A stretch of DNA of 58,137 bases from a virus. Its lineage: Duplodnaviria > Caudoviricetes. The notes under the pieces are model-generated. The model made no database searches. It was not told where the DNA came from and worked only from the letters and a program-made list of their open reading frames with translations. This document shows positions 1-58,137 of the stretch, one piece after another. The stretch's first letter is position 1, and each line of letters opens with the position of its first letter. Made by a program: the position numbers and the translations under genes. The DNA lies in IMG/VR virus record IMGVR_UViG_3300025520_000006, positions 1 through 58,137 of that record. One strand, 5' to 3'.

Positions 1-128
1 AAAAGCCGATGAAATGCGAGCCCGTCGCCGGGCAGGTGTGGGAGTGGATCTGTCAGGCGCACTGGCGGCAGGTCCGTCGAGATCGCCGGCGCGCCTATGC
101 ACGTGTGCGCAAGATCTGGCATGGCGGA
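1..128. repeat. Terminal direct repeat (circular overlap), left copy
   Basis: 3-128 is identical to 58012-58137; one mismatch at position 2 vs 58011. Confidence 0.97.
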
Positions 129-263
129 GACGGTCGAGGCATGACGCTCGGCGAGATAATGGCGCATCCGAAATGGGGCAACCGTGCCGTTCACCGCGCA
201 GCAAAGGACCGCTTGTGGGAGCGGATCAAGCGCGAGGCGATCGAGCGGGCGGCTGGGATATGA
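9..263 (+). CDS. 3' part of a small Cys/His-containing hypothetical protein that spans the origin (true start ATG 57964)
   Basis: MDERIRCCVPFCRRTHKP at 57964 reads in frame into MKCEPVAGQVWEWICQAHW across the overlap. Confidence 0.75.
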   Translation: MKCEPVAGQVWEWICQAHWRQVRRDRRRAYARVRKIWHGGDGRGMTLGEIMAHPKWGNRAVHRAAKDRLWERIKREAIERAAGI

Positions 264-275
264 GGCGGCGGGGCA

Positions 276-959
276 ATGAGCAAATCTGACAGGCGCGGCG
301 CAAAAAAAATCATAAATGACGAATTGGCGAGAATGGTCAAACATGGTGGCATTTCAGCTATTAAGTCGGCGCGGCGCGCTAATCTGACGGGGCAAAAGTC
401 AGATCAAAAGCTAACGTTGTCAGATTATGAGATTGCGCTGATCACCGAGTCAGCGGACGTGCCAGGCCGTCTCAGCGAAGAAAGGGCGGCGCTCCTCCTC
501 GCCGGCATCGTCATCAGCGCAGAGCCAGCTCAATGGTCTATCCATCATGTCAGGGTTCGGCTTAAGGAGGCCGCGCGCGGGTGTGAGAGGATAGTCGGCA
601 GGGTCGGGCCGAGAGCCGATCGCGGTTTTTGGCCGGCAACCATCACGGAGTGGGCGGACAAAGTGAGCCGCCTCTCCGGGGCCGGCCGACCGGTCACGGA
701 AATAGACGCGGCGGGTGATGAGCATGACGTCGCTCGTATCGAAGAAGCGATTCAGTGGCCTATGCGCTATCTTTCGAAGCCTGGTCTCGAGACGGTAATC
801 AAGACGGTGCAAATGTGGATGTGGTGTGAAGCCGTCGATGAAGCGTTCCAGGACTTCTACAAGGGCCTCGGTGCCTCGCGCCGAACCGCCTATCGTCGCC
901 TTGATGATGGATTCAGGCAGATCCTCGACGGTGTGATCGCCGATGGCGTCGATCTCTAA
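276..959 (+). CDS. Putative late-gene regulator (DUF6362-like, C-terminal HTH-like segment)
   Basis: Last early gene before the late operon; C-terminal LGASRRTAYRR HTH-like motif; Q-like position. Confidence 0.55.
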   Translation: MSKSDRRGAKKIINDELARMVKHGGISAIKSARRANLTGQKSDQKLTLSDYEIALITESADVPGRLSEERAALLLAGIVISAEPAQWSIHHVRVRLKEAARGCERIVGRVGPRADRGFWPATITEWADKVSRLSGAGRPVTEIDAAGDEHDVARIEEAIQWPMRYLSKPGLETVIKTVQMWMWCEAVDEAFQDFYKGLGASRRTAYRRLDDGFRQILDGVIADGVDL

Positions 960-1418
960 AAAGTAGCCGCTGAGCGGTTAATGACGGCCAATCATGATGC
1001 TCGATTTTCGCGAATCGGCATCCCTCAAACACCGTTTTTGACGCGCGCGCGATCATTTCAGCAATCTCTGTCAATACAAAAACAGCAACTGAAACCAACA
1101 AAATATTGTGCGACGCAAACAGATTGATATCAGCAGTTTATAGACTGAATAACGGACGGATATTGCGATGCAGCACAAAAAACAGCTTATACTCTGGCAC
1201 AAAATAGGGCCATCTCGCGCGCATCTCATCCTCCCTTCTTATGCAGTACGCAGACTCGGTCCTGCCGCCGTCCGAGCGGAGCGGGCGCCTCAAGCGCCCC
1301 GCGCAGCGCCTCCAGGTACAGGGAATCGACTCCAGATAATGAATGAAGTTTTGCGCGTTCCGCCTTATACGGAATCTGAAAGGAAAGGCGCGCGCGCCTC
1401 AGCGCGCGCTTTCATGCC

Positions 1419-1775
1419 TTGCGCTTAAAGACGATCAAGTCGCGCCTCAGACCAGCAGAGCAGACACGTGCAACATTCCGCCCAACAGAAGGCGGAAAGA
1501 ACGCAGCCCACTATCAGAGCGAAGCGCATCGTAATTGGCGGCTCGCCGTTCTTAGAAGGGACGGGTTCGCTTGCGTTAAGTGCGGCGCGCATGGTCACGG
1601 CGTCCGCTTGATCGCAGACCACAAAATAGAACTGGAAGACGGCGGCGCCGCGCTCGACCCGGATAATGGCGAGACGCTGTGCGTGCCATGTTCGAACGTC
1701 AAAACGGCGCGCGCCAGGCGGGCTAGGCTCGAGTGCACGCCAGCGGCCACCCCCCAGGGGGGATCAAATCTCTAG
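1419..1775 (+). CDS. Packaging-associated HNH endonuclease (HK97 gp74-like)
   Basis: VLRRDGFACVKC...ADHKIEL...N..TLCVPC.N.KT motif; lies upstream of the terminase genes. Confidence 0.85.
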   Translation: MRLKTIKSRLRPAEQTRATFRPTEGGKNAAHYQSEAHRNWRLAVLRRDGFACVKCGAHGHGVRLIADHKIELEDGGAALDPDNGETLCVPCSNVKTARARRARLECTPAATPQGGSNL

Positions 1776-1825
1776 GGCGATGGGGCCAGCCTACCGGTAT
1801 GGGGCTCACGCGGAGATTTTTTTTA
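1745..1825. other. Probable cos/packaging-initiation region
   Basis: G-run, then AAATCTC...ACCG...GAGATTT inverted repeat and a T-run at the 3' end of the HNH gene, the usual layout in HK97-like cos phages; exact cut site not determinable. Confidence 0.5.
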
Positions 1826-1926
1826 GCGTGAGGAAAAATCAGCTCGATCTCTATAACGCGATGAAAAATTGGATTACGGGAATCGTCATGGGCAGCACCG
1901 ACGCCACGCCACGACCGACGACCGAT

Positions 1927-2002
1927 CTGGGCGTAGCTCAGGTGGTAGAACACCGCGCTTGGGACGCGGATGTCGTCGGTACGAGCCCTGCCGCCCAGAC
2001 CA
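1927..2002 (+). tRNA. tRNA-Pro(UGG), possibly degenerate
   Basis: Acceptor CTGGGCG/CGCCCAG, anticodon arm CCGCG-CT TGG GA-CGCGG, encoded CCA; T-loop is TACGAGC and the D and T stems have mismatches. Confidence 0.8.
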
Positions 2003-2026
2003 TCATTCGACAGCAACACTAGACGA

Positions 2027-2044
2027 TCCGGCTTCGTCTAGCGG
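2027..2044 (+). pseudogene. 5' fragment of split tRNA-Gln(UUG)
   Basis: TCCGGCT-TC-GTCT-AGCGG; the first 7 nt are perfectly complementary to AGCCGGA at 2652-2658. Confidence 0.75.
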
Positions 2045-2060
2045 CGGTGCCTAAGAGTTT

Positions 2061-2136
2061 TCTGGGGTCGCCTAATTGGTAGGGCAACTGACTTTGAATC
2101 AGGAGGTTGGGGGTTCGAGCCCCTCCCCCAGAACCA
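2061..2136 (+). tRNA. tRNA-Gln(UUG), intact
   Basis: Acceptor TCTGGGG/CCCCAGA, anticodon loop CT TTG AA, GGTTCGAGCCC T-arm, CCA end, 76 nt. Confidence 0.9.
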
Positions 2137-2624
2137 AAACATGCAAGAAATGCGGCTTGCTCAAGCCGCTCGCCGACTATGCTATCGATAGAAAGGCGAA
2201 AGACGGTCGTCAGGGCTGGTGCCGGCCATGCAAGGTTATATCAGTGGGTGCCGCACCTAGCGCCAAGACCCGTTGCCGGTCTCGAAGAACTAAAGAACAA
2301 GGGCGCGCGCGTTATCACCGAGAGAAGTTGCGCTTCAATATCGGGCGGCGCATTCGGGCTTCGATCGCGGGGGCAAAAACAGCGAGTTGGCCTTCGGTTC
2401 TCGGGTATGGCGTTGCCGAGTTGCAAGCTCATCTTGAAGGCCTATTCAAACCAGGGATGTCGTGGGAAAATTACGGCATTCACTGGCACATAGACCATCG
2501 AAGGCCGGTTGCTAGTTTTGGGGCGATGGCGATCGGCGACGAGATGTTCTCGGAGTGCTGGGCGCTGTCGAACCTGCAACCACTTGAAGCGGTAGAAAAT
2601 CTTCGAAAGGGTTGCCGCCTTTGA
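2076..2624 (+). CDS. HNH homing-endonuclease-like protein with N-terminal zinc-binding motif
   Basis: CKKC...WCRPC pair, then WHIDHRRPVASF...CWALSNLQPLEAVENLRKG; the only in-frame starts upstream of the Cys motif are TTGs inside the tRNA. Confidence 0.8.
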   Translation: MVGQLTLNQEVGGSSPSPRTKTCKKCGLLKPLADYAIDRKAKDGRQGWCRPCKVISVGAAPSAKTRCRSRRTKEQGRARYHREKLRFNIGRRIRASIAGAKTASWPSVLGYGVAELQAHLEGLFKPGMSWENYGIHWHIDHRRPVASFGAMAIGDEMFSECWALSNLQPLEAVENLRKGCRL

Positions 2625-2662
2625 AGCGGCAGACCTTGGTTCGAATCCAGGAGCCGGAGCCA
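2614..2662 (+). pseudogene. 3' fragment of split tRNA-Gln(UUG)
   Basis: GCCGC-CT TTG AA-GCGGC anticodon arm, CTTGG-TTCGAAT-CCAGG T-arm, AGCCGGA-G-CCA; no acceptor 5' strand immediately upstream. Confidence 0.85.
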
Positions 2663-2664
2663 AT

Positions 2665-2936
2665 TTCCACAGCGACGCTCCTCCGACAGGTTGTGGTCGA
2701 AGATTCTCGGGGCGCATCGGCAGAGTGGAGGGATGGTCTCCTAGATGCCGAAGTGGAGGCGAAACTGGTCAGTAGGCAGAGGTGGGCGGCGACGGTCGCT
2801 GAGAGCTCTGAGTGAGCGCTGCCAAATGCCAGCCACACTCGCGGTCCTTAGCCGCCGCAACAGGGCCGCGGCGCCGCCAGCTGGGAAACCGCTGGCGGAG
2901 AGATTCGGTCTCCCCCTCTGCTTCGGCATGGGGAGG
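2665..2936 (+). ncRNA. Unassigned multi-hairpin structured RNA (element A)
   Basis: Successive stems CCACAGC/GTTGTGG, TCGGCA/TGCCGA, CGCGGTCCT/AGGGCCGCG, CCGCCAGC/GCTGGCGG (GAAA loop), CTCCCC/GGGGAG (TTCG loop); no credible ORF. Confidence 0.55.
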
Positions 2937-2939
2937 CTT

Positions 2940-3013
2940 GCGGAAGTAGCTCAGTGGTAGAGCAGCGGCCACCTAGTCGCGTGTCGTTGGTTCAATCCCA
3001 ACCTTCCGCTCCA
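2940..3013 (+). tRNA. tRNA-Gly-like RNA with aberrant 6-nt anticodon loop
   Basis: GCGGAAG/CTTCCGC acceptor, U discriminator, CCA, perfect D and T arms; loop CACCTA between GCGGC and GTCGC. Confidence 0.75.
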
Positions 3014-3014
3014 A

Positions 3015-3118
3015 GTTCGAGATGAGGCGGTTCCGTGAGGAACTCGCGCTGCTCGGCCAGCGTCACCTGGCCGGCTTAAGGCTGAATGGGCGTGACGGCT
3101 CGATCGGCCATCTCGAAT
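3015..3118 (+). ncRNA. Unassigned pseudoknotted RNA (element B)
   Basis: Closing stem 3015-3024/3109-3118; GTTCC-GTGA-GGAAC hairpin; loop CGTCAC (3061-3066) complementary to GTGACG (3092-3097). Confidence 0.6.
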
Positions 3119-3123
3119 TCAAT

Positions 3124-3241
3124 TTCGCTGCGGGTTCCAAGCGCCCGCGGATCCCGGCATTCAGACCTGGGCGCGCGAATGGCCCTACGCCGCAAGCAGA
3201 GGTCGCCGGGGCAATTCGAGCGCTGTGAGGACCGCAGCGAA
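3124..3241 (+). ncRNA. Unassigned multi-stem RNA (element C)
   Basis: 10-bp closing stem TTCGCTGCGG/CCGCAGCGAA with nested AGCGC/GCGCT, CCCGGC/GCCGGG and GACCT/AGGTC. Confidence 0.6.
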
Positions 3242-3510
3242 TGATGTTCTACGTCGGCAAGATGGTTGACGAGAGATACCGGTTTCGCCCAATCGCGACT
3301 GCGCAGTTTGTCCGAAAAGGAACGGTCGCTGACCTCTGGTTCGCCGGCGGTAAAATCTATCGCGCGGTGTGGCGCTCAAACGGCCGATGCGTCGCATGGT
3401 TCATGGAGCCTGGACAGCGACGAAAGAAGCCCGCCGGATTGTATGATCCAGAGGCGTGGCGACCGGTAGCTCTTGGCATTGGCGATGGCGGACGGCGGCA
3501 ACGCGGCTAA
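3241..3510 (+). CDS. Hypothetical protein
   Basis: ATG with GAGGA upstream; ends 10 nt before terS. Confidence 0.5.
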   Translation: MMFYVGKMVDERYRFRPIATAQFVRKGTVADLWFAGGKIYRAVWRSNGRCVAWFMEPGQRRKKPAGLYDPEAWRPVALGIGDGGRRQRG

Positions 3511-3519
3511 CGGTGAACG

Positions 3520-3969
3520 ATGACAGTGAAGAAACGCGGTCGGCCGGCGTTCAAGCCGACGCCGGCCATTCGCCGAAAGGTCGAGCAGTGCGTATTCGGC
3601 GGAATGCCGAAGACCGAAATCGCCGCCGGGCTCGGCATCGACGAAAACACGCTGCGGAAGCATTTCGAGCACGAGCTCCACATCGGATTGAGCCGCCGCC
3701 GAGTCGAGGTTCTGGACTTGCTTTTCAGCGCAGCCCGCAAAGGCAACGTGACGGCGCAGAAGAAGCTCGAGGAGATGGGCGCGCGCGCCGCCGCAGAAGC
3801 CAACTTTCACGATCGGCCTGAAAATGAGCCTCGCCAGGCAGACGCCGTCTCGAAGGCGCCGAAGCTCGGGAAGAAGGAATCGCAGCAGATCGAAGCAGAA
3901 AATGCCGGCCTCGGCACGGATTGGGGTGACGATCTGCACATTGGCGCCGGCGGCCGTCTACCGAACTGA
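3520..3969 (+). CDS. terS: Terminase small subunit
   Basis: N-terminal RGRP plus HTH (EIAAGLGIDENTLRKHF); overlaps the terL start. Confidence 0.8.
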   Translation: MTVKKRGRPAFKPTPAIRRKVEQCVFGGMPKTEIAAGLGIDENTLRKHFEHELHIGLSRRRVEVLDLLFSAARKGNVTAQKKLEEMGARAAAEANFHDRPENEPRQADAVSKAPKLGKKESQQIEAENAGLGTDWGDDLHIGAGGRLPN

Positions 3970-5687
3970 TGGCGGACTGGTCAACGGCTTGTCCGGATTG
4001 GGAGCGCCGCCTCCTCGCCGGCCAGTCGCTAGTCCCAAATCTCCCGCTTTTCACCGAGGAGGCAGATCGCGCGGAGCGCGTCTTCAAGAGGCTTCGCATC
4101 CCGGATCTTATCGGGACGCCGACGATGGGCGAGGTAGCTGGCCCTTGGCTGTTTCCGATCGTCAGGGCGATTTTCGGATCCTACGACGTCGACACTAATC
4201 GGCGAATGATCCAGGAATTCTTCTGGCTCATCGCGAAGAAGAACACGAAGACCAGTTCCGGCGCCGCGATCATGGTCGAGGCGCTGATCCTCAATCGCCG
4301 GCCAGAAGGTGAGTTCAATCTCGTCAGCGCGACGAAGGAGATAGCTGACATTTCGTTCCGCCAGGCATCTGGAACGATCCGGACTGATCCGGAGCTCGAC
4401 AAGACTTTCCAGGTCCAGAAGCACATTCGAACGATCACGCATCGGAGAACCGGAGCGACGCTAAAGGTCAAAGCTGCCGACACCGACGTGATCACCGGCG
4501 GCAAGGGCTCGACGCTGATTGACGAATTGCATGTCCTTGGATCGAAGAAGGACGCAGCAGACATCCTCGTCGAGATCCGCGGCGCGCTGGCGGCGCGTCC
4601 TGACGGCTTCCTGATCATCATCACCACGCAGTCGAAGGCGCCGCCGGAAGGCGTCTTCAAGAGCGAGCTCGGCAAGGCCCGCCTCGTGCGCGACGGTAAG
4701 CTGTCGCTGCCGCTTCTTCCGATCCTTTACGAACTGCCGGGGCGGCTCCAAGACGGCGACGGCTGGAAGGATCGCCGCTACTGGTCGGCTGTTAATCCGA
4801 ATCTGGGGCGCTCGGTCGACGAGGCGTTTCTCGAACGGTCGCTGCTGACGGCGGAGATCGAGGGCAAAGAAGAGCTGGCGCTCTTCGCCTCGCAACATTT
4901 CAATGTCGAGATCGGCTTGAAAATGAGATCGGATCGATGGGCCGGCACCGATTATTGGGAGAAGGCTGTCGAACCAGCGGTGACGCTCAAGCGAATCCTC
5001 GAATGCTGCGAAGTCATCACGATTGGCATCGATGGCGGTGGTCTCGATGATCTGCTGAGCCTCTATGTCATCGGGCGCGAGGCTACACCGAATAAGGACG
5101 TCAGGTTCCGCCGCTGGTTCGGATGGGGACACTCCTGGGCATTTAGCGATCCCGTAAACAAGGGCGGCGTATTGGAGCGACGTAAATCGGAAGTCGCGAA
5201 GCTGCGCGATTTCGAGGCGGTTGGCGAACTGACAATCTTCACGCGCATGGGCGACGACATCGAGGAGATGGTCGCCATCATCAAGACGGTCTTCGATTCC
5301 GGTAAGCTGGCAATGATTGGGCTCGATCCCGTTGGCGTCGGGGCCGTCGTGGACGCGATCGCCGATGCCGAGATCCGGAGCGACGGCGACGAAGAGATGA
5401 TCGTCGCGGTTTCGCAGGGCTACAAGCTGATGGGCGCCATCAAGACGGCGGAACGCAAGCTCGCCGACGGAACGCTCGTGCCCGCGGAGCAAGCCATCAT
5501 GGCGTGGGCGGTCGGCAATGCCCGCAACGAGCAAAAAGGCAACGCCATGATGATCACGAAGCAAGCGAGCGGAACGGCCAAGATCGATCCGCTCATGGCG
5601 ATGTTTGACGCGATCGCGCTTATGAGCACAAATCCAGAAGCTTCGGACGCCATTCCAGACGATTATGAACTGGCGGTGTGGGCGTGA
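3969..5687 (+). CDS. terL: Terminase large subunit
   Basis: Walker A-like KKNTKT, Walker B LIDELH, ITTQS coupling motif, GIDGGGLDDL nuclease motif, KIDPLMA. Confidence 0.95.
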   Translation: MADWSTACPDWERRLLAGQSLVPNLPLFTEEADRAERVFKRLRIPDLIGTPTMGEVAGPWLFPIVRAIFGSYDVDTNRRMIQEFFWLIAKKNTKTSSGAAIMVEALILNRRPEGEFNLVSATKEIADISFRQASGTIRTDPELDKTFQVQKHIRTITHRRTGATLKVKAADTDVITGGKGSTLIDELHVLGSKKDAADILVEIRGALAARPDGFLIIITTQSKAPPEGVFKSELGKARLVRDGKLSLPLLPILYELPGRLQDGDGWKDRRYWSAVNPNLGRSVDEAFLERSLLTAEIEGKEELALFASQHFNVEIGLKMRSDRWAGTDYWEKAVEPAVTLKRILECCEVITIGIDGGGLDDLLSLYVIGREATPNKDVRFRRWFGWGHSWAFSDPVNKGGVLERRKSEVAKLRDFEAVGELTIFTRMGDDIEEMVAIIKTVFDSGKLAMIGLDPVGVGAVVDAIADAEIRSDGDEEMIVAVSQGYKLMGAIKTAERKLADGTLVPAEQAIMAWAVGNARNEQKGNAMMITKQASGTAKIDPLMAMFDAIALMSTNPEASDAIPDDYELAVWA

Positions 5688-7012
5688 AATTCTGGCAAGG
5701 TTGGTTTGGCGGCGCCGAGGCCTCGGATGACCGCTATATCGACGACTGGCTCAAAGGCATGGAACGCGGAATCGCGTCCGCGACTGGTCTGCGCGTGACT
5801 GTCGAGAACGCGTTGACGGTGCCGGGAATCTCTGGCTGCGTTCAGGTGCAATCCGAGGACATCGCCAAAGTTCCGTTGGAACTCAAGCGGCGGTCCGACG
5901 ATGGCTATGCGCCTGCGACCGAACACCGACTGTATTCGCTTCTGAAATATGGTCCGGCGCCGTGGCTCTCGCCCTATAAGTGGCGAAAGGCGATGGCGCA
6001 TGTTGTCATGACCAGAGGCAACGCCTATTCGCGCGTCTGGCGCGACAGCATTGGCATGACCGAGAAAATCACGCCGGTCCAAACCGGCCGTTGCTCGGTG
6101 CGATGGGCGGATGACGGCGAACCCTTCTTCGACATCACATTGAAAGGCGTCGTCGAGCGCGGATTGACCTGGCAAGACGTTATCCACGTCGGATACCGCG
6201 ACTCCGATCAATGCGCCGAAAACGGCGGCGTCATCGGCGTTTCGCCGATTGAGCAGAACAAGGAGACGGTGGCACTGATGATCGCGGCGGAGCGCTTCGC
6301 CGCGGCATTCTTCGCGAACGGCGCGCAACCGTCGATGATTCTCGAATATGACAAGAAGCTGCCTAATGACGAAGTCGCGAAGCGCATCCGCGCCGGCATT
6401 GAACGCGTCTATGGCGGGCTCGACAACAAATGGAAGGTCGCGATCCTCGAACTGGGGATCAAGATGCGCGAGACATCATTCGATCCGGCGAAAACGCAGC
6501 TGGTCGAAACCCGCAAGCTCGGCGGCGAGATGGCCTGCACGATGTTCCGCACGCCGCCGCACAAGATTGGCATTCTCGATAAGGCGACATTCTCAAATAT
6601 CGAGCAACAAAGCATCGACTATGTGACTGGGCCGCTTTCGTCGCTCGCCAAGTCGATCGAGTCGGCAATCACGATCGCGTGCCTGACGCCGCCGGAGCGC
6701 GAGATTTACAAGGTCGAACACAATCTCGAAGGCCTGATGCGCGGCGATCTGCTCAGCCGTTATCGCGCCTATGCTATGGGTCGTCAGTGGGGCTGGCTGT
6801 CGGTCAATGATGTGCGCGACCGCGAGAATGAAAATCGCATTGGGCCGCAGGGCGACGAATATCTTGTGCCGCTCAATATGATCCCGGCGAACGACGCCAA
6901 GCCGGACACGCCGGACCAGCGCGATGATCAAAACGCATGGATGGCGGGCGATGTCCGCTATGCGCTTCCGCAGGCGGCTGCGAAGGCCATGCGCATCTCC
7001 CCCACGATCTGA
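5678..7012 (+). CDS. HK97-family portal protein
   Basis: GNAY, GVSPI, FFANGAQP, PPHKIG..ATFSNIEQQ, NDVRDREN motifs. Confidence 0.95.
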   Translation: MGVKFWQGWFGGAEASDDRYIDDWLKGMERGIASATGLRVTVENALTVPGISGCVQVQSEDIAKVPLELKRRSDDGYAPATEHRLYSLLKYGPAPWLSPYKWRKAMAHVVMTRGNAYSRVWRDSIGMTEKITPVQTGRCSVRWADDGEPFFDITLKGVVERGLTWQDVIHVGYRDSDQCAENGGVIGVSPIEQNKETVALMIAAERFAAAFFANGAQPSMILEYDKKLPNDEVAKRIRAGIERVYGGLDNKWKVAILELGIKMRETSFDPAKTQLVETRKLGGEMACTMFRTPPHKIGILDKATFSNIEQQSIDYVTGPLSSLAKSIESAITIACLTPPEREIYKVEHNLEGLMRGDLLSRYRAYAMGRQWGWLSVNDVRDRENENRIGPQGDEYLVPLNMIPANDAKPDTPDQRDDQNAWMAGDVRYALPQAAAKAMRISPTI

Positions 7013-7026
7013 ACTGAGGTCACACC

Positions 7027-8037
7027 ATGGACGAGAATGAAGGCGCGCCGCCGGACGGCGGCGCGGCGGCGCTTGCTGCGACGCCGGCAACTTCGGAAAA
7101 CCCGTCGGCGCCCACGCCATCGCCTGCGCCCGGCGTGCGCCGCTATCCGCGCGTCGCCAGCGCCCTCACCGGTGAACCCTGGGCGATCGTTCCTTCCGAG
7201 CTCCATAAAATCGCGGCGATCGTTTCGCGCCATTCGATCGACGCCGGCAAGCAGGACGGCCCGCCCGCCTATATCAAACGCGACTATGAGGTGATGGCGG
7301 GGCCCAGTGCGCAGCGTCTCCCCGGCGCGAGTCGCGCCTTCCTGATCGACGGCGTCGCCATTCTGCCGATCACCGGCCCGATCTTTCCGCGGGCCAATAT
7401 GATGACGGAATTCTCGGGCGCGACATCGATCAGCACGCTGACCGACGATTATCGCAAGGCGCTGGAGAGTCCCGATGTCGGCGCCATCCTGCTGATGCTC
7501 GACAGCCCCGGCGGCGCCGTTTCCGGCGTCAACGCCTTTGCGGACATCGTGTCGGCTGGGAAGAAGAAGAAATACACCACGGCCTTCGTCGCCGGCGCGG
7601 CCGCGTCGGCGGCCTATTGGATCGCCAGCGCCGCGAGCGACATCGCGATGGAGCGAACCGCGATGGTCGGCTCGATCGGCGTCGTCGCCGCGATCCCGGC
7701 GCAAGTCGCGCCCGACGCCGACGGCGAGCTCTGGATCGAAATCGTATCCAGCAACGCGCCGAAGAAGCGGCCGGACCCGCTTTCCGAAGACGGGCGGGGC
7801 GAAGTCGTGTCGATGCTCGACGCGATCGAGGCGCAGTTCATCGCTGATATCGCGCGCGGCCGCGGCGTCTCGGTCGACAAGGTCAAATCCGAGTTCGGTC
7901 AAGGCGGCGTGATGATCGGCGCGGCAGCGGTGAAGGCGGGCATGGCGGACAAGGTCCAGAGCTATGACGCGACGCTCGCCGGGCTGCGCCGCATGGTCGC
8001 CAACAATCGAAAACTATCAGCCCTCAAAAGGGCCTGA
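7027..8037 (+). CDS. Prohead maturation protease, S49 family
   Basis: DSPGG, AASAAYWIASAA, VGSIGV motifs; between portal and capsid. Confidence 0.92.
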   Translation: MDENEGAPPDGGAAALAATPATSENPSAPTPSPAPGVRRYPRVASALTGEPWAIVPSELHKIAAIVSRHSIDAGKQDGPPAYIKRDYEVMAGPSAQRLPGASRAFLIDGVAILPITGPIFPRANMMTEFSGATSISTLTDDYRKALESPDVGAILLMLDSPGGAVSGVNAFADIVSAGKKKKYTTAFVAGAAASAAYWIASAASDIAMERTAMVGSIGVVAAIPAQVAPDADGELWIEIVSSNAPKKRPDPLSEDGRGEVVSMLDAIEAQFIADIARGRGVSVDKVKSEFGQGGVMIGAAAVKAGMADKVQSYDATLAGLRRMVANNRKLSALKRA

Positions 8038-8078
8038 GCTGGCGCATTCGCGCTTTTACTGGCCGAAAGGAGACTCCA

Positions 8079-9413
8079 ATGGCCGATATCGTGACCCTTC
8101 GCCAGAACCGCGCGAAGGCCTATGAGAAAATGGAAGCAAGCCTCGCCGCCGACGATTCCGACACGCGCCAGGCTGACTTCGACGCTGCCGCGGCGGAGGT
8201 CGAAGCGCTCGATCGTGAGATTGCCAACGCCGAACGCGTCCAGCGCCTGAAGGGCGACGGCGCGGTTGGCACGCTCGAGTCTGGCGATCCGAACGCGGTT
8301 CCGGCGCGCGGCTTCATGGCGAAATATCGCAACATGCCGGGGGCGAATGAAAGGCGTCCCGGCGCCATCCTTACGAGCGCGCAGTCTGCGGCCTTTGGCG
8401 ATCTGTTGATGGCGACGCGCCGCGCGAAAATCACTGGCCAGGTCGATCCCCTGCTGATTGAGGCGTCGCAGGGCGTGAATGAAGCTATCGCCGAGGATGG
8501 CGGCTTCCTCGTCGAGAAGGACATCGCCGACGGGCTGCTGATGCGCACCTTCGCTCAAGCCAATCTTGCGAGCAAGGTTCGTCGCATCCCGATCTCGGCG
8601 CGGTCCAACGGCGTCAAGATCAATGCGCTCAAGGACGATTCTCGCGCGACCGGCGCGCGTTGGGGTGGCATGCAGACCTATTGGATTGGCGAGGGCGACT
8701 CCCTCACCCCGACGCGTCCGAAGTTCCGCCAGATGAACCTTCAGCTCAAGAAGCTCGCCGGCATGCTCTATGCGACCAGCGAGGCTCTCGCCGACGCGAC
8801 GGCGCTGTCGTCGATCATCTCGGAAGCCTTCCCTGCCGAATTCTCTTTCATGATCGACGATGCGATCTTTGAAGGCGGCGGCGTGTCCAATCCGCTCGGC
8901 TTCATGAATGCCGGCTGTAAGGTGACGGTCGCCAAAGAGGCCGGCCAGGCCGCGAAGACGATCGAGTTCGAGAACATCACCAAGATGTGGGCGCGGTTGC
9001 CGGCGCGTTCGATGGCGAGCGCGGAATGGTGGATCAATCAGGACACACTGCCGCAGTTGATGGGCCTGAACATGGTCATCGGCACCGGCGGCATTCCGGT
9101 CTACTTGCCGCCCGGCGGGCTTTCGCAATCGCCTTACGGCACGCTGATGGGACGCCCGGTGATTCCGATCGAATACTGCTCGACGCTCGGCGCCGAGGGC
9201 GACATCGTTCTCGCCGATCCGACAAACTACGTCATGATCGACAAGGGCGATATCCAATACGCCACGTCCATCCATGTCGCGTTTGTGACCGATGAGCAGG
9301 CGTTCCGGTTTATCTACCGCTGCGATGGACAGCCTGTCGATGACAAGCCGGTGACTCCTTTCAAAGGAACGGACAAGCAGAGCACCTTCGTTACTCTCGC
9401 AACGCGAGCGTAA
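8079..9413 (+). CDS. Major capsid protein (HK97 fold)
   Basis: Coiled-coil delta domain, DGGFLV, WIGEG, TLMGRPV, FR...R.DGQP. Confidence 0.95.
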   Translation: MADIVTLRQNRAKAYEKMEASLAADDSDTRQADFDAAAAEVEALDREIANAERVQRLKGDGAVGTLESGDPNAVPARGFMAKYRNMPGANERRPGAILTSAQSAAFGDLLMATRRAKITGQVDPLLIEASQGVNEAIAEDGGFLVEKDIADGLLMRTFAQANLASKVRRIPISARSNGVKINALKDDSRATGARWGGMQTYWIGEGDSLTPTRPKFRQMNLQLKKLAGMLYATSEALADATALSSIISEAFPAEFSFMIDDAIFEGGGVSNPLGFMNAGCKVTVAKEAGQAAKTIEFENITKMWARLPARSMASAEWWINQDTLPQLMGLNMVIGTGGIPVYLPPGGLSQSPYGTLMGRPVIPIEYCSTLGAEGDIVLADPTNYVMIDKGDIQYATSIHVAFVTDEQAFRFIYRCDGQPVDDKPVTPFKGTDKQSTFVTLATRA

Positions 9414-9471
9414 TCATTAGCGCGCGGCTCGACGGTCGCGCGCGTATCGCTTCAAATTCAGGAGAAATCCA

Positions 9472-9945
9472 ATGTCGAATCTTACATTCGGCGAGCGTCA
9501 TGTCGTCAAGGGCCTCGACGCCGTCGCGGATGCTTTTGCCGGCACGGTCTATTCCGACGTCGTCAACATGGAAGCGTATGCCGCCGCTCGGTTCATCGTC
9601 CATAAGGGCGTCGGGACCACCGGCACATCGACGCTCACGCTCGAAGCCTGCGACGATGCGGCTGGCAACAATCCCGTCGCAATCCCGTTCAGCTACCAGG
9701 CCTATGCCGGCGCTGATGATGTTCCAGCCGACGTCGTGAACGCCACCGCGGCCGGGTTTGCGACAACTGCCGGCTCGAGCCAGCTTTATGTGCTCGAAGC
9801 GGAGTCGCAGCGCATGCCGGCGGCGAAGCCATGGTTGCGATTGAAGGCTGTCGAGGTCGCAAATGACCCCGTGCTCGGCGGCGTTCTTATCGAACTGCTC
9901 AAGCCGCGCTATGCGCGTCACGTCCCGGATACCGCGATCGCCTGA
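9472..9945 (+). CDS. Probable capsid decoration/cement protein
   Basis: Strong RBS (AGGAG); beta-rich 157 aa protein directly after the MCP. Confidence 0.6.
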   Translation: MSNLTFGERHVVKGLDAVADAFAGTVYSDVVNMEAYAAARFIVHKGVGTTGTSTLTLEACDDAAGNNPVAIPFSYQAYAGADDVPADVVNATAAGFATTAGSSQLYVLEAESQRMPAAKPWLRLKAVEVANDPVLGGVLIELLKPRYARHVPDTAIA

Positions 9946-10014
9946 TCGTCTGCGGGCTCACCCCTGTTTCGCTTTCACAGCGGCCCGTAAGGGTCGGAAC
10001 AAGGATTCTTCATC

Positions 10015-10722
10015 ATGACCACTCGTTCACGCTTCGCCGCCGGCGTCCTGACGTTCTTCGATCGCACGACGCGGGAAACCGTCCTTCCGGTTTCGCCAGT
10101 GTTTTTCGAAGATGATTTCCTTGGGCCGGCGCTCAACACCACGAAATGGACGGCGCTCGACACTGGCGCCGCGACGGAAGCCGTCGTGGCTGACTTGGCC
10201 AACGGCGCCGTCGGCCTCGCGCTTGACGCAACAAACGAAGTTCAGCTCGCCGGAATTTCTTGGAATGACCAGCGCACGCTGGCGCTCAACCAGGGCCTTA
10301 TTCTTGAGGCGCGGTTCCGTCTTTCTGTCCTCCCTTCAGCGGCGAGCGTGATTGCGGTGCTCGGGCTGCAGGGCGATCACAACGCCGCCGTCGACACGGT
10401 CGCGGAGTCCATTTGGTTCCGCGCCGACGGCAATGGGCAGATCACGGTCGAGAGCGACGACACGAGCCATGAAACGTCGAAAGTCGCCACTGGCGTCACC
10501 GTCACCACGGCGGATTGGGTCATTGGCAAGATCGACTGCACAGACATTGCCGATGTGAAGTTCTTCATCAACGGTAACCGCGTGGCCGAAGGCACGACCT
10601 TTAATATGAGCCAAGTCGCCGGGCTGGCGTTGCAGCCCGTGGCGCGTGTCAGTAAGAGCGCCGCGACGTCGGTGGGAACGATGCAGGTCGACTATATCCG
10701 CGCTTGGATGAACCGGGCGTAA
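10015..10722 (+). CDS. Virion protein, lectin/ConA-like beta-sandwich
   Basis: FEDDF start, KFFING, VDYIRAW end; lies in the head module. Confidence 0.6.
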   Translation: MTTRSRFAAGVLTFFDRTTRETVLPVSPVFFEDDFLGPALNTTKWTALDTGAATEAVVADLANGAVGLALDATNEVQLAGISWNDQRTLALNQGLILEARFRLSVLPSAASVIAVLGLQGDHNAAVDTVAESIWFRADGNGQITVESDDTSHETSKVATGVTVTTADWVIGKIDCTDIADVKFFINGNRVAEGTTFNMSQVAGLALQPVARVSKSAATSVGTMQVDYIRAWMNRA

Positions 10723-10728
10723 TCGACG

Positions 10729-11358
10729 ATGTTCGCTGTCTCCGTCCCCGCGTCGGATCGCAGTCTTCTGACGCTCGACGAGCTTCGCGTCGCTCTCGAT
10801 CTCGACGGGTCAGAGAGCGACGTGAAGCTTTTGTCGATCGGGCTGGAGATTTCCGACGCGATTGCGGCGGCTTGCCGGGTTCCTGTCGACGGGATTATTC
10901 CGGCGACGCTCCGCCGTGAAACCATCATCGATACGATGCGACTGTGCCACGATCAGGAGCAACTGATCATGACGCGGCGCTTTGTCGACACGGTTTCCAG
11001 CATCACGGTCAACGGAATACCTCTTGATCCCGCGGAGTTTGAAATCGACAAGGCGGCGGGACTGGCGCGGCGCCTGTCGTCGTCAGGCTATTACACACGC
11101 TGGCCGAGCGGGATTGTCGTCATGACCTATACCGCTGGGTTCGAGGCGGTCCCAAGCGCTTTGAAGGACGCGGCGAAATTGGAGCTTGTCGCGAGATGGT
11201 CGCTGTCCGATCGAGATCCCGCCATCAAAAGAGATCGCACGCAGGGACTTGGAGAAACTGAGTATTTTCCAAGCTCCTCAGAAACGACGAATTCGCCGCT
11301 GATCTCCCCGGATGCGCGCGCAAAAATCAGCCCATACAGCTATCAGCCGGTGGTGTAG
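10729..11358 (+). CDS. Head-tail adaptor (gp6-like)
   Basis: LLTLDELR start, YTAGF..VP.ALK.A motif. Confidence 0.8.
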   Translation: MFAVSVPASDRSLLTLDELRVALDLDGSESDVKLLSIGLEISDAIAAACRVPVDGIIPATLRRETIIDTMRLCHDQEQLIMTRRFVDTVSSITVNGIPLDPAEFEIDKAAGLARRLSSSGYYTRWPSGIVVMTYTAGFEAVPSALKDAAKLELVARWSLSDRDPAIKRDRTQGLGETEYFPSSSETTNSPLISPDARAKISPYSYQPVV

Positions 11359-11361
11359 GAC

Positions 11362-11775
11362 ATGATCAGGCCGGGACTCTATACCATCGCCGATTACGCC
11401 GTCACCACGGCGGTTGCATCTCTGGCGCTCTCGCCGCTCGCCGATCTCGAAGGCATGGCGGAACTGTCGATCGAGTTCAATTTCGCCTATGGCAGCGGCG
11501 GCACAAGCGTGAAAGCGTGGCTGCAGACCTCGCTGTCGCAGGGCGTGCGCTGGCGCGATCTCGCCTGTTTCTCAGCAACTACGGCGTCGAAGAACCGCGA
11601 CTTCAGCCTGCGGCGCACCGCCGATACAGGCTTCTGGACGCCGGGCAGCGGGACGCTCGCCGATGACACGGTCGCGTCGAGCATCGTCTTTGGCGACAGG
11701 CTGCGCCTCCTGGTGACGTCTGTTGGAACCTATGCCGGCGGAACTGTGCTTTCGGCGCGCGCGGCCGCCGCGTGA
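11362..11775 (+). CDS. Virion structural protein (hypothetical)
   Basis: Beta-rich; coupled to neighbouring neck genes. Confidence 0.6.
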   Translation: MIRPGLYTIADYAVTTAVASLALSPLADLEGMAELSIEFNFAYGSGGTSVKAWLQTSLSQGVRWRDLACFSATTASKNRDFSLRRTADTGFWTPGSGTLADDTVASSIVFGDRLRLLVTSVGTYAGGTVLSARAAAA

Positions 11776-12158
11776 ATATTCATCTTGCGCGGCTCAATCG
11801 CGATCTGAAGCGAAAAGGCGAGCGCATCAAACTGCGGCGCTACGCCGGCACGAACACGCAGATTTTCACGGAAGTCGACTTGCTGGCGTTCGTTCGGGGA
11901 TATTCGCCGCAACAGCTCGCGGCCGGCAGCGGCATTCAGGCGGTTGACAGCTTCGTGATCCTGTCGCCGACCGCATTGTTCGCTGCGCAATGGCCCGGCG
12001 GGCAACAGCCTCTGGAGCCGCCATTCAACCCAGATCCGCATCTGCCGAAGAAAGGCGATCGCGCCATCATTCAAGGGCGCACACGAACCGTGGAAGTGGC
12101 GTCGCCGATCTATGACGGCGACGAATTGGTCAGGATTGAAATGAGGGTTCTCGGGTAG
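11772..12158 (+). CDS. Probable head-closure protein
   Basis: Size, position and PKKGDR..I.G motif. Confidence 0.6.
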   Translation: MNIHLARLNRDLKRKGERIKLRRYAGTNTQIFTEVDLLAFVRGYSPQQLAAGSGIQAVDSFVILSPTALFAAQWPGGQQPLEPPFNPDPHLPKKGDRAIIQGRTRTVEVASPIYDGDELVRIEMRVLG

Positions 12159-12162
12159 GCCG

Positions 12163-12822
12163 ATGATCTCGACCAAATACGCGCCTTTCGATCGCGATGT
12201 GCTGTTCGATCTTGGCGGCCTGTCTCCGGAAGAGCAGAGCAAGGCGTTTGCGGCTTTCGCCCGTCAGGAAATCGCCATTGCCGATGCGCAGAACGAACGC
12301 GCGCTTGGGCGCGCCGTTTCATATGAAACCATCGTCGATCAGCGCCGTGGCGCCGCGCTCGAGAGCGTCTCGCCAAATGGCGTGATCCTCGCGAACTTCG
12401 ATCTCGGGTCCGACGTCGTCGAGTGGATTTGGGCAAAGCTGATCGCTCGGTCGCCAGTTCTTTCCGGCGCCTTCATAAAATGGATGCTCGTCTATGCCGA
12501 TGGCGTCGAAGTTGACGGTCCGGAAAGCATTCCGCCCGATGCACAGGAAATCGTGATTTTGTCGGCCGTCCCATATGCGCGGAAGATCGAACGCGGAAGC
12601 TCGAAGCAGGCGCCGGATGGCGTGTTCGAAGCTCTCGCGGCAATGGCCGCCCAGCGCTATGGCAATCAGGCGAGAATCCGCTTCTCGTATCGTTCGCCGA
12701 TTGGCGGCGGCACGCCGTTGGACAAATGGGCGACCGGCAATGCGGCGAAGGCTGGTCGCAAGCAGCGCCAGCAACTCTCCAAGAACACGCGCCAGCCGGC
12801 GATCATCATCCAGTTTCGCTGA
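12163..12822 (+). CDS. Probable neck/tail-completion protein
   Basis: SPV.SG and PYARKIERG.SKQAPDGV motifs. Confidence 0.7.
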   Translation: MISTKYAPFDRDVLFDLGGLSPEEQSKAFAAFARQEIAIADAQNERALGRAVSYETIVDQRRGAALESVSPNGVILANFDLGSDVVEWIWAKLIARSPVLSGAFIKWMLVYADGVEVDGPESIPPDAQEIVILSAVPYARKIERGSSKQAPDGVFEALAAMAAQRYGNQARIRFSYRSPIGGGTPLDKWATGNAAKAGRKQRQQLSKNTRQPAIIIQFR

Positions 12823-12831
12823 TGAGGGTAA

Positions 12832-13245
12832 ATGGCCTCTCTCGCCGTCATGAACGCCGTGGAAGCACGATTGCGCGCCGGCTGGAGCCGCGCGCCGATC
12901 GTCAGCGAAGCGAATACCGAGGGCGCTCAGCCCCTTGATGGCGGGCCGTATCTTACCGTCACCTACCCGGTCGCGGACGAAACGCAAATCAGCGTCGGCG
13001 CGCCTGGGGCCAACGCCTATCGGGAGGAAGGCGCGATCCGCTTCGTGCTGTCCGTGCCGTTCGGCACCGGGCTCTTGCAATGGGCCGCTTGGATCAACGA
13101 GCTGCGCGATTTGTTTCGCGGCAAGGTGTTCGACGGCGTCGTGACGTGGGAGTCTCCACCCTTCGCCGTCAATGACGATACGGAAAACGCGACGCGCTTC
13201 GAACTCAGTTTTGCGGTCCCGTATCGCTACGACGTCTTTGCCTAA
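12832..13245 (+). CDS. Tail terminator-like protein
   Basis: 137 aa immediately before the tail tube gene; YREEG motif. Confidence 0.7.
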   Translation: MASLAVMNAVEARLRAGWSRAPIVSEANTEGAQPLDGGPYLTVTYPVADETQISVGAPGANAYREEGAIRFVLSVPFGTGLLQWAAWINELRDLFRGKVFDGVVTWESPPFAVNDDTENATRFELSFAVPYRYDVFA

Positions 13246-13358
13246 TTCGGCTTCGGCCGTCCGCCCATACACGCCCTTGGGCAAGGCGTTGGAGCGCTGT
13301 GAAGCGCCTCGTCCCGCGGTCCGTCGTGAGACGCCCGCAATGAGAAGGAAGCCCTCCT

Positions 13359-14285
13359 ATGCCGATTGCGCCGACCAGCCGCACGCGCGTCGCCTATATT
13401 GCCGAATCCGCCTTCGGCACGACGCCATCAACGCCGACATTCCTCGAAATTCGCCGCACCAGCGGCAATCTTCGCACGCGAAAAACAACCGCGGTTTCCG
13501 AGGAAATCCGTCTCGACCGCAACGTGCGCGCAGAATATCAGCTCGCCCAGGACGTCGAAGGGTCATATGATTTCGAGCTGACCTATGGCTCCTATGACGA
13601 TATCCTGGAGGCGGCTGTCGGCGGAGCATGGAATACGAACGTCCTCGTCAACGGGTCCGTTGAAAAAAGCCTCACCTTCGAGGAGACGATCGATGTTGGC
13701 GGCGGTAGCTTCGCCTATCACCGCTTCACCGGCGTCGAGGTCGACTCGCTGTCGCTGAACTTTACCGCACGCCGAGGCGTCACCGGCTCCGTTACCCTGC
13801 AAGGCAAGCAGGAAGCGCTCGATACGGCGATCATCTCCGGGGCCACCTATACGGCGCCGAACACGAACGTCATCGAAACGGCGAACAGCGTCGCGTCGCT
13901 GGCGGTCGCCAGCTTGTCGCCGGTCCCGATCGTGCGCAGCCTCTCGCTCAATATCGCCAACAATCTGCGCCGGCATGAAGTTCTGGGCTCGCTCTATACG
14001 AACAGCTTCGGCTCTGGCCAGTTGGACGTCACCGGCACGCTGGAAGCGTATTTCACGTCCAACGCGCTCTATCAGGCGGTGCTCGACCATGGCACGGGCG
14101 CGCTGGCGCTGACGATTGGTTCGGTGACGGCCAAGAAATACACGATCTCGCTTCCCGTCATTCAGTTTCTCGACGGGGCCAAAAGGCTCGGCGGGAAGAA
14201 CGATGACGTCATGGTGTCGATCCCGTTCCGCGCGGTCGCTGACTCGGCGCCGAAGTCGATCTCAATCACGAGGGCCGTTGCGTAA
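13359..14285 (+). CDS. Major tail tube protein
   Basis: AYIAES.FGTTP, SEEIR.DR, V.GTLEAYF; good RBS. Confidence 0.88.
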   Translation: MPIAPTSRTRVAYIAESAFGTTPSTPTFLEIRRTSGNLRTRKTTAVSEEIRLDRNVRAEYQLAQDVEGSYDFELTYGSYDDILEAAVGGAWNTNVLVNGSVEKSLTFEETIDVGGGSFAYHRFTGVEVDSLSLNFTARRGVTGSVTLQGKQEALDTAIISGATYTAPNTNVIETANSVASLAVASLSPVPIVRSLSLNIANNLRRHEVLGSLYTNSFGSGQLDVTGTLEAYFTSNALYQAVLDHGTGALALTIGSVTAKKYTISLPVIQFLDGAKRLGGKNDDVMVSIPFRAVADSAPKSISITRAVA

Positions 14286-14482
14286 TGAAACAGGTCGAAA
14301 TACTGACCACGTTCAGTGGCTATCCAGACGATACCGTTGCCTCGGAGACGACTTATGTGGCCGGCGCCAAGCCAAAACTTCAGGACGCGTTCGCCGACCT
14401 CATCATCAAAAAGGGCCTCGCCAGGGAAATCGTCGATCATCCCGCCCGTGCCGCCAATGTGAAATCGGAGTCAGCACCGTGA
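14285..14482 (+). CDS. Hypothetical protein
   Basis: Translationally coupled on both sides (TAATG, GTGA). Confidence 0.65.
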   Translation: MKQVEILTTFSGYPDDTVASETTYVAGAKPKLQDAFADLIIKKGLAREIVDHPARAANVKSESAP

Positions 14483-14880
14483 AGCTTTCGAACATCAAAA
14501 GAAATGTCGCCGCCGAGAAATCCGGGCGCTGGATCGACGTCAAACTGCCTGAGTTTGACGGCGTGTCCTTTAAGGTGCGCGGCCTCGGCAATCCTGATTA
14601 CGAGGCGCTGAAAGCAAGGCTTTTTGAGACGCGCTCCCCGGCGGATCGGGAGAAAGACCTCACCGCCGATGAAATCGCGCAGTTGCTCAGCGAAACGATT
14701 TTGCTCGGCTGGCGCGGCATCCTGAATGATGACAATACGCCGCTGGTCTTCGATCTGCCAACGGCCATGAAGCTACTCGCAGACCAGGATTACGGCGACT
14801 TCCGATCCGCTGTAATCTGGGCGGCGCAGAACGTCGGCCGTGACCGCTACGCCAGCGCGGAGCAAGACGCAAAAAACTAA
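14479..14880 (+). CDS. Tail assembly chaperone (G-like)
   Basis: GTG start with GGAG RBS; ILLGWRGI motif; ends at the slippery site. Confidence 0.8.
   Translation: MKLSNIKRNVAAEKSGRWIDVKLPEFDGVSFKVRGLGNPDYEALKARLFETRSPADREKDLTADEIAQLLSETILLGWRGILNDDNTPLVFDLPTAMKLLADQDYGDFRSAVIWAAQNVGRDRYASAEQDAKN
14871..14877 (+). other. -1 programmed ribosomal frameshift site A AAA AAC
   Basis: The -1 frame is open from 14877 (LTDALRWTLEW...) into the 14958-15212 ORF. Confidence 0.85.
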
Positions 14881-15212
14881 CCGACGCTCTGCGCTGGACG
14901 CTGGAATGGGGCGGCTCTGCGGAATGGCTCGCCGAGGCGGCGCAAGAGCACGGGATTGTGCCGAAGGCGATCGCCGACCGCGTCGACCCTGCCAAACATC
15001 TTCTCATCGTTTGGCGAGCATTCTGGGCGCTGACGAATGATCGGCCCTTCGGCGCGCTCGGCGGGTTAGGCTACATCCCCTTTATCGCGATCGACCGCTA
15101 TGCCGAGCGCTACGGCATCTCCGGCGTTGATGAATTCGAGCGGTTCCAAACGCTGCTGCGCCAGATGGACGACGCCTACCTGGCGTGGATCGGCGAGCAT
15201 AAGGACGATTGA
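14877..15212 (+). CDS. Tail assembly chaperone frameshift extension (T-like)
   Basis: IPFIAIDRYAERYG...MDDAYL motif; directly before the tape measure gene. Confidence 0.8.
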   Translation, partial: LTDALRWTLEWGGSAEWLAEAAQEHGIVPKAIADRVDPAKHLLIVWRAFWALTNDRPFGALGGLGYIPFIAIDRYAERYGISGVDEFERFQTLLRQMDDAYLAWIGEHKDD

Positions 15213-15215
15213 CGC

Positions 15216-18200
15216 ATGGCCGTGACGCTGGAAGTCATCAGAACGCTGACGACACGGGCGCGCACGGAAGGCGTTGATGCGGCGCGTCGCGAGCTGGAGT
15301 CCTTCGCCAAAGCGCAGGACGGCGTCTCGAAAAGCAATGATAACGCCGCGCGCAGCGTGCTGTCGGCAGCGAAGTCTTTTGATGCGCTCGAGCGCTCGGT
15401 TGATCCGGTCGCCAAGGCGAACGCGCGCCTCTCCGCAGAGCAGGCCAAAGTCCAACGGGCGCTCAACGAGGGGTCTGTCTCAGCTGAGCGCGCGGCGAAG
15501 GTGCTCAGCCTTCTTGGCGCCCGCCATGAGGCGGCGATCGCGCTAACGCAACGTCATGCAGGCGCGACCAGTGATTTTACGGCGCGCCTGTCGGAGTGGA
15601 ACAAGCAGACGAATTCCGTCGCCGCGCGCATGTCGCAGTCGACGCAAGCGACGAACGACAACGCCAAGGCTGTCGGCCTTGCGCGTCACGAATGGGTCAA
15701 TCTCGGCCGACAGTTTCAGGACGTCGGCACGATGGCGGCGATGGGCGCAGCGCCCATGCAGATTGTGACGTCGCAGGCTGCTCAGATCTATGACGTGCTT
15801 GCCTCGAGTCGAGGCGGGACAAACGCCGCTTTGAAGGAACTCGGAACTGTCGCGCTGCGGTACGTGGTAAGCCCCGTCACGCTGCTCGCTGGCGCGCTGG
15901 GCGTCGCTGGCTATGCTGCCTATCAGTTTGCGGAACAGCAGAACGCTTTGCAGCGCGCGCTCAACGGTACAGGGCGCGCCGCCGGCGTCACGGCGGCGCA
16001 GCTGCGTGAACTTGCTTCAGCGCGGGCCGGCGGACTTAGTGTTGGCGAAGGGATTGGCCTCACGGGCCAATTCGCATCGGCGGGTGTTGCCGGACCGAAC
16101 ATCAAGACGCTGGTTTCTGACGCGCTAGCCTTTGCGCGCGCATTCGGCCTCGATATCGAAAAGGCCGGCGATGAAATCACCCAGATCGTTTCCGAGTCCG
16201 GCCTCGGTGCGTTCGAAAAGCGTTTCGGCGCGGTGTCGTTTTCAACGAAGGAAATGATCCGCTCGCTTGAGGTGTCGGGGCGGCATATCGAGGCCCAGAC
16301 GGAGAAGACGCGGCTCTTTGACGAAGAGGTCAAAAAGGCCAAGGACACATCGTCAGAACTTGAGAAAATCTGGCGATCGATCCGCAATTGGGCGACGACG
16401 CCCATCGCCGGGCTCGGGCCCTCGCTTGGTCGCATGTCCGCGGGCCCGACGCTGCAAGAGCAGCTTGCGTCCGCCCGCGGGGAATTCTTCAATCTGCGCG
16501 CCCAGCGTAACGGCGACGCCAGCTCTTTCCCGGGTGAATCCGCTGCAGAGGCGCGCGTTCTGGAGTTGGAGCGCCAGATCCAAGCTGAGCGCGAGAGGAC
16601 CGCCCAGGCGGCGCGCGAAGCCGATCTGAACCGCCGTTCGCAGATCGCCGGGCCGATTATCGACCGTCTGACGCCCGATGCAACGCGCCTGCGCGGGCTC
16701 AAAGAGCAGCTTGACGCCGTCAAGCCTCTGACCGAGACGGCGGAGGGATTGGAGAAGCTTGGCGACCGGGCCGGTGCGGCGCGGACTGTCGTTGAGCAGC
16801 TTACCTATCAGATCGACAATTTCCAGACCGCCGCCGACGTCATGCGGCAGGATAATGCGATCGCGGTTGCCGAGATTTCGGCGCGCACCTATGCGCAGCG
16901 CGAAGCAGTCGCGATGGAAAAGGCGCGCATTCAGGTTTTGCGCGAAACCGGCGATGTGAACCGCGCGGCGCTCGCCGCTGAAAACGAGCGCGCCAAGATG
17001 CTGGCGGAATCGGCCCGCAAGGTCGACGAGCTCGCCCGCACGTCTTCTGACAATCTTCGCCTATCGAAAATGCTGCCGTTCGATCGGCGCATGGCGGAAA
17101 TCGATATCGCCGAGCGTGATTTCCGGCGTGACAACATCCCGAATGCAGCGTCGCCGATGGCGGCGCAGTTCAATACAGCGGCCGACGCCGCGCATCGCGT
17201 TGCGGGCGCGTTCGATGGGCTGGCGAACAAGATCGGCGGCGCCGGCGGCAACGTCCTGCCGTTTTTCGCGGGCGGCCGCTCGCCGAGCGGGGCCGACCCG
17301 CGTGGGCTGTCGGACTTCATTCGCTCGGAAGCGGCGCGGATGGGGATCGATCCCAACGTCGCGCTGCGGGTTGCGCGCAGCGAGGGCTTGGGCAGCTTCA
17401 CCGGCGACGCCGGATCGTCCTTCGGCGCGTTCCAACTGCACCGCGGCGGCATTGCGAAGGGCGGCAACGCAGTTGGCGGGCTCGGCGATGACTTCTTTCG
17501 CCAGACAGGGCTCGACCCAAGCAACCCCGCCAATGAGCGCGCGACGATCAGCTTTGCGCTTGAGCAAGCGAAGCGCATGGGCTGGGCGCCGTTCCATGGC
17601 GCGGCGCGGGCCGGGATCGGGCGGTTCGAAGGGATCGGCGCCAACGATAACGCCGGCCTCTTGGCGCGCACGGGCGGCGCCTTCAACGATCAGCGCGAGG
17701 CGGCCCGCTTCGAAGCGATGGTCAAGCCGCTTCAGGACGCCAACCGCGAGATCGAGCGCCAGCGCGCCGCGCTGCAATCGCAGGAATCCGCGCTCGGCCG
17801 GTCAACGGCGGAAGTCGCGAAGGCGTCGAAAGAGCAAGAGCTGCTCAATCAGATGCAGGCGCAAGGCGCGCCGCTGACCGATCAGCTGCGCGCGTCGATC
17901 GGCGCGACGGCTGAGAATTACGGTCGCCTCGCCGCCGAGACGGAAGCCTTTGGAAACAAGCAGCGCCATCTTATCGAGAACCTAGACTTCATCCGCGGGT
18001 CCGCGCGCGACGCGCTCGGCGGCATTGCCAGCGACCTCCTACATGGAGCCAGTGCCGCGGACGCGCTCAACGGCGCATTGGAGCGGATTGCTGACCGGCT
18101 GCTGTCTCTCGCGACAGACCGCGCGATTGAGGGGATATTCGGTAAAACCGGATCGGCGAGCGGCGGCATTCTGGGCGGGCTTGGCAGTCTTGTCGGCGGA

Positions 18201-18650
18201 CTGTTTGGCGGTGGGACCGGGACAGTCGCCCCGTTCGCAGACGGCGGCATTGTCGGCGCTCCTGGCGGCAAGCGTGTCAACGTGCCGATGTCGGCGTTCA
18301 TCGGCGCGCCGCATTTCGCCAGCGGCGGCGCCGTTCCGGTGATCGCCCATGCTGGCGAGGTCATCCTGAATGCGGCGCAGCAGCGCAGCGTCGCGGCGGC
18401 GCTCACGGCCGCGCGCGGGTCAACAAGCAATGACAATCGCGGAACCGGGCCAATGGCGCCCACCCCTGTCACCGTCAATCTGATCGGCGCGCCGCAGGGC
18501 ACGAAGGTCCAGGAGACGCGCGACTCCAGTGGCGGGCGCCGGATCGACGTCGTTATGGATGAACGTATCGCCGCCGCGATGGGATCGCCGCAGGGCGTTG
18601 AGGCGGCGGGCGCCAATTACGGCATGAGCCGTAAGGTCGCGCGTCGCTGA
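15216..18650 (+). CDS. Tape measure protein with internal lysozyme-like domain
   Basis: 1144 aa, Ala-rich helical; QFQDV..Q..Q motif; A.RMGIDP..ALRVARSEG...G.FQL segment; FA.GG C-terminal motifs. Confidence 0.92.
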   Translation: MAVTLEVIRTLTTRARTEGVDAARRELESFAKAQDGVSKSNDNAARSVLSAAKSFDALERSVDPVAKANARLSAEQAKVQRALNEGSVSAERAAKVLSLLGARHEAAIALTQRHAGATSDFTARLSEWNKQTNSVAARMSQSTQATNDNAKAVGLARHEWVNLGRQFQDVGTMAAMGAAPMQIVTSQAAQIYDVLASSRGGTNAALKELGTVALRYVVSPVTLLAGALGVAGYAAYQFAEQQNALQRALNGTGRAAGVTAAQLRELASARAGGLSVGEGIGLTGQFASAGVAGPNIKTLVSDALAFARAFGLDIEKAGDEITQIVSESGLGAFEKRFGAVSFSTKEMIRSLEVSGRHIEAQTEKTRLFDEEVKKAKDTSSELEKIWRSIRNWATTPIAGLGPSLGRMSAGPTLQEQLASARGEFFNLRAQRNGDASSFPGESAAEARVLELERQIQAERERTAQAAREADLNRRSQIAGPIIDRLTPDATRLRGLKEQLDAVKPLTETAEGLEKLGDRAGAARTVVEQLTYQIDNFQTAADVMRQDNAIAVAEISARTYAQREAVAMEKARIQVLRETGDVNRAALAAENERAKMLAESARKVDELARTSSDNLRLSKMLPFDRRMAEIDIAERDFRRDNIPNAASPMAAQFNTAADAAHRVAGAFDGLANKIGGAGGNVLPFFAGGRSPSGADPRGLSDFIRSEAARMGIDPNVALRVARSEGLGSFTGDAGSSFGAFQLHRGGIAKGGNAVGGLGDDFFRQTGLDPSNPANERATISFALEQAKRMGWAPFHGAARAGIGRFEGIGANDNAGLLARTGGAFNDQREAARFEAMVKPLQDANREIERQRAALQSQESALGRSTAEVAKASKEQELLNQMQAQGAPLTDQLRASIGATAENYGRLAAETEAFGNKQRHLIENLDFIRGSARDALGGIASDLLHGASAADALNGALERIADRLLSLATDRAIEGIFGKTGSASGGILGGLGSLVGGLFGGGTGTVAPFADGGIVGAPGGKRVNVPMSAFIGAPHFASGGAVPVIAHAGEVILNAAQQRSVAAALTAARGSTSNDNRGTGPMAPTPVTVNLIGAPQGTKVQETRDSSGGRRIDVVMDERIAAAMGSPQGVEAAGANYGMSRKVARR

Positions 18651-19075
18651 TGGCGGTCCCTGTTTGGCCGTCCGAGCTTCCGCAACGCGTCTTGCGCGAC
18701 GGCTACAGCGAAAAGCTGCGCGACGGGCGCCTGTTCTCGCGCACGCAATCCGGGCCGGGCAAGGTGCGCCGACGCTATTCGTCGGCCGTGTTGCCCGTGT
18801 CCGCGTCTACCATCGTCACTTATGCGCAGAAATCGCGTCTAGAGCGGTTCTGGATCGAGGAAACGGCTTACGGGTCGCTCCCGTTCATCATGCCGGACCA
18901 GACGCATGACGGGCTCCCGCTGCTTGATGGCGGCGGCCTTCCGGTTCTGGACGGCGGCGGCTTGCCGATCTTGGTGACGGCCAACTGGCTGGTGCGCTTC
19001 GCGCAAGAGGTGCCGCAGTTCACGCCGTGGGGTCTGCAATTTACAGCCTCTTTCCAACTTGACGTGCTGCCGTAA
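18650..19075 (+). CDS. Distal tail protein-like
   Basis: WPSELPQ start, GPGKVRRR, GSLPF.MPD; follows the TMP. Confidence 0.75.
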   Translation: MAVPVWPSELPQRVLRDGYSEKLRDGRLFSRTQSGPGKVRRRYSSAVLPVSASTIVTYAQKSRLERFWIEETAYGSLPFIMPDQTHDGLPLLDGGGLPVLDGGGLPILVTANWLVRFAQEVPQFTPWGLQFTASFQLDVLP

Positions 19076-19587
19076 TGGCCGTCATTCCGCTCACAGTTCG
19101 CACGGCGATGTATGCCGAGCACAGCGAAGAGGTCGAAGTCGCGCTCGTCACGATCACACACGCCGATCTTGACGCGCCGGTGCGGGTATCAAGCGACCCG
19201 ACGTCGCGGCTGAGCACGGACCCGCTGCGCTACGGAACGTCCTCGCGCGGCAATGAATATGACTTCGTGCTGATGTCGGCGATCGTCCCGGATGACCGCA
19301 AGGGGACGCCACCGCGTGTCGCGCTGGTCTTCGACAATGTCGAATCCAACTTTATCGAAACGGCGCAGTCTTTCATCAATCCGGCGCATGCAGATATCGA
19401 GCTGGTTCTGGCCTCGGCGCCGGACACGGTGATCCAGGCCTATCGCGGGCTGCGCATCGTGCGCTGCACGTTCGACGACGCCTCGGCGACGTTCGATCTG
19501 TCGCGCGAGCCGTTCACGACTGAGCCGTTCGGCGCGCGGCAAGACAAACCAAGATTCCCAGGCCTGCACGGGTTGGCGAGCGCATGA
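19075..19587 (+). CDS. Tail tip protein (DUF1833-like)
   Basis: LVTITH..L..P.R, EPF...RFPGL; synteny. Confidence 0.7.
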   Translation: MAVIPLTVRTAMYAEHSEEVEVALVTITHADLDAPVRVSSDPTSRLSTDPLRYGTSSRGNEYDFVLMSAIVPDDRKGTPPRVALVFDNVESNFIETAQSFINPAHADIELVLASAPDTVIQAYRGLRIVRCTFDDASATFDLSREPFTTEPFGARQDKPRFPGLHGLASA

Positions 19588-19781
19588 CCGACGACCTTGT
19601 GGTTAAAATGCAGACGGCGATCTCCGGCCTCCCTGTCGATAAGGTCGCCAGCTTCCACGCGCGGTTTCTCGCATATCTTGAGGCGGGGCTTGTCGACGAT
19701 CTGCGCGCGCTCAGCGATGTAGAGTTCGGCGATTGCGACGCGATGGCGTTGCAGGTCGTCTGGCGCGAGCGCCGCCCCTGA
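19584..19781 (+). CDS. Hypothetical protein
   Basis: ATGA-coupled small ORF in the tail operon. Confidence 0.5.
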   Translation: MTDDLVVKMQTAISGLPVDKVASFHARFLAYLEAGLVDDLRALSDVEFGDCDAMALQVVWRERRP

Positions 19782-19797
19782 TGCACTGGAGCAGTGA

Positions 19798-19992
19798 ATG
19801 ATAATTGTCGTTCCCGGTTTTTGCGGCGTGATCGCGGGGTTTATGCTTGCCGCGCTATGGATCGGCCTGTCTATGCTGGTCGGGTTTCAGCAGCCGGACC
19901 CAGACCAGCTTCTAGGGCTGGTAATGGTTTGCGCGGTCGTCGCGCCAATTATCGCGGTCGGGATTGTGATGTCCCTCGAACTCAAATCATAA
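19798..19992 (+). CDS. Small two-TM membrane protein (moron-like)
   Basis: Two hydrophobic stretches; flanked by a 12-bp direct repeat. Confidence 0.55.
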   Translation: MIIVVPGFCGVIAGFMLAALWIGLSMLVGFQQPDPDQLLGLVMVCAVVAPIIAVGIVMSLELKS

Positions 19993-20403
19993 ATGCACTG
20001 GAGCGCGCGCTACATCGGTCTGCCGTGGCTCCCTGGCGGGCGCACGCGCGACGGCGTCGATTGTTGGGGGCTAATGACCCTCGTCTACGCCGAGGTCGCC
20101 GGTGTCCCGCTTGACCCCCTCAACGGGCTTTACGTCACAGCCGAAGAGCGCGAGGACATCGCGCGTATCGTCGATGGGCAGTGCGCGCATGGGCCGTGGG
20201 TCAAGGTCGAAGCGGGCGACGAGCGCGAAATGGATATCCTGCTGTTCCGCTGTTTCGGGCTGCAAAGCCATGTCGGCGTCGTCTGCGGCCGCGGGCTGAT
20301 GCTGCACGCGACGTCCGGCAAGGACAGTTCAATCGAGCGCTATGCGGACGGACGATGGCTGCCGAGGCTCATGAGCGCATGGCGTCACGAGGAGCTGGCG
20401 TGA
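19993..20403 (+). CDS. NlpC/P60-family tail protein
   Basis: YIGLPW..GGR...GVDCWGL...HVGV...MLH. Confidence 0.9.
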   Translation: MHWSARYIGLPWLPGGRTRDGVDCWGLMTLVYAEVAGVPLDPLNGLYVTAEEREDIARIVDGQCAHGPWVKVEAGDEREMDILLFRCFGLQSHVGVVCGRGLMLHATSGKDSSIERYADGRWLPRLMSAWRHEELA

Positions 20404-22898
20404 GCGCGCCCAGCGGCGCGCGCATCATCGCGCAGCCCTATCTCGATGGCGGCCGGCGTCTCGACGCGGTGGCGCCGGCGGGATCGACGATATTTGAGAT
20501 TGTCGCTATCGCCATCCCCGGCGTGCCTGAGCCGCTGTTGCCGCATGTGCGCGTCACCATCGGCGAGACGGTCATCCCGCGCGAAATGTGGATGCGAGTC
20601 CGGCCGAAGCCGACGACGATCGTCATCGTGCGGGTTGCGCCTGGCAATCGTGGCGCGCTGCGGGCAGCGCTCTCCATCGCGGTTGGCGTCGCGGCGCTCG
20701 CGGTCGGGCAGGTCTGGGCGGCGCCGCTCGCCGGCGCGCTCGGCTTTGGCGGCTCGGCGCTCGCCACGGGCATCGCCCAAGGCGTGCTCAGCGGCACGGT
20801 GCTGCTCGCCGGCACGTTCCTGATCAACTCGCTTGTGCCGCTGCGCCAGGATCAGGCGCAGGGCGCGGGCATCGCGCAGAGTCCGACATACGCTATCCAG
20901 GGCTTTCGCAACGTCGCCAATCCCGACGGCGTCGTGCCCTGCGTGATGGGCAAGGTTCGCTTCGCACCGCCATATGCGGCGCTGCCCTATACGGAAGTCG
21001 CCAACGGCGAGACCTATATCCGCGCGCTGTTCCTCGTCGGCTACGGCCCGGTCGCCATTCGCGACATCAAACTCGGCGACACGCCGATCGAGAATTTCAA
21101 GGAAGTCGAGGTCGAGGTCCGCGAGGGCTACCCCGACGACGAGCCGGTCACGCTCTACCCATCGCAGGTGCTCGAAGAACGCCTGTCGATCGACCTCAAT
21201 CAGGCCTATGTCGGCACCTACGGACCGCACACGCGGTTCACGGCGTCCGACGCCGACGAAGTCTCGCTCGATATTGCCTTCGCCAACGGCCTCTTTTGGA
21301 TGCGCACGGTCGTCGCTGGGTCGACATCGACGACATTTCCGCTGCCGCTGACAGTGACGGTCCGCATCCGCATGCGGCTGAACGGCGTCGGGTCGTGGAC
21401 GACGGTTACGGATTGGTCGATCTCGGCGTTCACGCAAAAGCCCTATAGCGCTTCCTATCGCTGGCGGCTCCCGGCGCGCGGCCGCTACGAAATTGAGGTG
21501 ACGCGCCTCACCGCCGACCTCGACGAACTGAACGCGTGGCAGCAAAATGACCAGTTCGTTTCGGTCTCGCTTTGGTCGGCGATCCGCAGCTATCGCCCGG
21601 AATATCCGCTGAACTTCAACCACCCGCTGGCCGTGATCGCGGTGCGGGCGCGCGGCTCCAAGCAACTGAACGGTGTCATCGACAATCTGAATTTGGAAGC
21701 CTCGCGCGTCTGCCTCGATTGGGACGGCGCAGATTGGGTCGAACAGGAGACGCAAAACCCTGCGGCGCTGCTGCGCTACGCGATGCAGGGACCGATGGTC
21801 GCCTATCCGCTTGAGGATGACGAAATTGATCTTGCGGGTCTCGAAGACTTCCACGACTTCTGCGCGGACAAGAGCCTCACCTATAACCGCGTTCACGATT
21901 TCGAGCAGTCCGTGTTCGACGCATGGAGCGACATCGCGGCGGCCGGTAGAGCCTCCCCGCGAGACGACGGCGAGCGCTGGGGCGTCGTTATCGATCGCAC
22001 GCAGACGATCACCATGCAGCACATTACCGCGCGCAACTCCTGGGGCTTCTCCGGCGCGCGCGATTACGTGCGCCTCCCCGACGCTTTCCGTGTCAAGTTC
22101 TATGACGAGACGAACAGCTACAAAATGGCAGAGCGCGTCGTGCCGTGGCCGGGGTTCCTTGGCGAGCCGGTCATCACGGAAAGCATCGAGCTCCCCGGCG
22201 TAACCGCCCCGGATCAAGTCTGGATCGAAGCGCGACGCCGGCAATACGAGCTGATCCACAGGCGCGACGTTTATTATGCGACGATGGACTTCGAGGGTGC
22301 CTGCGCGCGCCGCGGCGATCTCGTTTTGCACAGCCATGATGTGCTGAAGCGCACAAACATTTCGGCGCGGGTCAAATCGGTGTCGGGAACAGCCGTCACG
22401 CTCGACGACTTCGTGACGATGGAGGACGGCAAGACCTACGCTCTCCGCTTCCGCAAACTGCCAGATTCGGAAGGCGACGATCTCAGCATTTTGCGCAGTG
22501 TGACGACGGTTGTGGGCGAGCACGACACGGTTTTCATCACCGGCTCCGGTGTGCTGCCCAACGTCGGCGATCTGGCAATGTTCGGCGAGTCCGACAGCGT
22601 CACCAAGGAAATGATCGTTCGCGAAGTTGAGGGCGCCGAGGATCTGGCGCGCCGCTTCACGCTGGTCGACCACGCGCCGCAGATCGAAACGCTCGCCGAC
22701 GCGGAAGTGCCGCCGGATTGGAACGGGCGCTTTGGCGAGATCGCATGGCCGTATCTGCAATGGGGATCTGGCGACGTTCTGTCGTGGGGTGACGAGCTGC
22801 TTTCGTGGGGCACGGCGCTCGACACGCCCGGTCTCAAATGGGGGCCTAACAACCGACTGACATGGGGCGGCGATGATCTGCTCTGGGGGAACGCATGA
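20400..22898 (+). CDS. Central tail tip/host-specificity protein (TipJ-like, N-terminal gpI-like segment)
   Basis: GTG start overlapping the NlpC stop; N.ANPDG.VP...G..R.APPYAA.PY and TQNPA motifs. Confidence 0.85.
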   Translation: MSAPSGARIIAQPYLDGGRRLDAVAPAGSTIFEIVAIAIPGVPEPLLPHVRVTIGETVIPREMWMRVRPKPTTIVIVRVAPGNRGALRAALSIAVGVAALAVGQVWAAPLAGALGFGGSALATGIAQGVLSGTVLLAGTFLINSLVPLRQDQAQGAGIAQSPTYAIQGFRNVANPDGVVPCVMGKVRFAPPYAALPYTEVANGETYIRALFLVGYGPVAIRDIKLGDTPIENFKEVEVEVREGYPDDEPVTLYPSQVLEERLSIDLNQAYVGTYGPHTRFTASDADEVSLDIAFANGLFWMRTVVAGSTSTTFPLPLTVTVRIRMRLNGVGSWTTVTDWSISAFTQKPYSASYRWRLPARGRYEIEVTRLTADLDELNAWQQNDQFVSVSLWSAIRSYRPEYPLNFNHPLAVIAVRARGSKQLNGVIDNLNLEASRVCLDWDGADWVEQETQNPAALLRYAMQGPMVAYPLEDDEIDLAGLEDFHDFCADKSLTYNRVHDFEQSVFDAWSDIAAAGRASPRDDGERWGVVIDRTQTITMQHITARNSWGFSGARDYVRLPDAFRVKFYDETNSYKMAERVVPWPGFLGEPVITESIELPGVTAPDQVWIEARRRQYELIHRRDVYYATMDFEGACARRGDLVLHSHDVLKRTNISARVKSVSGTAVTLDDFVTMEDGKTYALRFRKLPDSEGDDLSILRSVTTVVGEHDTVFITGSGVLPNVGDLAMFGESDSVTKEMIVREVEGAEDLARRFTLVDHAPQIETLADAEVPPDWNGRFGEIAWPYLQWGSGDVLSWGDELLSWGTALDTPGLKWGPNNRLTWGGDDLLWGNA

Positions 22899-24145
22899 CA
22901 ACCGATCTGAAAGCGCTAACGGCGGATACTTCAATCCCAGATACCGCTCTCATCTTCGGGGCTGATGATCCGACCAGCGCTCAGCCGAGCGTCTATCCGA
23001 TCGACGACGTGAAAGCGAAAGTGCTCGAGGCCCCAGCGGAATTGGAGGCATCAACAACGGCCGCTGCCTCGCTGAATGTTCCGCACGGCGTCGCGCCAAC
23101 ATCTCCGGTCGATGGCGACATTTGGACAACGACAGCAGGCATCTACGCGCAGCTGAACGGCACGACCAGCCAAATTGCGATCGCGGCGAGCATGGCGTCG
23201 ACCTACGCGAAACAGATCGTCATCCAGGTTTTTACCTCGAACGGCACCTACGCCCCTACCGCAGGAATGAAGCTTGCCGAGGCGTTCGCGTTCGCGGGGG
23301 GGGGTGGCGGCGGGTCTGGCGCGCGGCGGGCGGCGGGCGCGATCGCATCCGGAGGCGGAGGCGGCGGAGGTGGCGGTAAAGCGTGCGGGAAGTTTACTGC
23401 CGCGCAGATCGGCGCATCGCAAACGGTCACGATCGGCGCAGCGGGAACCGGCGGCACAGCGCAGACGTCGGATTCCACGGCGGGCAATAACGGCACAGCG
23501 GGCGGCGCGACGTCGCTCGGGTCGCTGCTCTATGCGGGCGGCGGTGGCGCTGGCTCGGGCGGCGGCCTCGCGGCGGGATCGGGTGGCGGTGGCGGGGGCG
23601 GCACCGTCAGCATGGGGGCGAGTGCGAACGCAACCGGCGCAACGGGCGGTTTCGGCGCGTTTACGATCGGAAGCGGCGGCAGTGCCGCAGCGGGGGCCGG
23701 CGTTACGTCGGGCTCGGGCATCGGCTCCGGCGGCGGCGGCGGTCCGGCAGCAGGAACGATTGGGACCGCGGGCGGCGCCGTCAACACGGAAGCCGGAGCG
23801 ACCGGCGGCGGCTCGGGCGGCGGCATCACGGCGGCCGATGCGATGAGCAGCGGCGGCGCGGGCGGCACGACTTACGTTAGCGGCGCGGTGGTCGCGGCGG
23901 CAGGCGGAGCAACTGGCGTCGCGGGTTCCGCCGGCGCGACATACGCAAACTCGACCGGACCTCTCGACCGGGCCGGCGCAGGCGGCGGTGGCGGCGGGTC
24001 GCACGCGACGACCCCCGGCGCAGGCGGCGTTGGCGGCCTAGGAGGCGGCGGTGGCGGCGGAGGCGGCGCGGTGCGGAACGGCGCGAACTCCGGCGCCGGT
24101 GGCAACGGCGGCGCCGGTCTGATGATCATCGTTGAATATTTCTAA
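22895..24145 (+). CDS. Glycine-rich tail fibre-like protein
   Basis: QVFTSNGTY.P...GGGGGG...G.GG.G..IIVEY glycine-rich domain. Confidence 0.8.
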   Translation: MTTDLKALTADTSIPDTALIFGADDPTSAQPSVYPIDDVKAKVLEAPAELEASTTAAASLNVPHGVAPTSPVDGDIWTTTAGIYAQLNGTTSQIAIAASMASTYAKQIVIQVFTSNGTYAPTAGMKLAEAFAFAGGGGGGSGARRAAGAIASGGGGGGGGGKACGKFTAAQIGASQTVTIGAAGTGGTAQTSDSTAGNNGTAGGATSLGSLLYAGGGGAGSGGGLAAGSGGGGGGGTVSMGASANATGATGGFGAFTIGSGGSAAAGAGVTSGSGIGSGGGGGPAAGTIGTAGGAVNTEAGATGGGSGGGITAADAMSSGGAGGTTYVSGAVVAAAGGATGVAGSAGATYANSTGPLDRAGAGGGGGGSHATTPGAGGVGGLGGGGGGGGGAVRNGANSGAGGNGGAGLMIIVEYF

Positions 24146-24154
24146 GGAACGAAA

Positions 24155-26737
24155 ATGACTGAAGGAACGTCTTCGACTAACCTTTCTGTATCGGGCCGTC
24201 TTGACGAGTTTCTCGGCAATGCCGACCCCAACGGAACAGGCATGCAGGGGCCGTTTCGCGCTTCTGCTGCGAGCGTCGCCGCGCAGATTGCAGGCGGGAT
24301 TGCGCTTGAGGCGACGCCGCTTGGCGTTGAAACCAAAAGCCTCTCGACGCCGCCAGTCTCTCCAGTAACCGGCAACCGTTATGTCGTCGCGGCGGCGCCG
24401 ACCGGCGCCTGGGCGGGGCACGCAAATGACATCGCGACATGGGGCGGATCGGCCTGGAGTTTCATCACGCCGTCCGCCGGCTACGTCGTCAACGTCCTCG
24501 ATCTCGGGCAGCTCTATTATTACAACGGAACGTCGGGCGCATGGACCGCGTTCTTCGCCGATACGCTGTTTTTTGCGACATGGGCGGCGCTGAGCGCTGT
24601 CACGGGCACGAAGGCTGGCCAGGCGGCGCAGGTATTTGACGACGCGAGCACGCACACCGATCCGGTCGTCGGCGGAACTGTCGACAACGAGGGGCTCTAT
24701 TCATGGTCGACGTCTCCCGCCGGCTGGCGGCGCGTCGCCGACAACTCCGTCACCAACATGGCGCCGCTATCGTCGCCGGCGTTCACGGACGCGCCGACGA
24801 CGACCGTTCCGCCGCGCGAAGACTACTCGACGCGAATCCCAACCACCTCGTCGGTCGCCGACGAAGCCGGCGCTGAAATCCGCTCGGTCACAAACAACAT
24901 CCTGCGCTCGGAAGAGCTGGACAACGCGATCTGGAACAAGTCCGGCGTCACCGTCTCGGCGAACAGCGCGGTCGGGCCAGACGGCGCGTCGTCACTCGAC
25001 AAGGTTCAGGAAGACTCCTCGACCGGCGCGCATACGATCTTCCGGGCGATCGCCGCTGTCGCGGTCGGCACGCGAGTTACGGTCTCGTGGCATGTCCGCG
25101 CTGCGGAGCTTGATAAATTCGTGATGGCCGCCGTCAACGGATCGGTCGCCTACCAGGCCCGGTTTGATCTGACCAACAAAACCGCGACGCCGACGACGCT
25201 GACCGTCAATCTCGTCGCCGAGATTCACGAAGTGTCCTCCGGTCTTTTCCGGTGCTCGATTTCCTATGTCGTCACCGACGGTGCCGCCGCGAACACGTAT
25301 TCGCTCACTTTGGTCAATGTTTCGAACGCCACGTCCTATGCCGGAACGCCGGGGAACGGCATTCACGCAGGCTATGCGCAGGTCGAATACAGTCCTGTGC
25401 TGCGGCCCTACGTCAAAACCACGTCGGGCGCCGCCTCGAAAAGCTTTGCGCTGCGCAAGCCTTATGTGCGCCGCTACCTCGCCAACACGAACGGTTTCGG
25501 CTGCGACGACGACAGCAATATCTGCTACATCGTCGCCATCGGCGGACAATCCAACGGCGATGGCCAGGGGACGGATTCGCTTGTCGCGACCTCGGCGCTC
25601 TACTCCGGCAACGCGTTGATGCTGGCGGGATCGACCTATGGTCCGCACGCCAAAGGCCAGCGCGCCGCCGCCTTCACCGATCTGATCGAAGTCACTGCCG
25701 GCGCATCGAAAGAAACCGCCTGCAGCGGCTTGGTGAGTGGAATGATCAGCCGTGTGCAGAGCGAAGTGGGCAAGACAATTCGCGTATTGGCTTTTGCGCA
25801 TGCGCTCGGCGGAACGGCATATGAGCAGTTGAAACGCGGCGGCATCGGGTCGCTGGATTTTCGCTCATATCAGTGGTTCCTGACGGCGCTCGAAGACGCG
25901 GCGGAGACCGCGCGTGCGAATGGTTGGCGCCCGGTGTTTCTCATCCATAACTGGATGGGCAATGAGGTGAATCAAAACACGCCCGCCGAGCAGTGGGCGA
26001 CGTTCATGTGCCAGAACTACCGGATGATGGATGAAGACATTCGTCGCATCACCGGGCAGACGGAGAATTGGGTCTCCTTCATTGATCAGGTGAGTTATGT
26101 CGGCAACGCCGCCAACGCCTCGGCGTTCGCGCCGACGATCGTTGAAGGCAACCGCCTCGCGGCGCTGCGCAATTCCCGCATTAAACTCGGCAATCCGACC
26201 TATCAGCTCGAAAGAAGCGCGGCGTCCAACGCGATTCACTTTTCATGTGTCGGTCAGAACCGACGCGGGCAGGCGTTGGCGCGCGCCGTCTGCGCCGAGA
26301 TGTTCGGAACAGGCTACGAGCCCTTCGCGATGCGCAAGGCCTACCGCAGCGCGGCGGCGGAGATCACCGTCGAGTTCGCGGGATCGATGGCCGGCAGTCT
26401 CGTGATGGACACGAGCGACGCGATTGTGACCTCAACGGGCCTGCCGAGCGGAAATTATTACGGGTTCCGCTTCGACGATCGAAGCGGTGCATCGCCGTCG
26501 ATCACCGGGCACAGCATTTCGGGCCGCAGCCTCCTTCTGACGTTGTCTGCAACGCCCTCGGCGAACCACGCGTGGCGCTTGGCCTATGCAACCGAGCGCA
26601 ATCCGAGCGTCATCACGGACGGCCCGGCGACCGGCGCGCGCGGCTGCCTGCGCCTCGATACCGCCCATACGATGCTCTACTCGCTGAGCGACGATTACGA
26701 TTGGTGCCACCCCGGCATTCTCGAAGTGGCGAAGTGA
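24155..26737 (+). CDS. Tail fibre/spike with DUF2793-like, carbohydrate-binding-like and SGNH/sialate O-acetylesterase-like domains
   Basis: YVVAAAPTGAWAG...IA.W.G..W.F.TP..G; NNILRSEEL....W; GQSN...W.GNE...IH. Confidence 0.8.
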   Translation: MTEGTSSTNLSVSGRLDEFLGNADPNGTGMQGPFRASAASVAAQIAGGIALEATPLGVETKSLSTPPVSPVTGNRYVVAAAPTGAWAGHANDIATWGGSAWSFITPSAGYVVNVLDLGQLYYYNGTSGAWTAFFADTLFFATWAALSAVTGTKAGQAAQVFDDASTHTDPVVGGTVDNEGLYSWSTSPAGWRRVADNSVTNMAPLSSPAFTDAPTTTVPPREDYSTRIPTTSSVADEAGAEIRSVTNNILRSEELDNAIWNKSGVTVSANSAVGPDGASSLDKVQEDSSTGAHTIFRAIAAVAVGTRVTVSWHVRAAELDKFVMAAVNGSVAYQARFDLTNKTATPTTLTVNLVAEIHEVSSGLFRCSISYVVTDGAAANTYSLTLVNVSNATSYAGTPGNGIHAGYAQVEYSPVLRPYVKTTSGAASKSFALRKPYVRRYLANTNGFGCDDDSNICYIVAIGGQSNGDGQGTDSLVATSALYSGNALMLAGSTYGPHAKGQRAAAFTDLIEVTAGASKETACSGLVSGMISRVQSEVGKTIRVLAFAHALGGTAYEQLKRGGIGSLDFRSYQWFLTALEDAAETARANGWRPVFLIHNWMGNEVNQNTPAEQWATFMCQNYRMMDEDIRRITGQTENWVSFIDQVSYVGNAANASAFAPTIVEGNRLAALRNSRIKLGNPTYQLERSAASNAIHFSCVGQNRRGQALARAVCAEMFGTGYEPFAMRKAYRSAAAEITVEFAGSMAGSLVMDTSDAIVTSTGLPSGNYYGFRFDDRSGASPSITGHSISGRSLLLTLSATPSANHAWRLAYATERNPSVITDGPATGARGCLRLDTAHTMLYSLSDDYDWCHPGILEVAK

Positions 26738-26738
26738 C

Positions 26739-26918
26739 CTACTCGACGGGGGCGAAGGCGCCGCGGTAGGTGACGTCGCCAACCGCTTCGATCGCCTTCA
26801 GGACATTGTCCATCTCGGCGCGCGCCATTCTGACAGGCTTCGGCTCGCGCCCTTCGTCCAGCGCTTTCGAAATATAGGCTGTGACCATCTGGTCAAGAAT
26901 GATGTCGCGGTCGGTCAT
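26739..26918 (-). CDS. Small hypothetical protein (opposite-strand moron)
   Basis: AGGAG RBS before ATG (MTDRDIILDQ...); convergent with the tail fibre gene. Confidence 0.55.
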   Translation of the reverse strand: MTDRDIILDQMVTAYISKALDEGREPKPVRMARAEMDNVLKAIEAVGDVTYRGAFAPVE

Positions 26919-27025
26919 AATGCGTCTCCTAAAAATGAAGCGCGCATAAAGCCATAGCTGTAACGTTTTGGCAAGAATCCGCCGCCGGGCGGCTCCCGGC
27001 AACTCCCCCGCAAAGGACTACCGAC

Positions 27026-27274
27026 ATGACCGAAGCCGAACAGGCGGCGCTCGATCTGCTTGCCGAACAGCGCCAAACGATGGTTGCGCTGCACACGATG
27101 ACGATCGAAAAGAACAGCGAGATTTCGTCGCTGAAAGAGCAGCTCGCCACCTTTCAAACGGCGGACGCGCAAACCGCCGTCGCGCAGGAGCGCGAATGGT
27201 TCGACGCGTTTCGCGATGCTGTCTTTCCGCCGCCGGCGCCGATGGAGCAGCCGACCGAAGAAGTCGCCGGCTAA
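27026..27274 (+). CDS. Hypothetical coiled-coil protein
   Basis: AAGGA RBS, ATG, 82 aa. Confidence 0.7.
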   Translation: MTEAEQAALDLLAEQRQTMVALHTMTIEKNSEISSLKEQLATFQTADAQTAVAQEREWFDAFRDAVFPPPAPMEQPTEEVAG

Positions 27275-27302
27275 CCCACCGCTCTACGAGCCGGAGGCGC
27301 GC

Positions 27303-27374
27303 ATGTTTCGCGTCGCTTTATGGTCCGTCGCCGCGATGCTGATTGCGGCGACGGTCCTGCACTACGCGATCTGA
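27303..27374 (+). CDS. Single-TM microprotein 1 (23 aa)
   Basis: MFRVALWSVAAMLIAATVLHYAI; GGAGG RBS; TGATG coupling to the next ORF. Confidence 0.6.
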   Translation: MFRVALWSVAAMLIAATVLHYAI

Positions 27375-27460
27375 TGCGTGCGCGGCTGTTCTGGGCGGCG
27401 GCCGGCGTTGCTCTGGTCCTGACCGTCGCCCGATTCCTCTACCAGTTGAGGCGGCTATGA
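27374..27460 (+). CDS. Single-TM microprotein 2 (28 aa)
   Basis: MRARLFWAAAGVALVLTVARFLYQLRRL; ATGA coupling. Confidence 0.6.
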   Translation: MRARLFWAAAGVALVLTVARFLYQLRRL

Positions 27461-27594
27461 TCCTGAACGCTCTTGCGCTCATCGGCGGGCTGTGGGTCGG
27501 CGCAAAAGCGGTCAGCTTCATGCGCTGGCATTTCTTCACCAATCGCGACGGCAATTCTGGTCGCTCCGGCCACCACTACAGCGAGGAGCGATGA
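27457..27594 (+). CDS. Single-TM microprotein 3 (45 aa)
   Basis: MILNALALIGGLWVGAKAVSFMRW...; GAGG RBS; ATGA coupling. Confidence 0.6.
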   Translation: MILNALALIGGLWVGAKAVSFMRWHFFTNRDGNSGRSGHHYSEER

Positions 27595-27710
27595 TGTTTC
27601 CGCCCGATATCGAGCGCAACGCCAAGCTGCTCTTACTCGCCGTCATCTTGATCTTCGTCGCCAGCCACGCGTGGCAGATCGCCAAGGCGGTCTACCGCAT
27701 CGCCTTCTGA
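27591..27710 (+). CDS. Single-TM microprotein 4 (39 aa)
   Basis: MMFPPDIERNAKLLLLAVILIFVASHAW...; GAGGAG RBS. Confidence 0.65.
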   Translation: MMFPPDIERNAKLLLLAVILIFVASHAWQIAKAVYRIAF

Positions 27711-27721
27711 AGGAACGCGAG

Positions 27722-27802
27722 ATGATCGAGCTTTCCTGCGTCGTCGCGCTTGCGATGATCTTTATCGTCGTCGAGCGCTGGATCGAGTTCAACCGCGCCT
27801 GA
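27722..27802 (+). CDS. Single-TM microprotein 5 (26 aa)
   Basis: MIELSCVVALAMIFIVVERWIEFNRA; AAGGA RBS; TGATG coupling. Confidence 0.6.
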   Translation: MIELSCVVALAMIFIVVERWIEFNRA

Positions 27803-28005
27803 TGATCCCCGTCCCTCAAGATGCAGAGATCGTCTGGCGATGCTTTGTGATCGCCAAGCACCGGGATGGGGTCGGTATTTCCGACATCATCGCGCGATCG
27901 CGGCGCGAGCGCATGCCGATGACGCGCGCCGACGTTCTCCAAATCCTGCGCCGCTATGTCGATCGGTTAGACAATGACGTGCGGCAGACGCGCGCCGCCC
28001 GCTAA
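27802..28005 (+). CDS. Hypothetical protein (possible small HTH)
   Basis: Coupled to the preceding microprotein; 67 aa. Confidence 0.55.
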   Translation: MIPVPQDAEIVWRCFVIAKHRDGVGISDIIARSRRERMPMTRADVLQILRRYVDRLDNDVRQTRAAR

Positions 28006-28053
28006 CCACCAAACTCCGCCCACCAAAACCCTGACTAATAGGAGAAAGCGCCA

Positions 28054-28938
28054 ATGTGGCCGCTGCAGCGAGACTGTGACTCGTTCTATGGACGCCCGAT
28101 CAATCGCGACGGCTCGATCAGCCGAGCGTGGGAATCGGTCAACCTCGTCACCATCAAGCCGCCGTTCACGGTCTATTACGGCACGACGCCGGTCAAAGGC
28201 ATTCGCATTCATCGCCGATGCGCCGAAAGCCTGTCGCGCGTGCTCGATCGGATCTGGGTCGCCGCCGGGCGCCAGCAATCGGTTGTCGACGCCTGGGGCG
28301 CGAGCAAGTTCGCCGGTTCATGGGTCGTGCGCAACAAGCGCGGCGGCGGGACGCTGTCGATGCACGCCTATGGCTGCGCGATCGATCTCGATCCGGGGCG
28401 CAACGCCTTTCACTCGACGCGGCCGAACTTCGCGAAAATGCCGGCGTTCAAAGTCGTCGAGGCGTTCGAAGCGGAGGGCTGGGTCTGGGGTGGGCGCTGG
28501 TCCGGTCGCTCCTGCGACGGCATGCACTTTCAGGCGGCGCGCACGACGGCTGTGACCGCCCGCCAATTGCGCGCGGCGGGTTCGCGCGAGGTCGCCGCAA
28601 TTGATTCCGCCAAGACGACGGGGGTCGGGATGATCGGAAGCGGCGCGATTGGTTGGGGCATCCTGTCGCAAACCAACGATGCGGCCCAGCAGGCGATCGG
28701 CGTCGCCAATACAGTCGCGGACGGCCGCGCCACGCTCTCCACCTTCGAGGCCAACTGGCAAATCATCGCGATCATTGCGCTCGGATGCCTTGCTTTGGTC
28801 TTCGCTTGGCTTTGGTGGCGCGCGCAGCAGGCGGGTCTCTACGCCAGAATCGACAACGCGCAGACCGGAACGCGCGGCGACCAGGTGCTCGAAGACTTCC
28901 CACAGGAAGGCGACGTGGCGGATGGCATTAAATTGTAG
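28054..28938 (+). CDS. Endolysin, M15-family peptidase with C-terminal TM segment(s)
   Basis: R..RGG..LSMHAYGCAID...WGG.W....DGMHFQ; hydrophobic C-terminal helix; AGGAG RBS. Confidence 0.9.
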   Translation: MWPLQRDCDSFYGRPINRDGSISRAWESVNLVTIKPPFTVYYGTTPVKGIRIHRRCAESLSRVLDRIWVAAGRQQSVVDAWGASKFAGSWVVRNKRGGGTLSMHAYGCAIDLDPGRNAFHSTRPNFAKMPAFKVVEAFEAEGWVWGGRWSGRSCDGMHFQAARTTAVTARQLRAAGSREVAAIDSAKTTGVGMIGSGAIGWGILSQTNDAAQQAIGVANTVADGRATLSTFEANWQIIAIIALGCLALVFAWLWWRAQQAGLYARIDNAQTGTRGDQVLEDFPQEGDVADGIKL

Positions 28939-29005
28939 CTCGCTGCGGTTGGGCGGCTGACGAATCCGCGCCCAGCGGTCTCTGGGCACAATAAGGAGAA
29001 GGCAG

Positions 29006-29281
29006 ATGCAACCAGCTGTCCGAGCGAAGTTCCGCTGCGACTCAATCACTCACCTGATCACGCATGTCTATGATCAGGATGCAAAGCAGTCATATCCGAC
29101 GCCGGCGCGCACAATCACCATGTCGCCGGTTTACGGGAACGGCGATCCTAACCATGAAAACACGAAATTCTGGCAGGCCTCGCCGGGCGGTCGCTTGGAG
29201 CTGAGCGTCGTCAATGCCGCCGCAGTAGAGCGCTTCGAGGTCGGCAAGGAATACTATCTCGACTTCACGCCAGCGGATTGA
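29006..29281 (+). CDS. Conserved phage hypothetical protein
   Basis: VRAKF.C...EN.KFW.ASP.G...F..GKEYYLDFTPA; AAGGAG upstream. Confidence 0.75.
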   Translation: MQPAVRAKFRCDSITHLITHVYDQDAKQSYPTPARTITMSPVYGNGDPNHENTKFWQASPGGRLELSVVNAAAVERFEVGKEYYLDFTPAD

Positions 29282-29351
29282 TCATCACGCGCGCAGTCTT
29301 CGGGCTGCGCGCGACTTCTTTGCAAAAAAAACGCAAACAAGAGAGGCTGAC

Positions 29352-29450
29352 ATGTGCGGAGGCGTTGACCCACGGCCGACGATCGGGACCGTTATCGGCA
29401 TTCTCGTCTGCCTATTCTTGGTCTGGTTTCTGATCTGGGGGCGTCCGTGA
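29352..29450 (+). CDS. Single-TM microprotein (32 aa)
   Basis: MCGGVDPRPTIGTVIGILVCLFLVWFLIWGRP; GAGG RBS; GTGA coupling. Confidence 0.55.
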   Translation: MCGGVDPRPTIGTVIGILVCLFLVWFLIWGRP

Positions 29451-29749
29451 GCGTGAAAGCAACTCGCGTCGACGATATCGACGAGAAGGACGGGCCACCG
29501 GGGGCGTTCGAATTCTTCGATACGGCGGATCGAAAAGACGCAGGCATAATTTTCATCTGTCCATGCGGCTGTAGGAGCCATGGCGCGCTCGAATTTAGGC
29601 CGTCGCCGTCACCGTCATGGGAATGGAACGGCGACCGCGAAGCCCCAACACTGACCCCTAGCGTTCACGATCAAATCACCTTGCGCGACGGGAGCAAGCG
29701 GACGCACTGGCACGGCTACCTGACCGCCGGCGTATGGGAGTCATGCTGA
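29447..29749 (+). CDS. DUF6527-like Cys/His protein
   Basis: F.CPCGC...W.WNGD...PTL.PSV...WHGYLT.G.W. Confidence 0.75.
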   Translation: MSVKATRVDDIDEKDGPPGAFEFFDTADRKDAGIIFICPCGCRSHGALEFRPSPSPSWEWNGDREAPTLTPSVHDQITLRDGSKRTHWHGYLTAGVWESC

Positions 29750-29750
29750 A

Positions 29751-30209
29751 ATGATCTGGCTGCTCACCAAAGTCTTTTCGCCGCTCGCGCCGATCTTCCA
29801 CTTCATCGGCGATCATCGCTACGGCAGCATCGCTGTGCTGCTCATCGTCGCAGCCGCCGCGGCGTGGGTCTATGTGCCCGTCGCCGGCCGCAAGATCGCC
29901 GGCGGGCTCATCGTCGCCGCCGTCGCGGCGGGCTTTTTCGACTGGGGCTACTCCTACCGCGCGGCGATCGATCGCAAAGCATGGGCGCAGGCCGAAAAGG
30001 CCCGGGCGGACGCCGAGGAAAAAGAAGAGAAGCGCCGCGAGGATGCGGTCGACTCCGCGGCGACATGGGCGCGCGAAGAGGCGAGACGGTTGGCGTCCGA
30101 AGAAGAGAATCGCGCAAAGCAAAGCAAGGAGATCGATGATGCGGCTCGTAATAGCCATCGCCCTGGCCTCAGCCTTCCTTTCGTCCTGCAACTCGGCAAA
30201 ATACGCTGA
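29751..30209 (+). CDS. Inner-membrane spanin (Rz-like)
   Basis: N-terminal TM helices followed by a charged coiled coil; in the lysis module. Confidence 0.7.
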   Translation: MIWLLTKVFSPLAPIFHFIGDHRYGSIAVLLIVAAAAAWVYVPVAGRKIAGGLIVAAVAAGFFDWGYSYRAAIDRKAWAQAEKARADAEEKEEKRREDAVDSAATWAREEARRLASEEENRAKQSKEIDDAARNSHRPGLSLPFVLQLGKIR

Positions 30210-30540
30210 CCATGCGCCGGTCGTCGTGTTGGCGACGCCGAAGGCGCAGCCCCCGAAAAAGCTGACGAAGCCCTGCGCTGGCAATGCGCGCCTGCCGCAT
30301 CGCGCGCTAGACGAAGGCGAGACGGCGAGCCTGTGGGGGCGCGATCGCAAAGCGAACGCCGACTGCGGCCCGCGCCATAGCGCGCTCGTCAAATGGCTGC
30401 ACAGGCGCGACGCCGGCCTTGCCCGCCAGCCGCTACCCGAGCCGCCCAAAGAGCCGGAAGAGCCTGCGCCCGTCGCGGCTGAGCCGGTCTTCCGCAACCC
30501 GCTCGCCGGTTTGTTCGGCGGCAACGCAAGCGAGGAATAA
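30136..30540 (+). CDS. Outer-membrane spanin lipoprotein (Rz1-like)
   Basis: MMRLVIAIALASAFLSSC lipobox; Pro-rich; overlaps the i-spanin 3' end; AAGGAG RBS. Confidence 0.75.
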   Translation: MMRLVIAIALASAFLSSCNSAKYADHAPVVVLATPKAQPPKKLTKPCAGNARLPHRALDEGETASLWGRDRKANADCGPRHSALVKWLHRRDAGLARQPLPEPPKEPEEPAPVAAEPVFRNPLAGLFGGNASEE

Positions 30541-30547
30541 TCTGATC

Positions 30548-30829
30548 ATGCCGACGCAGACTTGCCACAGCCTTTCTCGGATGATCATCGACAGCATGTT
30601 TCAGACCACCTCAGACAAGCTCGCCTGGGTTGCGGCAGCCGGTGGGGCGTCAGCGCCGGCGTTGGCCGATTATCTGCACGGCATCAACAGCGCCGCGGTC
30701 TGGCTCGGGCCGCCGCTCGCCGCCATCTTCGTCTTCTCGAAGACGATCCTGGTTTGGGTGCAGATCGCGAAAGAGCGACAAGGAAAAAACGGCGGCGCGG
30801 CCGGCGATCCGCATCATCATCCGGATTGA
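30548..30829 (+). CDS. Probable holin-like membrane protein (start uncertain)
   Basis: Hydrophobic segments plus basic C-terminus; last gene of the lysis cluster. Confidence 0.5.
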   Translation: MPTQTCHSLSRMIIDSMFQTTSDKLAWVAAAGGASAPALADYLHGINSAAVWLGPPLAAIFVFSKTILVWVQIAKERQGKNGGAAGDPHHHPD

Positions 30830-30855
30830 TCAATTCAGGCCGGCATATCCGAAGA

Positions 30856-31143
30856 TCACGACGCCTTCCTTTTCTTGCCGCCACGCTTCTTCCGCAGCGC
30901 TCTTAAATCCCACGGGCCGAGCCGCCGGCGGAAGATGTAGCCATTCGACTGACCGATGTCAGCGACCCATCGCGACTCGCCGATCTTGGGGCCCGCGCTG
31001 GCGCAGAGGCCAGCGTAGTCTTGCAAGGGGACAATAAATTCCGGTGAGTCCGAGCCAACCGCTGCGCTATTGCCTCCCATGCAGACGACATACATAACTT
31101 CCCTGTCCTCCCCAACGCCTTCCGGCTTTTTTGGCTCGCTCAT
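30856..31143 (-). CDS. Hypothetical protein (moron)
   Basis: AGGAG upstream of ATG (MSEPKKPEG...); opposite strand. Confidence 0.55.
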   Translation of the reverse strand: MSEPKKPEGVGEDREVMYVVCMGGNSAAVGSDSPEFIVPLQDYAGLCASAGPKIGESRWVADIGQSNGYIFRRRLGPWDLRALRKKRGGKKRKAS

Positions 31144-31162
31144 TTCATCACGCTCCTGAATC

Positions 31163-31193
31163 AACCCCGTCGGCTCCGGCCGGCGGGGTTTTT
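31163..31193 (+). terminator. Rho-independent terminator ending the late operon
   Basis: AACCCCGTCGGC-TCCG-GCCGGCGGGGTT followed by a T-run. Confidence 0.8.
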
Positions 31194-31229
31194 TGGCGTT
31201 TTGGGGCGGAAATTATGCATTTTCTATGC

Positions 31230-31445
31230 ATGACGCCAACGCCCTATACTCTCCCGCTCCGGATCCGCAAGAGCGGCGAATCCTTCGTCGTCGAAGACTC
31301 CGGCGGCGTCGCGCTCGCCTATGTCTATTTCGAAGACGAGCCGACCCGGCGCGGGCTGGTCAGGCGGCTCTCGGCCGACGACGCCAAGTGCGTGGCGCAG
31401 GCGATCGCCCGGGCGCTGACGGCGACGGCGCCGAACACCGAGTGA
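31230..31445 (+). CDS. Small hypothetical protein next to attP
   Basis: MTPTPYTLPLRI...AYVYFEDEP.RR; start uncertain. Confidence 0.6.
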   Translation: MTPTPYTLPLRIRKSGESFVVEDSGGVALAYVYFEDEPTRRGLVRRLSADDAKCVAQAIARALTATAPNTE

Positions 31446-31451
31446 ACAAAC

Positions 31452-31707
31452 TGTGCCGACTCTTGTGCCCGCGCGAACCGCTTTCGTTTGCGCCACATGC
31501 GCGCTATGCGCGCGCTTCGTTCTCTCACAAGTCATTGATCTTGGCGGAAGGGGTGGGATTCGAACCCACGGTGGAGTTGCCCCCACGCCGGTTTTCAAGA
31601 CCCGTCAACTTTTGCGGGTTTACTATACGTAACACATTGTATAACCAGGAATTCATGCAGACTCCACTTCTCCAAACCGGCGGTCATGTGCCGTATTTTG
31701 TGCCGAC
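31452..31707. promoter_or_regulatory. Integrase arm-type sites flanking the att core
   Basis: Paired TGTGCC repeats at ~31452-31470 and ~31687-31707; AAGTCATTGAT IHF-like site at ~31529. Confidence 0.65.
31542..31602 (-). other. attP: attP core: 3' half of tRNA-Ser(UGA)
   Basis: Minus strand reads GGTC-TTGAAA-ACCG, long variable arm, GTGGGTTCGAATCCCAC, CCCTTCCG-CCA; no 5' half; 50 bp from the integrase stop. Confidence 0.9.
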
Positions 31708-32717
31708 CCCCGCTTCGCGCGCTCGACCTCTTCCGGCGTGAGGAACTCCAGATAGATCTCCGTCGTCTTCACGCTCGTGTGGCCGAGGATCTTCGATAGG
31801 TCGTAGATTGACCCGCCCTTGCGGAGATATTCGACCGCGTAGAAATGGCGCAAGTCGTGGAAGCGAAAGCGCGAGAACCCTCGCCCGGCTTTGGCCTCTC
31901 GCCCCATTAATGAGCGTCGCAGATGCGTGAAATCGGAGGCGGCCTGGCTGAAGGGCGCTCCGTCCTCGCGGCAGAAAATAAGGGTTGATCCTAGCGCGAC
32001 CGGCTGTGCCGAGATATGTGCCGACGCCTCGTCCGAAAGCGGAATGACTCGGCGCTTATTGCCCTTGCCGATCACTTCGAGCGTATCGGCAGCGCGATTG
32101 AATCCTCTGCGCTGGGCAGTTACGAGTTCGTTCTGCCGACATCCGGTGAGCCGAGCGGCTCGGATTAGGGCGCCGAAGGCGCGGCTCGCTGCGCCTATCA
32201 CGGACTCGACGTCCGCAGGCTCCGGTAGGACGATCGGATCGCGGCGTTCCTTAATCAGGCGGCGCTTGGATAGCGTAGGATTGCCCTCGCGCCAGCCTTG
32301 CGCCTCGGCGTAATCCAGCACGCTGGAAACGGCCGTAAGATCGCGGCGCACCGTCGCCGGCGACACTTCAGCCTTCCGAGCAGCGATCAGCGCAGCGATA
32401 GCTGGTCCGTCGATCTCGTCGATCGCGAGTCGCTCGAGATGTGGGCGCGCCTTGGCGAGTGAATCGGCATAGCGCGAAGCGGTAGTCGGCGCGAGGTTGG
32501 AGAACTCGTGTTCGGCCCAGGCCGTCACGACCTCGAGCCATGGTCTTCGACGCTCCCCGCGCCAGCGCGCCGCCTTGATCTCCTCGATCTTCTTATCGCG
32601 CAGTCGCCGCGCAGTTTTGACATCGCCCGTTCGTAGGCTTTCTCGATGTTCGACGCCCCGGATGGTGGCGCGCAACCACCAGATTCCGCTGCGTTTATAG
32701 AGGTTTTCCTCAGACAT
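31653..32717 (-). CDS. int: Tyrosine integrase
   Basis: TGCR..EL, GKG.K.R, FHDLRH, LGH.....T..Y catalytic motifs. Confidence 0.97.
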   Translation of the reverse strand: MSEENLYKRSGIWWLRATIRGVEHRESLRTGDVKTARRLRDKKIEEIKAARWRGERRRPWLEVVTAWAEHEFSNLAPTTASRYADSLAKARPHLERLAIDEIDGPAIAALIAARKAEVSPATVRRDLTAVSSVLDYAEAQGWREGNPTLSKRRLIKERRDPIVLPEPADVESVIGAASRAFGALIRAARLTGCRQNELVTAQRRGFNRAADTLEVIGKGNKRRVIPLSDEASAHISAQPVALGSTLIFCREDGAPFSQAASDFTHLRRSLMGREAKAGRGFSRFRFHDLRHFYAVEYLRKGGSIYDLSKILGHTSVKTTEIYLEFLTPEEVERAKRGSAQNTAHDRRFGEVESA

Positions 32718-32902
32718 TCGGCCTCCCGCTCGGAAATGAACCGACGCAATTTGGCTGGGTCGAAAGTCCAGAGCGTGCCAATTTTGGCCGCTCCAGGCAA
32801 ATCGCCTCGCGCCGCCAGCGCCTGGACGCCGCGGTGCGAGATGCCCAGCATGGCGGCCGCCTCTTCGGCGCGGATCCGCTGTGGGGCAGGGCGGTCGTTC
32901 AT
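32525..32902 (-). CDS. xis: Excisionase/HTH_17-like protein
   Basis: EEAAAMLGIS...G.LPGAAKIG..W.F; overlaps the int 5' end. Confidence 0.75.
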   Translation of the reverse strand: MNDRPAPQRIRAEEAAAMLGISHRGVQALAARGDLPGAAKIGTLWTFDPAKLRRFISEREAECLRKTSINAAESGGCAPPSGASNIEKAYERAMSKLRGDCAIRRSRRSRRRAGAGSVEDHGSRS

Positions 32903-33165
32903 GGGAACCGCTCCAGCGGCTCCGGCCAGCGCCATGATCCTAAGAAGATATCGTCGACTCGCTTTTTTGCGCCGTCGAGCGTGCTTAGGGCTCCGACGCG
33001 GCGCAAAGTCTTCGTATCGTTCGGGTCCATGCACCACAGATAAAATGGGCCATCTTCAAAGAAGCATTCTATGGTCGCGAGCTCGTGGCCAAGTTCGTTC
33101 CTGAGCACGAAATATCTCCAGCTCTGATTTTCCGGATCTGAATCAATTTCATTCCATGTCGTCAT
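32899..33165 (-). CDS. Hypothetical protein
   Basis: GGAGG RBS, ATG (MTTWNEID...); coupled to xis. Confidence 0.6.
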   Translation of the reverse strand: MTTWNEIDSDPENQSWRYFVLRNELGHELATIECFFEDGPFYLWCMDPNDTKTLRRVGALSTLDGAKKRVDDIFLGSWRWPEPLERFP

Positions 33166-33577
33166 GGCGGGCCTCCAATGATTTAAGGACCACGCGATAT
33201 TTTCCGTAGGCGACCTGCTCGATCTTGCCGCGTCGCGCGAGACAGGCGAGGGCATTCCACAGCGGCTTGCGGTCCTGATCGGTGAAACCGATAGCGGCGC
33301 CGATATCGTCGACGCTCATGATTTCTCCGGGTCGACTGGCGATCGAGCGATGCACGCGCCGCGTTAAGGTATCCGCACCAGCATATCGTGCGACAAACCG
33401 CGCCAACCGGATGACGTCGACGTCGATCTCTGGCACGACCATCTGTCGAATATGCGCGCCATGGGCGCGTGCAGAGCGATAGGCAGGCGCGGCGACATGC
33501 GGATCCAGCATCTCGAGCAGCTCGCCGATGATCTGGCCCAAGGCCGCGATCTCTTCATTTGTCGCACGCTCAGCCAC
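33149..33577 (-). CDS. Hypothetical protein with C-terminal winged-helix-like segment
   Basis: AGGAGG RBS before GTG; L..L.RRGKIEQVAYGKY motif. Confidence 0.6.
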   Translation of the reverse strand: MAERATNEEIAALGQIIGELLEMLDPHVAAPAYRSARAHGAHIRQMVVPEIDVDVIRLARFVARYAGADTLTRRVHRSIASRPGEIMSVDDIGAAIGFTDQDRKPLWNALACLARRGKIEQVAYGKYRVVLKSLEARHDDME

Positions 33578-34217
33578 GAACCGCCTCCTTCGCGAGCGTG
33601 TCGATATTCGCCGCGACCAGGCGGAAGGTAATGGCGGCGACCCATGGATTTGCGTCCCACGCCTCGGCGCCGTGAAGCGCTTCCCATAGATCGGCGTACC
33701 AATCTCTCGCCGTTGCCCATTCGGCGCCGCCAAGCCGCATGCTCACCATCGATCCGAAGATGCGTCCGGTGGCCTTCCCCTTGAAAGCTCCTTCAGCGAC
33801 CGCGTCTGCCTCGCTGATATCCTGTAGCCGCTCAACCTTCACTGACTCGACGACCAGCGTGAGGCGCGACGCCCAGCGCGGCATATGGATGGAGGGGCGC
33901 AGCTTGCGATGTTGCGCCTTGACAGACTCAGGAAAGTCTCGGGGTAGGCAATCTATCGCTGCGAAATGCTCCCGCACGCCGCTCGCATCGACTGCATAAA
34001 CAGCATACTCACTATGTCCATCATCAGTGAGGTAATGTGCTTCTCGCACCAAGAGCCGATCGCCGCTAGCCCACCGCAGCGCCCTCTTGGCTTCGCGGAT
34101 ATCCGCATAAATGCCGTTGTCCTGCGGCTGCGGCTTCAAAACCCGCCGCGTCTGCGTCTTCCGCCCGTCGAGTAAGGCGCGGATCATTGGCGCTGAAAAG
34201 ATGATCGGGCGATCCAT
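33570..34217 (-). CDS. Conserved phage protein (ASCH/PUA-like)
   Basis: RPIIFSAPMIRALLDGRKTQTRR...PSIHMPRWASR...VERLQDISEADA.AEG...W..NPWV. Confidence 0.85.
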   Translation of the reverse strand: MDRPIIFSAPMIRALLDGRKTQTRRVLKPQPQDNGIYADIREAKRALRWASGDRLLVREAHYLTDDGHSEYAVYAVDASGVREHFAAIDCLPRDFPESVKAQHRKLRPSIHMPRWASRLTLVVESVKVERLQDISEADAVAEGAFKGKATGRIFGSMVSMRLGGAEWATARDWYADLWEALHGAEAWDANPWVAAITFRLVAANIDTLAKEAVRG

Positions 34218-34220
34218 CGT

Positions 34221-34563
34221 TCACTCCGCTGCCACGAGCAAGGGAAGATCATTGACCGGCGTCTCAGGCTTCTGGCTCCGCTCGTCAGGAATGAAGTTCG
34301 CCGCCACGAAGCAACTCGCCAGGCGGCGGGCAGACAACGCCGATCCCCGCCATGAATTCCGCCGCGGCGTCGTATTCGTCTTTAGTCATGCCCTTCGACG
34401 CATGGATTGTGAGGCGATCGAGCGCCTTGCAGAAGCTCATGAATTTCAGCGCGCGCGGCGATCGGTTCTCAACGTCCTTGCCGCCATAGATCAGCGCCCA
34501 CGCCCACGGCTGGCGAACAGACAGCGCAAGTTGCGGGATGATGATCACAGAACCTTCCTCCAT
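34221..34563 (-). pseudogene. ASCH-domain gene truncated by an apparent internal deletion
   Basis: ALSVRQPWAW.LI.GGKDVENR...IHASK; stops just after LLRGG; an out-of-frame tail carries the RBS of the next gene. Confidence 0.6.
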
Positions 34564-34781
34564 GTCGCTCCCGGCATCGCCGCTTCGATCATCAGAATGA
34601 AGTCGTTGCGATCGTCGTCGTTCGGGAAATAGAGGCAAAGCGGGAGCGCTCGATCGAGCTTCGGGCTTGCCGCGCGCCCCTTCTCGGAAACGACGAAGGC
34701 GACAAGTTCGTCGGCGCTGCAATGAGGCTTTTCCTCAAGAAACGCTTGGCAGCGGTCGCGTAGCGTAGCCATCAGCGCCAC
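34545..34781 (-). CDS. Hypothetical protein
   Basis: Packed in the leftward operon; GAGG upstream. Confidence 0.55.
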   Translation of the reverse strand: MALMATLRDRCQAFLEEKPHCSADELVAFVVSEKGRAASPKLDRALPLCLYFPNDDDRNDFILMIEAAMPGATWRKVL

Positions 34782-34993
34782 CTCGCCGCGTCGACGTCAC
34801 GGTCGCAGCGTGTTTTCATTTTCTCGCCGCGAGTCTCAAGCGCCCAATCGGCGTAGCGATGCAGCACGCTTTCAAAGCTGACGCAGGCCGTCATGGTTTC
34901 GAAGCGCAGCGCTGGTTTCGGGGTGGCCGTCTCGATTTGAGCGGCTGGCGCAATCGTCATGGCCAGCACAACGGGGAACAAGGGCGCACTCAT
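34772..34993 (-). CDS. Hypothetical protein with signal-like N-terminus
   Basis: GGAGG RBS, ATGA coupling (MSAPLFPVVLAM...). Confidence 0.55.
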   Translation of the reverse strand: MSAPLFPVVLAMTIAPAAQIETATPKPALRFETMTACVSFESVLHRYADWALETRGEKMKTRCDRDVDAARWR

Positions 34994-35931
34994 GCCGCCT
35001 CCGGGAATTCTTGGACATCGAGATCCGCCGGCAGCGGGCGCTTGCCGACGTTCTGCTTGCCGAAGAACGGGACGCCGGCCGATCGGCACTGATTGAGCAG
35101 GTCGCGCGCGTTCGCTTCGAAGTTATTGTCGCGTGCATGCGCACCGGATTCGCCGCCGCATATGACCCAGCCGAGGCGGCTCGCTTTGCCTTGCGACGTC
35201 CAAATCTTGCCGTCGCGAAGATCATGTTGCGGGATGATCGTAGGGCATTGGTAGTGACAGGCCGGGACGGTCGTTATGCCCTCAAGCGCATTTATCAAAT
35301 GTTTGTCTTCGTCGTTGACGCGCATCTCCCGCGGAAGCTGCTTTGGGTCTTCGATCCATAGGCGGAGACTGATGGCCCCGAGCATCGGCTCGACGCTCAA
35401 TCCGACCCACGGGATGCAAAGCCTCGCCTTCAACGAGAGCAGGCGCGGGATGTCGCGGTCGGCCTCCTGCTGATTGCAGACGGTGATGATCAGTCCGGCG
35501 TGCTGCGGCCATGTCGACATGCCGATCTCGGCGATACGCCTCTCGACAACGCTGATGCGCTTCGTGACCATCTGAATCGAGAGGTGCCGGGCGCGGTTGA
35601 TTTCGATCCACGCCTCCTCGAACCATTCGACCGGCGCTTCGAGATCAAAGAGATCGCTCATGGACTGTGTGAAGACGCGGCGCCGGCGATCGACGAGACC
35701 GAAGTCAGAGAGGCTGCGCGACCATTCGGCGTGCTCGCGGTCGAGGCGACGGATGAGCGAGACGGCGCTCTTGATCTTCTTGCGCGGCGCGTTCAGTCCC
35801 CAATGTGCGCCGCCCGTGCGCTTGTCCCATGCCTCGGCATAGCAGAAGTCGCAGGCGGGGCTAACCTTCGTACAGCCCCACCAGAAATTCACGGTGGCGT
35901 CTGTCCAAATAATTCCAGTCTTCTTGCCCAT
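34990..35931 (-). CDS. Gp37/Gp68 family protein (DUF5131, radical-SAM-like)
   Basis: I.WTDAT.N...GCTKVSPACDFCYAE, SMSDLF, SVEPML, WVICGGESG, VPFF.KQ. Confidence 0.92.
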   Translation of the reverse strand: MGKKTGIIWTDATVNFWWGCTKVSPACDFCYAEAWDKRTGGAHWGLNAPRKKIKSAVSLIRRLDREHAEWSRSLSDFGLVDRRRRVFTQSMSDLFDLEAPVEWFEEAWIEINRARHLSIQMVTKRISVVERRIAEIGMSTWPQHAGLIITVCNQQEADRDIPRLLSLKARLCIPWVGLSVEPMLGAISLRLWIEDPKQLPREMRVNDEDKHLINALEGITTVPACHYQCPTIIPQHDLRDGKIWTSQGKASRLGWVICGGESGAHARDNNFEANARDLLNQCRSAGVPFFGKQNVGKRPLPADLDVQEFPEAA

Positions 35932-36152
35932 TACGCGTGGCCCTTTGCTGCGTGTGCGCGAAGATCGAAATCTTCATTCGGCCCCCATCCTTCGCCTTCC
36001 TTGAGCACGCGCAGATTGACCAGATAGCCTTGCGCAAGTTCGATATCGCAGATCGCGTAGACGAGATGCGTCCCGAAGCGAACGTGCTGCCTGGCGACAT
36101 GATCGACGCTGTTTTCGCCGCCCCAGGTATCGATGCGAACCATTTTGCTCAT
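35931..36152 (-). CDS. Hypothetical protein
   Basis: TAATG coupling on both sides. Confidence 0.6.
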   Translation of the reverse strand: MSKMVRIDTWGGENSVDHVARQHVRFGTHLVYAICDIELAQGYLVNLRVLKEGEGWGPNEDFDLRAHAAKGHA

Positions 36153-36492
36153 TACTCGCCTCCGTTCATCTTCCTGCCGAGATCGGCGATGTATTCGGAG
36201 AGCAGACGTTTTGTCTCTTCGATGCCGAACGCCGCGATCATGAAGCTTTGGATGGCGAGCAGCATCGATGCACAGACAACTATGCTGCCGCCGAGATCCC
36301 CTTTGCGATCCGGCTTCGAGATGATCCGCAAGAAGCGATCGAACTGCTGCTGGTCCGACTCGGCCCGATGCTGTCCATGCGTCTCGACTCGTCCATGTAG
36401 CGATCGACGAGCTCGCGATGCGGCTTCAAGATCTCGGCAGCCATCGCGATCGTCGACAGCGCGGCTCGAAGTTCGATCTCGGCCGGGTTCAC
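36152..36492 (-). pseudogene. Frame-broken hypothetical gene(s)
   Basis: Coupled ORF start (MNPAEIEL...DSIGP) and coupled ORF end (...GRKMNGGE) lie in different frames, with a junction near 36360. Confidence 0.5.
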
Positions 36493-37703
36493 AGCGTCGC
36501 CCCATGGCTATCGAAACCGGATTCCCAACGCTTCAGCTTTTCCGTATCCTTGCGGACATCGAGCGGAGAATTCTTGCGGCTCTTGCCGGCCGCAGCAGCG
36601 GCGCGGCCAGCGTCGAAGATCTCGTCGGGTTGATCCGCGGGCGCGCCATCCTCACGCGTCTGATTATTGTCGGCCGCAGCGGAGTCCTCGGCTTTCGTGT
36701 CGGTTGCCGGTTTCCCGCCGACGTCTTCCGCTGCGGCCTCCTGATGCGGGTGGGAGGAATCCCCGGCATCAGATTTCTTGGCTTCTTCGTTCTCTCGCGC
36801 CTTTGTCTCCTCATCATGAGCCTTCGCTGCCTGCTTGATCTCGCCGGTGTCGGCGTCAATCGTCTCGCCAGCGCCGGCCAGCGCATCGAGGCGGCCAGAG
36901 AGCGTCGCCTTTATCACTGGAGCCTTACCCGCATTAGGAGCCGGGAAAAGCTCATCAATCGTCGCCTCACCATTCTTTAGCGCCGACTTCGCCCCGGTGA
37001 GCGTCGCCAGATGGTCGAGCGTGATTTCCTCGACGCCAGCCACTTCTAGCGCAGCAAAAATCCTCTCTTGCGAGACGCCGATCTTGAGGAACACCTGCAT
37101 CGCAGCGTCGCGACGCTCTACCAGCGTTTTGATATCGCCGCGGATGACGCTCTCGACCGCGAGATAGCCCTTGCGCGCCACTCCCTTCGGAATACCCATG
37201 AGAATTGCGTTTCGCCGGGCGATCGAGCATGCGGCGGCGCCGGCAAGCTGGATCATGTCGGCATCGATCCCCTTGCCGCGCTTCGCCTGAATCGTCCGGC
37301 GCACGCGCGCCGTCTGTGCGACGTTGGTCTCGAGGTCGTGGAAGACGCCTTCGGCCTCGACGTATCCCTCGATCCGGTCGACATGCACGACGCGCGCGCC
37401 GACGCGGCAATTTCCCCACTGGCTCGCCATGATTTCGGCGAAGCGGATGGATGGCCCGCGGATCGTTTTACCGCCCCGCGGCAGGGCATAGATGCAATCT
37501 GCTGCCGTCTCTTCGTCGAGTGTCGCGAGCGTATTGATGTTTGAAATCGCCCGCTGGATCGAGCGCGGCAACGCACGCGAGGTCGCGACTTGCTGATCAA
37601 TTTCGGCCCGCGCCAGGCTTACGGCAAGGCTCTCTTGCTGCTCATATCCGGACGGCAGCGAGCCGGTTGCGCTGTCGTCATGCGTCGTAAGATCGTTAGC
37701 CAT
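36489..37703 (-). CDS. Putative recombination/strand-annealing partner of YqaJ, with low-complexity C-terminus
   Basis: EIDQQVAT....PR, YALPRGGK.I.GPSIRFAE....WGN motif; located in the YqaJ operon. Confidence 0.65.
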   Translation of the reverse strand: MANDLTTHDDSATGSLPSGYEQQESLAVSLARAEIDQQVATSRALPRSIQRAISNINTLATLDEETAADCIYALPRGGKTIRGPSIRFAEIMASQWGNCRVGARVVHVDRIEGYVEAEGVFHDLETNVAQTARVRRTIQAKRGKGIDADMIQLAGAAACSIARRNAILMGIPKGVARKGYLAVESVIRGDIKTLVERRDAAMQVFLKIGVSQERIFAALEVAGVEEITLDHLATLTGAKSALKNGEATIDELFPAPNAGKAPVIKATLSGRLDALAGAGETIDADTGEIKQAAKAHDEETKARENEEAKKSDAGDSSHPHQEAAAEDVGGKPATDTKAEDSAAADNNQTREDGAPADQPDEIFDAGRAAAAAGKSRKNSPLDVRKDTEKLKRWESGFDSHGATL

Positions 37704-37764
37704 TATCTATTCCCTTTCGCGATAGAAGCGCTTGTCGCTCGACGCCGATGATCAGACCGGCGGC

Positions 37765-38853
37765 TCAGTAGTTGATCTGGATGTTCGGGATCATTCGCTT
37801 CGCGATCAGCGTCACCGCCAATTTCGCGGCATCTTCCGGCACGCCGCCGGTGATGAGCGCAGCAACAGCAACGTTGTTGATCGAGGCCCGGTGTTTCCGG
37901 TTGGCTTCACGCTCGCGGGCCTCTTCCTCCTCACGTCTGCGCGCTTCCTCGGCATCGCGCTTCGCCTTAGCCGCCGCTTCTTCAGCGGCGCGTTTGGCGT
38001 TGTCCTCCGCCTCTTTGGCGCGTTGCTCTGCATCTTCCTTGTCTTTGCGCAGTTGCTCTTCGCGCGCGGCGGCGGCGGTGCGTTCGGCTTGGGCAGCCCT
38101 GTCCGCGGCTTTCCTTTCCTGGCGAGCCTTCTCTTCGGCTTCCTGCGTCGCCTTGTCGGCGGCGTCGCGCGCGATCTTGTCGAGACGCTCTTGCTCCTGA
38201 CGTGCCGCCTCCGCCTTGCGCAGGCGATCCAGCTCGGCACGGTCGGCCTCGCGCTTATCCGCCCTTGCAATCGCGTCGGTCAGACGGATGAGGGCCAGGT
38301 CCTTCTCGGCGGCGTAGTCGGCAATGAATTCCTCGCAGGCTTTCTGACTGATCTCGATAGTCTCGACGTCAGCCAATGCTTCGCGAAGAAGCGATGACGA
38401 ACAGTCGCCCGGTTCCCAACCGGCATGGCGCAGCCGCTCAATCGCTTGTTTGTGATCGGCGACACGGTTAGCCTCGACCTCTTCCCATGCTGTTAGCGGC
38501 GCACGGACTTCGTCGCGCCACTTGTCCAGGGTGTCGCGGATCTGCTTCCTGGCGGCGTCGATCTTCTTCGGGATTTCTTTTTGCGCCGCGGCGAGATCCT
38601 TGCCGACGGTTTCGAGGTAACTCTTCGATTGGCTGATCTTGTGCGCCATGGACGCAATTTCTTTGCGCCCCTTGGCCGTGCCGACGTCCGCCGAAAAGCC
38701 GTCGATCTCTTTCCGGATCGCATCGAGTACCGGATCGACGGCGCCGGTCGTCGTAAAGAACGCGAGCCTCCTGTTCTCAGGGACGGTGAGCGCGAGCGCG
38801 CCGTCTTTCGGGATGACGACGAACTCGGCGGGCTCGATGACTTCGGCTTCCAT
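37765..38853 (-). CDS. Coiled-coil phage protein (often mis-annotated as TolA-like)
   Basis: D..T.KGRKEIAS.A.K, VRAPLT.WE, long E/R/A/K-rich helix, IPNI.INY end. Confidence 0.8.
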   Translation of the reverse strand: MEAEVIEPAEFVVIPKDGALALTVPENRRLAFFTTTGAVDPVLDAIRKEIDGFSADVGTAKGRKEIASMAHKISQSKSYLETVGKDLAAAQKEIPKKIDAARKQIRDTLDKWRDEVRAPLTAWEEVEANRVADHKQAIERLRHAGWEPGDCSSSLLREALADVETIEISQKACEEFIADYAAEKDLALIRLTDAIARADKREADRAELDRLRKAEAARQEQERLDKIARDAADKATQEAEEKARQERKAADRAAQAERTAAAAREEQLRKDKEDAEQRAKEAEDNAKRAAEEAAAKAKRDAEEARRREEEEAREREANRKHRASINNVAVAALITGGVPEDAAKLAVTLIAKRMIPNIQINY

Positions 38854-38856
38854 CGT

Positions 38857-39897
38857 TCAGCCCTTCTTGATCTGGACTGTGCGGTACTGGCTCGGCGCAA
38901 CGGAGTAACCGGCGCGGTAGATCGTCTTTGCTTCGAGCAAACGTCCGTCGGCGAGACGTGCGCGCGCAGCGTTGCCGAGTATCTGGATGATCTCGGCATC
39001 GAGCGGCTTCCGTTCCTTTGCCGCCGCGCTGCCATCGGCTTCGCGAGCTTTCAGTTTCTCGCGAATCTTCAGGATTTCGCCGATACGCTCGTTCCCGGCG
39101 AGACTAATCGTCGAGTCGTCGTCGTCAGCGTAGAGATCCGCGATCAGTGCGCCGTCGCGCGCGAAGTCGGGCGGCGGCGGCTCCCTTCGCTCGACCATCC
39201 CCCAAAAATCCGCGACGGCCGTTCTCACCTTTTTGAGAACGCCGTGGTGGATCGGCGCCTCGATCAGGTGAAAGTCGACGTTGAAGCCAACGGTCATCGC
39301 GCCGATGAACGCGCGCTCGGCGCCATAGAGAACGGCGTCCTGCGCGGACTGGACAACAATCCAGAGCGGCGGAGTGATCTCGCCATCTTCCTTCCACTTC
39401 TTGGAGAAGATGCTCGGCTCTATGTTTTTGATCTGCAGGGTCGCGCGACTGCCGTCGGGAAGTTTGATCGTCGCATCTGGCGTGCTCGCGATCCCCGCCG
39501 CGCGGTCGGCGAAAACTGACCCGCCAGGTATCGGATTAGAAACGATCGACCAATTTGGACGCAGCATCCGCGCCAGTTCGAGCGCTTTCTCCTCGAGAAA
39601 ATTCCCGCGCTCCATTGGCGGGAGATGGATGCTGTCGTCACGGATATCTGGCGCGCTGCGTTCGGCTTCGATCGCGCCGGTCTTGCGCATGAATAGCTCG
39701 TATGGCGTCATATATGGATGGATCCCAAGCAACGCCGAGCATTCAGACGCGCCGATGAACTTCGCGCGATTGCCGAGCCATTCCTCGCGAGAAGATGGAA
39801 CGATGCGCTCGATCCCCGGCGGCAGCGGCTCTAGCGTGTCGACGACGGCAGCGGCCGCTGAGCCCAACGACGTTTGTGGGAACGGTTTGATTGTCAT
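38857..39897 (-). CDS. YqaJ-like recombination exonuclease
   Basis: REEWL..R...IGASE....G..PY, GN.LE, STPD....QIK. Confidence 0.9.
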   Translation of the reverse strand: MTIKPFPQTSLGSAAAAVVDTLEPLPPGIERIVPSSREEWLGNRAKFIGASECSALLGIHPYMTPYELFMRKTGAIEAERSAPDIRDDSIHLPPMERGNFLEEKALELARMLRPNWSIVSNPIPGGSVFADRAAGIASTPDATIKLPDGSRATLQIKNIEPSIFSKKWKEDGEITPPLWIVVQSAQDAVLYGAERAFIGAMTVGFNVDFHLIEAPIHHGVLKKVRTAVADFWGMVERREPPPPDFARDGALIADLYADDDDSTISLAGNERIGEILKIREKLKAREADGSAAAKERKPLDAEIIQILGNAARARLADGRLLEAKTIYRAGYSVAPSQYRTVQIKKG

Positions 39898-40130
39898 GCC
39901 GCGATCCTCCGCTCTGACCACAGCGCGATTGCCTGCTTGAGGCCTTTGACGCCCAGCTTCTCGTAACTCGCGGAGAGACGGTTCTGCGCGGTCTTCTTTG
40001 AAATACCGAGGCTGGCGGCCGCAGCGTCGACCTTTGCGCCTTCCGCGAGCATGTCGAGAAGCGCTGCTTCCGCCGCGGTGAGCGCCTCCACGTCGAGGTA
40101 TGTTCTGTCCGCTTCGCGTTTTCGCATCAT
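39894..40130 (-). CDS. LuxR-type HTH protein
   Basis: LT..E..LL..LAEG.....AA.LGIS.KT.......YEKLGV. Confidence 0.8.
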   Translation of the reverse strand: MMRKREADRTYLDVEALTAAEAALLDMLAEGAKVDAAAASLGISKKTAQNRLSASYEKLGVKGLKQAIALWSERRIAA

Positions 40131-40549
40131 TGCCTCCCAACGCGCAGGCGCAGAAAAGAAAGCGCTGTCCTCGCGAACGCGTCGATCGCCAAGGCAAGCG
40201 CCCAGCCGCCGAAGGTGATCAAGATCGATAGCAAGACAAAGCTGGCTCCCTCGGAGCCGCCAGATTCTTGGGCCATCGCCGGCTCCGGTTCGAAGACGGC
40301 TAGGAACGAGATCGCGGCGCAAAAAGCGGCAGCTGTCGTTGCGATGTCTGTGATCTGATTTCGGCGTCGCCTGGCGCGCAGAGTCCTCGCCGCGTCGATA
40401 ACGGCAGGAAGATCGTCGCCAATGTCCTTCCCCAGATATCCCTGGGCGAAGAGACACAACGCGACGTCTGCTCTATCGTCGAGATTGACGTCTGGATAAA
40501 TAGCGGCAGCCATCGCCGCGATACGGTCTGATCTTGCGGCGGTCATCAT
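40127..40549 (-). CDS. Hypothetical membrane protein
   Basis: Two hydrophobic segments; AGGAGG RBS; coupled. Confidence 0.65.
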   Translation of the reverse strand: MMTAARSDRIAAMAAAIYPDVNLDDRADVALCLFAQGYLGKDIGDDLPAVIDAARTLRARRRRNQITDIATTAAAFCAAISFLAVFEPEPAMAQESGGSEGASFVLLSILITFGGWALALAIDAFARTALSFLRLRVGRQ

Positions 40550-40902
40550 AGATCATCCTCCTTTGGCGCACTGAACTCCGCGTCCTCGGCTCCCTTCTGC
40601 CAATACGTCAGCCGAGAGGCGGGCTCGCAGGGCTTGTTGATGTGCATGACGGAATCTTCGTCGCTCAGCGAAAACGAAAAGATCGAAGAGCCGCCGTAGT
40701 AATGCGTCTGCCAGCCGTTCGCCGCCGGATCGCCCTTCACCGGAATGTCGATGCGCAGCATCTTCGCGCCGAAGCGCTCTTCTTCGCGCGTCCGCCCGGC
40801 GTGGCGCCGATGACCGAAGATCTCGACGATCGCCCATTCCCAACCATCGCCATTGACGGGCGATGGTTCGCTTTGTGCTGTAGTATCAGACATCTCTGGC
40901 AT
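40546..40902 (-). CDS. Conserved phage hypothetical protein
   Basis: WAIVEIFGHRRHAGR..EEE.FG..MLRIDIP...YYGGSSIF. Confidence 0.75.
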   Translation of the reverse strand: MPEMSDTTAQSEPSPVNGDGWEWAIVEIFGHRRHAGRTREEERFGAKMLRIDIPVKGDPAANGWQTHYYGGSSIFSFSLSDEDSVMHINKPCEPASRLTYWQKGAEDAEFSAPKEDDL

Positions 40903-40905
40903 ACA

Positions 40906-41121
40906 TCACCGCTCCGAAATTGCGCGCTCATATGCGCATTGCGCCTCTTTGAATTGGGCGAGCGCATCCCTTCGCAGCCTTTTGAAAAGTTCAATGTCTG
41001 CTAATTCGTCATGCGTTATCGGAACGCGGACGATCGGCGAATGCGGCTTGAAGACGAATGGCGGGAGAGCGGCTCTGATTCGCGCCCAATGCGCTTCGCA
41101 TGCTGCTGAAACTTGGCTCAT
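40906..41121 (-). CDS. Hypothetical protein
   Basis: ATGA coupling in the leftward operon. Confidence 0.5.
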   Translation of the reverse strand: MSQVSAACEAHWARIRAALPPFVFKPHSPIVRVPITHDELADIELFKRLRRDALAQFKEAQCAYERAISER

Positions 41122-41468
41122 CGAGCTTCCATTTGCTGTTCGCGTTCGATCTTCCGCTTCGCCGCTTCGGCCAACTCAAGGCAGGCGAGATGTCGCGATC
41201 GGCAATAGCTCCAGTGTGTGATCCGCTTGAGTTCGTTCGCCGCGCGCTCAAGCGCGCGTTCGCGGATTTCCACATGCGGCATGTCCCACGCTTCCTTGAC
41301 GCCGAGCCCCAGGGCGCGACCCGCCGTGTCGCGATACAGCCAATTGCTGTCCACGAGCCGCTGCACGGCCATTTCGTGGCACATTTCGAATGCGATCTGC
41401 GTCTCGCGCGCGATGCGCTGCAGCGCGGTGTTCATGGCGCTCATGACAGCCTCACTGTCAGTGCCCAA
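41118..41468 (-). CDS. Hypothetical protein (start uncertain)
   Basis: In the leftward operon; helical composition. Confidence 0.5.
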   Translation of the reverse strand: MGTDSEAVMSAMNTALQRIARETQIAFEMCHEMAVQRLVDSNWLYRDTAGRALGLGVKEAWDMPHVEIRERALERAANELKRITHWSYCRSRHLACLELAEAAKRKIEREQQMEAR

Positions 41469-41525
41469 AGCGAGAACAACCCGAAAGCCGCGATCGCGAC
41501 CGGAAGGCTCGCAACAAGGATTGCG

Positions 41526-42215
41526 TCAAGCATGGGAGTCGCCCTCTTCGATGAACTCACCGGCTTCATTCAGCGAATAGAACTTGCCGGCGACAATGCC
41601 GTTTTCGCCGACCTTGCTCGCGCGAATGGCGACGATGTTTCCGTTGGTGTCACGGCAGACGACGCAGATCGCGCCAGTCTCGGAAGCCATGGCGCGTGAC
41701 GCAAAACCAGCGGCAAGGGCGACGCCCCTCACGCCGGTTGCGCTCGCCGCGCCCCTATAGCCGGTTGCGCTCGCCGCGCCCCTCACGCCGGTTGCGCTCG
41801 CCGCGCCCCTCACGCCGGTTGCGCTCGAACCTTCGCCTTCCGGCTTGGCCCGCTCAAAAACCCACTTCACCGCGCGGGCGACAATGTCGCCGATGGAAAG
41901 CTCGACGCCGATGGTGATTGTCGAACTGGCGATCTTGGTGTCGCCACCATGGCGCCCGATCTCGCCACCTTGCTCGACTTCATGAAAGCGCGAACTTGCG
42001 GGCGGATAGTAATTTAACACGTCGAGCGGATATTCGCAGGCGTGGAAGCCGTTCTCGCAAGCGACGATCGGCCCTTCGACGGAATATGTTTTGCCTTGCT
42101 CGAATTGAAATCCGCGACAGGTCAAATCGCGATTAAAGCCTTTCACCGTCTTGATGACGGCAGGCTCCGGCTGAATATCGGCGCCGTCAGAATTTTTTGG
42201 CTTACGAGCCATCAT
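41526..42215 (-). CDS. DUF7666-like protein with SATG repeats
   Basis: KGF..DL.CRGFQFE.GKTY...C..GFHACE.PLDV..YY; ASATGxRGA repeats. Confidence 0.85.
   Translation of the reverse strand: MMARKPKNSDGADIQPEPAVIKTVKGFNRDLTCRGFQFEQGKTYSVEGPIVACENGFHACEYPLDVLNYYPPASSRFHEVEQGGEIGRHGGDTKIASSTITIGVELSIGDIVARAVKWVFERAKPEGEGSSATGVRGAASATGVRGAASATGYRGAASATGVRGVALAAGFASRAMASETGAICVVCRDTNGNIVAIRASKVGENGIVAGKFYSLNEAGEFIEEGDSHA
41721..41827. repeat. 27-bp tandem repeat, about 4 copies, coding
   Basis: Unit CGCCCCTCACGCCGGTTGCGCTCGCCG, one copy varying (V to Y). Confidence 0.9.
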
Positions 42216-42246
42216 CCCCTCCAAGGCAAGCGCCTATGGAGGCAAG

Positions 42247-42296
42247 GAAAGCACAGCTTTCATTCCCGCGCAAGCAGAAAAGAAAGCGCGGCTTTC
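42247..42296. promoter_or_regulatory. Left operators (two palindromes GAAAGC-N3-GCTTTC)
   Basis: 42247-42261 and 42282-42296; same motif at 43317-43331. Confidence 0.85.
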
Positions 42297-42303
42297 ATTT
42301 TTC

Positions 42304-42332
42304 TTGACAGGCGCTTTTTTGCTGCCTACAAG
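42304..42332 (+). promoter_or_regulatory. Sigma70-type promoter pointing into the non-coding region
   Basis: TTGACA-17 bp-TACAAG. Confidence 0.55.
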
Positions 42333-42348
42333 CCCGAAGGGGACTCGC

Positions 42349-42545
42349 GCGGGATACAGACACCGAACGGAGAACTGAAAGATTCAGCTTAAATAACCTT
42401 GGTACTGGTGCTGACTCATTCTGGGTCAGGGGGGCGCTTTAAGGCGCCCCCTCCCAGTACACCTAGATTGCAGGTAATGATTCAGCTTCAGGATTGTTGA
42501 AGTTGAGAGATTAGGTTCTGTAAACAAGTAGACGTCTGAATCCGC
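42349..42545 (+). ncRNA. Candidate ~200 nt structured sRNA convergent with cI
   Basis: Ends pair (42349-42361 with 42534-42545); inner stems GTACTGG/CCAGTAC, CTGAC/GTCAG, GGGGGCGC/GCGCCCCC; GATTCAGCTT occurs twice. Confidence 0.5.
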
Positions 42546-42561
42546 AAACCAAACCGAGCTA

Positions 42562-43257
42562 CTACCCCGTATATTTACCGACGACGCGGTAGGCGGTTGT
42601 CCATTCCTTCTTCGGTAACGTTATTTCCTTTGGTGGGTTGAATTGCCGCACCACATATTCTTGGTCTGTCGACCGGATTAGCCTCTTGATGCTTGCTCGA
42701 AAATCGCCTTCAGGCTCCCCGGCGATAAAAATCGCGTCCTTATTTCGAATGGGCGTCAGCTTTGGATTCACCAGCGCCATGTCGCCTGGCTCATAGGCCG
42801 GCTCCATTGAGTCGCCAACCACGACAACGACGAAGGCATCGCGGATTCGCTCGAAAAACCATGGGCGCGGGACCATGTCGATTGGATCGGTTGAGACCAC
42901 CATCGCCCCAGGGCCTCCTTCGACAGCTGCGTAAACCGGCAGGTCTCGGCGCCCAAGAAGCTGCGGCGGCGGCCTGTAGTTGCGATCGTCTTGCAACATC
43001 TCGTCTGACACCTCGCGGAATTGATCCAGAGGGATCGGTTTGCCGATCGGCGGCCGGCCTGACCCTCTCACGATCCATTCGACGGGGGCGCCCGCGAGTT
43101 CGGCGATTCGGAGCAGATGCCGCTTGTCGATGTCACCGCCGCGCTCCCAGTTGCCGACAGCCCCTCTGGTGATGCCGAGCACCGCCGCGAGTTTGGCTTG
43201 GGTGAAGCCAAGAATGTCACGGCGGATGTGGATTATTCTGTCAGCTAGGGTTTCCAT
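42562..43257 (-). CDS. cI: CI-like repressor (XRE HTH plus S24 peptidase)
   Basis: TQAKLA..LGITRGAVGNWERG; V.GDSMEP; IKRL. Confidence 0.95.
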   Translation of the reverse strand: METLADRIIHIRRDILGFTQAKLAAVLGITRGAVGNWERGGDIDKRHLLRIAELAGAPVEWIVRGSGRPPIGKPIPLDQFREVSDEMLQDDRNYRPPPQLLGRRDLPVYAAVEGGPGAMVVSTDPIDMVPRPWFFERIRDAFVVVVVGDSMEPAYEPGDMALVNPKLTPIRNKDAIFIAGEPEGDFRASIKRLIRSTDQEYVVRQFNPPKEITLPKKEWTTAYRVVGKYTG

Positions 43258-43316
43258 ACCGCCATCTTCGTGCTTCCGCCGCTTTCAATCATCGAAAGTT
43301 TCTCTTGCCTGCAAAA

Positions 43317-43331
43317 GAAAGCTGTGCTTTC
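43317..43331. promoter_or_regulatory. Right operator GAAAGC-TGT-GCTTTC
   Basis: 43317-43336 is the exact reverse complement of 42242-42261; lies between cI and cro. Confidence 0.85.
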
Positions 43332-43340
43332 CTTGCTCTC

Positions 43341-43589
43341 ATGGATCGAATTGCAGACTCTCTCGAACGGGCAAAAGCCGCCGCTGGCGGCAACACAGGG
43401 CTGGCGCGCGCGATCGGAAACATCTCCGCGCAAGCGATCTCCCAGTGGAAGAAAGTTCCCGCTGAGCGCGTAATCGAAGTCGAGAGAGCGACGGGCGTTT
43501 CCCGCCGGGAACTTCGACCAGACCTCTACCCGCCTGAAAAACCAGAACAGTTGCCGTCCGCCTCCCCTTTCACGGAGGCTGCGCAGTGA
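43341..43589 (+). CDS. cro: Cro/YdaS-like repressor
   Basis: GG...LARAIG.IS.QAISQW..VPAERV..VE.ATGVSR.ELRPDLY; divergent from cI. Confidence 0.92.
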   Translation: MDRIADSLERAKAAAGGNTGLARAIGNISAQAISQWKKVPAERVIEVERATGVSRRELRPDLYPPEKPEQLPSASPFTEAAQ

Positions 43590-43756
43590 AGAACCACGTT
43601 CTGAACCCCGCCTTGATCGTGTCGGTTCATGGCAACGAACGCGGCGATCTGGAGATCGCAACGCGCGACCAGAGCAGTGATGGCGCGCCTGAAGATCGCG
43701 CCAAAGGACTTGCCTATCTCATTGAAGCGCTCGAGCGCTTGCGGGAGGCGCAATGA
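43586..43756 (+). CDS. Small hypothetical protein (56 aa)
   Basis: GGAGG RBS; GTGA/ATGA coupling on both sides. Confidence 0.55.
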   Translation: MKNHVLNPALIVSVHGNERGDLEIATRDQSSDGAPEDRAKGLAYLIEALERLREAQ

Positions 43757-43896
43757 CAGATCGGAATGAAACGAATCTCAGTACGGCAGCGTCGCTGATC
43801 GTCATCGGCTGTCTCGGCATCACAATCGGGTTGTTCCTCTACTTCGCGGTAACGGCAGTCGACGACACCGTTCGAATGGCGTTTGGACCAAGCTGA
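43753..43896 (+). CDS. Single-TM small protein (47 aa)
   Basis: MTDRNETNLSTAASLIVIGCLGITIGLFLYFAV...; GGAGG RBS. Confidence 0.6.
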   Translation: MTDRNETNLSTAASLIVIGCLGITIGLFLYFAVTAVDDTVRMAFGPS

Positions 43897-44445
43897 ATAA
43901 ATTTCCTCCTCCCAGGGGAAATGCGTGTGCCGCAGCGCTTGTGCGGCGACGATCGGGCATGGGCTGCGGGTTCTTTCCCTTTCTTACCGCTGCTCATGTT
44001 TGCACCAGCGCTGCGGTCGCTGGCCGGTAATGCCCGCACGCTAGCGCAGCGGCAAGCGCAGTCCCGTGAAACTCGGGGCGCCAGAATTCAGATCGGGAGT
44101 GCGGGACGTCGTGTGCTGCAAAGGGGCCCGAAAGGGTTGACGACGCACTCAGGCACGCGATGGCGGGACGCGCCGGTAAATCCCGCCGACTATTCACGGC
44201 TTCGTCGGTCACGCAACCGGCAGGGAACTCGAGAGTGATGAGGATCACGCATCGAGGATGCGGATGCGAGGGAGTTGTGCCCTCATCATCCGCGACCAGC
44301 GCGGAAGGCAAAGGTAACGCGTTCCTTCCGGCGTTGGCGTCTGAATTTGGCGACGCGCCGTGCTGCCAGGCGAATGCGCGTCGGAGAGTTGGGTTTTGGT
44401 TCAAGTCCCTCATGTCTGCATCAAACAGCATGAGGATTCGTAAAA

Positions 44446-44832
44446 ATGCGAAAAGGCGACGTAACGAAAATGAGCGCGCTTCTCGAAGCGAGTCAGTTGG
44501 TCAGATCGCTGGCGTCCCCGCCGATGGTGGGGGATACCGTGAAGCGACAGATCGCGCGCGCCGCCCGCCGCATTCCTTTTTGGTCAACATCCCGAGTGAA
44601 GTCAGTTTGGTATCGCGATGAGCGATATCGGATCAGCGCTGACGAGATCGCGCAGCTTCGGGACATCGCCGACATGCAACAAAAAGACGCGGGACATGAA
44701 GAGCTACAGAAACTCAGAGCACGAGTCGCCCGCCTCGAAACGCTACTTCGCATTTCGGATCCGCAATTCAATAGCGATCAGATTAATGCGCTTTGCCGAT
44801 CGGATCGCGGTGTTAATAGCGCCTTGGATTGA
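44446..44832 (+). CDS. Putative CII-position DNA-binding regulator
   Basis: VKRQIARAARR...SRVKSVWY.D....I.ADE motif; downstream of cro. Confidence 0.65.
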   Translation: MRKGDVTKMSALLEASQLVRSLASPPMVGDTVKRQIARAARRIPFWSTSRVKSVWYRDERYRISADEIAQLRDIADMQQKDAGHEELQKLRARVARLETLLRISDPQFNSDQINALCRSDRGVNSALD

Positions 44833-44835
44833 TGA

Positions 44836-45045
44836 ATGACGCGGCGGCCGCCCACAGCAATGTCGCCGCTCGAGCAAAATATCACCATCGCCGAATTGGC
44901 CTCGCGCATCGCGGAACTCGAGCGGATGCGCGACGAACTCCAAGACGCGAACAGTCGCTTGTTGGAGCGAGCTAGGACGGCCGAACTCAGGCTCGCTGAA
45001 TTGCAGACTGAAGGAGTAACTGCAGATGGCCAAGGCAGGACATAA
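44836..45045 (+). CDS. Small coiled-coil protein
   Basis: Heptad-rich 69 aa. Confidence 0.6.
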   Translation: MTRRPPTAMSPLEQNITIAELASRIAELERMRDELQDANSRLLERARTAELRLAELQTEGVTADGQGRT

Positions 45046-45529
45046 CGGCGTCGATCCTAAGGTTCTAGCGCGATGGACAGGTGAAGTTCTGCGCGTCTAC
45101 GACGATCTCGCCGCGCAGAAAATTGCGAACATGGACAAGTGCAAGGAGATCAGGGAGCCGCTAACTGATCTCTATGATGCCGCGAAAAACGCAGGCCTGA
45201 ACCTCAAGGCTTTCAAATCTCATATCAAGGTTGAACTTGCGCAGCGGGCCTACGAGCGCGCGGTTGCGAAGGCGGAACCGGAGGACGACGAGGATCTCGA
45301 GGCGTTCGAAGCGCTGCGCGCCGTCGCCGAAGCCGGAGATCTTTTCGACGCCGCAGTGCAGGCCAACGAAAAGAAAAAAGGCGGCGGCAAGAAGGCTACG
45401 GATGACGACGAGAAAGACGTTCGGCCTCGTCATCTCAAGGATCTCGAACAGCAGCGCGTCGAGGAGAACACGCGCCGGCTCGAGGAAGGAATCAGCGGTC
45501 TACCGAACGCGGACGCCACGGACGCTTAG
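45026..45529 (+). CDS. GapR/DUF2312-like protein
   Basis: GHNG start; DLYDAAKNAGLNLKAFK..IK resembles the GapR motif; AAGGAG RBS. Confidence 0.55.
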   Translation: MAKAGHNGVDPKVLARWTGEVLRVYDDLAAQKIANMDKCKEIREPLTDLYDAAKNAGLNLKAFKSHIKVELAQRAYERAVAKAEPEDDEDLEAFEALRAVAEAGDLFDAAVQANEKKKGGGKKATDDDEKDVRPRHLKDLEQQRVEENTRRLEEGISGLPNADATDA

Positions 45530-45555
45530 ATCGGTCAGTGTGGCTGGGGGATTAG

Positions 45556-46116
45556 ATGACCATCGTTTTAGCGATCGATGCCGCGACGAAGGTCGGGTTC
45601 GCGCTCGGCGAGGCCGGCAAGGCGCCACGATCATGGTCGCAGCGTCTAAAAGACGGCGACGACGATCCAGAACGGGCGTTCAAAAAGCTCGGTATTACAT
45701 TGCGCGATCTCTTCATGGTCGAGAAGCCAGATCTCGTCATCGTCGAGGCGCCAATTCAAATGGGGGCGATGATTGAAGCAGATAGCGCGGCCCCGCGCGG
45801 CTTCAAGTTCAAGAGCAACCCAGAAACAATCTATCTACTGACGGGGCTGGTCGCCGGCGTCTTCACGATATGCGGGCCCTACGGCATCAGATGCCGCAAG
45901 GCGAACGTGCAGGCCGTCCGCAAACACGTCGTCGGAAAAGCGCGTCCTGCAGATCCGAAGAAAGCGGTGCTGGAGAGGTGCTGGCAGATCGCCTATCTGC
46001 CGCGCGATTGCCGCGACGACAACCGTGCTGACGCCATTGCTTTGCACATCTGGGCGTCTGACCATCTCTGCAAGCCGGCGACGCGCGAGCTGCACCTGAT
46101 GCAGGAGCAGGCGTAA
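45556..46116 (+). CDS. RuvC-like Holliday junction resolvase
   Basis: VLAIDAAT..GFA, VIVEAP, VRKHVVGK, DDNRADAIAL. Confidence 0.85.
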   Translation: MTIVLAIDAATKVGFALGEAGKAPRSWSQRLKDGDDDPERAFKKLGITLRDLFMVEKPDLVIVEAPIQMGAMIEADSAAPRGFKFKSNPETIYLLTGLVAGVFTICGPYGIRCRKANVQAVRKHVVGKARPADPKKAVLERCWQIAYLPRDCRDDNRADAIALHIWASDHLCKPATRELHLMQEQA

Positions 46117-46361
46117 TGGCATTCGTCGGCCGTGCACAGTTTAGACGGTTCCCGGAGATGGGCTGGGTTCGGCCGAGCCTCGCCGATCGCGTCATTAACG
46201 ATGTGCGCTCCGGTCTTGCGCTGGAGGAGATCGTTCGGCAGCGCGGGATCGAAGAGAAGAAGGTCGCTACGGTCATCGATCGCGCCTATCGCTATGGCTT
46301 CATCGAGGAGGATGAAGTGGCGTATGCGCTCGGGCTTCTTGCCAAGGAGCCGAGCCTATGA
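46116..46361 (+). CDS. Small HTH-like hypothetical protein
   Basis: Coupled on both sides. Confidence 0.55.
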   Translation: MAFVGRAQFRRFPEMGWVRPSLADRVINDVRSGLALEEIVRQRGIEEKKVATVIDRAYRYGFIEEDEVAYALGLLAKEPSL

Positions 46362-48046
46362 GCCAGCGGCGCTTCACCGACAAGCCGGAAATCGGCGGGA
46401 GCGTCTTCACGCTCGCCGACAATCATCCAGCGATGGTCGAGAACCGGACGCTCTTTCCGTCGACTGTCGTCGAGGTGAAGGAGACGGCGCCGGAACGGCT
46501 GCTCGTCTCCGGCGAGAACAACCGCAAGCTCGGAAAGACTGTCGAGAAAGGCAGGTTCGCAGGCTATGCGCTGTATCAGCTTTCGCTCGAAGAGAGGGCC
46601 ACCTGCCCTGCTGACTGCGAAATACGCGGCGCCTGCTATGGCAACTCGATGCAGATGGCCAGGCGCCATCGCATCGTCGATTCTGAGATCTTCTTCGGCC
46701 GGCTCGAGGAAGAGATCAAGTCTCTCGCCGCGCAGAACGTCGGCGTCCTGATCCGGCTGCATGTGCTCGGTGACTTTCCGTCCGTTGAATATGTGGCCTT
46801 TTGGCTCGACATATTATCGACCTACGAAAACGTGGCGTGCTTCGGCTATACCCATCGGCTGCCGGCGTGGCTCGAAGGCGACGAAATCGGCGACGCCGTC
46901 GAGAGCGTCAAAGACCAGTTTCCGGATCGTTTCCGCATCCGCTGGTCGTTTTCTGAGCTGCTCGCCGACGGCGCCAAAGTCGTCGACGAGACGCCGACGG
47001 ACGCCGTCATTGAGGATGAGATCGTCGGGCTGGTCTGCCCGGCTCAGACCGATGCGACGGCGTGCTGCGCGACGTGCGCCCTGTGCTGGCAGTCATCGGG
47101 AAATTGCGTCCTTTTCGTGAAGCATGGCAAGCAGCTCGGGCCGCGTAAGGAGCGCGCTGAGGAGCCGCAGCAAGAACCGGAGCCGGCGCCGACCGAGACC
47201 CTGCCGCCTGCGCCGGCGATGGTGCGGCGGATCCAGCGACTCGAGATCAAATACGACGTCAAACCGGCGATTGTCGGATCAATGCCCTCGACGCGGCTGG
47301 TCGACCCGGCGACCCTGCTCGTCGAGGACGCCTATCAGCGGCAGCTCTCGATCAAGTCAAAACGGCTGATTGAGAAGATCGTCGCCGAGTGGAGCTTTTC
47401 GAAGTTCAAGCCGCCAATCTGCGCCGAGACCGCCGAAGGTCTGTTCGTCATCGACGGCCAGCACACGGCGATCGCCGCCGTGACGCACGGCGGCATTCCG
47501 GCAATCCCCGTGCTGCTTGTGCCGCTGCACGACGTCAGCCAGCGCGCTGAGTCGTTTGTGGCCCACAACCGCGATCGCGTCGCGATGACGCCATTCGACG
47601 TCTTCCATGCCGAGGTCGCCGCCGGCATTGTCGGCGCCGCCGAGATCGCGCGCATCGCCCGCGAATGCGGCTGCGTGATCCCGCGCGCGCAGCCGGCGCG
47701 CAACTACGCGAAGCCCGGGCAGATCACCGCCATCAATGAGGTGGTCGAGATCTACAAGCACGCGGGCGCGAAGTCGCTACGGCGCATCCTCACTGTCGCG
47801 GCAATGGGCCGGCTGACGCCGATTACGGCGCGGCCGCTGCGCGCCATCCGTAGAATGTTCGAGGCGAAGGACGCCTATCCATGGGTCGCCAAATACAGCG
47901 ATGCCGAGATCGCTGAGGCGATGGCGGGGATCCCCGGCATCGACGGCGCGGCGAGGATTCACGCCGCGAAGACGGGCCAGGATGTCCAGCGCGCCTGCAT
48001 CATGCTGATCAAGGACTCGATGGAGAAACGGCGAGGCGTGCGATGA
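46358..48046 (+). CDS. Gp88-like Cys-rich domain fused to a ParB-like (DUF6551-like) domain
   Basis: N.KLGK...ATCPADC....CY...RLHVLGDF...YTH...CPAQ....CATCALCW; Pro/Glu linker; L.VE..YQR...VIDGQH...N. Confidence 0.75.
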   Translation: MSQRRFTDKPEIGGSVFTLADNHPAMVENRTLFPSTVVEVKETAPERLLVSGENNRKLGKTVEKGRFAGYALYQLSLEERATCPADCEIRGACYGNSMQMARRHRIVDSEIFFGRLEEEIKSLAAQNVGVLIRLHVLGDFPSVEYVAFWLDILSTYENVACFGYTHRLPAWLEGDEIGDAVESVKDQFPDRFRIRWSFSELLADGAKVVDETPTDAVIEDEIVGLVCPAQTDATACCATCALCWQSSGNCVLFVKHGKQLGPRKERAEEPQQEPEPAPTETLPPAPAMVRRIQRLEIKYDVKPAIVGSMPSTRLVDPATLLVEDAYQRQLSIKSKRLIEKIVAEWSFSKFKPPICAETAEGLFVIDGQHTAIAAVTHGGIPAIPVLLVPLHDVSQRAESFVAHNRDRVAMTPFDVFHAEVAAGIVGAAEIARIARECGCVIPRAQPARNYAKPGQITAINEVVEIYKHAGAKSLRRILTVAAMGRLTPITARPLRAIRRMFEAKDAYPWVAKYSDAEIAEAMAGIPGIDGAARIHAAKTGQDVQRACIMLIKDSMEKRRGVR

Positions 48047-48738
48047 GCAAGTTGATGGGCCACATCGTCGAGATCGGCAAATACTACGCTCAGATGAGCG
48101 ATGAGCAGCAGTTCGCGCTGCAGACCCTGTTCGGGTTCGCCTGCAGCAAGACCTGCGCAGAAAACGAGGCGACGACGCAGATCGAGGAGCTGCCGTCGCC
48201 GTTGTCGCGCATGCCGCCGGTTTTATCAAAGTCGGTTCCGCCAGGGGAGATCGGCGAGACGGCGGAAGGCACGTTCTTCACGGATCTTGGCGGCACAACG
48301 CTGGCTGACGAGATTATGAACCTCTTGCCGAAGATGTTGGAGCAATATCCCAAGGGACCCACCATGAAGCAGGTGGCCTCCTGGATGGATGCTGACCCGA
48401 TAAATGTCCGGCAGGCGTTCACGAAGATCGCCTCCGACGGGCGCGCTGTGACGAAGCGGCGCGGCGACACTCACGCGCTGCATCTGACGCCGCTGGGCTA
48501 TGAAAGCCCGCCAGAGGACCTGACCGCGCCGCAGGCGCAGGTGCTGCGCGCGCTCGACGAAGCCGAGCAAGATGGCGTCTCCCCTTACATCACGTATAGC
48601 GGCCTTGCCACCTCCGCCGGCGTTTCGCAGGGCGGCATCAGAGCGATCGTCAGCGCTCTCGCGGCAAAAAAAGCGATCAAGATCGTCGAGCAGACTACGC
48701 AAGGCGTGATGGCGCAAGTTCTCCGGAGGCCGGCGTGA
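48043..48738 (+). CDS. Hypothetical protein with tandem winged-helix-like segments
   Basis: GPT.KQVA..M and LT..Q..VL...TYSGLA..AGVS motifs. Confidence 0.6.
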   Translation: MSKLMGHIVEIGKYYAQMSDEQQFALQTLFGFACSKTCAENEATTQIEELPSPLSRMPPVLSKSVPPGEIGETAEGTFFTDLGGTTLADEIMNLLPKMLEQYPKGPTMKQVASWMDADPINVRQAFTKIASDGRAVTKRRGDTHALHLTPLGYESPPEDLTAPQAQVLRALDEAEQDGVSPYITYSGLATSAGVSQGGIRAIVSALAAKKAIKIVEQTTQGVMAQVLRRPA

Positions 48739-49316
48739 CCTGGTTCTTCGAACCGCTGCCGCTGTTCTGCGCCGATCTCGTCGTCATGGATCCGCCGACG
48801 GAGTTCGCGTTGCGAAGCGAAAATGGCGTCAACAAAAGCGGCCAGGGCCATTACGCGGTCATGACCGACCAAGAAATTCTCGACATGCCGGTCGGACTGC
48901 TGGTCGGCGCCAATTCGTGGATATTCCTCTGGTCGAACGGGCCGAAGCTAGAATTCGGCTTTGCGTGTCTGAAGCGCTGGGGCTTCATCTACGTCACGGA
49001 GCTTGCATGGCGGAAGGTGTCAAAGAACGGCAAGCCGATGATGGGCCCCGGCTATGTCGCGCGCTCCAAGCATGAAAGCGTTCTGATCGGCAAGATTGGC
49101 AGGCCGCGCTATCGGAAGGCGATCGACTCGGAGTTTGACGGGGTTCGCCGGCAGCACAGCCGCAAGCCCGAAGAATTCTATCAGATGATCGATAACCGCT
49201 TCGCCCTGCCGTGGATGCGGAAGCTCGATTGCTTCGCGCGCCAGTCCCGGGCGGGATGGATCACCTTCGGCAACCAGCGGACGAAGTTCGATGCGGCTCC
49301 AGGGGTCGCGGCATGA
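48735..49316 (+). CDS. MT-A70 family adenine methyltransferase (DPPT variant)
   Basis: DPP.....HY..M...I..MPV, FLW, WGF.Y....W.K, HSRKPEEFY, FAR..R.GW..FGNQ. Confidence 0.9.
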   Translation: MTWFFEPLPLFCADLVVMDPPTEFALRSENGVNKSGQGHYAVMTDQEILDMPVGLLVGANSWIFLWSNGPKLEFGFACLKRWGFIYVTELAWRKVSKNGKPMMGPGYVARSKHESVLIGKIGRPRYRKAIDSEFDGVRRQHSRKPEEFYQMIDNRFALPWMRKLDCFARQSRAGWITFGNQRTKFDAAPGVAA

Positions 49317-49912
49317 GCTGGACGCCGGAACGCGAAGCCAAGATGCGCGAGCTATGGGGACAGGGGATGTCGGCGTCGGCGGTCGCCGCACAGCTCGGGC
49401 CATGGTGCACGCGCAGCGCCGTGCTCGGGAAGGTCCATCGGCTCGGTCTTTCTGATCGAGCCGCAGCCGCGGCGCCGCCGCGATCCTTAGTCCCGCCGGC
49501 GAGTAAGCCGGTTGCGCCGGCGGCCATCACTGACGCGTTCTACGCGCAGCAGAAGCAACCAAAACCAAAGATGGGAAGACAACTCCCGCTTCGACAGGAG
49601 GAGGTTGCCAAACCTGTCCAGGCACCTGTGCTCATCGTCGACGACGAGGCCGTCATCCCGATATCCGCGCGCGTCACGCTCATGGATCTGCGCGAGTCCT
49701 CGTGCCGCTGGCCCATGGGGGATCCACAATCCGACGAGTTTCGCTTCTGTGGCGGCAAGGCGGTGATCGGCGGCGGCCCTTACTGCGCCTATCACGCCCG
49801 CGTTGCCTATGTCCCAATGGCGGCGCGACGAAAGCAGTTTAGCAATGAGCCGCGCGCCAATATGCGCGCCTCGCATGTCAAGCGCGGCTCGACGGCATGG
49901 GGGGATGGATGA
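49313..49912 (+). CDS. gcrA: GcrA-family cell-cycle regulator
   Basis: MSWT.ER...LW.QG.SAS.VA..LG...TRSAVLGKVHRLGL; L.DL.ESSCRWP.GDP....F.FCG...PYC.YH. Confidence 0.93.
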   Translation: MSWTPEREAKMRELWGQGMSASAVAAQLGPWCTRSAVLGKVHRLGLSDRAAAAAPPRSLVPPASKPVAPAAITDAFYAQQKQPKPKMGRQLPLRQEEVAKPVQAPVLIVDDEAVIPISARVTLMDLRESSCRWPMGDPQSDEFRFCGGKAVIGGGPYCAYHARVAYVPMAARRKQFSNEPRANMRASHVKRGSTAWGDG

Positions 49913-50151
49913 GCCAATCGCAGGATCGGACGCCATCAGCGAACGAGCAGACGCAATTCACGCTCGACGACTTTCTCACGACGCTCATGGAACTTTCCTA
50001 TGAGGAGGAAAGCCAGTTCAAGGCCTTTGGCGCGACCTGGAGGAAGCGGCGCGCCGACATTCTCGATCGCTTCATCATCCTGCTCGACGTCGGCAGAGCG
50101 CGCGTAATTCCGGAGTTGCGCAAGACCGCCGAAAAATTGCGTGCCGGATAG
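49909..50151 (+). CDS. Hypothetical protein
   Basis: ATGA coupling to gcrA. Confidence 0.55.
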   Translation: MSQSQDRTPSANEQTQFTLDDFLTTLMELSYEEESQFKAFGATWRKRRADILDRFIILLDVGRARVIPELRKTAEKLRAG

Positions 50152-50176
50152 GTTTCACGGTGTTTTGGGGGCACCC

Positions 50177-50488
50177 ATGGATACAACAAACGCGCCAGTC
50201 CGCGCGCGCATTGTCGATCTCCTCCGCAGCGGGAAATCCGACGACGAGATAATCATCGAGGTTTGGGGCGAGCGGGCTGGCAATTTCTCGCAATGCCGCC
50301 ACACGATCCTTCTCGCGCGAGATGCACTGGAAATCGACGAACTCGGAGGGCCGGGCGTCAAATACAAGGGACCATGGCCGGTTTCGTATGTCCGGAACAC
50401 GGGGGAGCGCGTTTTCAGAGTCGCGCCGGGCCACGACGTTCCAGAAGGCAGTCTCGGTGCGCTCGGCTTTAAAATGGAGCGGCGCTGA
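50177..50488 (+). CDS. Hypothetical protein
   Basis: ATG after GGGGG; TGATG coupling to the next gene. Confidence 0.55.
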   Translation: MDTTNAPVRARIVDLLRSGKSDDEIIIEVWGERAGNFSQCRHTILLARDALEIDELGGPGVKYKGPWPVSYVRNTGERVFRVAPGHDVPEGSLGALGFKMERR

Positions 50489-50985
50489 TGGCCCTGCACG
50501 AGCAATGCCTTGGTGCAACCGATGAGTGGTTTACGCCACCGCACGTATTCGACGCGCTCGGATGCACGTTCGATATGGATGTAGCCCACCCTGGCGCGCC
50601 ATTCGCGCCATGGGTGCCGGCGCGCGCTGTCCTGACAAAGGAAGAAGATGGACTACTGCATCCATGGCGCGGGTTCGTCTGGATGAACGCACCTTTTGGT
50701 GGTCGCAATGGATTGCAGCCGTGGCTCGATAAATTCTTTGCCCATTGTGACGGAATCGCGCTCGCACCTGATCGGACATCGGCGCCCTGGTGGCAAGAAT
50801 ACGCGCCGCGCGCCGACGCCGTTCTGTTTGTTCGAAAGAAGATCAGGTTTCTTAGACGGGACGGGTCAGAGGGTAAGTCGCCGGCCCAAGGCACGACGCT
50901 CATGGCGCTGGGGAGACGCGGGTGCGCGGCCCTGGAAAACGCAAAGCTCTCCGGTCTCGGCGCGCTATTCGGGAGGGCGCGATGA
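50488..50985 (+). CDS. Phage N6-adenine DNA methyltransferase (short Dam-like)
   Basis: DEWFTP..VFDALG..FD.D, DGL...W.G.VWMNAPFG, RT...WW, I.F. Confidence 0.88.
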   Translation: MALHEQCLGATDEWFTPPHVFDALGCTFDMDVAHPGAPFAPWVPARAVLTKEEDGLLHPWRGFVWMNAPFGGRNGLQPWLDKFFAHCDGIALAPDRTSAPWWQEYAPRADAVLFVRKKIRFLRRDGSEGKSPAQGTTLMALGRRGCAALENAKLSGLGALFGRAR

Positions 50986-51248
50986 AAGAGAAAAACCCGC
51001 AGCGCATCACAGACAAATATATCGCGCGTGATGGAGGTCCGCCGGGCGCAATAGCTGAGGCCCCGAAGAACACGAATGAGATCAGCTATGCCGAAGCGGC
51101 ATGGAGAACCAACGCCGATAAAATTCGGAATTGTCTGAGATCTGAGCGATCCAAAAAATTCATTCTTGCCGCGGAGTGCTTTGAGGAGGTTGGCTTCGCG
51201 ATCGGACGCGATTCAGGAAAAGCGTTTGTTGGAAAGGCGCGTCGATGA
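50982..51248 (+). CDS. Hypothetical protein
   Basis: GGAGG RBS, ATGA coupling. Confidence 0.55.
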   Translation: MKEKNPQRITDKYIARDGGPPGAIAEAPKNTNEISYAEAAWRTNADKIRNCLRSERSKKFILAAECFEEVGFAIGRDSGKAFVGKARR

Positions 51249-52474
51249 GCGACGCCGCGATGGAGGACTGGATCAGTCGCGCTAGGGAATCGGCGCCGCT
51301 CGAAGTCGCGCAGGCGCTCGGCGCGAAACTGAAGCGCGCCGGATCGGCGGAGCATATCGGGCCGTGCCCGGCGTGCGGAGGGACAGACAGATTCAGCATC
51401 AACACTAAAGACCGCGTCTTTAACTGCCGGGGGTCAGGTGGAGGTGACGTCATCACCATGGCGGCACATATCCTCGGGCTCGATGCGAAAAAGGACTTTA
51501 TCGCGGTCTGCGAATCGATCCTGCAGGAGCCGCCGCCGCGCGGCGAAAGCCGCAGCATCGAACCTGATCCCGCGATCCAGAAAGAGCGCAAGGAAGAGCG
51601 CCGCGACGCGGCGATCGAGCGTGACCGGCAGGATAGCGCGAAGCTCCTCGAGCATATCGAACGCGCCACGTCGCTTTTTGAAAAAGGAATGCCGATCGAA
51701 GGGACGATCGTCCAAGACTATCTGGAACGGCGCGGCATAAATTATGCGCACTTCCCGCATGCGGACCTGCGTTTCATCCCAAATCTCTCATATCGCGGGT
51801 TTGCAAATCCGCCTGGCGCTCGCGACGAAAACGGCGATGAACTGCCGGACGAAGAAGTAGAGCTCGGCCGCTTTCATTGCATGGTGGCTGCGGCGCGTGA
51901 TGCGCGCGGCCGCATAACCGGCGTCCATCGCACCTACATCGATCCATCTGCCCCGATCAAACTGCGCGCTCCCGGCGACAGGACGCGCAACAAGGCGAAG
52001 AAGGGCACCTTCCAAATGGGCGGCGGGCTGATCATGCTGCAGCCGCCTACGGACCTGCTCGCCGTCGGCGAGGGCATCGAAACATCCCTGGCCTGGCTGG
52101 AAATGGCGCGCATCGGCGAGTTCGGGGACGACTTCGCGCATGCCGGCGCCGCCGCCGCTTACTCGCTCGGAAACCTTTGCGGAAAGGCGGCGGGAACAAT
52201 CCCGCACCCCAATCCGCCACGCGGGCGCAGAAACGCGACATTGCCGAACGACGATCCTGATCTGTCGAGCCCCGCGATCTGGATTCCGAAGGGCGTAAAA
52301 AGGCTGGTCCTGCTCGGCGACGGTGACAGCGAGCCGGCCTGGACGCGCGCGATGTTGCGCCTTGGGGGCCAAAGGTTCAGGCGCCTCGGTCTAGATGTCT
52401 TCGTGCATTTCGCGCCCGACGGTTCGGATTGGAATGACGTGCTCTTCGCCTCCCGAAGATTGGAGGCGGCGTGA
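51245..52474 (+). CDS. Primase (P4-type zinc finger plus TOPRIM)
   Basis: GPCPACGGTDRF...CR, YLE.RGI, GVHRTY, VGEGIET, GDGD, G.DWND. Confidence 0.92.
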   Translation: MSDAAMEDWISRARESAPLEVAQALGAKLKRAGSAEHIGPCPACGGTDRFSINTKDRVFNCRGSGGGDVITMAAHILGLDAKKDFIAVCESILQEPPPRGESRSIEPDPAIQKERKEERRDAAIERDRQDSAKLLEHIERATSLFEKGMPIEGTIVQDYLERRGINYAHFPHADLRFIPNLSYRGFANPPGARDENGDELPDEEVELGRFHCMVAAARDARGRITGVHRTYIDPSAPIKLRAPGDRTRNKAKKGTFQMGGGLIMLQPPTDLLAVGEGIETSLAWLEMARIGEFGDDFAHAGAAAAYSLGNLCGKAAGTIPHPNPPRGRRNATLPNDDPDLSSPAIWIPKGVKRLVLLGDGDSEPAWTRAMLRLGGQRFRRLGLDVFVHFAPDGSDWNDVLFASRRLEAA

Positions 52475-53151
52475 AACCTCGTCGCCCTCGCGCTATTGAT
52501 CTCTATTGTGGCGCCGGCGGGGTGGCGTTGGGGCTCGCGCGCGCCGGCTTCGAGGTTGTCGGTTGCGATCTCTTGCGCCAGCCGCATTACCCTTTCCAAT
52601 TCGTCCAGGCCGATGCTCTGCGACCGCCATTCGATCTATCGAGGTTCGATCTGATCTGGGCTTCGCCGCCATGCCAGGCGCACACCGCGATGCGCCGCAT
52701 GCACAACGCTAAAAAGCATGTCGATCTGATCGCGCCGACGCGCGAGCTGCTGCGTGCGAGCGGGCAGCTCTACGTGATCGAGAACGTCGAAGGCGCGCCG
52801 CTGGTCAATCCCGTCATGCTTTGCGGGACGATGTTCGGGCTCGGAATCGATGGCGCCGAACTCCGCCGTCACAGGCTCTTCGAAACGAATTTTCCCTTGC
52901 AAAAGCTGGCCTGCGCCCATGGCGCCGAACCTGCCGTGATTGGCGTCTACGGCGGACACGTCCGCAACCGGAAACGAAGGGAGGGATCGCACGCCAGGGG
53001 AGTTGCCGACTTCTCGCCGGACGATGGCCGCAAGGCGATGGGCATCGACCACATGACGCTCGCAGAGCTGTCAGAAGCCATTCCGCCAGCTTACGCGGAA
53101 TACGTCGGCCTCGCCGCGCGCCAGGCCATGATGCTGAGGCGCGCCGCATGA
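52471..53151 (+). CDS. C5 cytosine methyltransferase (short)
   Basis: DLYCGAGG, ASPPCQ, IENV, AIPPAY. Confidence 0.9.
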   Translation: MKPRRPRAIDLYCGAGGVALGLARAGFEVVGCDLLRQPHYPFQFVQADALRPPFDLSRFDLIWASPPCQAHTAMRRMHNAKKHVDLIAPTRELLRASGQLYVIENVEGAPLVNPVMLCGTMFGLGIDGAELRRHRLFETNFPLQKLACAHGAEPAVIGVYGGHVRNRKRREGSHARGVADFSPDDGRKAMGIDHMTLAELSEAIPPAYAEYVGLAARQAMMLRRAA

Positions 53152-53285
53152 TCGAGCGCATCGCCTATCGCTTCAAGTCAGGCCGTCTCGTCATCATCAC
53201 GATCGAGCGGAAACCGTCGCGCATGGTGAGACGGGCCCGGGCGCGCGCCAAGGCGGCGCGCCTGAGATGGAGGCCGGCAGCATGA
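53148..53285 (+). CDS. Small basic protein (45 aa)
   Basis: ATGA coupling on both sides (MIERIAYRFKSGR...). Confidence 0.5.
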   Translation: MIERIAYRFKSGRLVIITIERKPSRMVRRARARAKAARLRWRPAA

Positions 53286-54607
53286 CCGTCCTGGCGTCGT
53301 TCGATCTGCCTCCCGTCCTTTCGCTTGAAGAATTTGAGAGAGAAAGCGCGCCTTACTTCGCGCCGCCGCCGTACGTCTCGAAGTTCGGCGCCGTGACCTG
53401 GGCGGATATGGATCTCCCGGGTCCAGAGCATGAATGGCTTATCAAGAATGTGATCACGCGGGGTGAGCGCTCCATGATGGTTGGGGCCTCACAGTCCGGG
53501 AAATCTTTTCTCGTGATCGATCTCGCCATGGCGATCGCGAGAGGCGTGCCCTGGCTCGGGAACAAAGCCATGCGCGGCGGCGTCGTCTTTCAGGCCGGAG
53601 AAGGCGGCCGCGGGATCAAGAAGAGGATCAGAGCCTATCGGCTCGAGCACGGTCTGAGCCCGGAAGACAAAATACCGTTCGTGTTGCTCCCAAAGACGGT
53701 CGACCTATTCGCCGGCGACGCAGCGGCGAACCTGCTCATCGAGGAGACCAAGCATTGGGCGTCGACATTCGATTGTCCGCTCGAACTCGTCGTCATCGAT
53801 ACGCTGTCAACGGCGACCCCTGGTGCAGACGAGAACAGCTCGAAGGATGTTTCTCCGGTTCTGGCGCGCTGCGAACGTATCGCATCAGAAACGCGGGCAT
53901 CGGTGCTTCTCGTGCATCATATGAATTCCGGCGGCCAGAAGCCGCGCGGGCACACATCCATCATGGCCAATCTGGACTCGGTGCTAAAGGTCGAGAAGCT
54001 CGAAGAGATGGATATCGACCGGCGCGCAGTTCGCGAAATCGAGATCGCAAAGCAGAAGGACGGCGAGTCCGGCAAGAAATGGCGTTTCGTGCTGCCGGCC
54101 GTCGAGATCGGGCGCGACGGAGACGGCGAGCCCATCACGAGCTGCGTGGTACGTCTCCCGAACGTAGATGGCGAGCCCGGGGAGACGTCGAAGGCGACCG
54201 ACGCCGGTATCAGGCTGACGCCGCAGTGCGAGGTGTTCTTGCGCGCGATCTATCGCGCGCTCGCCGATGGGGGCGAGAATGCGCCTGTGGTTCTCGGCCT
54301 GCCGAGCGGCACAAGGGTCGTGCACTGGAGGGTGCTCGCCGAAAAGTTTGCCGAGATGGCGTTCGACGGCGCCGACGAAGAGGATCCGAAGAAGCGCGCC
54401 AATGCGCTGTCGCAGGCGATGAAGCGGCATGGCGAAAAGCTGATGCAACTCAACATCATCATGCGGCAGAAGCCTTTCGTATGGCTCACAGGAAGAAAGG
54501 TGAGGGGCTTTTCGCGCCGCGCCGACAGCGCCTCTGAAAAGTCGCGGCCGAGTGAAGCGCCGCCGCCTAGCCCGGGCCCAGCCGATCAAGAGGAGGTGTT
54601 CTTCTGA
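53282..54607 (+). CDS. RepA-like AAA_25 (SF4) helicase
   Basis: GASQSGKS, AGEG, VVIDTL, DEN, LVHH, RGHT, KQKDG. Confidence 0.93.
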   Translation: MTVLASFDLPPVLSLEEFERESAPYFAPPPYVSKFGAVTWADMDLPGPEHEWLIKNVITRGERSMMVGASQSGKSFLVIDLAMAIARGVPWLGNKAMRGGVVFQAGEGGRGIKKRIRAYRLEHGLSPEDKIPFVLLPKTVDLFAGDAAANLLIEETKHWASTFDCPLELVVIDTLSTATPGADENSSKDVSPVLARCERIASETRASVLLVHHMNSGGQKPRGHTSIMANLDSVLKVEKLEEMDIDRRAVREIEIAKQKDGESGKKWRFVLPAVEIGRDGDGEPITSCVVRLPNVDGEPGETSKATDAGIRLTPQCEVFLRAIYRALADGGENAPVVLGLPSGTRVVHWRVLAEKFAEMAFDGADEEDPKKRANALSQAMKRHGEKLMQLNIIMRQKPFVWLTGRKVRGFSRRADSASEKSRPSEAPPPSPGPADQEEVFF

Positions 54608-55017
54608 TGCGTGCGCAGTCTCATGTCGAGGAGATCGTTTCCCTCCGTCGGCGCCTTGATGAGGCGCTTGAGGAAAATCGGTATCTCAAAGCACTTATGA
54701 CCCCAGATCGCAATGCGGCGGGTCGCCTATATCTCGGGTTGCAGCCCCAGGAATGGTTACTTTTGGATATCATGAGATCCATGAGTCCTGCGCCTGCGGC
54801 TTATGAGCAGCTTATCGCGCGGGTCAAATCAAGATCTGACGATCCTCTCGGTCTCATCAAGCAGCGAACGTATTCATTACGCAATAAATTGCGGCGACAC
54901 AGGATCTCTATCCGTACCGTCTACGGCGAGGGCATCTGTTTGGACGTCGAGAACAAGGAGCGTCTCGACGCGCTTTTATCAGAGAAGGCTTCAAAGGCCG
55001 GAGGCAAGCCATCATGA
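54607..55017 (+). CDS. Coiled coil plus OmpR/CtrA-type winged-helix protein
   Basis: L..QE..LL..., LRNKL....I.I.TVYGEG motif; no receiver domain. Confidence 0.75.
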   Translation: MRAQSHVEEIVSLRRRLDEALEENRYLKALMTPDRNAAGRLYLGLQPQEWLLLDIMRSMSPAPAAYEQLIARVKSRSDDPLGLIKQRTYSLRNKLRRHRISIRTVYGEGICLDVENKERLDALLSEKASKAGGKPS

Positions 55018-55400
55018 GCGAGAAGACGCCTTGGCGCACGCCTGAGGACGGTGTGCTTTTTGCGGTCGCATGCATGCGCGAGACAGCCGCCAGAATTTAT
55101 TCGACGCCAGTTTCTGGGCGCGGCGAACGGATCGCGCGCGATGCGCAGATCGAAGTTCTTTTGGCCGTTATCGCTGAATTAGGGCCGTCGGATCAGAAAC
55201 ACGATCCGGATGAGGGGTTCGCAATCGTCGGCGTGATCCACGGCGACGAGATCGCGAGGCGCAACGCCAGCAAGGCGCTGACCGCGAAGTCACTCGGTTA
55301 CACCGGTGATCAATGCCCCGATTGCGGCAACTTCACCATGGTGCGGAACGGCGTCTGCCTGAAGTGCAACACCTGCGGCGCCACGACGGGGTGCTCATGA
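55014..55400 (+). CDS. Protein ending in an NrdJ-like C-terminal zinc ribbon
   Basis: AKSLGYTGDQCPDCGNFTMVRNGVCLKCNTCGATTGCS. Confidence 0.75.
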   Translation: MSEKTPWRTPEDGVLFAVACMRETAARIYSTPVSGRGERIARDAQIEVLLAVIAELGPSDQKHDPDEGFAIVGVIHGDEIARRNASKALTAKSLGYTGDQCPDCGNFTMVRNGVCLKCNTCGATTGCS

Positions 55401-56977
55401 ACGCGATCGTCCCGCGCCAGAGCATCGAGCATATCGTCGCGTGCCGCGACAAGGCCCTCCATCTATATGAGGACGCGTACCGCGCCCTCGAGCTCGCCGA
55501 CCGAGCGGTTACCGCCGCTCACGAAATGGCGCGACAGGCCGCGCCGCTGGAAATTAACTCCTACACTTGCGACCGCGTCCCCGAGATCTCCGAATTCGAA
55601 AAAGCTATCGCTTTGCCCGACCGCGATCGCTTCTTGCGCACCGCGCGCAAACTGACCGACGTCCGGTGCTGGGGCCACATCGTCAAGATGACGGACCTTG
55701 AGCGCTTGATGGACGTCGAAGCGAAAGAGAAGCTTCTCGCCCAGATGGCCTATGTGCCCGATCGCGTCGACCGCGACGGCGAACTGATCACCGAAGAAGA
55801 AGTCGGCCGAGGAATGCCGCCGCTCACCGTCGACAACGTCTATGCGACGCTTGAGCAGTTCCGCGGAAATCTCGGCATGATCTTCCGCCGCGGCATCGCC
55901 AACGCCTTCTCAAAGCTCGATCGACGGTTCAAGAGCCATGACGGCTTCAAGATCGGCTCGCGCATGATTATGACGCGGCTGTTCAACGATAACGGCTGGA
56001 TGAATTGGGGTCGCGATCGCGAAGTGCTGATAGACGTCGAGCGCGTCTTCTACATTCTCGACCACATGGACGACGACGCAGGCGCCGTGAATAACTCAGG
56101 CGAAATCGAGCGGTCCTTCAAGTCCACGCTGCACATGTTGGAAAGCGAGCGCGGCGGCTGGAGTCCGCATCAAAGCCTGCACGAGAACGCCTATTTCAAG
56201 GTGCGCTGCTTTATGAACGGCAACGCCCACCTCTGGTTCACCCGCAAAGACCTGGTGGAGAAGGTCAACAAGCTGCTCGCCGAATATTACGGCGAAGTGA
56301 TCGGCGACGGCCAGACAGCGGAAGAAGACCCGCTGCAAAATCGTAAGATGACGCCGGCGCGTAACTTCGGCTTCTTTCCGACGCCGCCAGACGTCGCCGA
56401 CCACCTGTTTCGCGAGACGTCGGTCCTTCGCGGCCGCGGCCATCCGCAAATGCGCATCTTGGAGCCGTCCGCTGGCACCGGCGTGCTGGCGCGCCGCTGT
56501 GTCGTCTCGATCAGCAACCTTGATGATTGGAGCGGCGGCCGGGAACGGCACGCCAAGGATTACCGCTTCGACAATCTCGTCGATTGCGTCGAGATCCAAC
56601 CCGAGTTGGCTAATCGGCTCGCCGATGAGGGCATTTACAATCACGTCGTCTGCGGGGATTTTCTCCGGGTCAGTCCAGACCCGATCTATGATCTTGTGGT
56701 GATGAACCCGCCCTTTGATCGCGAGCGCGACATCGACCACATCACGCACGCTTTCAAGTTCCTGAAACCCGGCGGCCGACTCGTCGCTATCATGGCGGCC
56801 GGTGTCGAGTTCCGCGAGACCCGCAAGGCCGCGGCGTTCCGCAAGATGGTCGAAGCGAACAAATCGGGGCGTTGCGGCCGATATCTGTTCGAAGACTTGC
56901 CGCCCGGCTCGTTCGCTGACGCCGGCACCTATGTCAACACGGTCATTGTCAGAATGACGAAGAAGATGATGGCATGA
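55397..56977 (+). CDS. DUF4942-like domain fused to an N6-type methyltransferase
   Basis: F.NGNAHLWF....V...N..LA; FFPTP, LEPSAGTG, GDFL, VMNPPF. Confidence 0.85.
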   Translation: MNAIVPRQSIEHIVACRDKALHLYEDAYRALELADRAVTAAHEMARQAAPLEINSYTCDRVPEISEFEKAIALPDRDRFLRTARKLTDVRCWGHIVKMTDLERLMDVEAKEKLLAQMAYVPDRVDRDGELITEEEVGRGMPPLTVDNVYATLEQFRGNLGMIFRRGIANAFSKLDRRFKSHDGFKIGSRMIMTRLFNDNGWMNWGRDREVLIDVERVFYILDHMDDDAGAVNNSGEIERSFKSTLHMLESERGGWSPHQSLHENAYFKVRCFMNGNAHLWFTRKDLVEKVNKLLAEYYGEVIGDGQTAEEDPLQNRKMTPARNFGFFPTPPDVADHLFRETSVLRGRGHPQMRILEPSAGTGVLARRCVVSISNLDDWSGGRERHAKDYRFDNLVDCVEIQPELANRLADEGIYNHVVCGDFLRVSPDPIYDLVVMNPPFDRERDIDHITHAFKFLKPGGRLVAIMAAGVEFRETRKAAAFRKMVEANKSGRCGRYLFEDLPPGSFADAGTYVNTVIVRMTKKMMA

Positions 56978-57771
56978 GCAAGATCTTCACGAAAGAGGTC
57001 GATCTATGCGCCGCGTTCCTCGCCGAGGTCGAAAGACAATCGAGCAAGCGCCACGCGGCGCAGGACCGATGGACGGCGTATGCGGAAACCGCAGGCTTCG
57101 ACATCGTCCTGGTCCGCAAGGCCGATGGCGTCCAGATCGGCATCGAGGCGAAGCTCACACTCAATACGGCGGTCGTTTCACAGGCGCTCCAAGGCTCCGA
57201 CAGCTGGCGCAAAGGCGTCGATGGCCCAGACTATCGCGCCGTGCTGGTCCCGGAGGACGCCACCAAAGGCCTCGCGGTGTTCTGCAGGCCCATTGGGCTG
57301 ACTGTGCTGACTTGCGGCGTGCCGCGCAAACACGTCGAGAGCCGGCTTTTCGATCCTCCGCTGCCGCGCGTTGACGATCCCTACGACTATTTCAGCGACG
57401 AATACTGGCATCAGTGGTGTCCGGTTCATCGTCTACCTCTACCTGAATATGTGCCAGACGTAGCCGCCGGCGCTTCGGGGCCGATCGCTTTGACGACATG
57501 GAAGATCAAAGCGATCAAGATCGCCATCTTGCTGGAGGAGCGGCCGGTGACGCGCGCCGACTTCAAGTACCTCGATCTTTCGCCGACGCGTTGGATGACG
57601 CCGGCGATCGCCTGGCTCGTGCCTGCGCCTGGCGCGCGCGGCTACGTCGCCGGCCCCTATCTCCCCGACTTCAAGGCGCAGCACCCCAGAGCCTACGACG
57701 AGATCCTCGCTGACAAAGAGAAGTGGGAGCCGAAGGCGCTCGCGCAGTCGAAACAGGAGGCGCTGCTGTGA
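56974..57771 (+). CDS. Hypothetical protein with PD-(D/E)xK-like N-terminus
   Basis: E.DLCA.F...YAET...DI.LV.....IGIEAKL; LPEYVPDV.AG..GP..LT.WKI. Confidence 0.65.
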   Translation: MSKIFTKEVDLCAAFLAEVERQSSKRHAAQDRWTAYAETAGFDIVLVRKADGVQIGIEAKLTLNTAVVSQALQGSDSWRKGVDGPDYRAVLVPEDATKGLAVFCRPIGLTVLTCGVPRKHVESRLFDPPLPRVDDPYDYFSDEYWHQWCPVHRLPLPEYVPDVAAGASGPIALTTWKIKAIKIAILLEERPVTRADFKYLDLSPTRWMTPAIAWLVPAPGARGYVAGPYLPDFKAQHPRAYDEILADKEKWEPKALAQSKQEALL

Positions 57772-57971
57772 GCGCCGACAAGCACGATTGGGAAGACTTC
57801 GCGCCGTTCAAGCGACGGTGCAGGCGCTGCCGCAAAGAGCAGTGGATCGTGGAGAACAAGTTCCCTGATGTCGGTGAACCGAAGTTCCAATGGATCACCC
57901 TGCATCGCGAGCAGACGGGCGACTGCGATTACAGCCTTTGGAGCCGGATCGTGAGGTGGTGGAATGGATGA
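57768..57971 (+). CDS. Small Cys/His hypothetical protein
   Basis: AGGAGG RBS before GTG; H.W....RRCRRC. Confidence 0.55.
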   Translation: MSADKHDWEDFAPFKRRCRRCRKEQWIVENKFPDVGEPKFQWITLHREQTGDCDYSLWSRIVRWWNG

Positions 57972-58009
57972 GCGCATCCGCTGCTGCGTCCCGTTCTGCC
58001 GACGGACGC

Positions 58010-58137
58010 ACAAGCCGATGAAATGCGAGCCCGTCGCCGGGCAGGTGTGGGAGTGGATCTGTCAGGCGCACTGGCGGCAGGTCCGTCGAGATCGCCGGCG
58101 CGCCTATGCACGTGTGCGCAAGATCTGGCATGGCGGA
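58010..58137. repeat. Terminal direct repeat (circular overlap), right copy
   Basis: Matches 1-128; implies a circle of about 58009 bp. Confidence 0.97.

Follow-up and report, generated by a model that had tools for sequence, protein, structure and literature searches.

Class II holins are proteins of 65–95 aa with two transmembrane domains and class I holins exceed 95 aa and have three (PMC12283622), while holin-like proteins with a single transmembrane domain have been described at 79–145 aa (PMC9671378). Several such proteins may work together: phage P1 uses LydA, LydB, LydC and LydD, all contributing to lysis, in a mix thought to suit host and conditions (PMC9025707), and Gordonia and Mycobacterium phages carry two to four holin-like transmembrane proteins (PMC9671378). 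The “releasin” gp25 of phage Mu (DUF2730), a single-helix, N-out/C-in protein that is produced along with the lysis genes but is not a holin, helps in the release of a membrane-tethered endolysin (PMC9239132), and M4Lys of the Salmonella phage BSPM4, an endolysin with a C-terminal transmembrane domain, lyses cells without a holin, for which that domain is needed (PMC7143992).

The locus considered here lies in a window of 58,137 nt (the whole stretch of DNA analyzed, IMG/VR record IMGVR_UViG_3300025520_000006) from a temperate, long-tailed phage of alphaproteobacteria that carries integrase and tape-measure genes. A sequence-only reading had pointed to five consecutive single-helix ORFs on the + strand at 27303–27802, upstream of an endolysin gene, and to a sixth later in the lysis module; coordinates and hydropathy agree for the five (m1–m5, Table 1), and the sixth (m6) is also present. 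Like holins, m1–m5 have at least one transmembrane helix as judged from hydropathy. Their genes lie next to that of an endolysin, both in the window and in its array-bearing relatives (L022, L023/L024 and L026), and late expression, as of holin genes, may be supposed from this position. They lie outside the holin classes in size and architecture, only m3 has a charged tail, and none of the five matches a described holin family in Pfam, PHROGs or NCBIfam.

Type I toxins such as TisB and Hok, and single-gene lysis proteins of single-stranded RNA phages such as LysM, are peptides of ~20–50 aa with one helix, which depolarize the membrane or block a membrane enzyme. In size and in their single helix m1–m5 are similar to these; the known peptides, however, are solitary and have their own regulation (antisense RNA or overlapping genes), whereas m1–m5 form a coupled five-gene chain in a presumed late operon of a dsDNA phage, and no Rfam family was found in 26000–31500. 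The P1, Gordonia and Mycobacterium cassettes likewise place several unrelated small membrane proteins beside the endolysin, but these are proteins of 79–180 aa with one to four helices and sizeable charged domains (PMC9671378), compared with bare helices of 23–45 aa (m3 with its tail) in an overlapping gene chain here, and no sequence relation was found between them. From its charge distribution m3 is predicted to have the N-out/C-in topology of Mu gp25, but gp25 has 99 aa with an acidic cytoplasmic domain of 73 aa, whereas the m3 tail is basic and 23 residues long; m1–m5 have no Pfam match to DUF2730 at E up to 1, and the releasin's partner is a SAR endolysin with an N-terminal tether, whereas the endolysin here is C-terminally anchored. 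The likeness of that endolysin to M4Lys is one of architecture, with the catalytic domain in front and a transmembrane helix and charged tail at the C-terminus; the catalytic domains differ, and the M4Lys report, in the excerpt used, mentions no upstream microprotein array (PMC7143992). Searches of a collection of open-access papers turned up no report of consecutive single-helix genes coding for fewer than 50 aa in front of an endolysin gene.

Layout and Coding Evidence

Table 1. Features of the microprotein array and the surrounding lysis module (coordinates in the window).
Feature	Position	Strand	Description
g82	27026–27274	+	82-aa acidic protein; left border of the cassette; conserved ~45-nt element upstream
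m1	27303–27374	+	23 aa; one hydrophobic helix; own GGAGG ribosome-binding site
m2	27374–27460	+	28 aa; one helix between Arg clusters; lacks a ribosome-binding site and is coupled to m1
m3	27457–27594	+	45 aa; N-terminal helix with invariant GG..G, then basic/aromatic tail of 23 residues; GAGG upstream
m4	27591–27710	+	39 aa; invariant N-terminal FPPD, one helix, C-terminal A.YR; GAGGAG upstream
m5	27722–27802	+	26 aa; short hydrophobic core (14–15 residues) with Glu on both sides; own AAGGA
g67	27802–28005	+	67-aa basic soluble protein, translationally coupled to m5; modeled as three-helix bundle
Endolysin	28054–28938	+	294 aa; Peptidase_M15_4 catalytic domain and C-terminal region with strong transmembrane helix
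Terminator-like hairpin	29288–29313	+	11 pairs, 9 of them G-C; first strong one 3' of the array, after a 91-aa gene
m6	29352–29450	+	32 aa; one helix; overlaps start of following gene
152-aa membrane protein	29751–30209	+	Charged helical C-terminal part; candidate i-spanin-like protein, from its make-up
134-aa lipoprotein ORF	30136–30540	+	Lipobox LSSC; overlaps 3' end of the 152-aa gene; candidate o-spanin
93-aa protein	30548–30829	+	Two hydrophobic segments, charged C-terminus; candidate conventional holin

The joins proposed for the array, by overlap or by a ribosome-binding site of the ORF's own, can be read off the sequence at every junction: TGATG at m1/m2, ATGA at m2/m3 and m3/m4, an 11-nt spacer containing AAGGA between m4 and m5, and TGATG for the m5 stop and g67 start. 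Shine-Dalgarno-like motifs precede m1, m3, m4 and m5, four of the five. Transmembrane helices were called from Kyte-Doolittle hydropathy and the length of the uncharged stretch, which is 14–20 residues in each of the five, with best 15-residue means of 1.89–2.71; the tail that follows the helix in m3 has the pattern RW.FF.NRDGNSGRSG.HWS.ER. As had been noticed, the microproteins do not resemble one another: in a pairwise shuffle test of all six, none of the 15 pairs was significant (best z 2.4, reached by 3.1% of shuffles). The position upstream of the endolysin also holds, with the correction that the soluble 67-aa gene lies between m5 and the endolysin.

A crude scan with the sigma-70 consensus found no promoter-like site belonging to the array, and from the array to the endolysin a terminator scan listed only four weak sites (6–8 pairs), all inside micro-ORFs. 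Contigs from two metatranscriptome libraries that share habitat label and year with the probable source sample match 26988–27326 and 27576–27940 exactly, but they are strandless and patchy and may reflect DNA carry-over; they were not counted as proof of transcription, and the stretches they leave uncovered carry no meaning.

Several lines of evidence bear on whether these ORFs are translated. GC3 is 0.79, 0.79, 0.76, 0.90 and 0.85 for m1–m5, compared with 0.77 (sd 0.02) in a set of 11 long genes; along the array, the frame with the highest sliding GC3 changes at each junction. Among eight longer ORFs in alternative or antisense frames, GC3 is at most 0.66 in six, the exceptions being the 5'-extended m4 frame (0.73) and a 49-codon antisense ORF (0.76). 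A Kyte-Doolittle mean of at least 2.0 over 15 residues is reached by 22 of the 774 ORFs of 20–60 aa in the six frames of the whole window; four such ORFs within 500 bp would have p 5e-5 by a rough Poisson estimate, m3 (1.89) missing the cut.

Conservation of the frames in relatives was one of the points by which the sequence-only reading was to be judged, and they are conserved: the ORFs recur in unchanged order in three further groups of records, and starts, stops and overlaps are preserved in L022 and L023/L024. Pooled dN/dS for m1–m5 ranges from 0.37 (window–L022, Fisher p 1.7e-5) through 0.41 (window–L023, p 4e-4) to 0.69 (L022–L023, not significant, p 0.07), with 0.26–0.36 for flanking genes; m2 and m4 have diverged strongly between lineages. 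In contigs from a separate DNA run, 11 of the 17 listed in-ORF differences are synonymous.

Two Microprotein Families

Two of the microproteins belong to wider families. The m3 family comprises 10 clusters at 70–87% identity, and an exhaustive search of 1.84 billion representatives gave 10 matches, nine of them proteins of 42–58 aa. It can be defined as proteins of ~42–58 aa with an N-terminal helix followed by R-W-x-F-F-x-x-R-[DS]-G-x-S-G-R-x(2,3)-H-W-S, a definition that m3 of the window fits; R30, G32, S34 and H40 do not vary among the 11 sequences of alignment A4. Among ~10 representatives it is the helix that differs, the cytoplasmic tail of 20 residues being almost constant, which suggests a specific partner that could equally be a host protein. 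The m4 family also has 10 clusters, the window's own included, in two subtypes: proteins of ~38–41 aa with M(M)FPPD, one helix and A-[IV]-Y near the C-terminus, again fitted by the window's m4, with F3, P4, P5 and D6 invariant in 12 of 12 sequences (alignment A6). Two of the clusters, one of m3 and one of m4, each name a 581-base contig, and the two entries share their source.

Database searches gave little more. Against Pfam and PHROGs at E up to 1, m1–m5 matched no family apart from a sub-threshold DUF1206 match for m4 (E 0.073), and NCBIfam and PADLOC gave no match. Best scores in an ESM Atlas feature search were 0.79 for m3 and 0.84 for m4, the lead level being 0.9. A cluster of DUF1378, which we take to be small membrane proteins of lambdoid prophages, appears in the m3 search at rank 28 with a score of 0.77 under the same threshold; m3 has no Pfam match to DUF1378, so that this is a lead only. 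Complex prediction with m3 (alignment A3) and m4 (alignment A6), run without controls, gave no answer (score 0.02). Light-harvesting-like His-containing helices were considered for m1 and m4 and set aside, the His residues not being conserved in L023.

Gain and Loss of the Array in Relatives

Four record groups carry the array, namely the window, L022, L023/L024 and L026, and in all four it lies directly 5' of the endolysin. m1 has 25 aa in L022, starting two codons further upstream, and 19 of 23 residues are identical in L023/L024; no homologue was found in L026. Homologues of m2 were found by tblastn in L022 (E 2e-3), L023/L024 (E 1.5e-6) and L026 (E 3e-4), and m4 is present in the same three groups. 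m3 is present in L022 and L026 and missing from L023/L024; in L023 the gap is closed by an overlap between the stop of m2 and the start of m4, exactly at the place of m3. m5 shares 22 of 26 residues with L022 and 23 of 26 with L023, and in L026 an unrelated hydrophobic ORF takes its place. The array thus has three to five members across relatives.

In L025, g82 leads directly to the endolysin, without the array and without g67, although m6, the 152-aa protein, the lipoprotein and the 93-aa protein are all kept; m6 is a core and not an accessory microprotein of the lysis module. g67 is gained and lost jointly with the array; in L022 it is broken by a 2-nt insertion, and in L026 its N-terminal half only is present. 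Because L023/L024 lack m3, L026 lacks m1 and m5, and L025 lacks the whole set, m1–m5 together with g67 are an accessory, modular cassette between g82 and the endolysin. In L026 the array stays beside the endolysin although g82 sits elsewhere in the lysis module.

The m5 DNA pattern occurs in IMG/VR only in the three known contigs, and in metagenomes in two contigs that are apparently the same records; the m3 alignment recovers only L022's contig from IMG/VR. Profiles of m3, with 17–23 first-look candidates scored per genome, gave one weak match (E 3.8e-4) among 401 genomes of the order of G001, none among 301 genomes of its family, and one among 401 genomes of the order of G002, this being G002 itself. 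Matches to the 3.6 kb around the array were found in two records of a phage GenBank collection, restricted to the catalytic part of the endolysin, and seven inspected loci (L002, L004, L006–L010) of 19 endolysin-related loci in IMG/VR are non-syntenic upstream.

The Surrounding Lysis Module

The hydrophobic helix of the endolysin (residues ~233–255) lies in a C-terminal region that is common to the endolysins of L022, L023 and L025, whose catalytic domains differ; across the array-bearing groups, three different catalytic domains are found next to the array. Downstream, the 134-aa lipoprotein matches the PHROG of Rz-like spanins (E 3.9e-4), while the 152-aa and 93-aa proteins have no family match; the latter is conserved in the window, L022, L024 and L025 (89% identical in L025). 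The element upstream of g82 folds no more stably than its shuffles (z 0.64). For g67, one match was found in a set of 5.8 billion proteins, and its model gave nothing in the PDB at E of at most 0.001 by Foldseek. The best Foldseek rows for g67 (E of at least 1.5) point to domains resembling helix-turn-helix folds, those of small terminase and resolvase, and serve only as a lead.

Discussion

Because GC3 follows the frames of the array, the order is conserved, pooled dN/dS is below 1 and m3 and m4 belong to families, the five ORFs are, as judged from their sequences, real and separately translated genes rather than chance ORFs. What might they do? The reading we favor, tentatively, is that they are late-made membrane microproteins that tune or trigger lysis without being the core holin. 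Each of m1–m5 would be a single-pass inner-membrane microprotein, produced from chains of coupled translation (m1 to m4, then m5 and g67) that would head a transcription unit with the endolysin. Made late with the endolysin, as their position suggests, they would insert in the cytoplasmic membrane and adjust the time or manner of its permeabilization or depolarization, acting as helpers or brakes (holin/antiholin-like or releasin-like) for the anchored endolysin and conventional membrane lysis proteins, and not as the essential hole-former; gain or loss of single members would retune lysis timing.

The sequence-only reading had proposed a multi-component micro-holin/antiholin or lysis-timing system. 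Its link to the lysis module stands, the array being 5' of the endolysin in all four groups, but an essential multi-component holin is unlikely because the L025 module lacks the array, membership varies from three to five, and other membrane lysis candidates are present. Some observations speak against the favored reading: the composition of the array does not track the C-terminal anchor of the endolysin, since L025 has an anchored endolysin but no array and in L026 the array precedes an endolysin that lacks the anchor, and four of the five microproteins are far below the size of any holin class named in the reports cited here. A bolder form of the lysis-tuning idea, which we consider unlikely, is a modular “micro-holin” set: peptides of the size of type I toxins, made late and in ratios fixed by coupling, would jointly depolarize the membrane or weaken the hold of the endolysin's C-terminal anchor, with single members (such as m3) docking on specific partners and member swaps retuning lysis to the host.

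Another possibility, somewhat unlikely on balance but a serious one, is that the microproteins are membrane-targeted effectors unrelated to lysis, each modulating or blocking a membrane protein of the host or of an incoming phage (takeover, superinfection exclusion, inhibition of envelope enzymes). Binding or blocking membrane proteins is how small membrane regulators of bacteria act, as do the lysis proteins that ssRNA phages encode in a single gene, and accessory genes often occupy the interval between tail-fiber and lysis genes in temperate phages, which is where the cassette of this temperate phage lies. Its members are mutually unrelated and come and go singly, and the whole is dispensable in L025; the variable helix and near-invariant tail of m3 are what a specific protein contact would be expected to produce, and m4 has its invariant N-terminal FPPD. 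The panel of membrane-protein inhibitors suggested earlier as a second idea fits the modular gain and loss and the conserved m3 tail. Against this possibility, no promoter-like site or terminator of their own was found in the crude scan, they are coupled to genes of that unit, and in L026 they have stayed beside the endolysin even after rearrangement. No match to a defense family was found either.

Could some or all of the microproteins instead be the actual hole- or pinhole-former, an obligate multi-subunit micro-holin that frees the anchored endolysin by depolarizing the membrane, much as type I toxin peptides do? Immediately 5' of the endolysin, the array stands where a holin gene is classically found, no protein in the window's lysis region matches a holin family, m1 and m3 contain small-xxx-small motifs, and, since the endolysin has its own membrane anchor, depolarization alone might suffice, as the M4Lys precedent suggests (PMC7143992). 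Such an obligate role is nevertheless improbable: L025 keeps a lysis module without any array, the number of members is not fixed, in L026 the array is accompanied by a spanin pair and by a 59-aa protein whose two helices give it a conventional look, and the 93-aa two-helix protein is a conserved candidate for the holin in the window, L022, L024 and L025.

It is very improbable that the ORFs do not encode proteins at all and are chance ORFs or the frameshift-decayed remnant of a larger, multi-pass membrane protein gene. All five fall under the usual gene-calling cut-offs, and each ORF lies in the −1 frame of the preceding one, as serial frameshifts could give; this step is, however, a direct consequence of the ATGA and TGATG overlaps. 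Every ORF begins at a start of its own, four of them behind a Shine-Dalgarno site. In L023 one antisense frame stays open over the whole array, but it is closed in the window, L022 and L026. With boundaries unchanged in lineages at dS ~0.5–0.7, a clear excess of synonymous change, and m3 and m4 recurring as stand-alone small proteins in ~10 clusters each, this explanation is largely refuted by conservation. The further suggestion, that the array suits hosts rich in intracytoplasmic membranes, for instance by reaching or permeabilizing internal stacks, has no support and is very improbable: Methylocystis has internal membranes, and one relative, L025, lies in a MAG titled Methylocystis, but L025, alone among the relatives in being placed in a named methanotroph genus, does not carry the array.

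Genes of fewer than 50 codons mostly escape annotation, and here five in a row look like real genes by their codon signature, their synteny and the purifying selection on them, with m3 and m4 defining microprotein families that have no annotation of any kind. The array sits where the phage controls lysis, beside an endolysin with its own membrane anchor. If host membrane proteins are the targets, it would be a ready-made panel of natural single-helix inhibitors. If lysis is what the microproteins tune or trigger, the size range of lysis-control proteins would reach lower than before, and as a modular micro-holin set they would be the smallest lysis-timing proteins known; such a role would also make the array a compact model for the control of membrane integrity by bare transmembrane helices.

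Layout of the Array

The virus record (58,137 bp; G+C of the window 58-67%) is complete or nearly so (CheckV estimate 94%), and it is a tailed, temperate phage, as its integrase, tape measure and other PHROG matches show. Five micro-ORFs (m1-m5) lie towards the right end of the late genes, with the tail-fibre gene on one side and the endolysin on the other. The sequence-only reading had placed them at 27303-27802, and reading and translation by coordinate recovered them exactly, together with a sixth, similar ORF (m6) later in the lysis module.

Features of the window, and counterparts in related contigs
Feature	Coordinates	Strand	Remarks
54-codon ORF	19828-19992		among tail genes
Tail-fibre protein	24155-26737	+	PHROG match; DUF2793 in Pfam
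87-codon ORF	26739-27002	minus	between tail-fibre gene and g82
m1	27303-27374	+	23 aa
m2	27374-27460	+	28 aa
m3	27457-27594	+	45 aa
m4	27591-27710	+	39 aa
m5	27722-27802	+	26 aa
g67	27802-28005		67-aa soluble basic protein
Endolysin	28054-28938	+	Peptidase_M15_4, E 2e-16; PHROG endolysin, E 1e-23
Terminator-like hairpin	29288-29313	+	strong; 11 pairs, 9 G-C; after 91-aa gene
m6	29352-29450	+	32 aa
DUF6527 protein			after m6
152-aa membrane protein	29751-30209	+	charged helical part
134-aa lipoprotein ORF	30136-30540	+	overlaps 152-aa gene; lipobox LSSC; PHROG Rz-like spanin, E 3.9e-4
93-aa protein	30548-30829	+	two hydrophobic segments, charged C-terminus; 89% identical in L025
Integrase, tyrosine-type	31653-32717	minus	PHROG match
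Large terminase, portal, major head protein, tape measure		+	PHROG matches
Endolysin, L022	4160-5131
Endolysin, L023	3854-4819
Endolysin, L025	422-1387
m6 counterpart, L022	5135-5242		35 aa
m6 counterpart, L023	5030-5128
m6 counterpart, L025	1743-1841
g67 copy, L022	about 3787-3990		broken
g67 copy, L026	670-786		partial

Junctions of the kinds described in that reading are present in the sequence: TGATG overlaps at m1/m2 and m5/g67, ATGA overlaps at m2/m3 and m3/m4, and ribosome-site-like motifs before m1 (GGAGG), m3 (GAGG), m4 (GAGGAG) and m5 (AAGGA, within an 11-nt spacer). As m2 has no site of its own, it must depend on coupling. Each of m1-m5 has, as claimed, one hydrophobic helix (a single uncharged stretch of 14-20 residues, with a 15-residue Kyte-Doolittle (KD) maximum of 1.89-2.71), and the proposed lack of mutual similarity held in all 15 pairs of m1-m6, none significant by local alignment against 1000 shuffles (top pair m4-m5, z 2.4). 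The position upstream of the endolysin also stands, with an intervening gene that had gone unmentioned: g67, coupled to m5 and separated from the endolysin by a 48-nt spacer with AGGAGA.

A scan for terminator-like sites between array and endolysin gave four weak ones (6-8 pairs), all within micro-ORFs; m1-m5 would be transcribed together with the endolysin, and the overlap chain would fix the ratios of the microproteins. Contigs from RNA libraries of two studies exactly match 26988-27326, 26933-27295 and 27576-27940, the last spanning m4, m5 and the start of g67, with patchy coverage across the whole 5.5 kb; they are strandless and may be DNA carry-over. The charge distribution of m3 predicts an outside N-terminus and a cytoplasmic location for its conserved tail. 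Prediction of an m3-m4 complex returned no answer.

Coding Evidence

The five micro-ORFs are real genes, on four lines of evidence (codon signature, synteny, substitution pattern and families), which together make it very unlikely that they arose by chance or are what is left of a larger, decayed gene. Eleven long window genes have G+C of 0.63/0.50/0.77 at the three codon positions (GC3 sd 0.02); GC3 of m1 to m5 is 0.79, 0.79, 0.76, 0.90 and 0.85, with low GC2, and in 90-nt sliding windows the frame with top GC3 shifts 0>2>1>0>2>1 at the ORF junctions. Eight longer ORFs cross the array region in alternative frames or antisense; GC3 does not exceed 0.66 in six of them, the other two being the m4 frame extended 5' (0.73) and an antisense ORF of 49 codons (0.76). 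Elsewhere, the 54-codon ORF among the tail genes has two hydrophobic segments and a coding-like GC3 of 0.70; the 87-codon minus-strand ORF has no counterpart in contigs L022 or L024 and no family match.

Two of the checks proposed with the original claim, tBLASTn for conserved arrays and dN/dS, were run. Searching IMG/VR with the flanking 82-aa (acidic; gene g82) and 67-aa proteins gave three contigs. Arrays with their frames kept are found in L022, L023/L024 (alike in this region) and a more distant contig from an alphaproteobacterial MAG, L026 (g82 36% identical). L022 has all five ORFs, ordered and overlapping as in the window, with the m1 start two codons further upstream and a GTG start for m3. 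L023/L024 have m1, m2, a divergent m4 (13/37 residues identical) and m5; m3 is missing, and its neighbours m2 (stop) and m4 (start) overlap there, so that coupling has been kept across the deletion. L026 has m2, m3 and m4, overlapping and in the same order (tblastn E 3e-4, 4e-13 and 3e-4), then a hydrophobic ORF that is unrelated, g67 reduced to its N-terminal half, and an endolysin of the M15_4 type.

Pooled dN/dS of m1-m5 (Nei-Gojobori; one-sided Fisher test) is 0.37 for window-L022 (p 1.7e-5), 0.41 for window-L023 (p 4e-4) and, more weakly, 0.69 for L022-L023 (p 0.07); the flanking g82 and g67 give 0.26-0.36. Single-gene values spread from 0.11 (m4, window-L022) to 0.94 (m4, L022-L023), and therefore m2 and m4 are considerably diverged between lineages. 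Contigs of a separate DNA metagenome run differ from the window at no fewer than 17 positions within the micro-ORFs; the 17 best supported differences comprise 11 synonymous changes and 6 conservative replacements.

Family searches by cluster and profile covered m3 and m4, the other three being too short for these tools. In a set of 5.8 billion proteins m3 has relatives in 10 clusters (70-87% identity), and its profile has 10 matches at E 0.001 or better among 1.84 billion representatives, nine of them stand-alone proteins of 42-58 aa; the tenth, a weak match over 14 residues of a 422-aa protein, was taken as spurious. The m3 helix is variable and the tail nearly invariant (R-W-x-F-F-x-x-R-[DS]-G-x-S-G-R-..-H-W-S). 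The m4 profile has 10 clusters, the window's own among them, in two subtypes with an invariant N-terminal FPPD. These families are rare in species-representative genomes (one weak match in 401, none in 301, the known positive alone in a further 401). No meaningful E-value was obtained for m1-m6, g67 or g82 in Pfam, PHROGs, NCBIfam or PADLOC, and an ESM Atlas feature search gave no lead at 0.9 or above.

An Accessory Cassette in the Lysis Region

The cassette made up of m1-m5 and g67 is an accessory, modular one. L025, a contig from a MAG with the title Methylocystis sp., lacks it altogether, and the endolysin begins 15 nt after the g82 homologue; still present there are m6, both the 152-aa and the 93-aa protein, and the lipoprotein. 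Array size is five in the window and L022, four in L023/L024, and three recognisable plus the unrelated hydrophobic ORF in L026. The window and L023 have an intact g67; a 2-nt insertion disrupts the L022 copy, and that of L026 is partial, with the micro-ORFs beside the broken or half copies remaining intact. The model of the g67 product (pLDDT 84) shows a three-helix bundle, with insignificant helix-turn-helix likeness.

Beyond its catalytic domain, the window's endolysin has about 125 residues (about 28564-28938), in which a strong transmembrane helix (15-residue KD 3.05) is accompanied by an acidic tail. This C-terminal part is common to the window, L022, L023/L024 and L025 at 28-40% identity and the catalytic domains differ (Peptidase_M15_4 in the window, Phage_lysozyme in L022, GH19 in L023 and L025); the membrane anchor has thus stayed constant through exchanges of the catalytic domain. 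The anchor recalls M4Lys, described as an endolysin with a C-terminal transmembrane domain that lyses cells without a holin (PMC7143992). Among the relatives the array co-varies neither with catalytic type nor with the anchor: L025 is anchored but array-less, and L026 is the reverse.

The hairpin probably divides the lysis region into two transcription units. m6, which comes first after it, is kept in L023/L024 and L025 (63-66%), with an analogue in the same place in L022; these proteins of 32-35 aa have the motif GVDP.RP followed by one helix, and their genes always overlap the start of the next, in the window a DUF6527 gene inserted ahead of the 152-aa gene. Given this conservation, including in the array-less L025, m6 is part of the lysis-module core. 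By architecture, the 152-aa protein and the lipoprotein would be a spanin-like pair and the 93-aa protein a candidate conventional holin; none of the window's lysis-region proteins matches a holin family.

At 1844-2878 of L026, g82 lies within the lysis module, directly ahead of a conventional-looking, holin-like protein (59 aa, two helices) and a spanin-like pair, and the 82-aa protein may therefore be associated with lysis and not a helper of the tail fibre. Some 45 nt immediately 5' of g82 (about 26975-27025) are kept in the window, L022, L023 and L025 (AATCCGCCGCCGG..TCCCGGCAAC..CCCGCAAAAGGA); their predicted fold is not stable (z 0.64), and they may serve as a promoter or a regulator site at the start of the lysis unit.

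Possible Roles of the Array

Five coupled genes for bare single-helix proteins, conserved and dispensable as a set, lie directly 5' of the endolysin wherever the array occurs. Their position and coupling tentatively suggest that the microproteins modulate the lysis trigger in an accessory role. They would advance or delay permeabilisation by affecting membrane integrity or the membrane-bound lysis proteins. P1, with its multiple holin-like proteins (PMC9025707), and the Mu releasin (PMC9239132) offer parallels.

In the main rival, possible and rather less probable, the microproteins would work independently of one another, each as an effector of a host membrane protein. This reading accounts for the modular turnover and the invariance of the m3 tail at least as well as lysis modulation does, and position and coupling are the sole arguments for lysis modulation. 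The sequence-only reading had listed a lysis-timing or micro-holin system among its alternatives; the place upstream of the endolysin and the coupling agree with this, but an obligate micro-holin is unlikely, because L025 keeps the module without the array and L026 has the array beside its 59-aa two-helix protein. Non-coding or decayed sequence is highly improbable on the coding evidence, and an adaptation to internal membranes more improbable still.

Lysis cassettes are already known to contain small membrane proteins, in some cases several; the literature searched yielded no coupled chain like this one, in which three to five unrelated proteins of 23-45 residues hold this position, and neither the m3 nor the m4 family. 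The array is solid as an observation, and easily tested.
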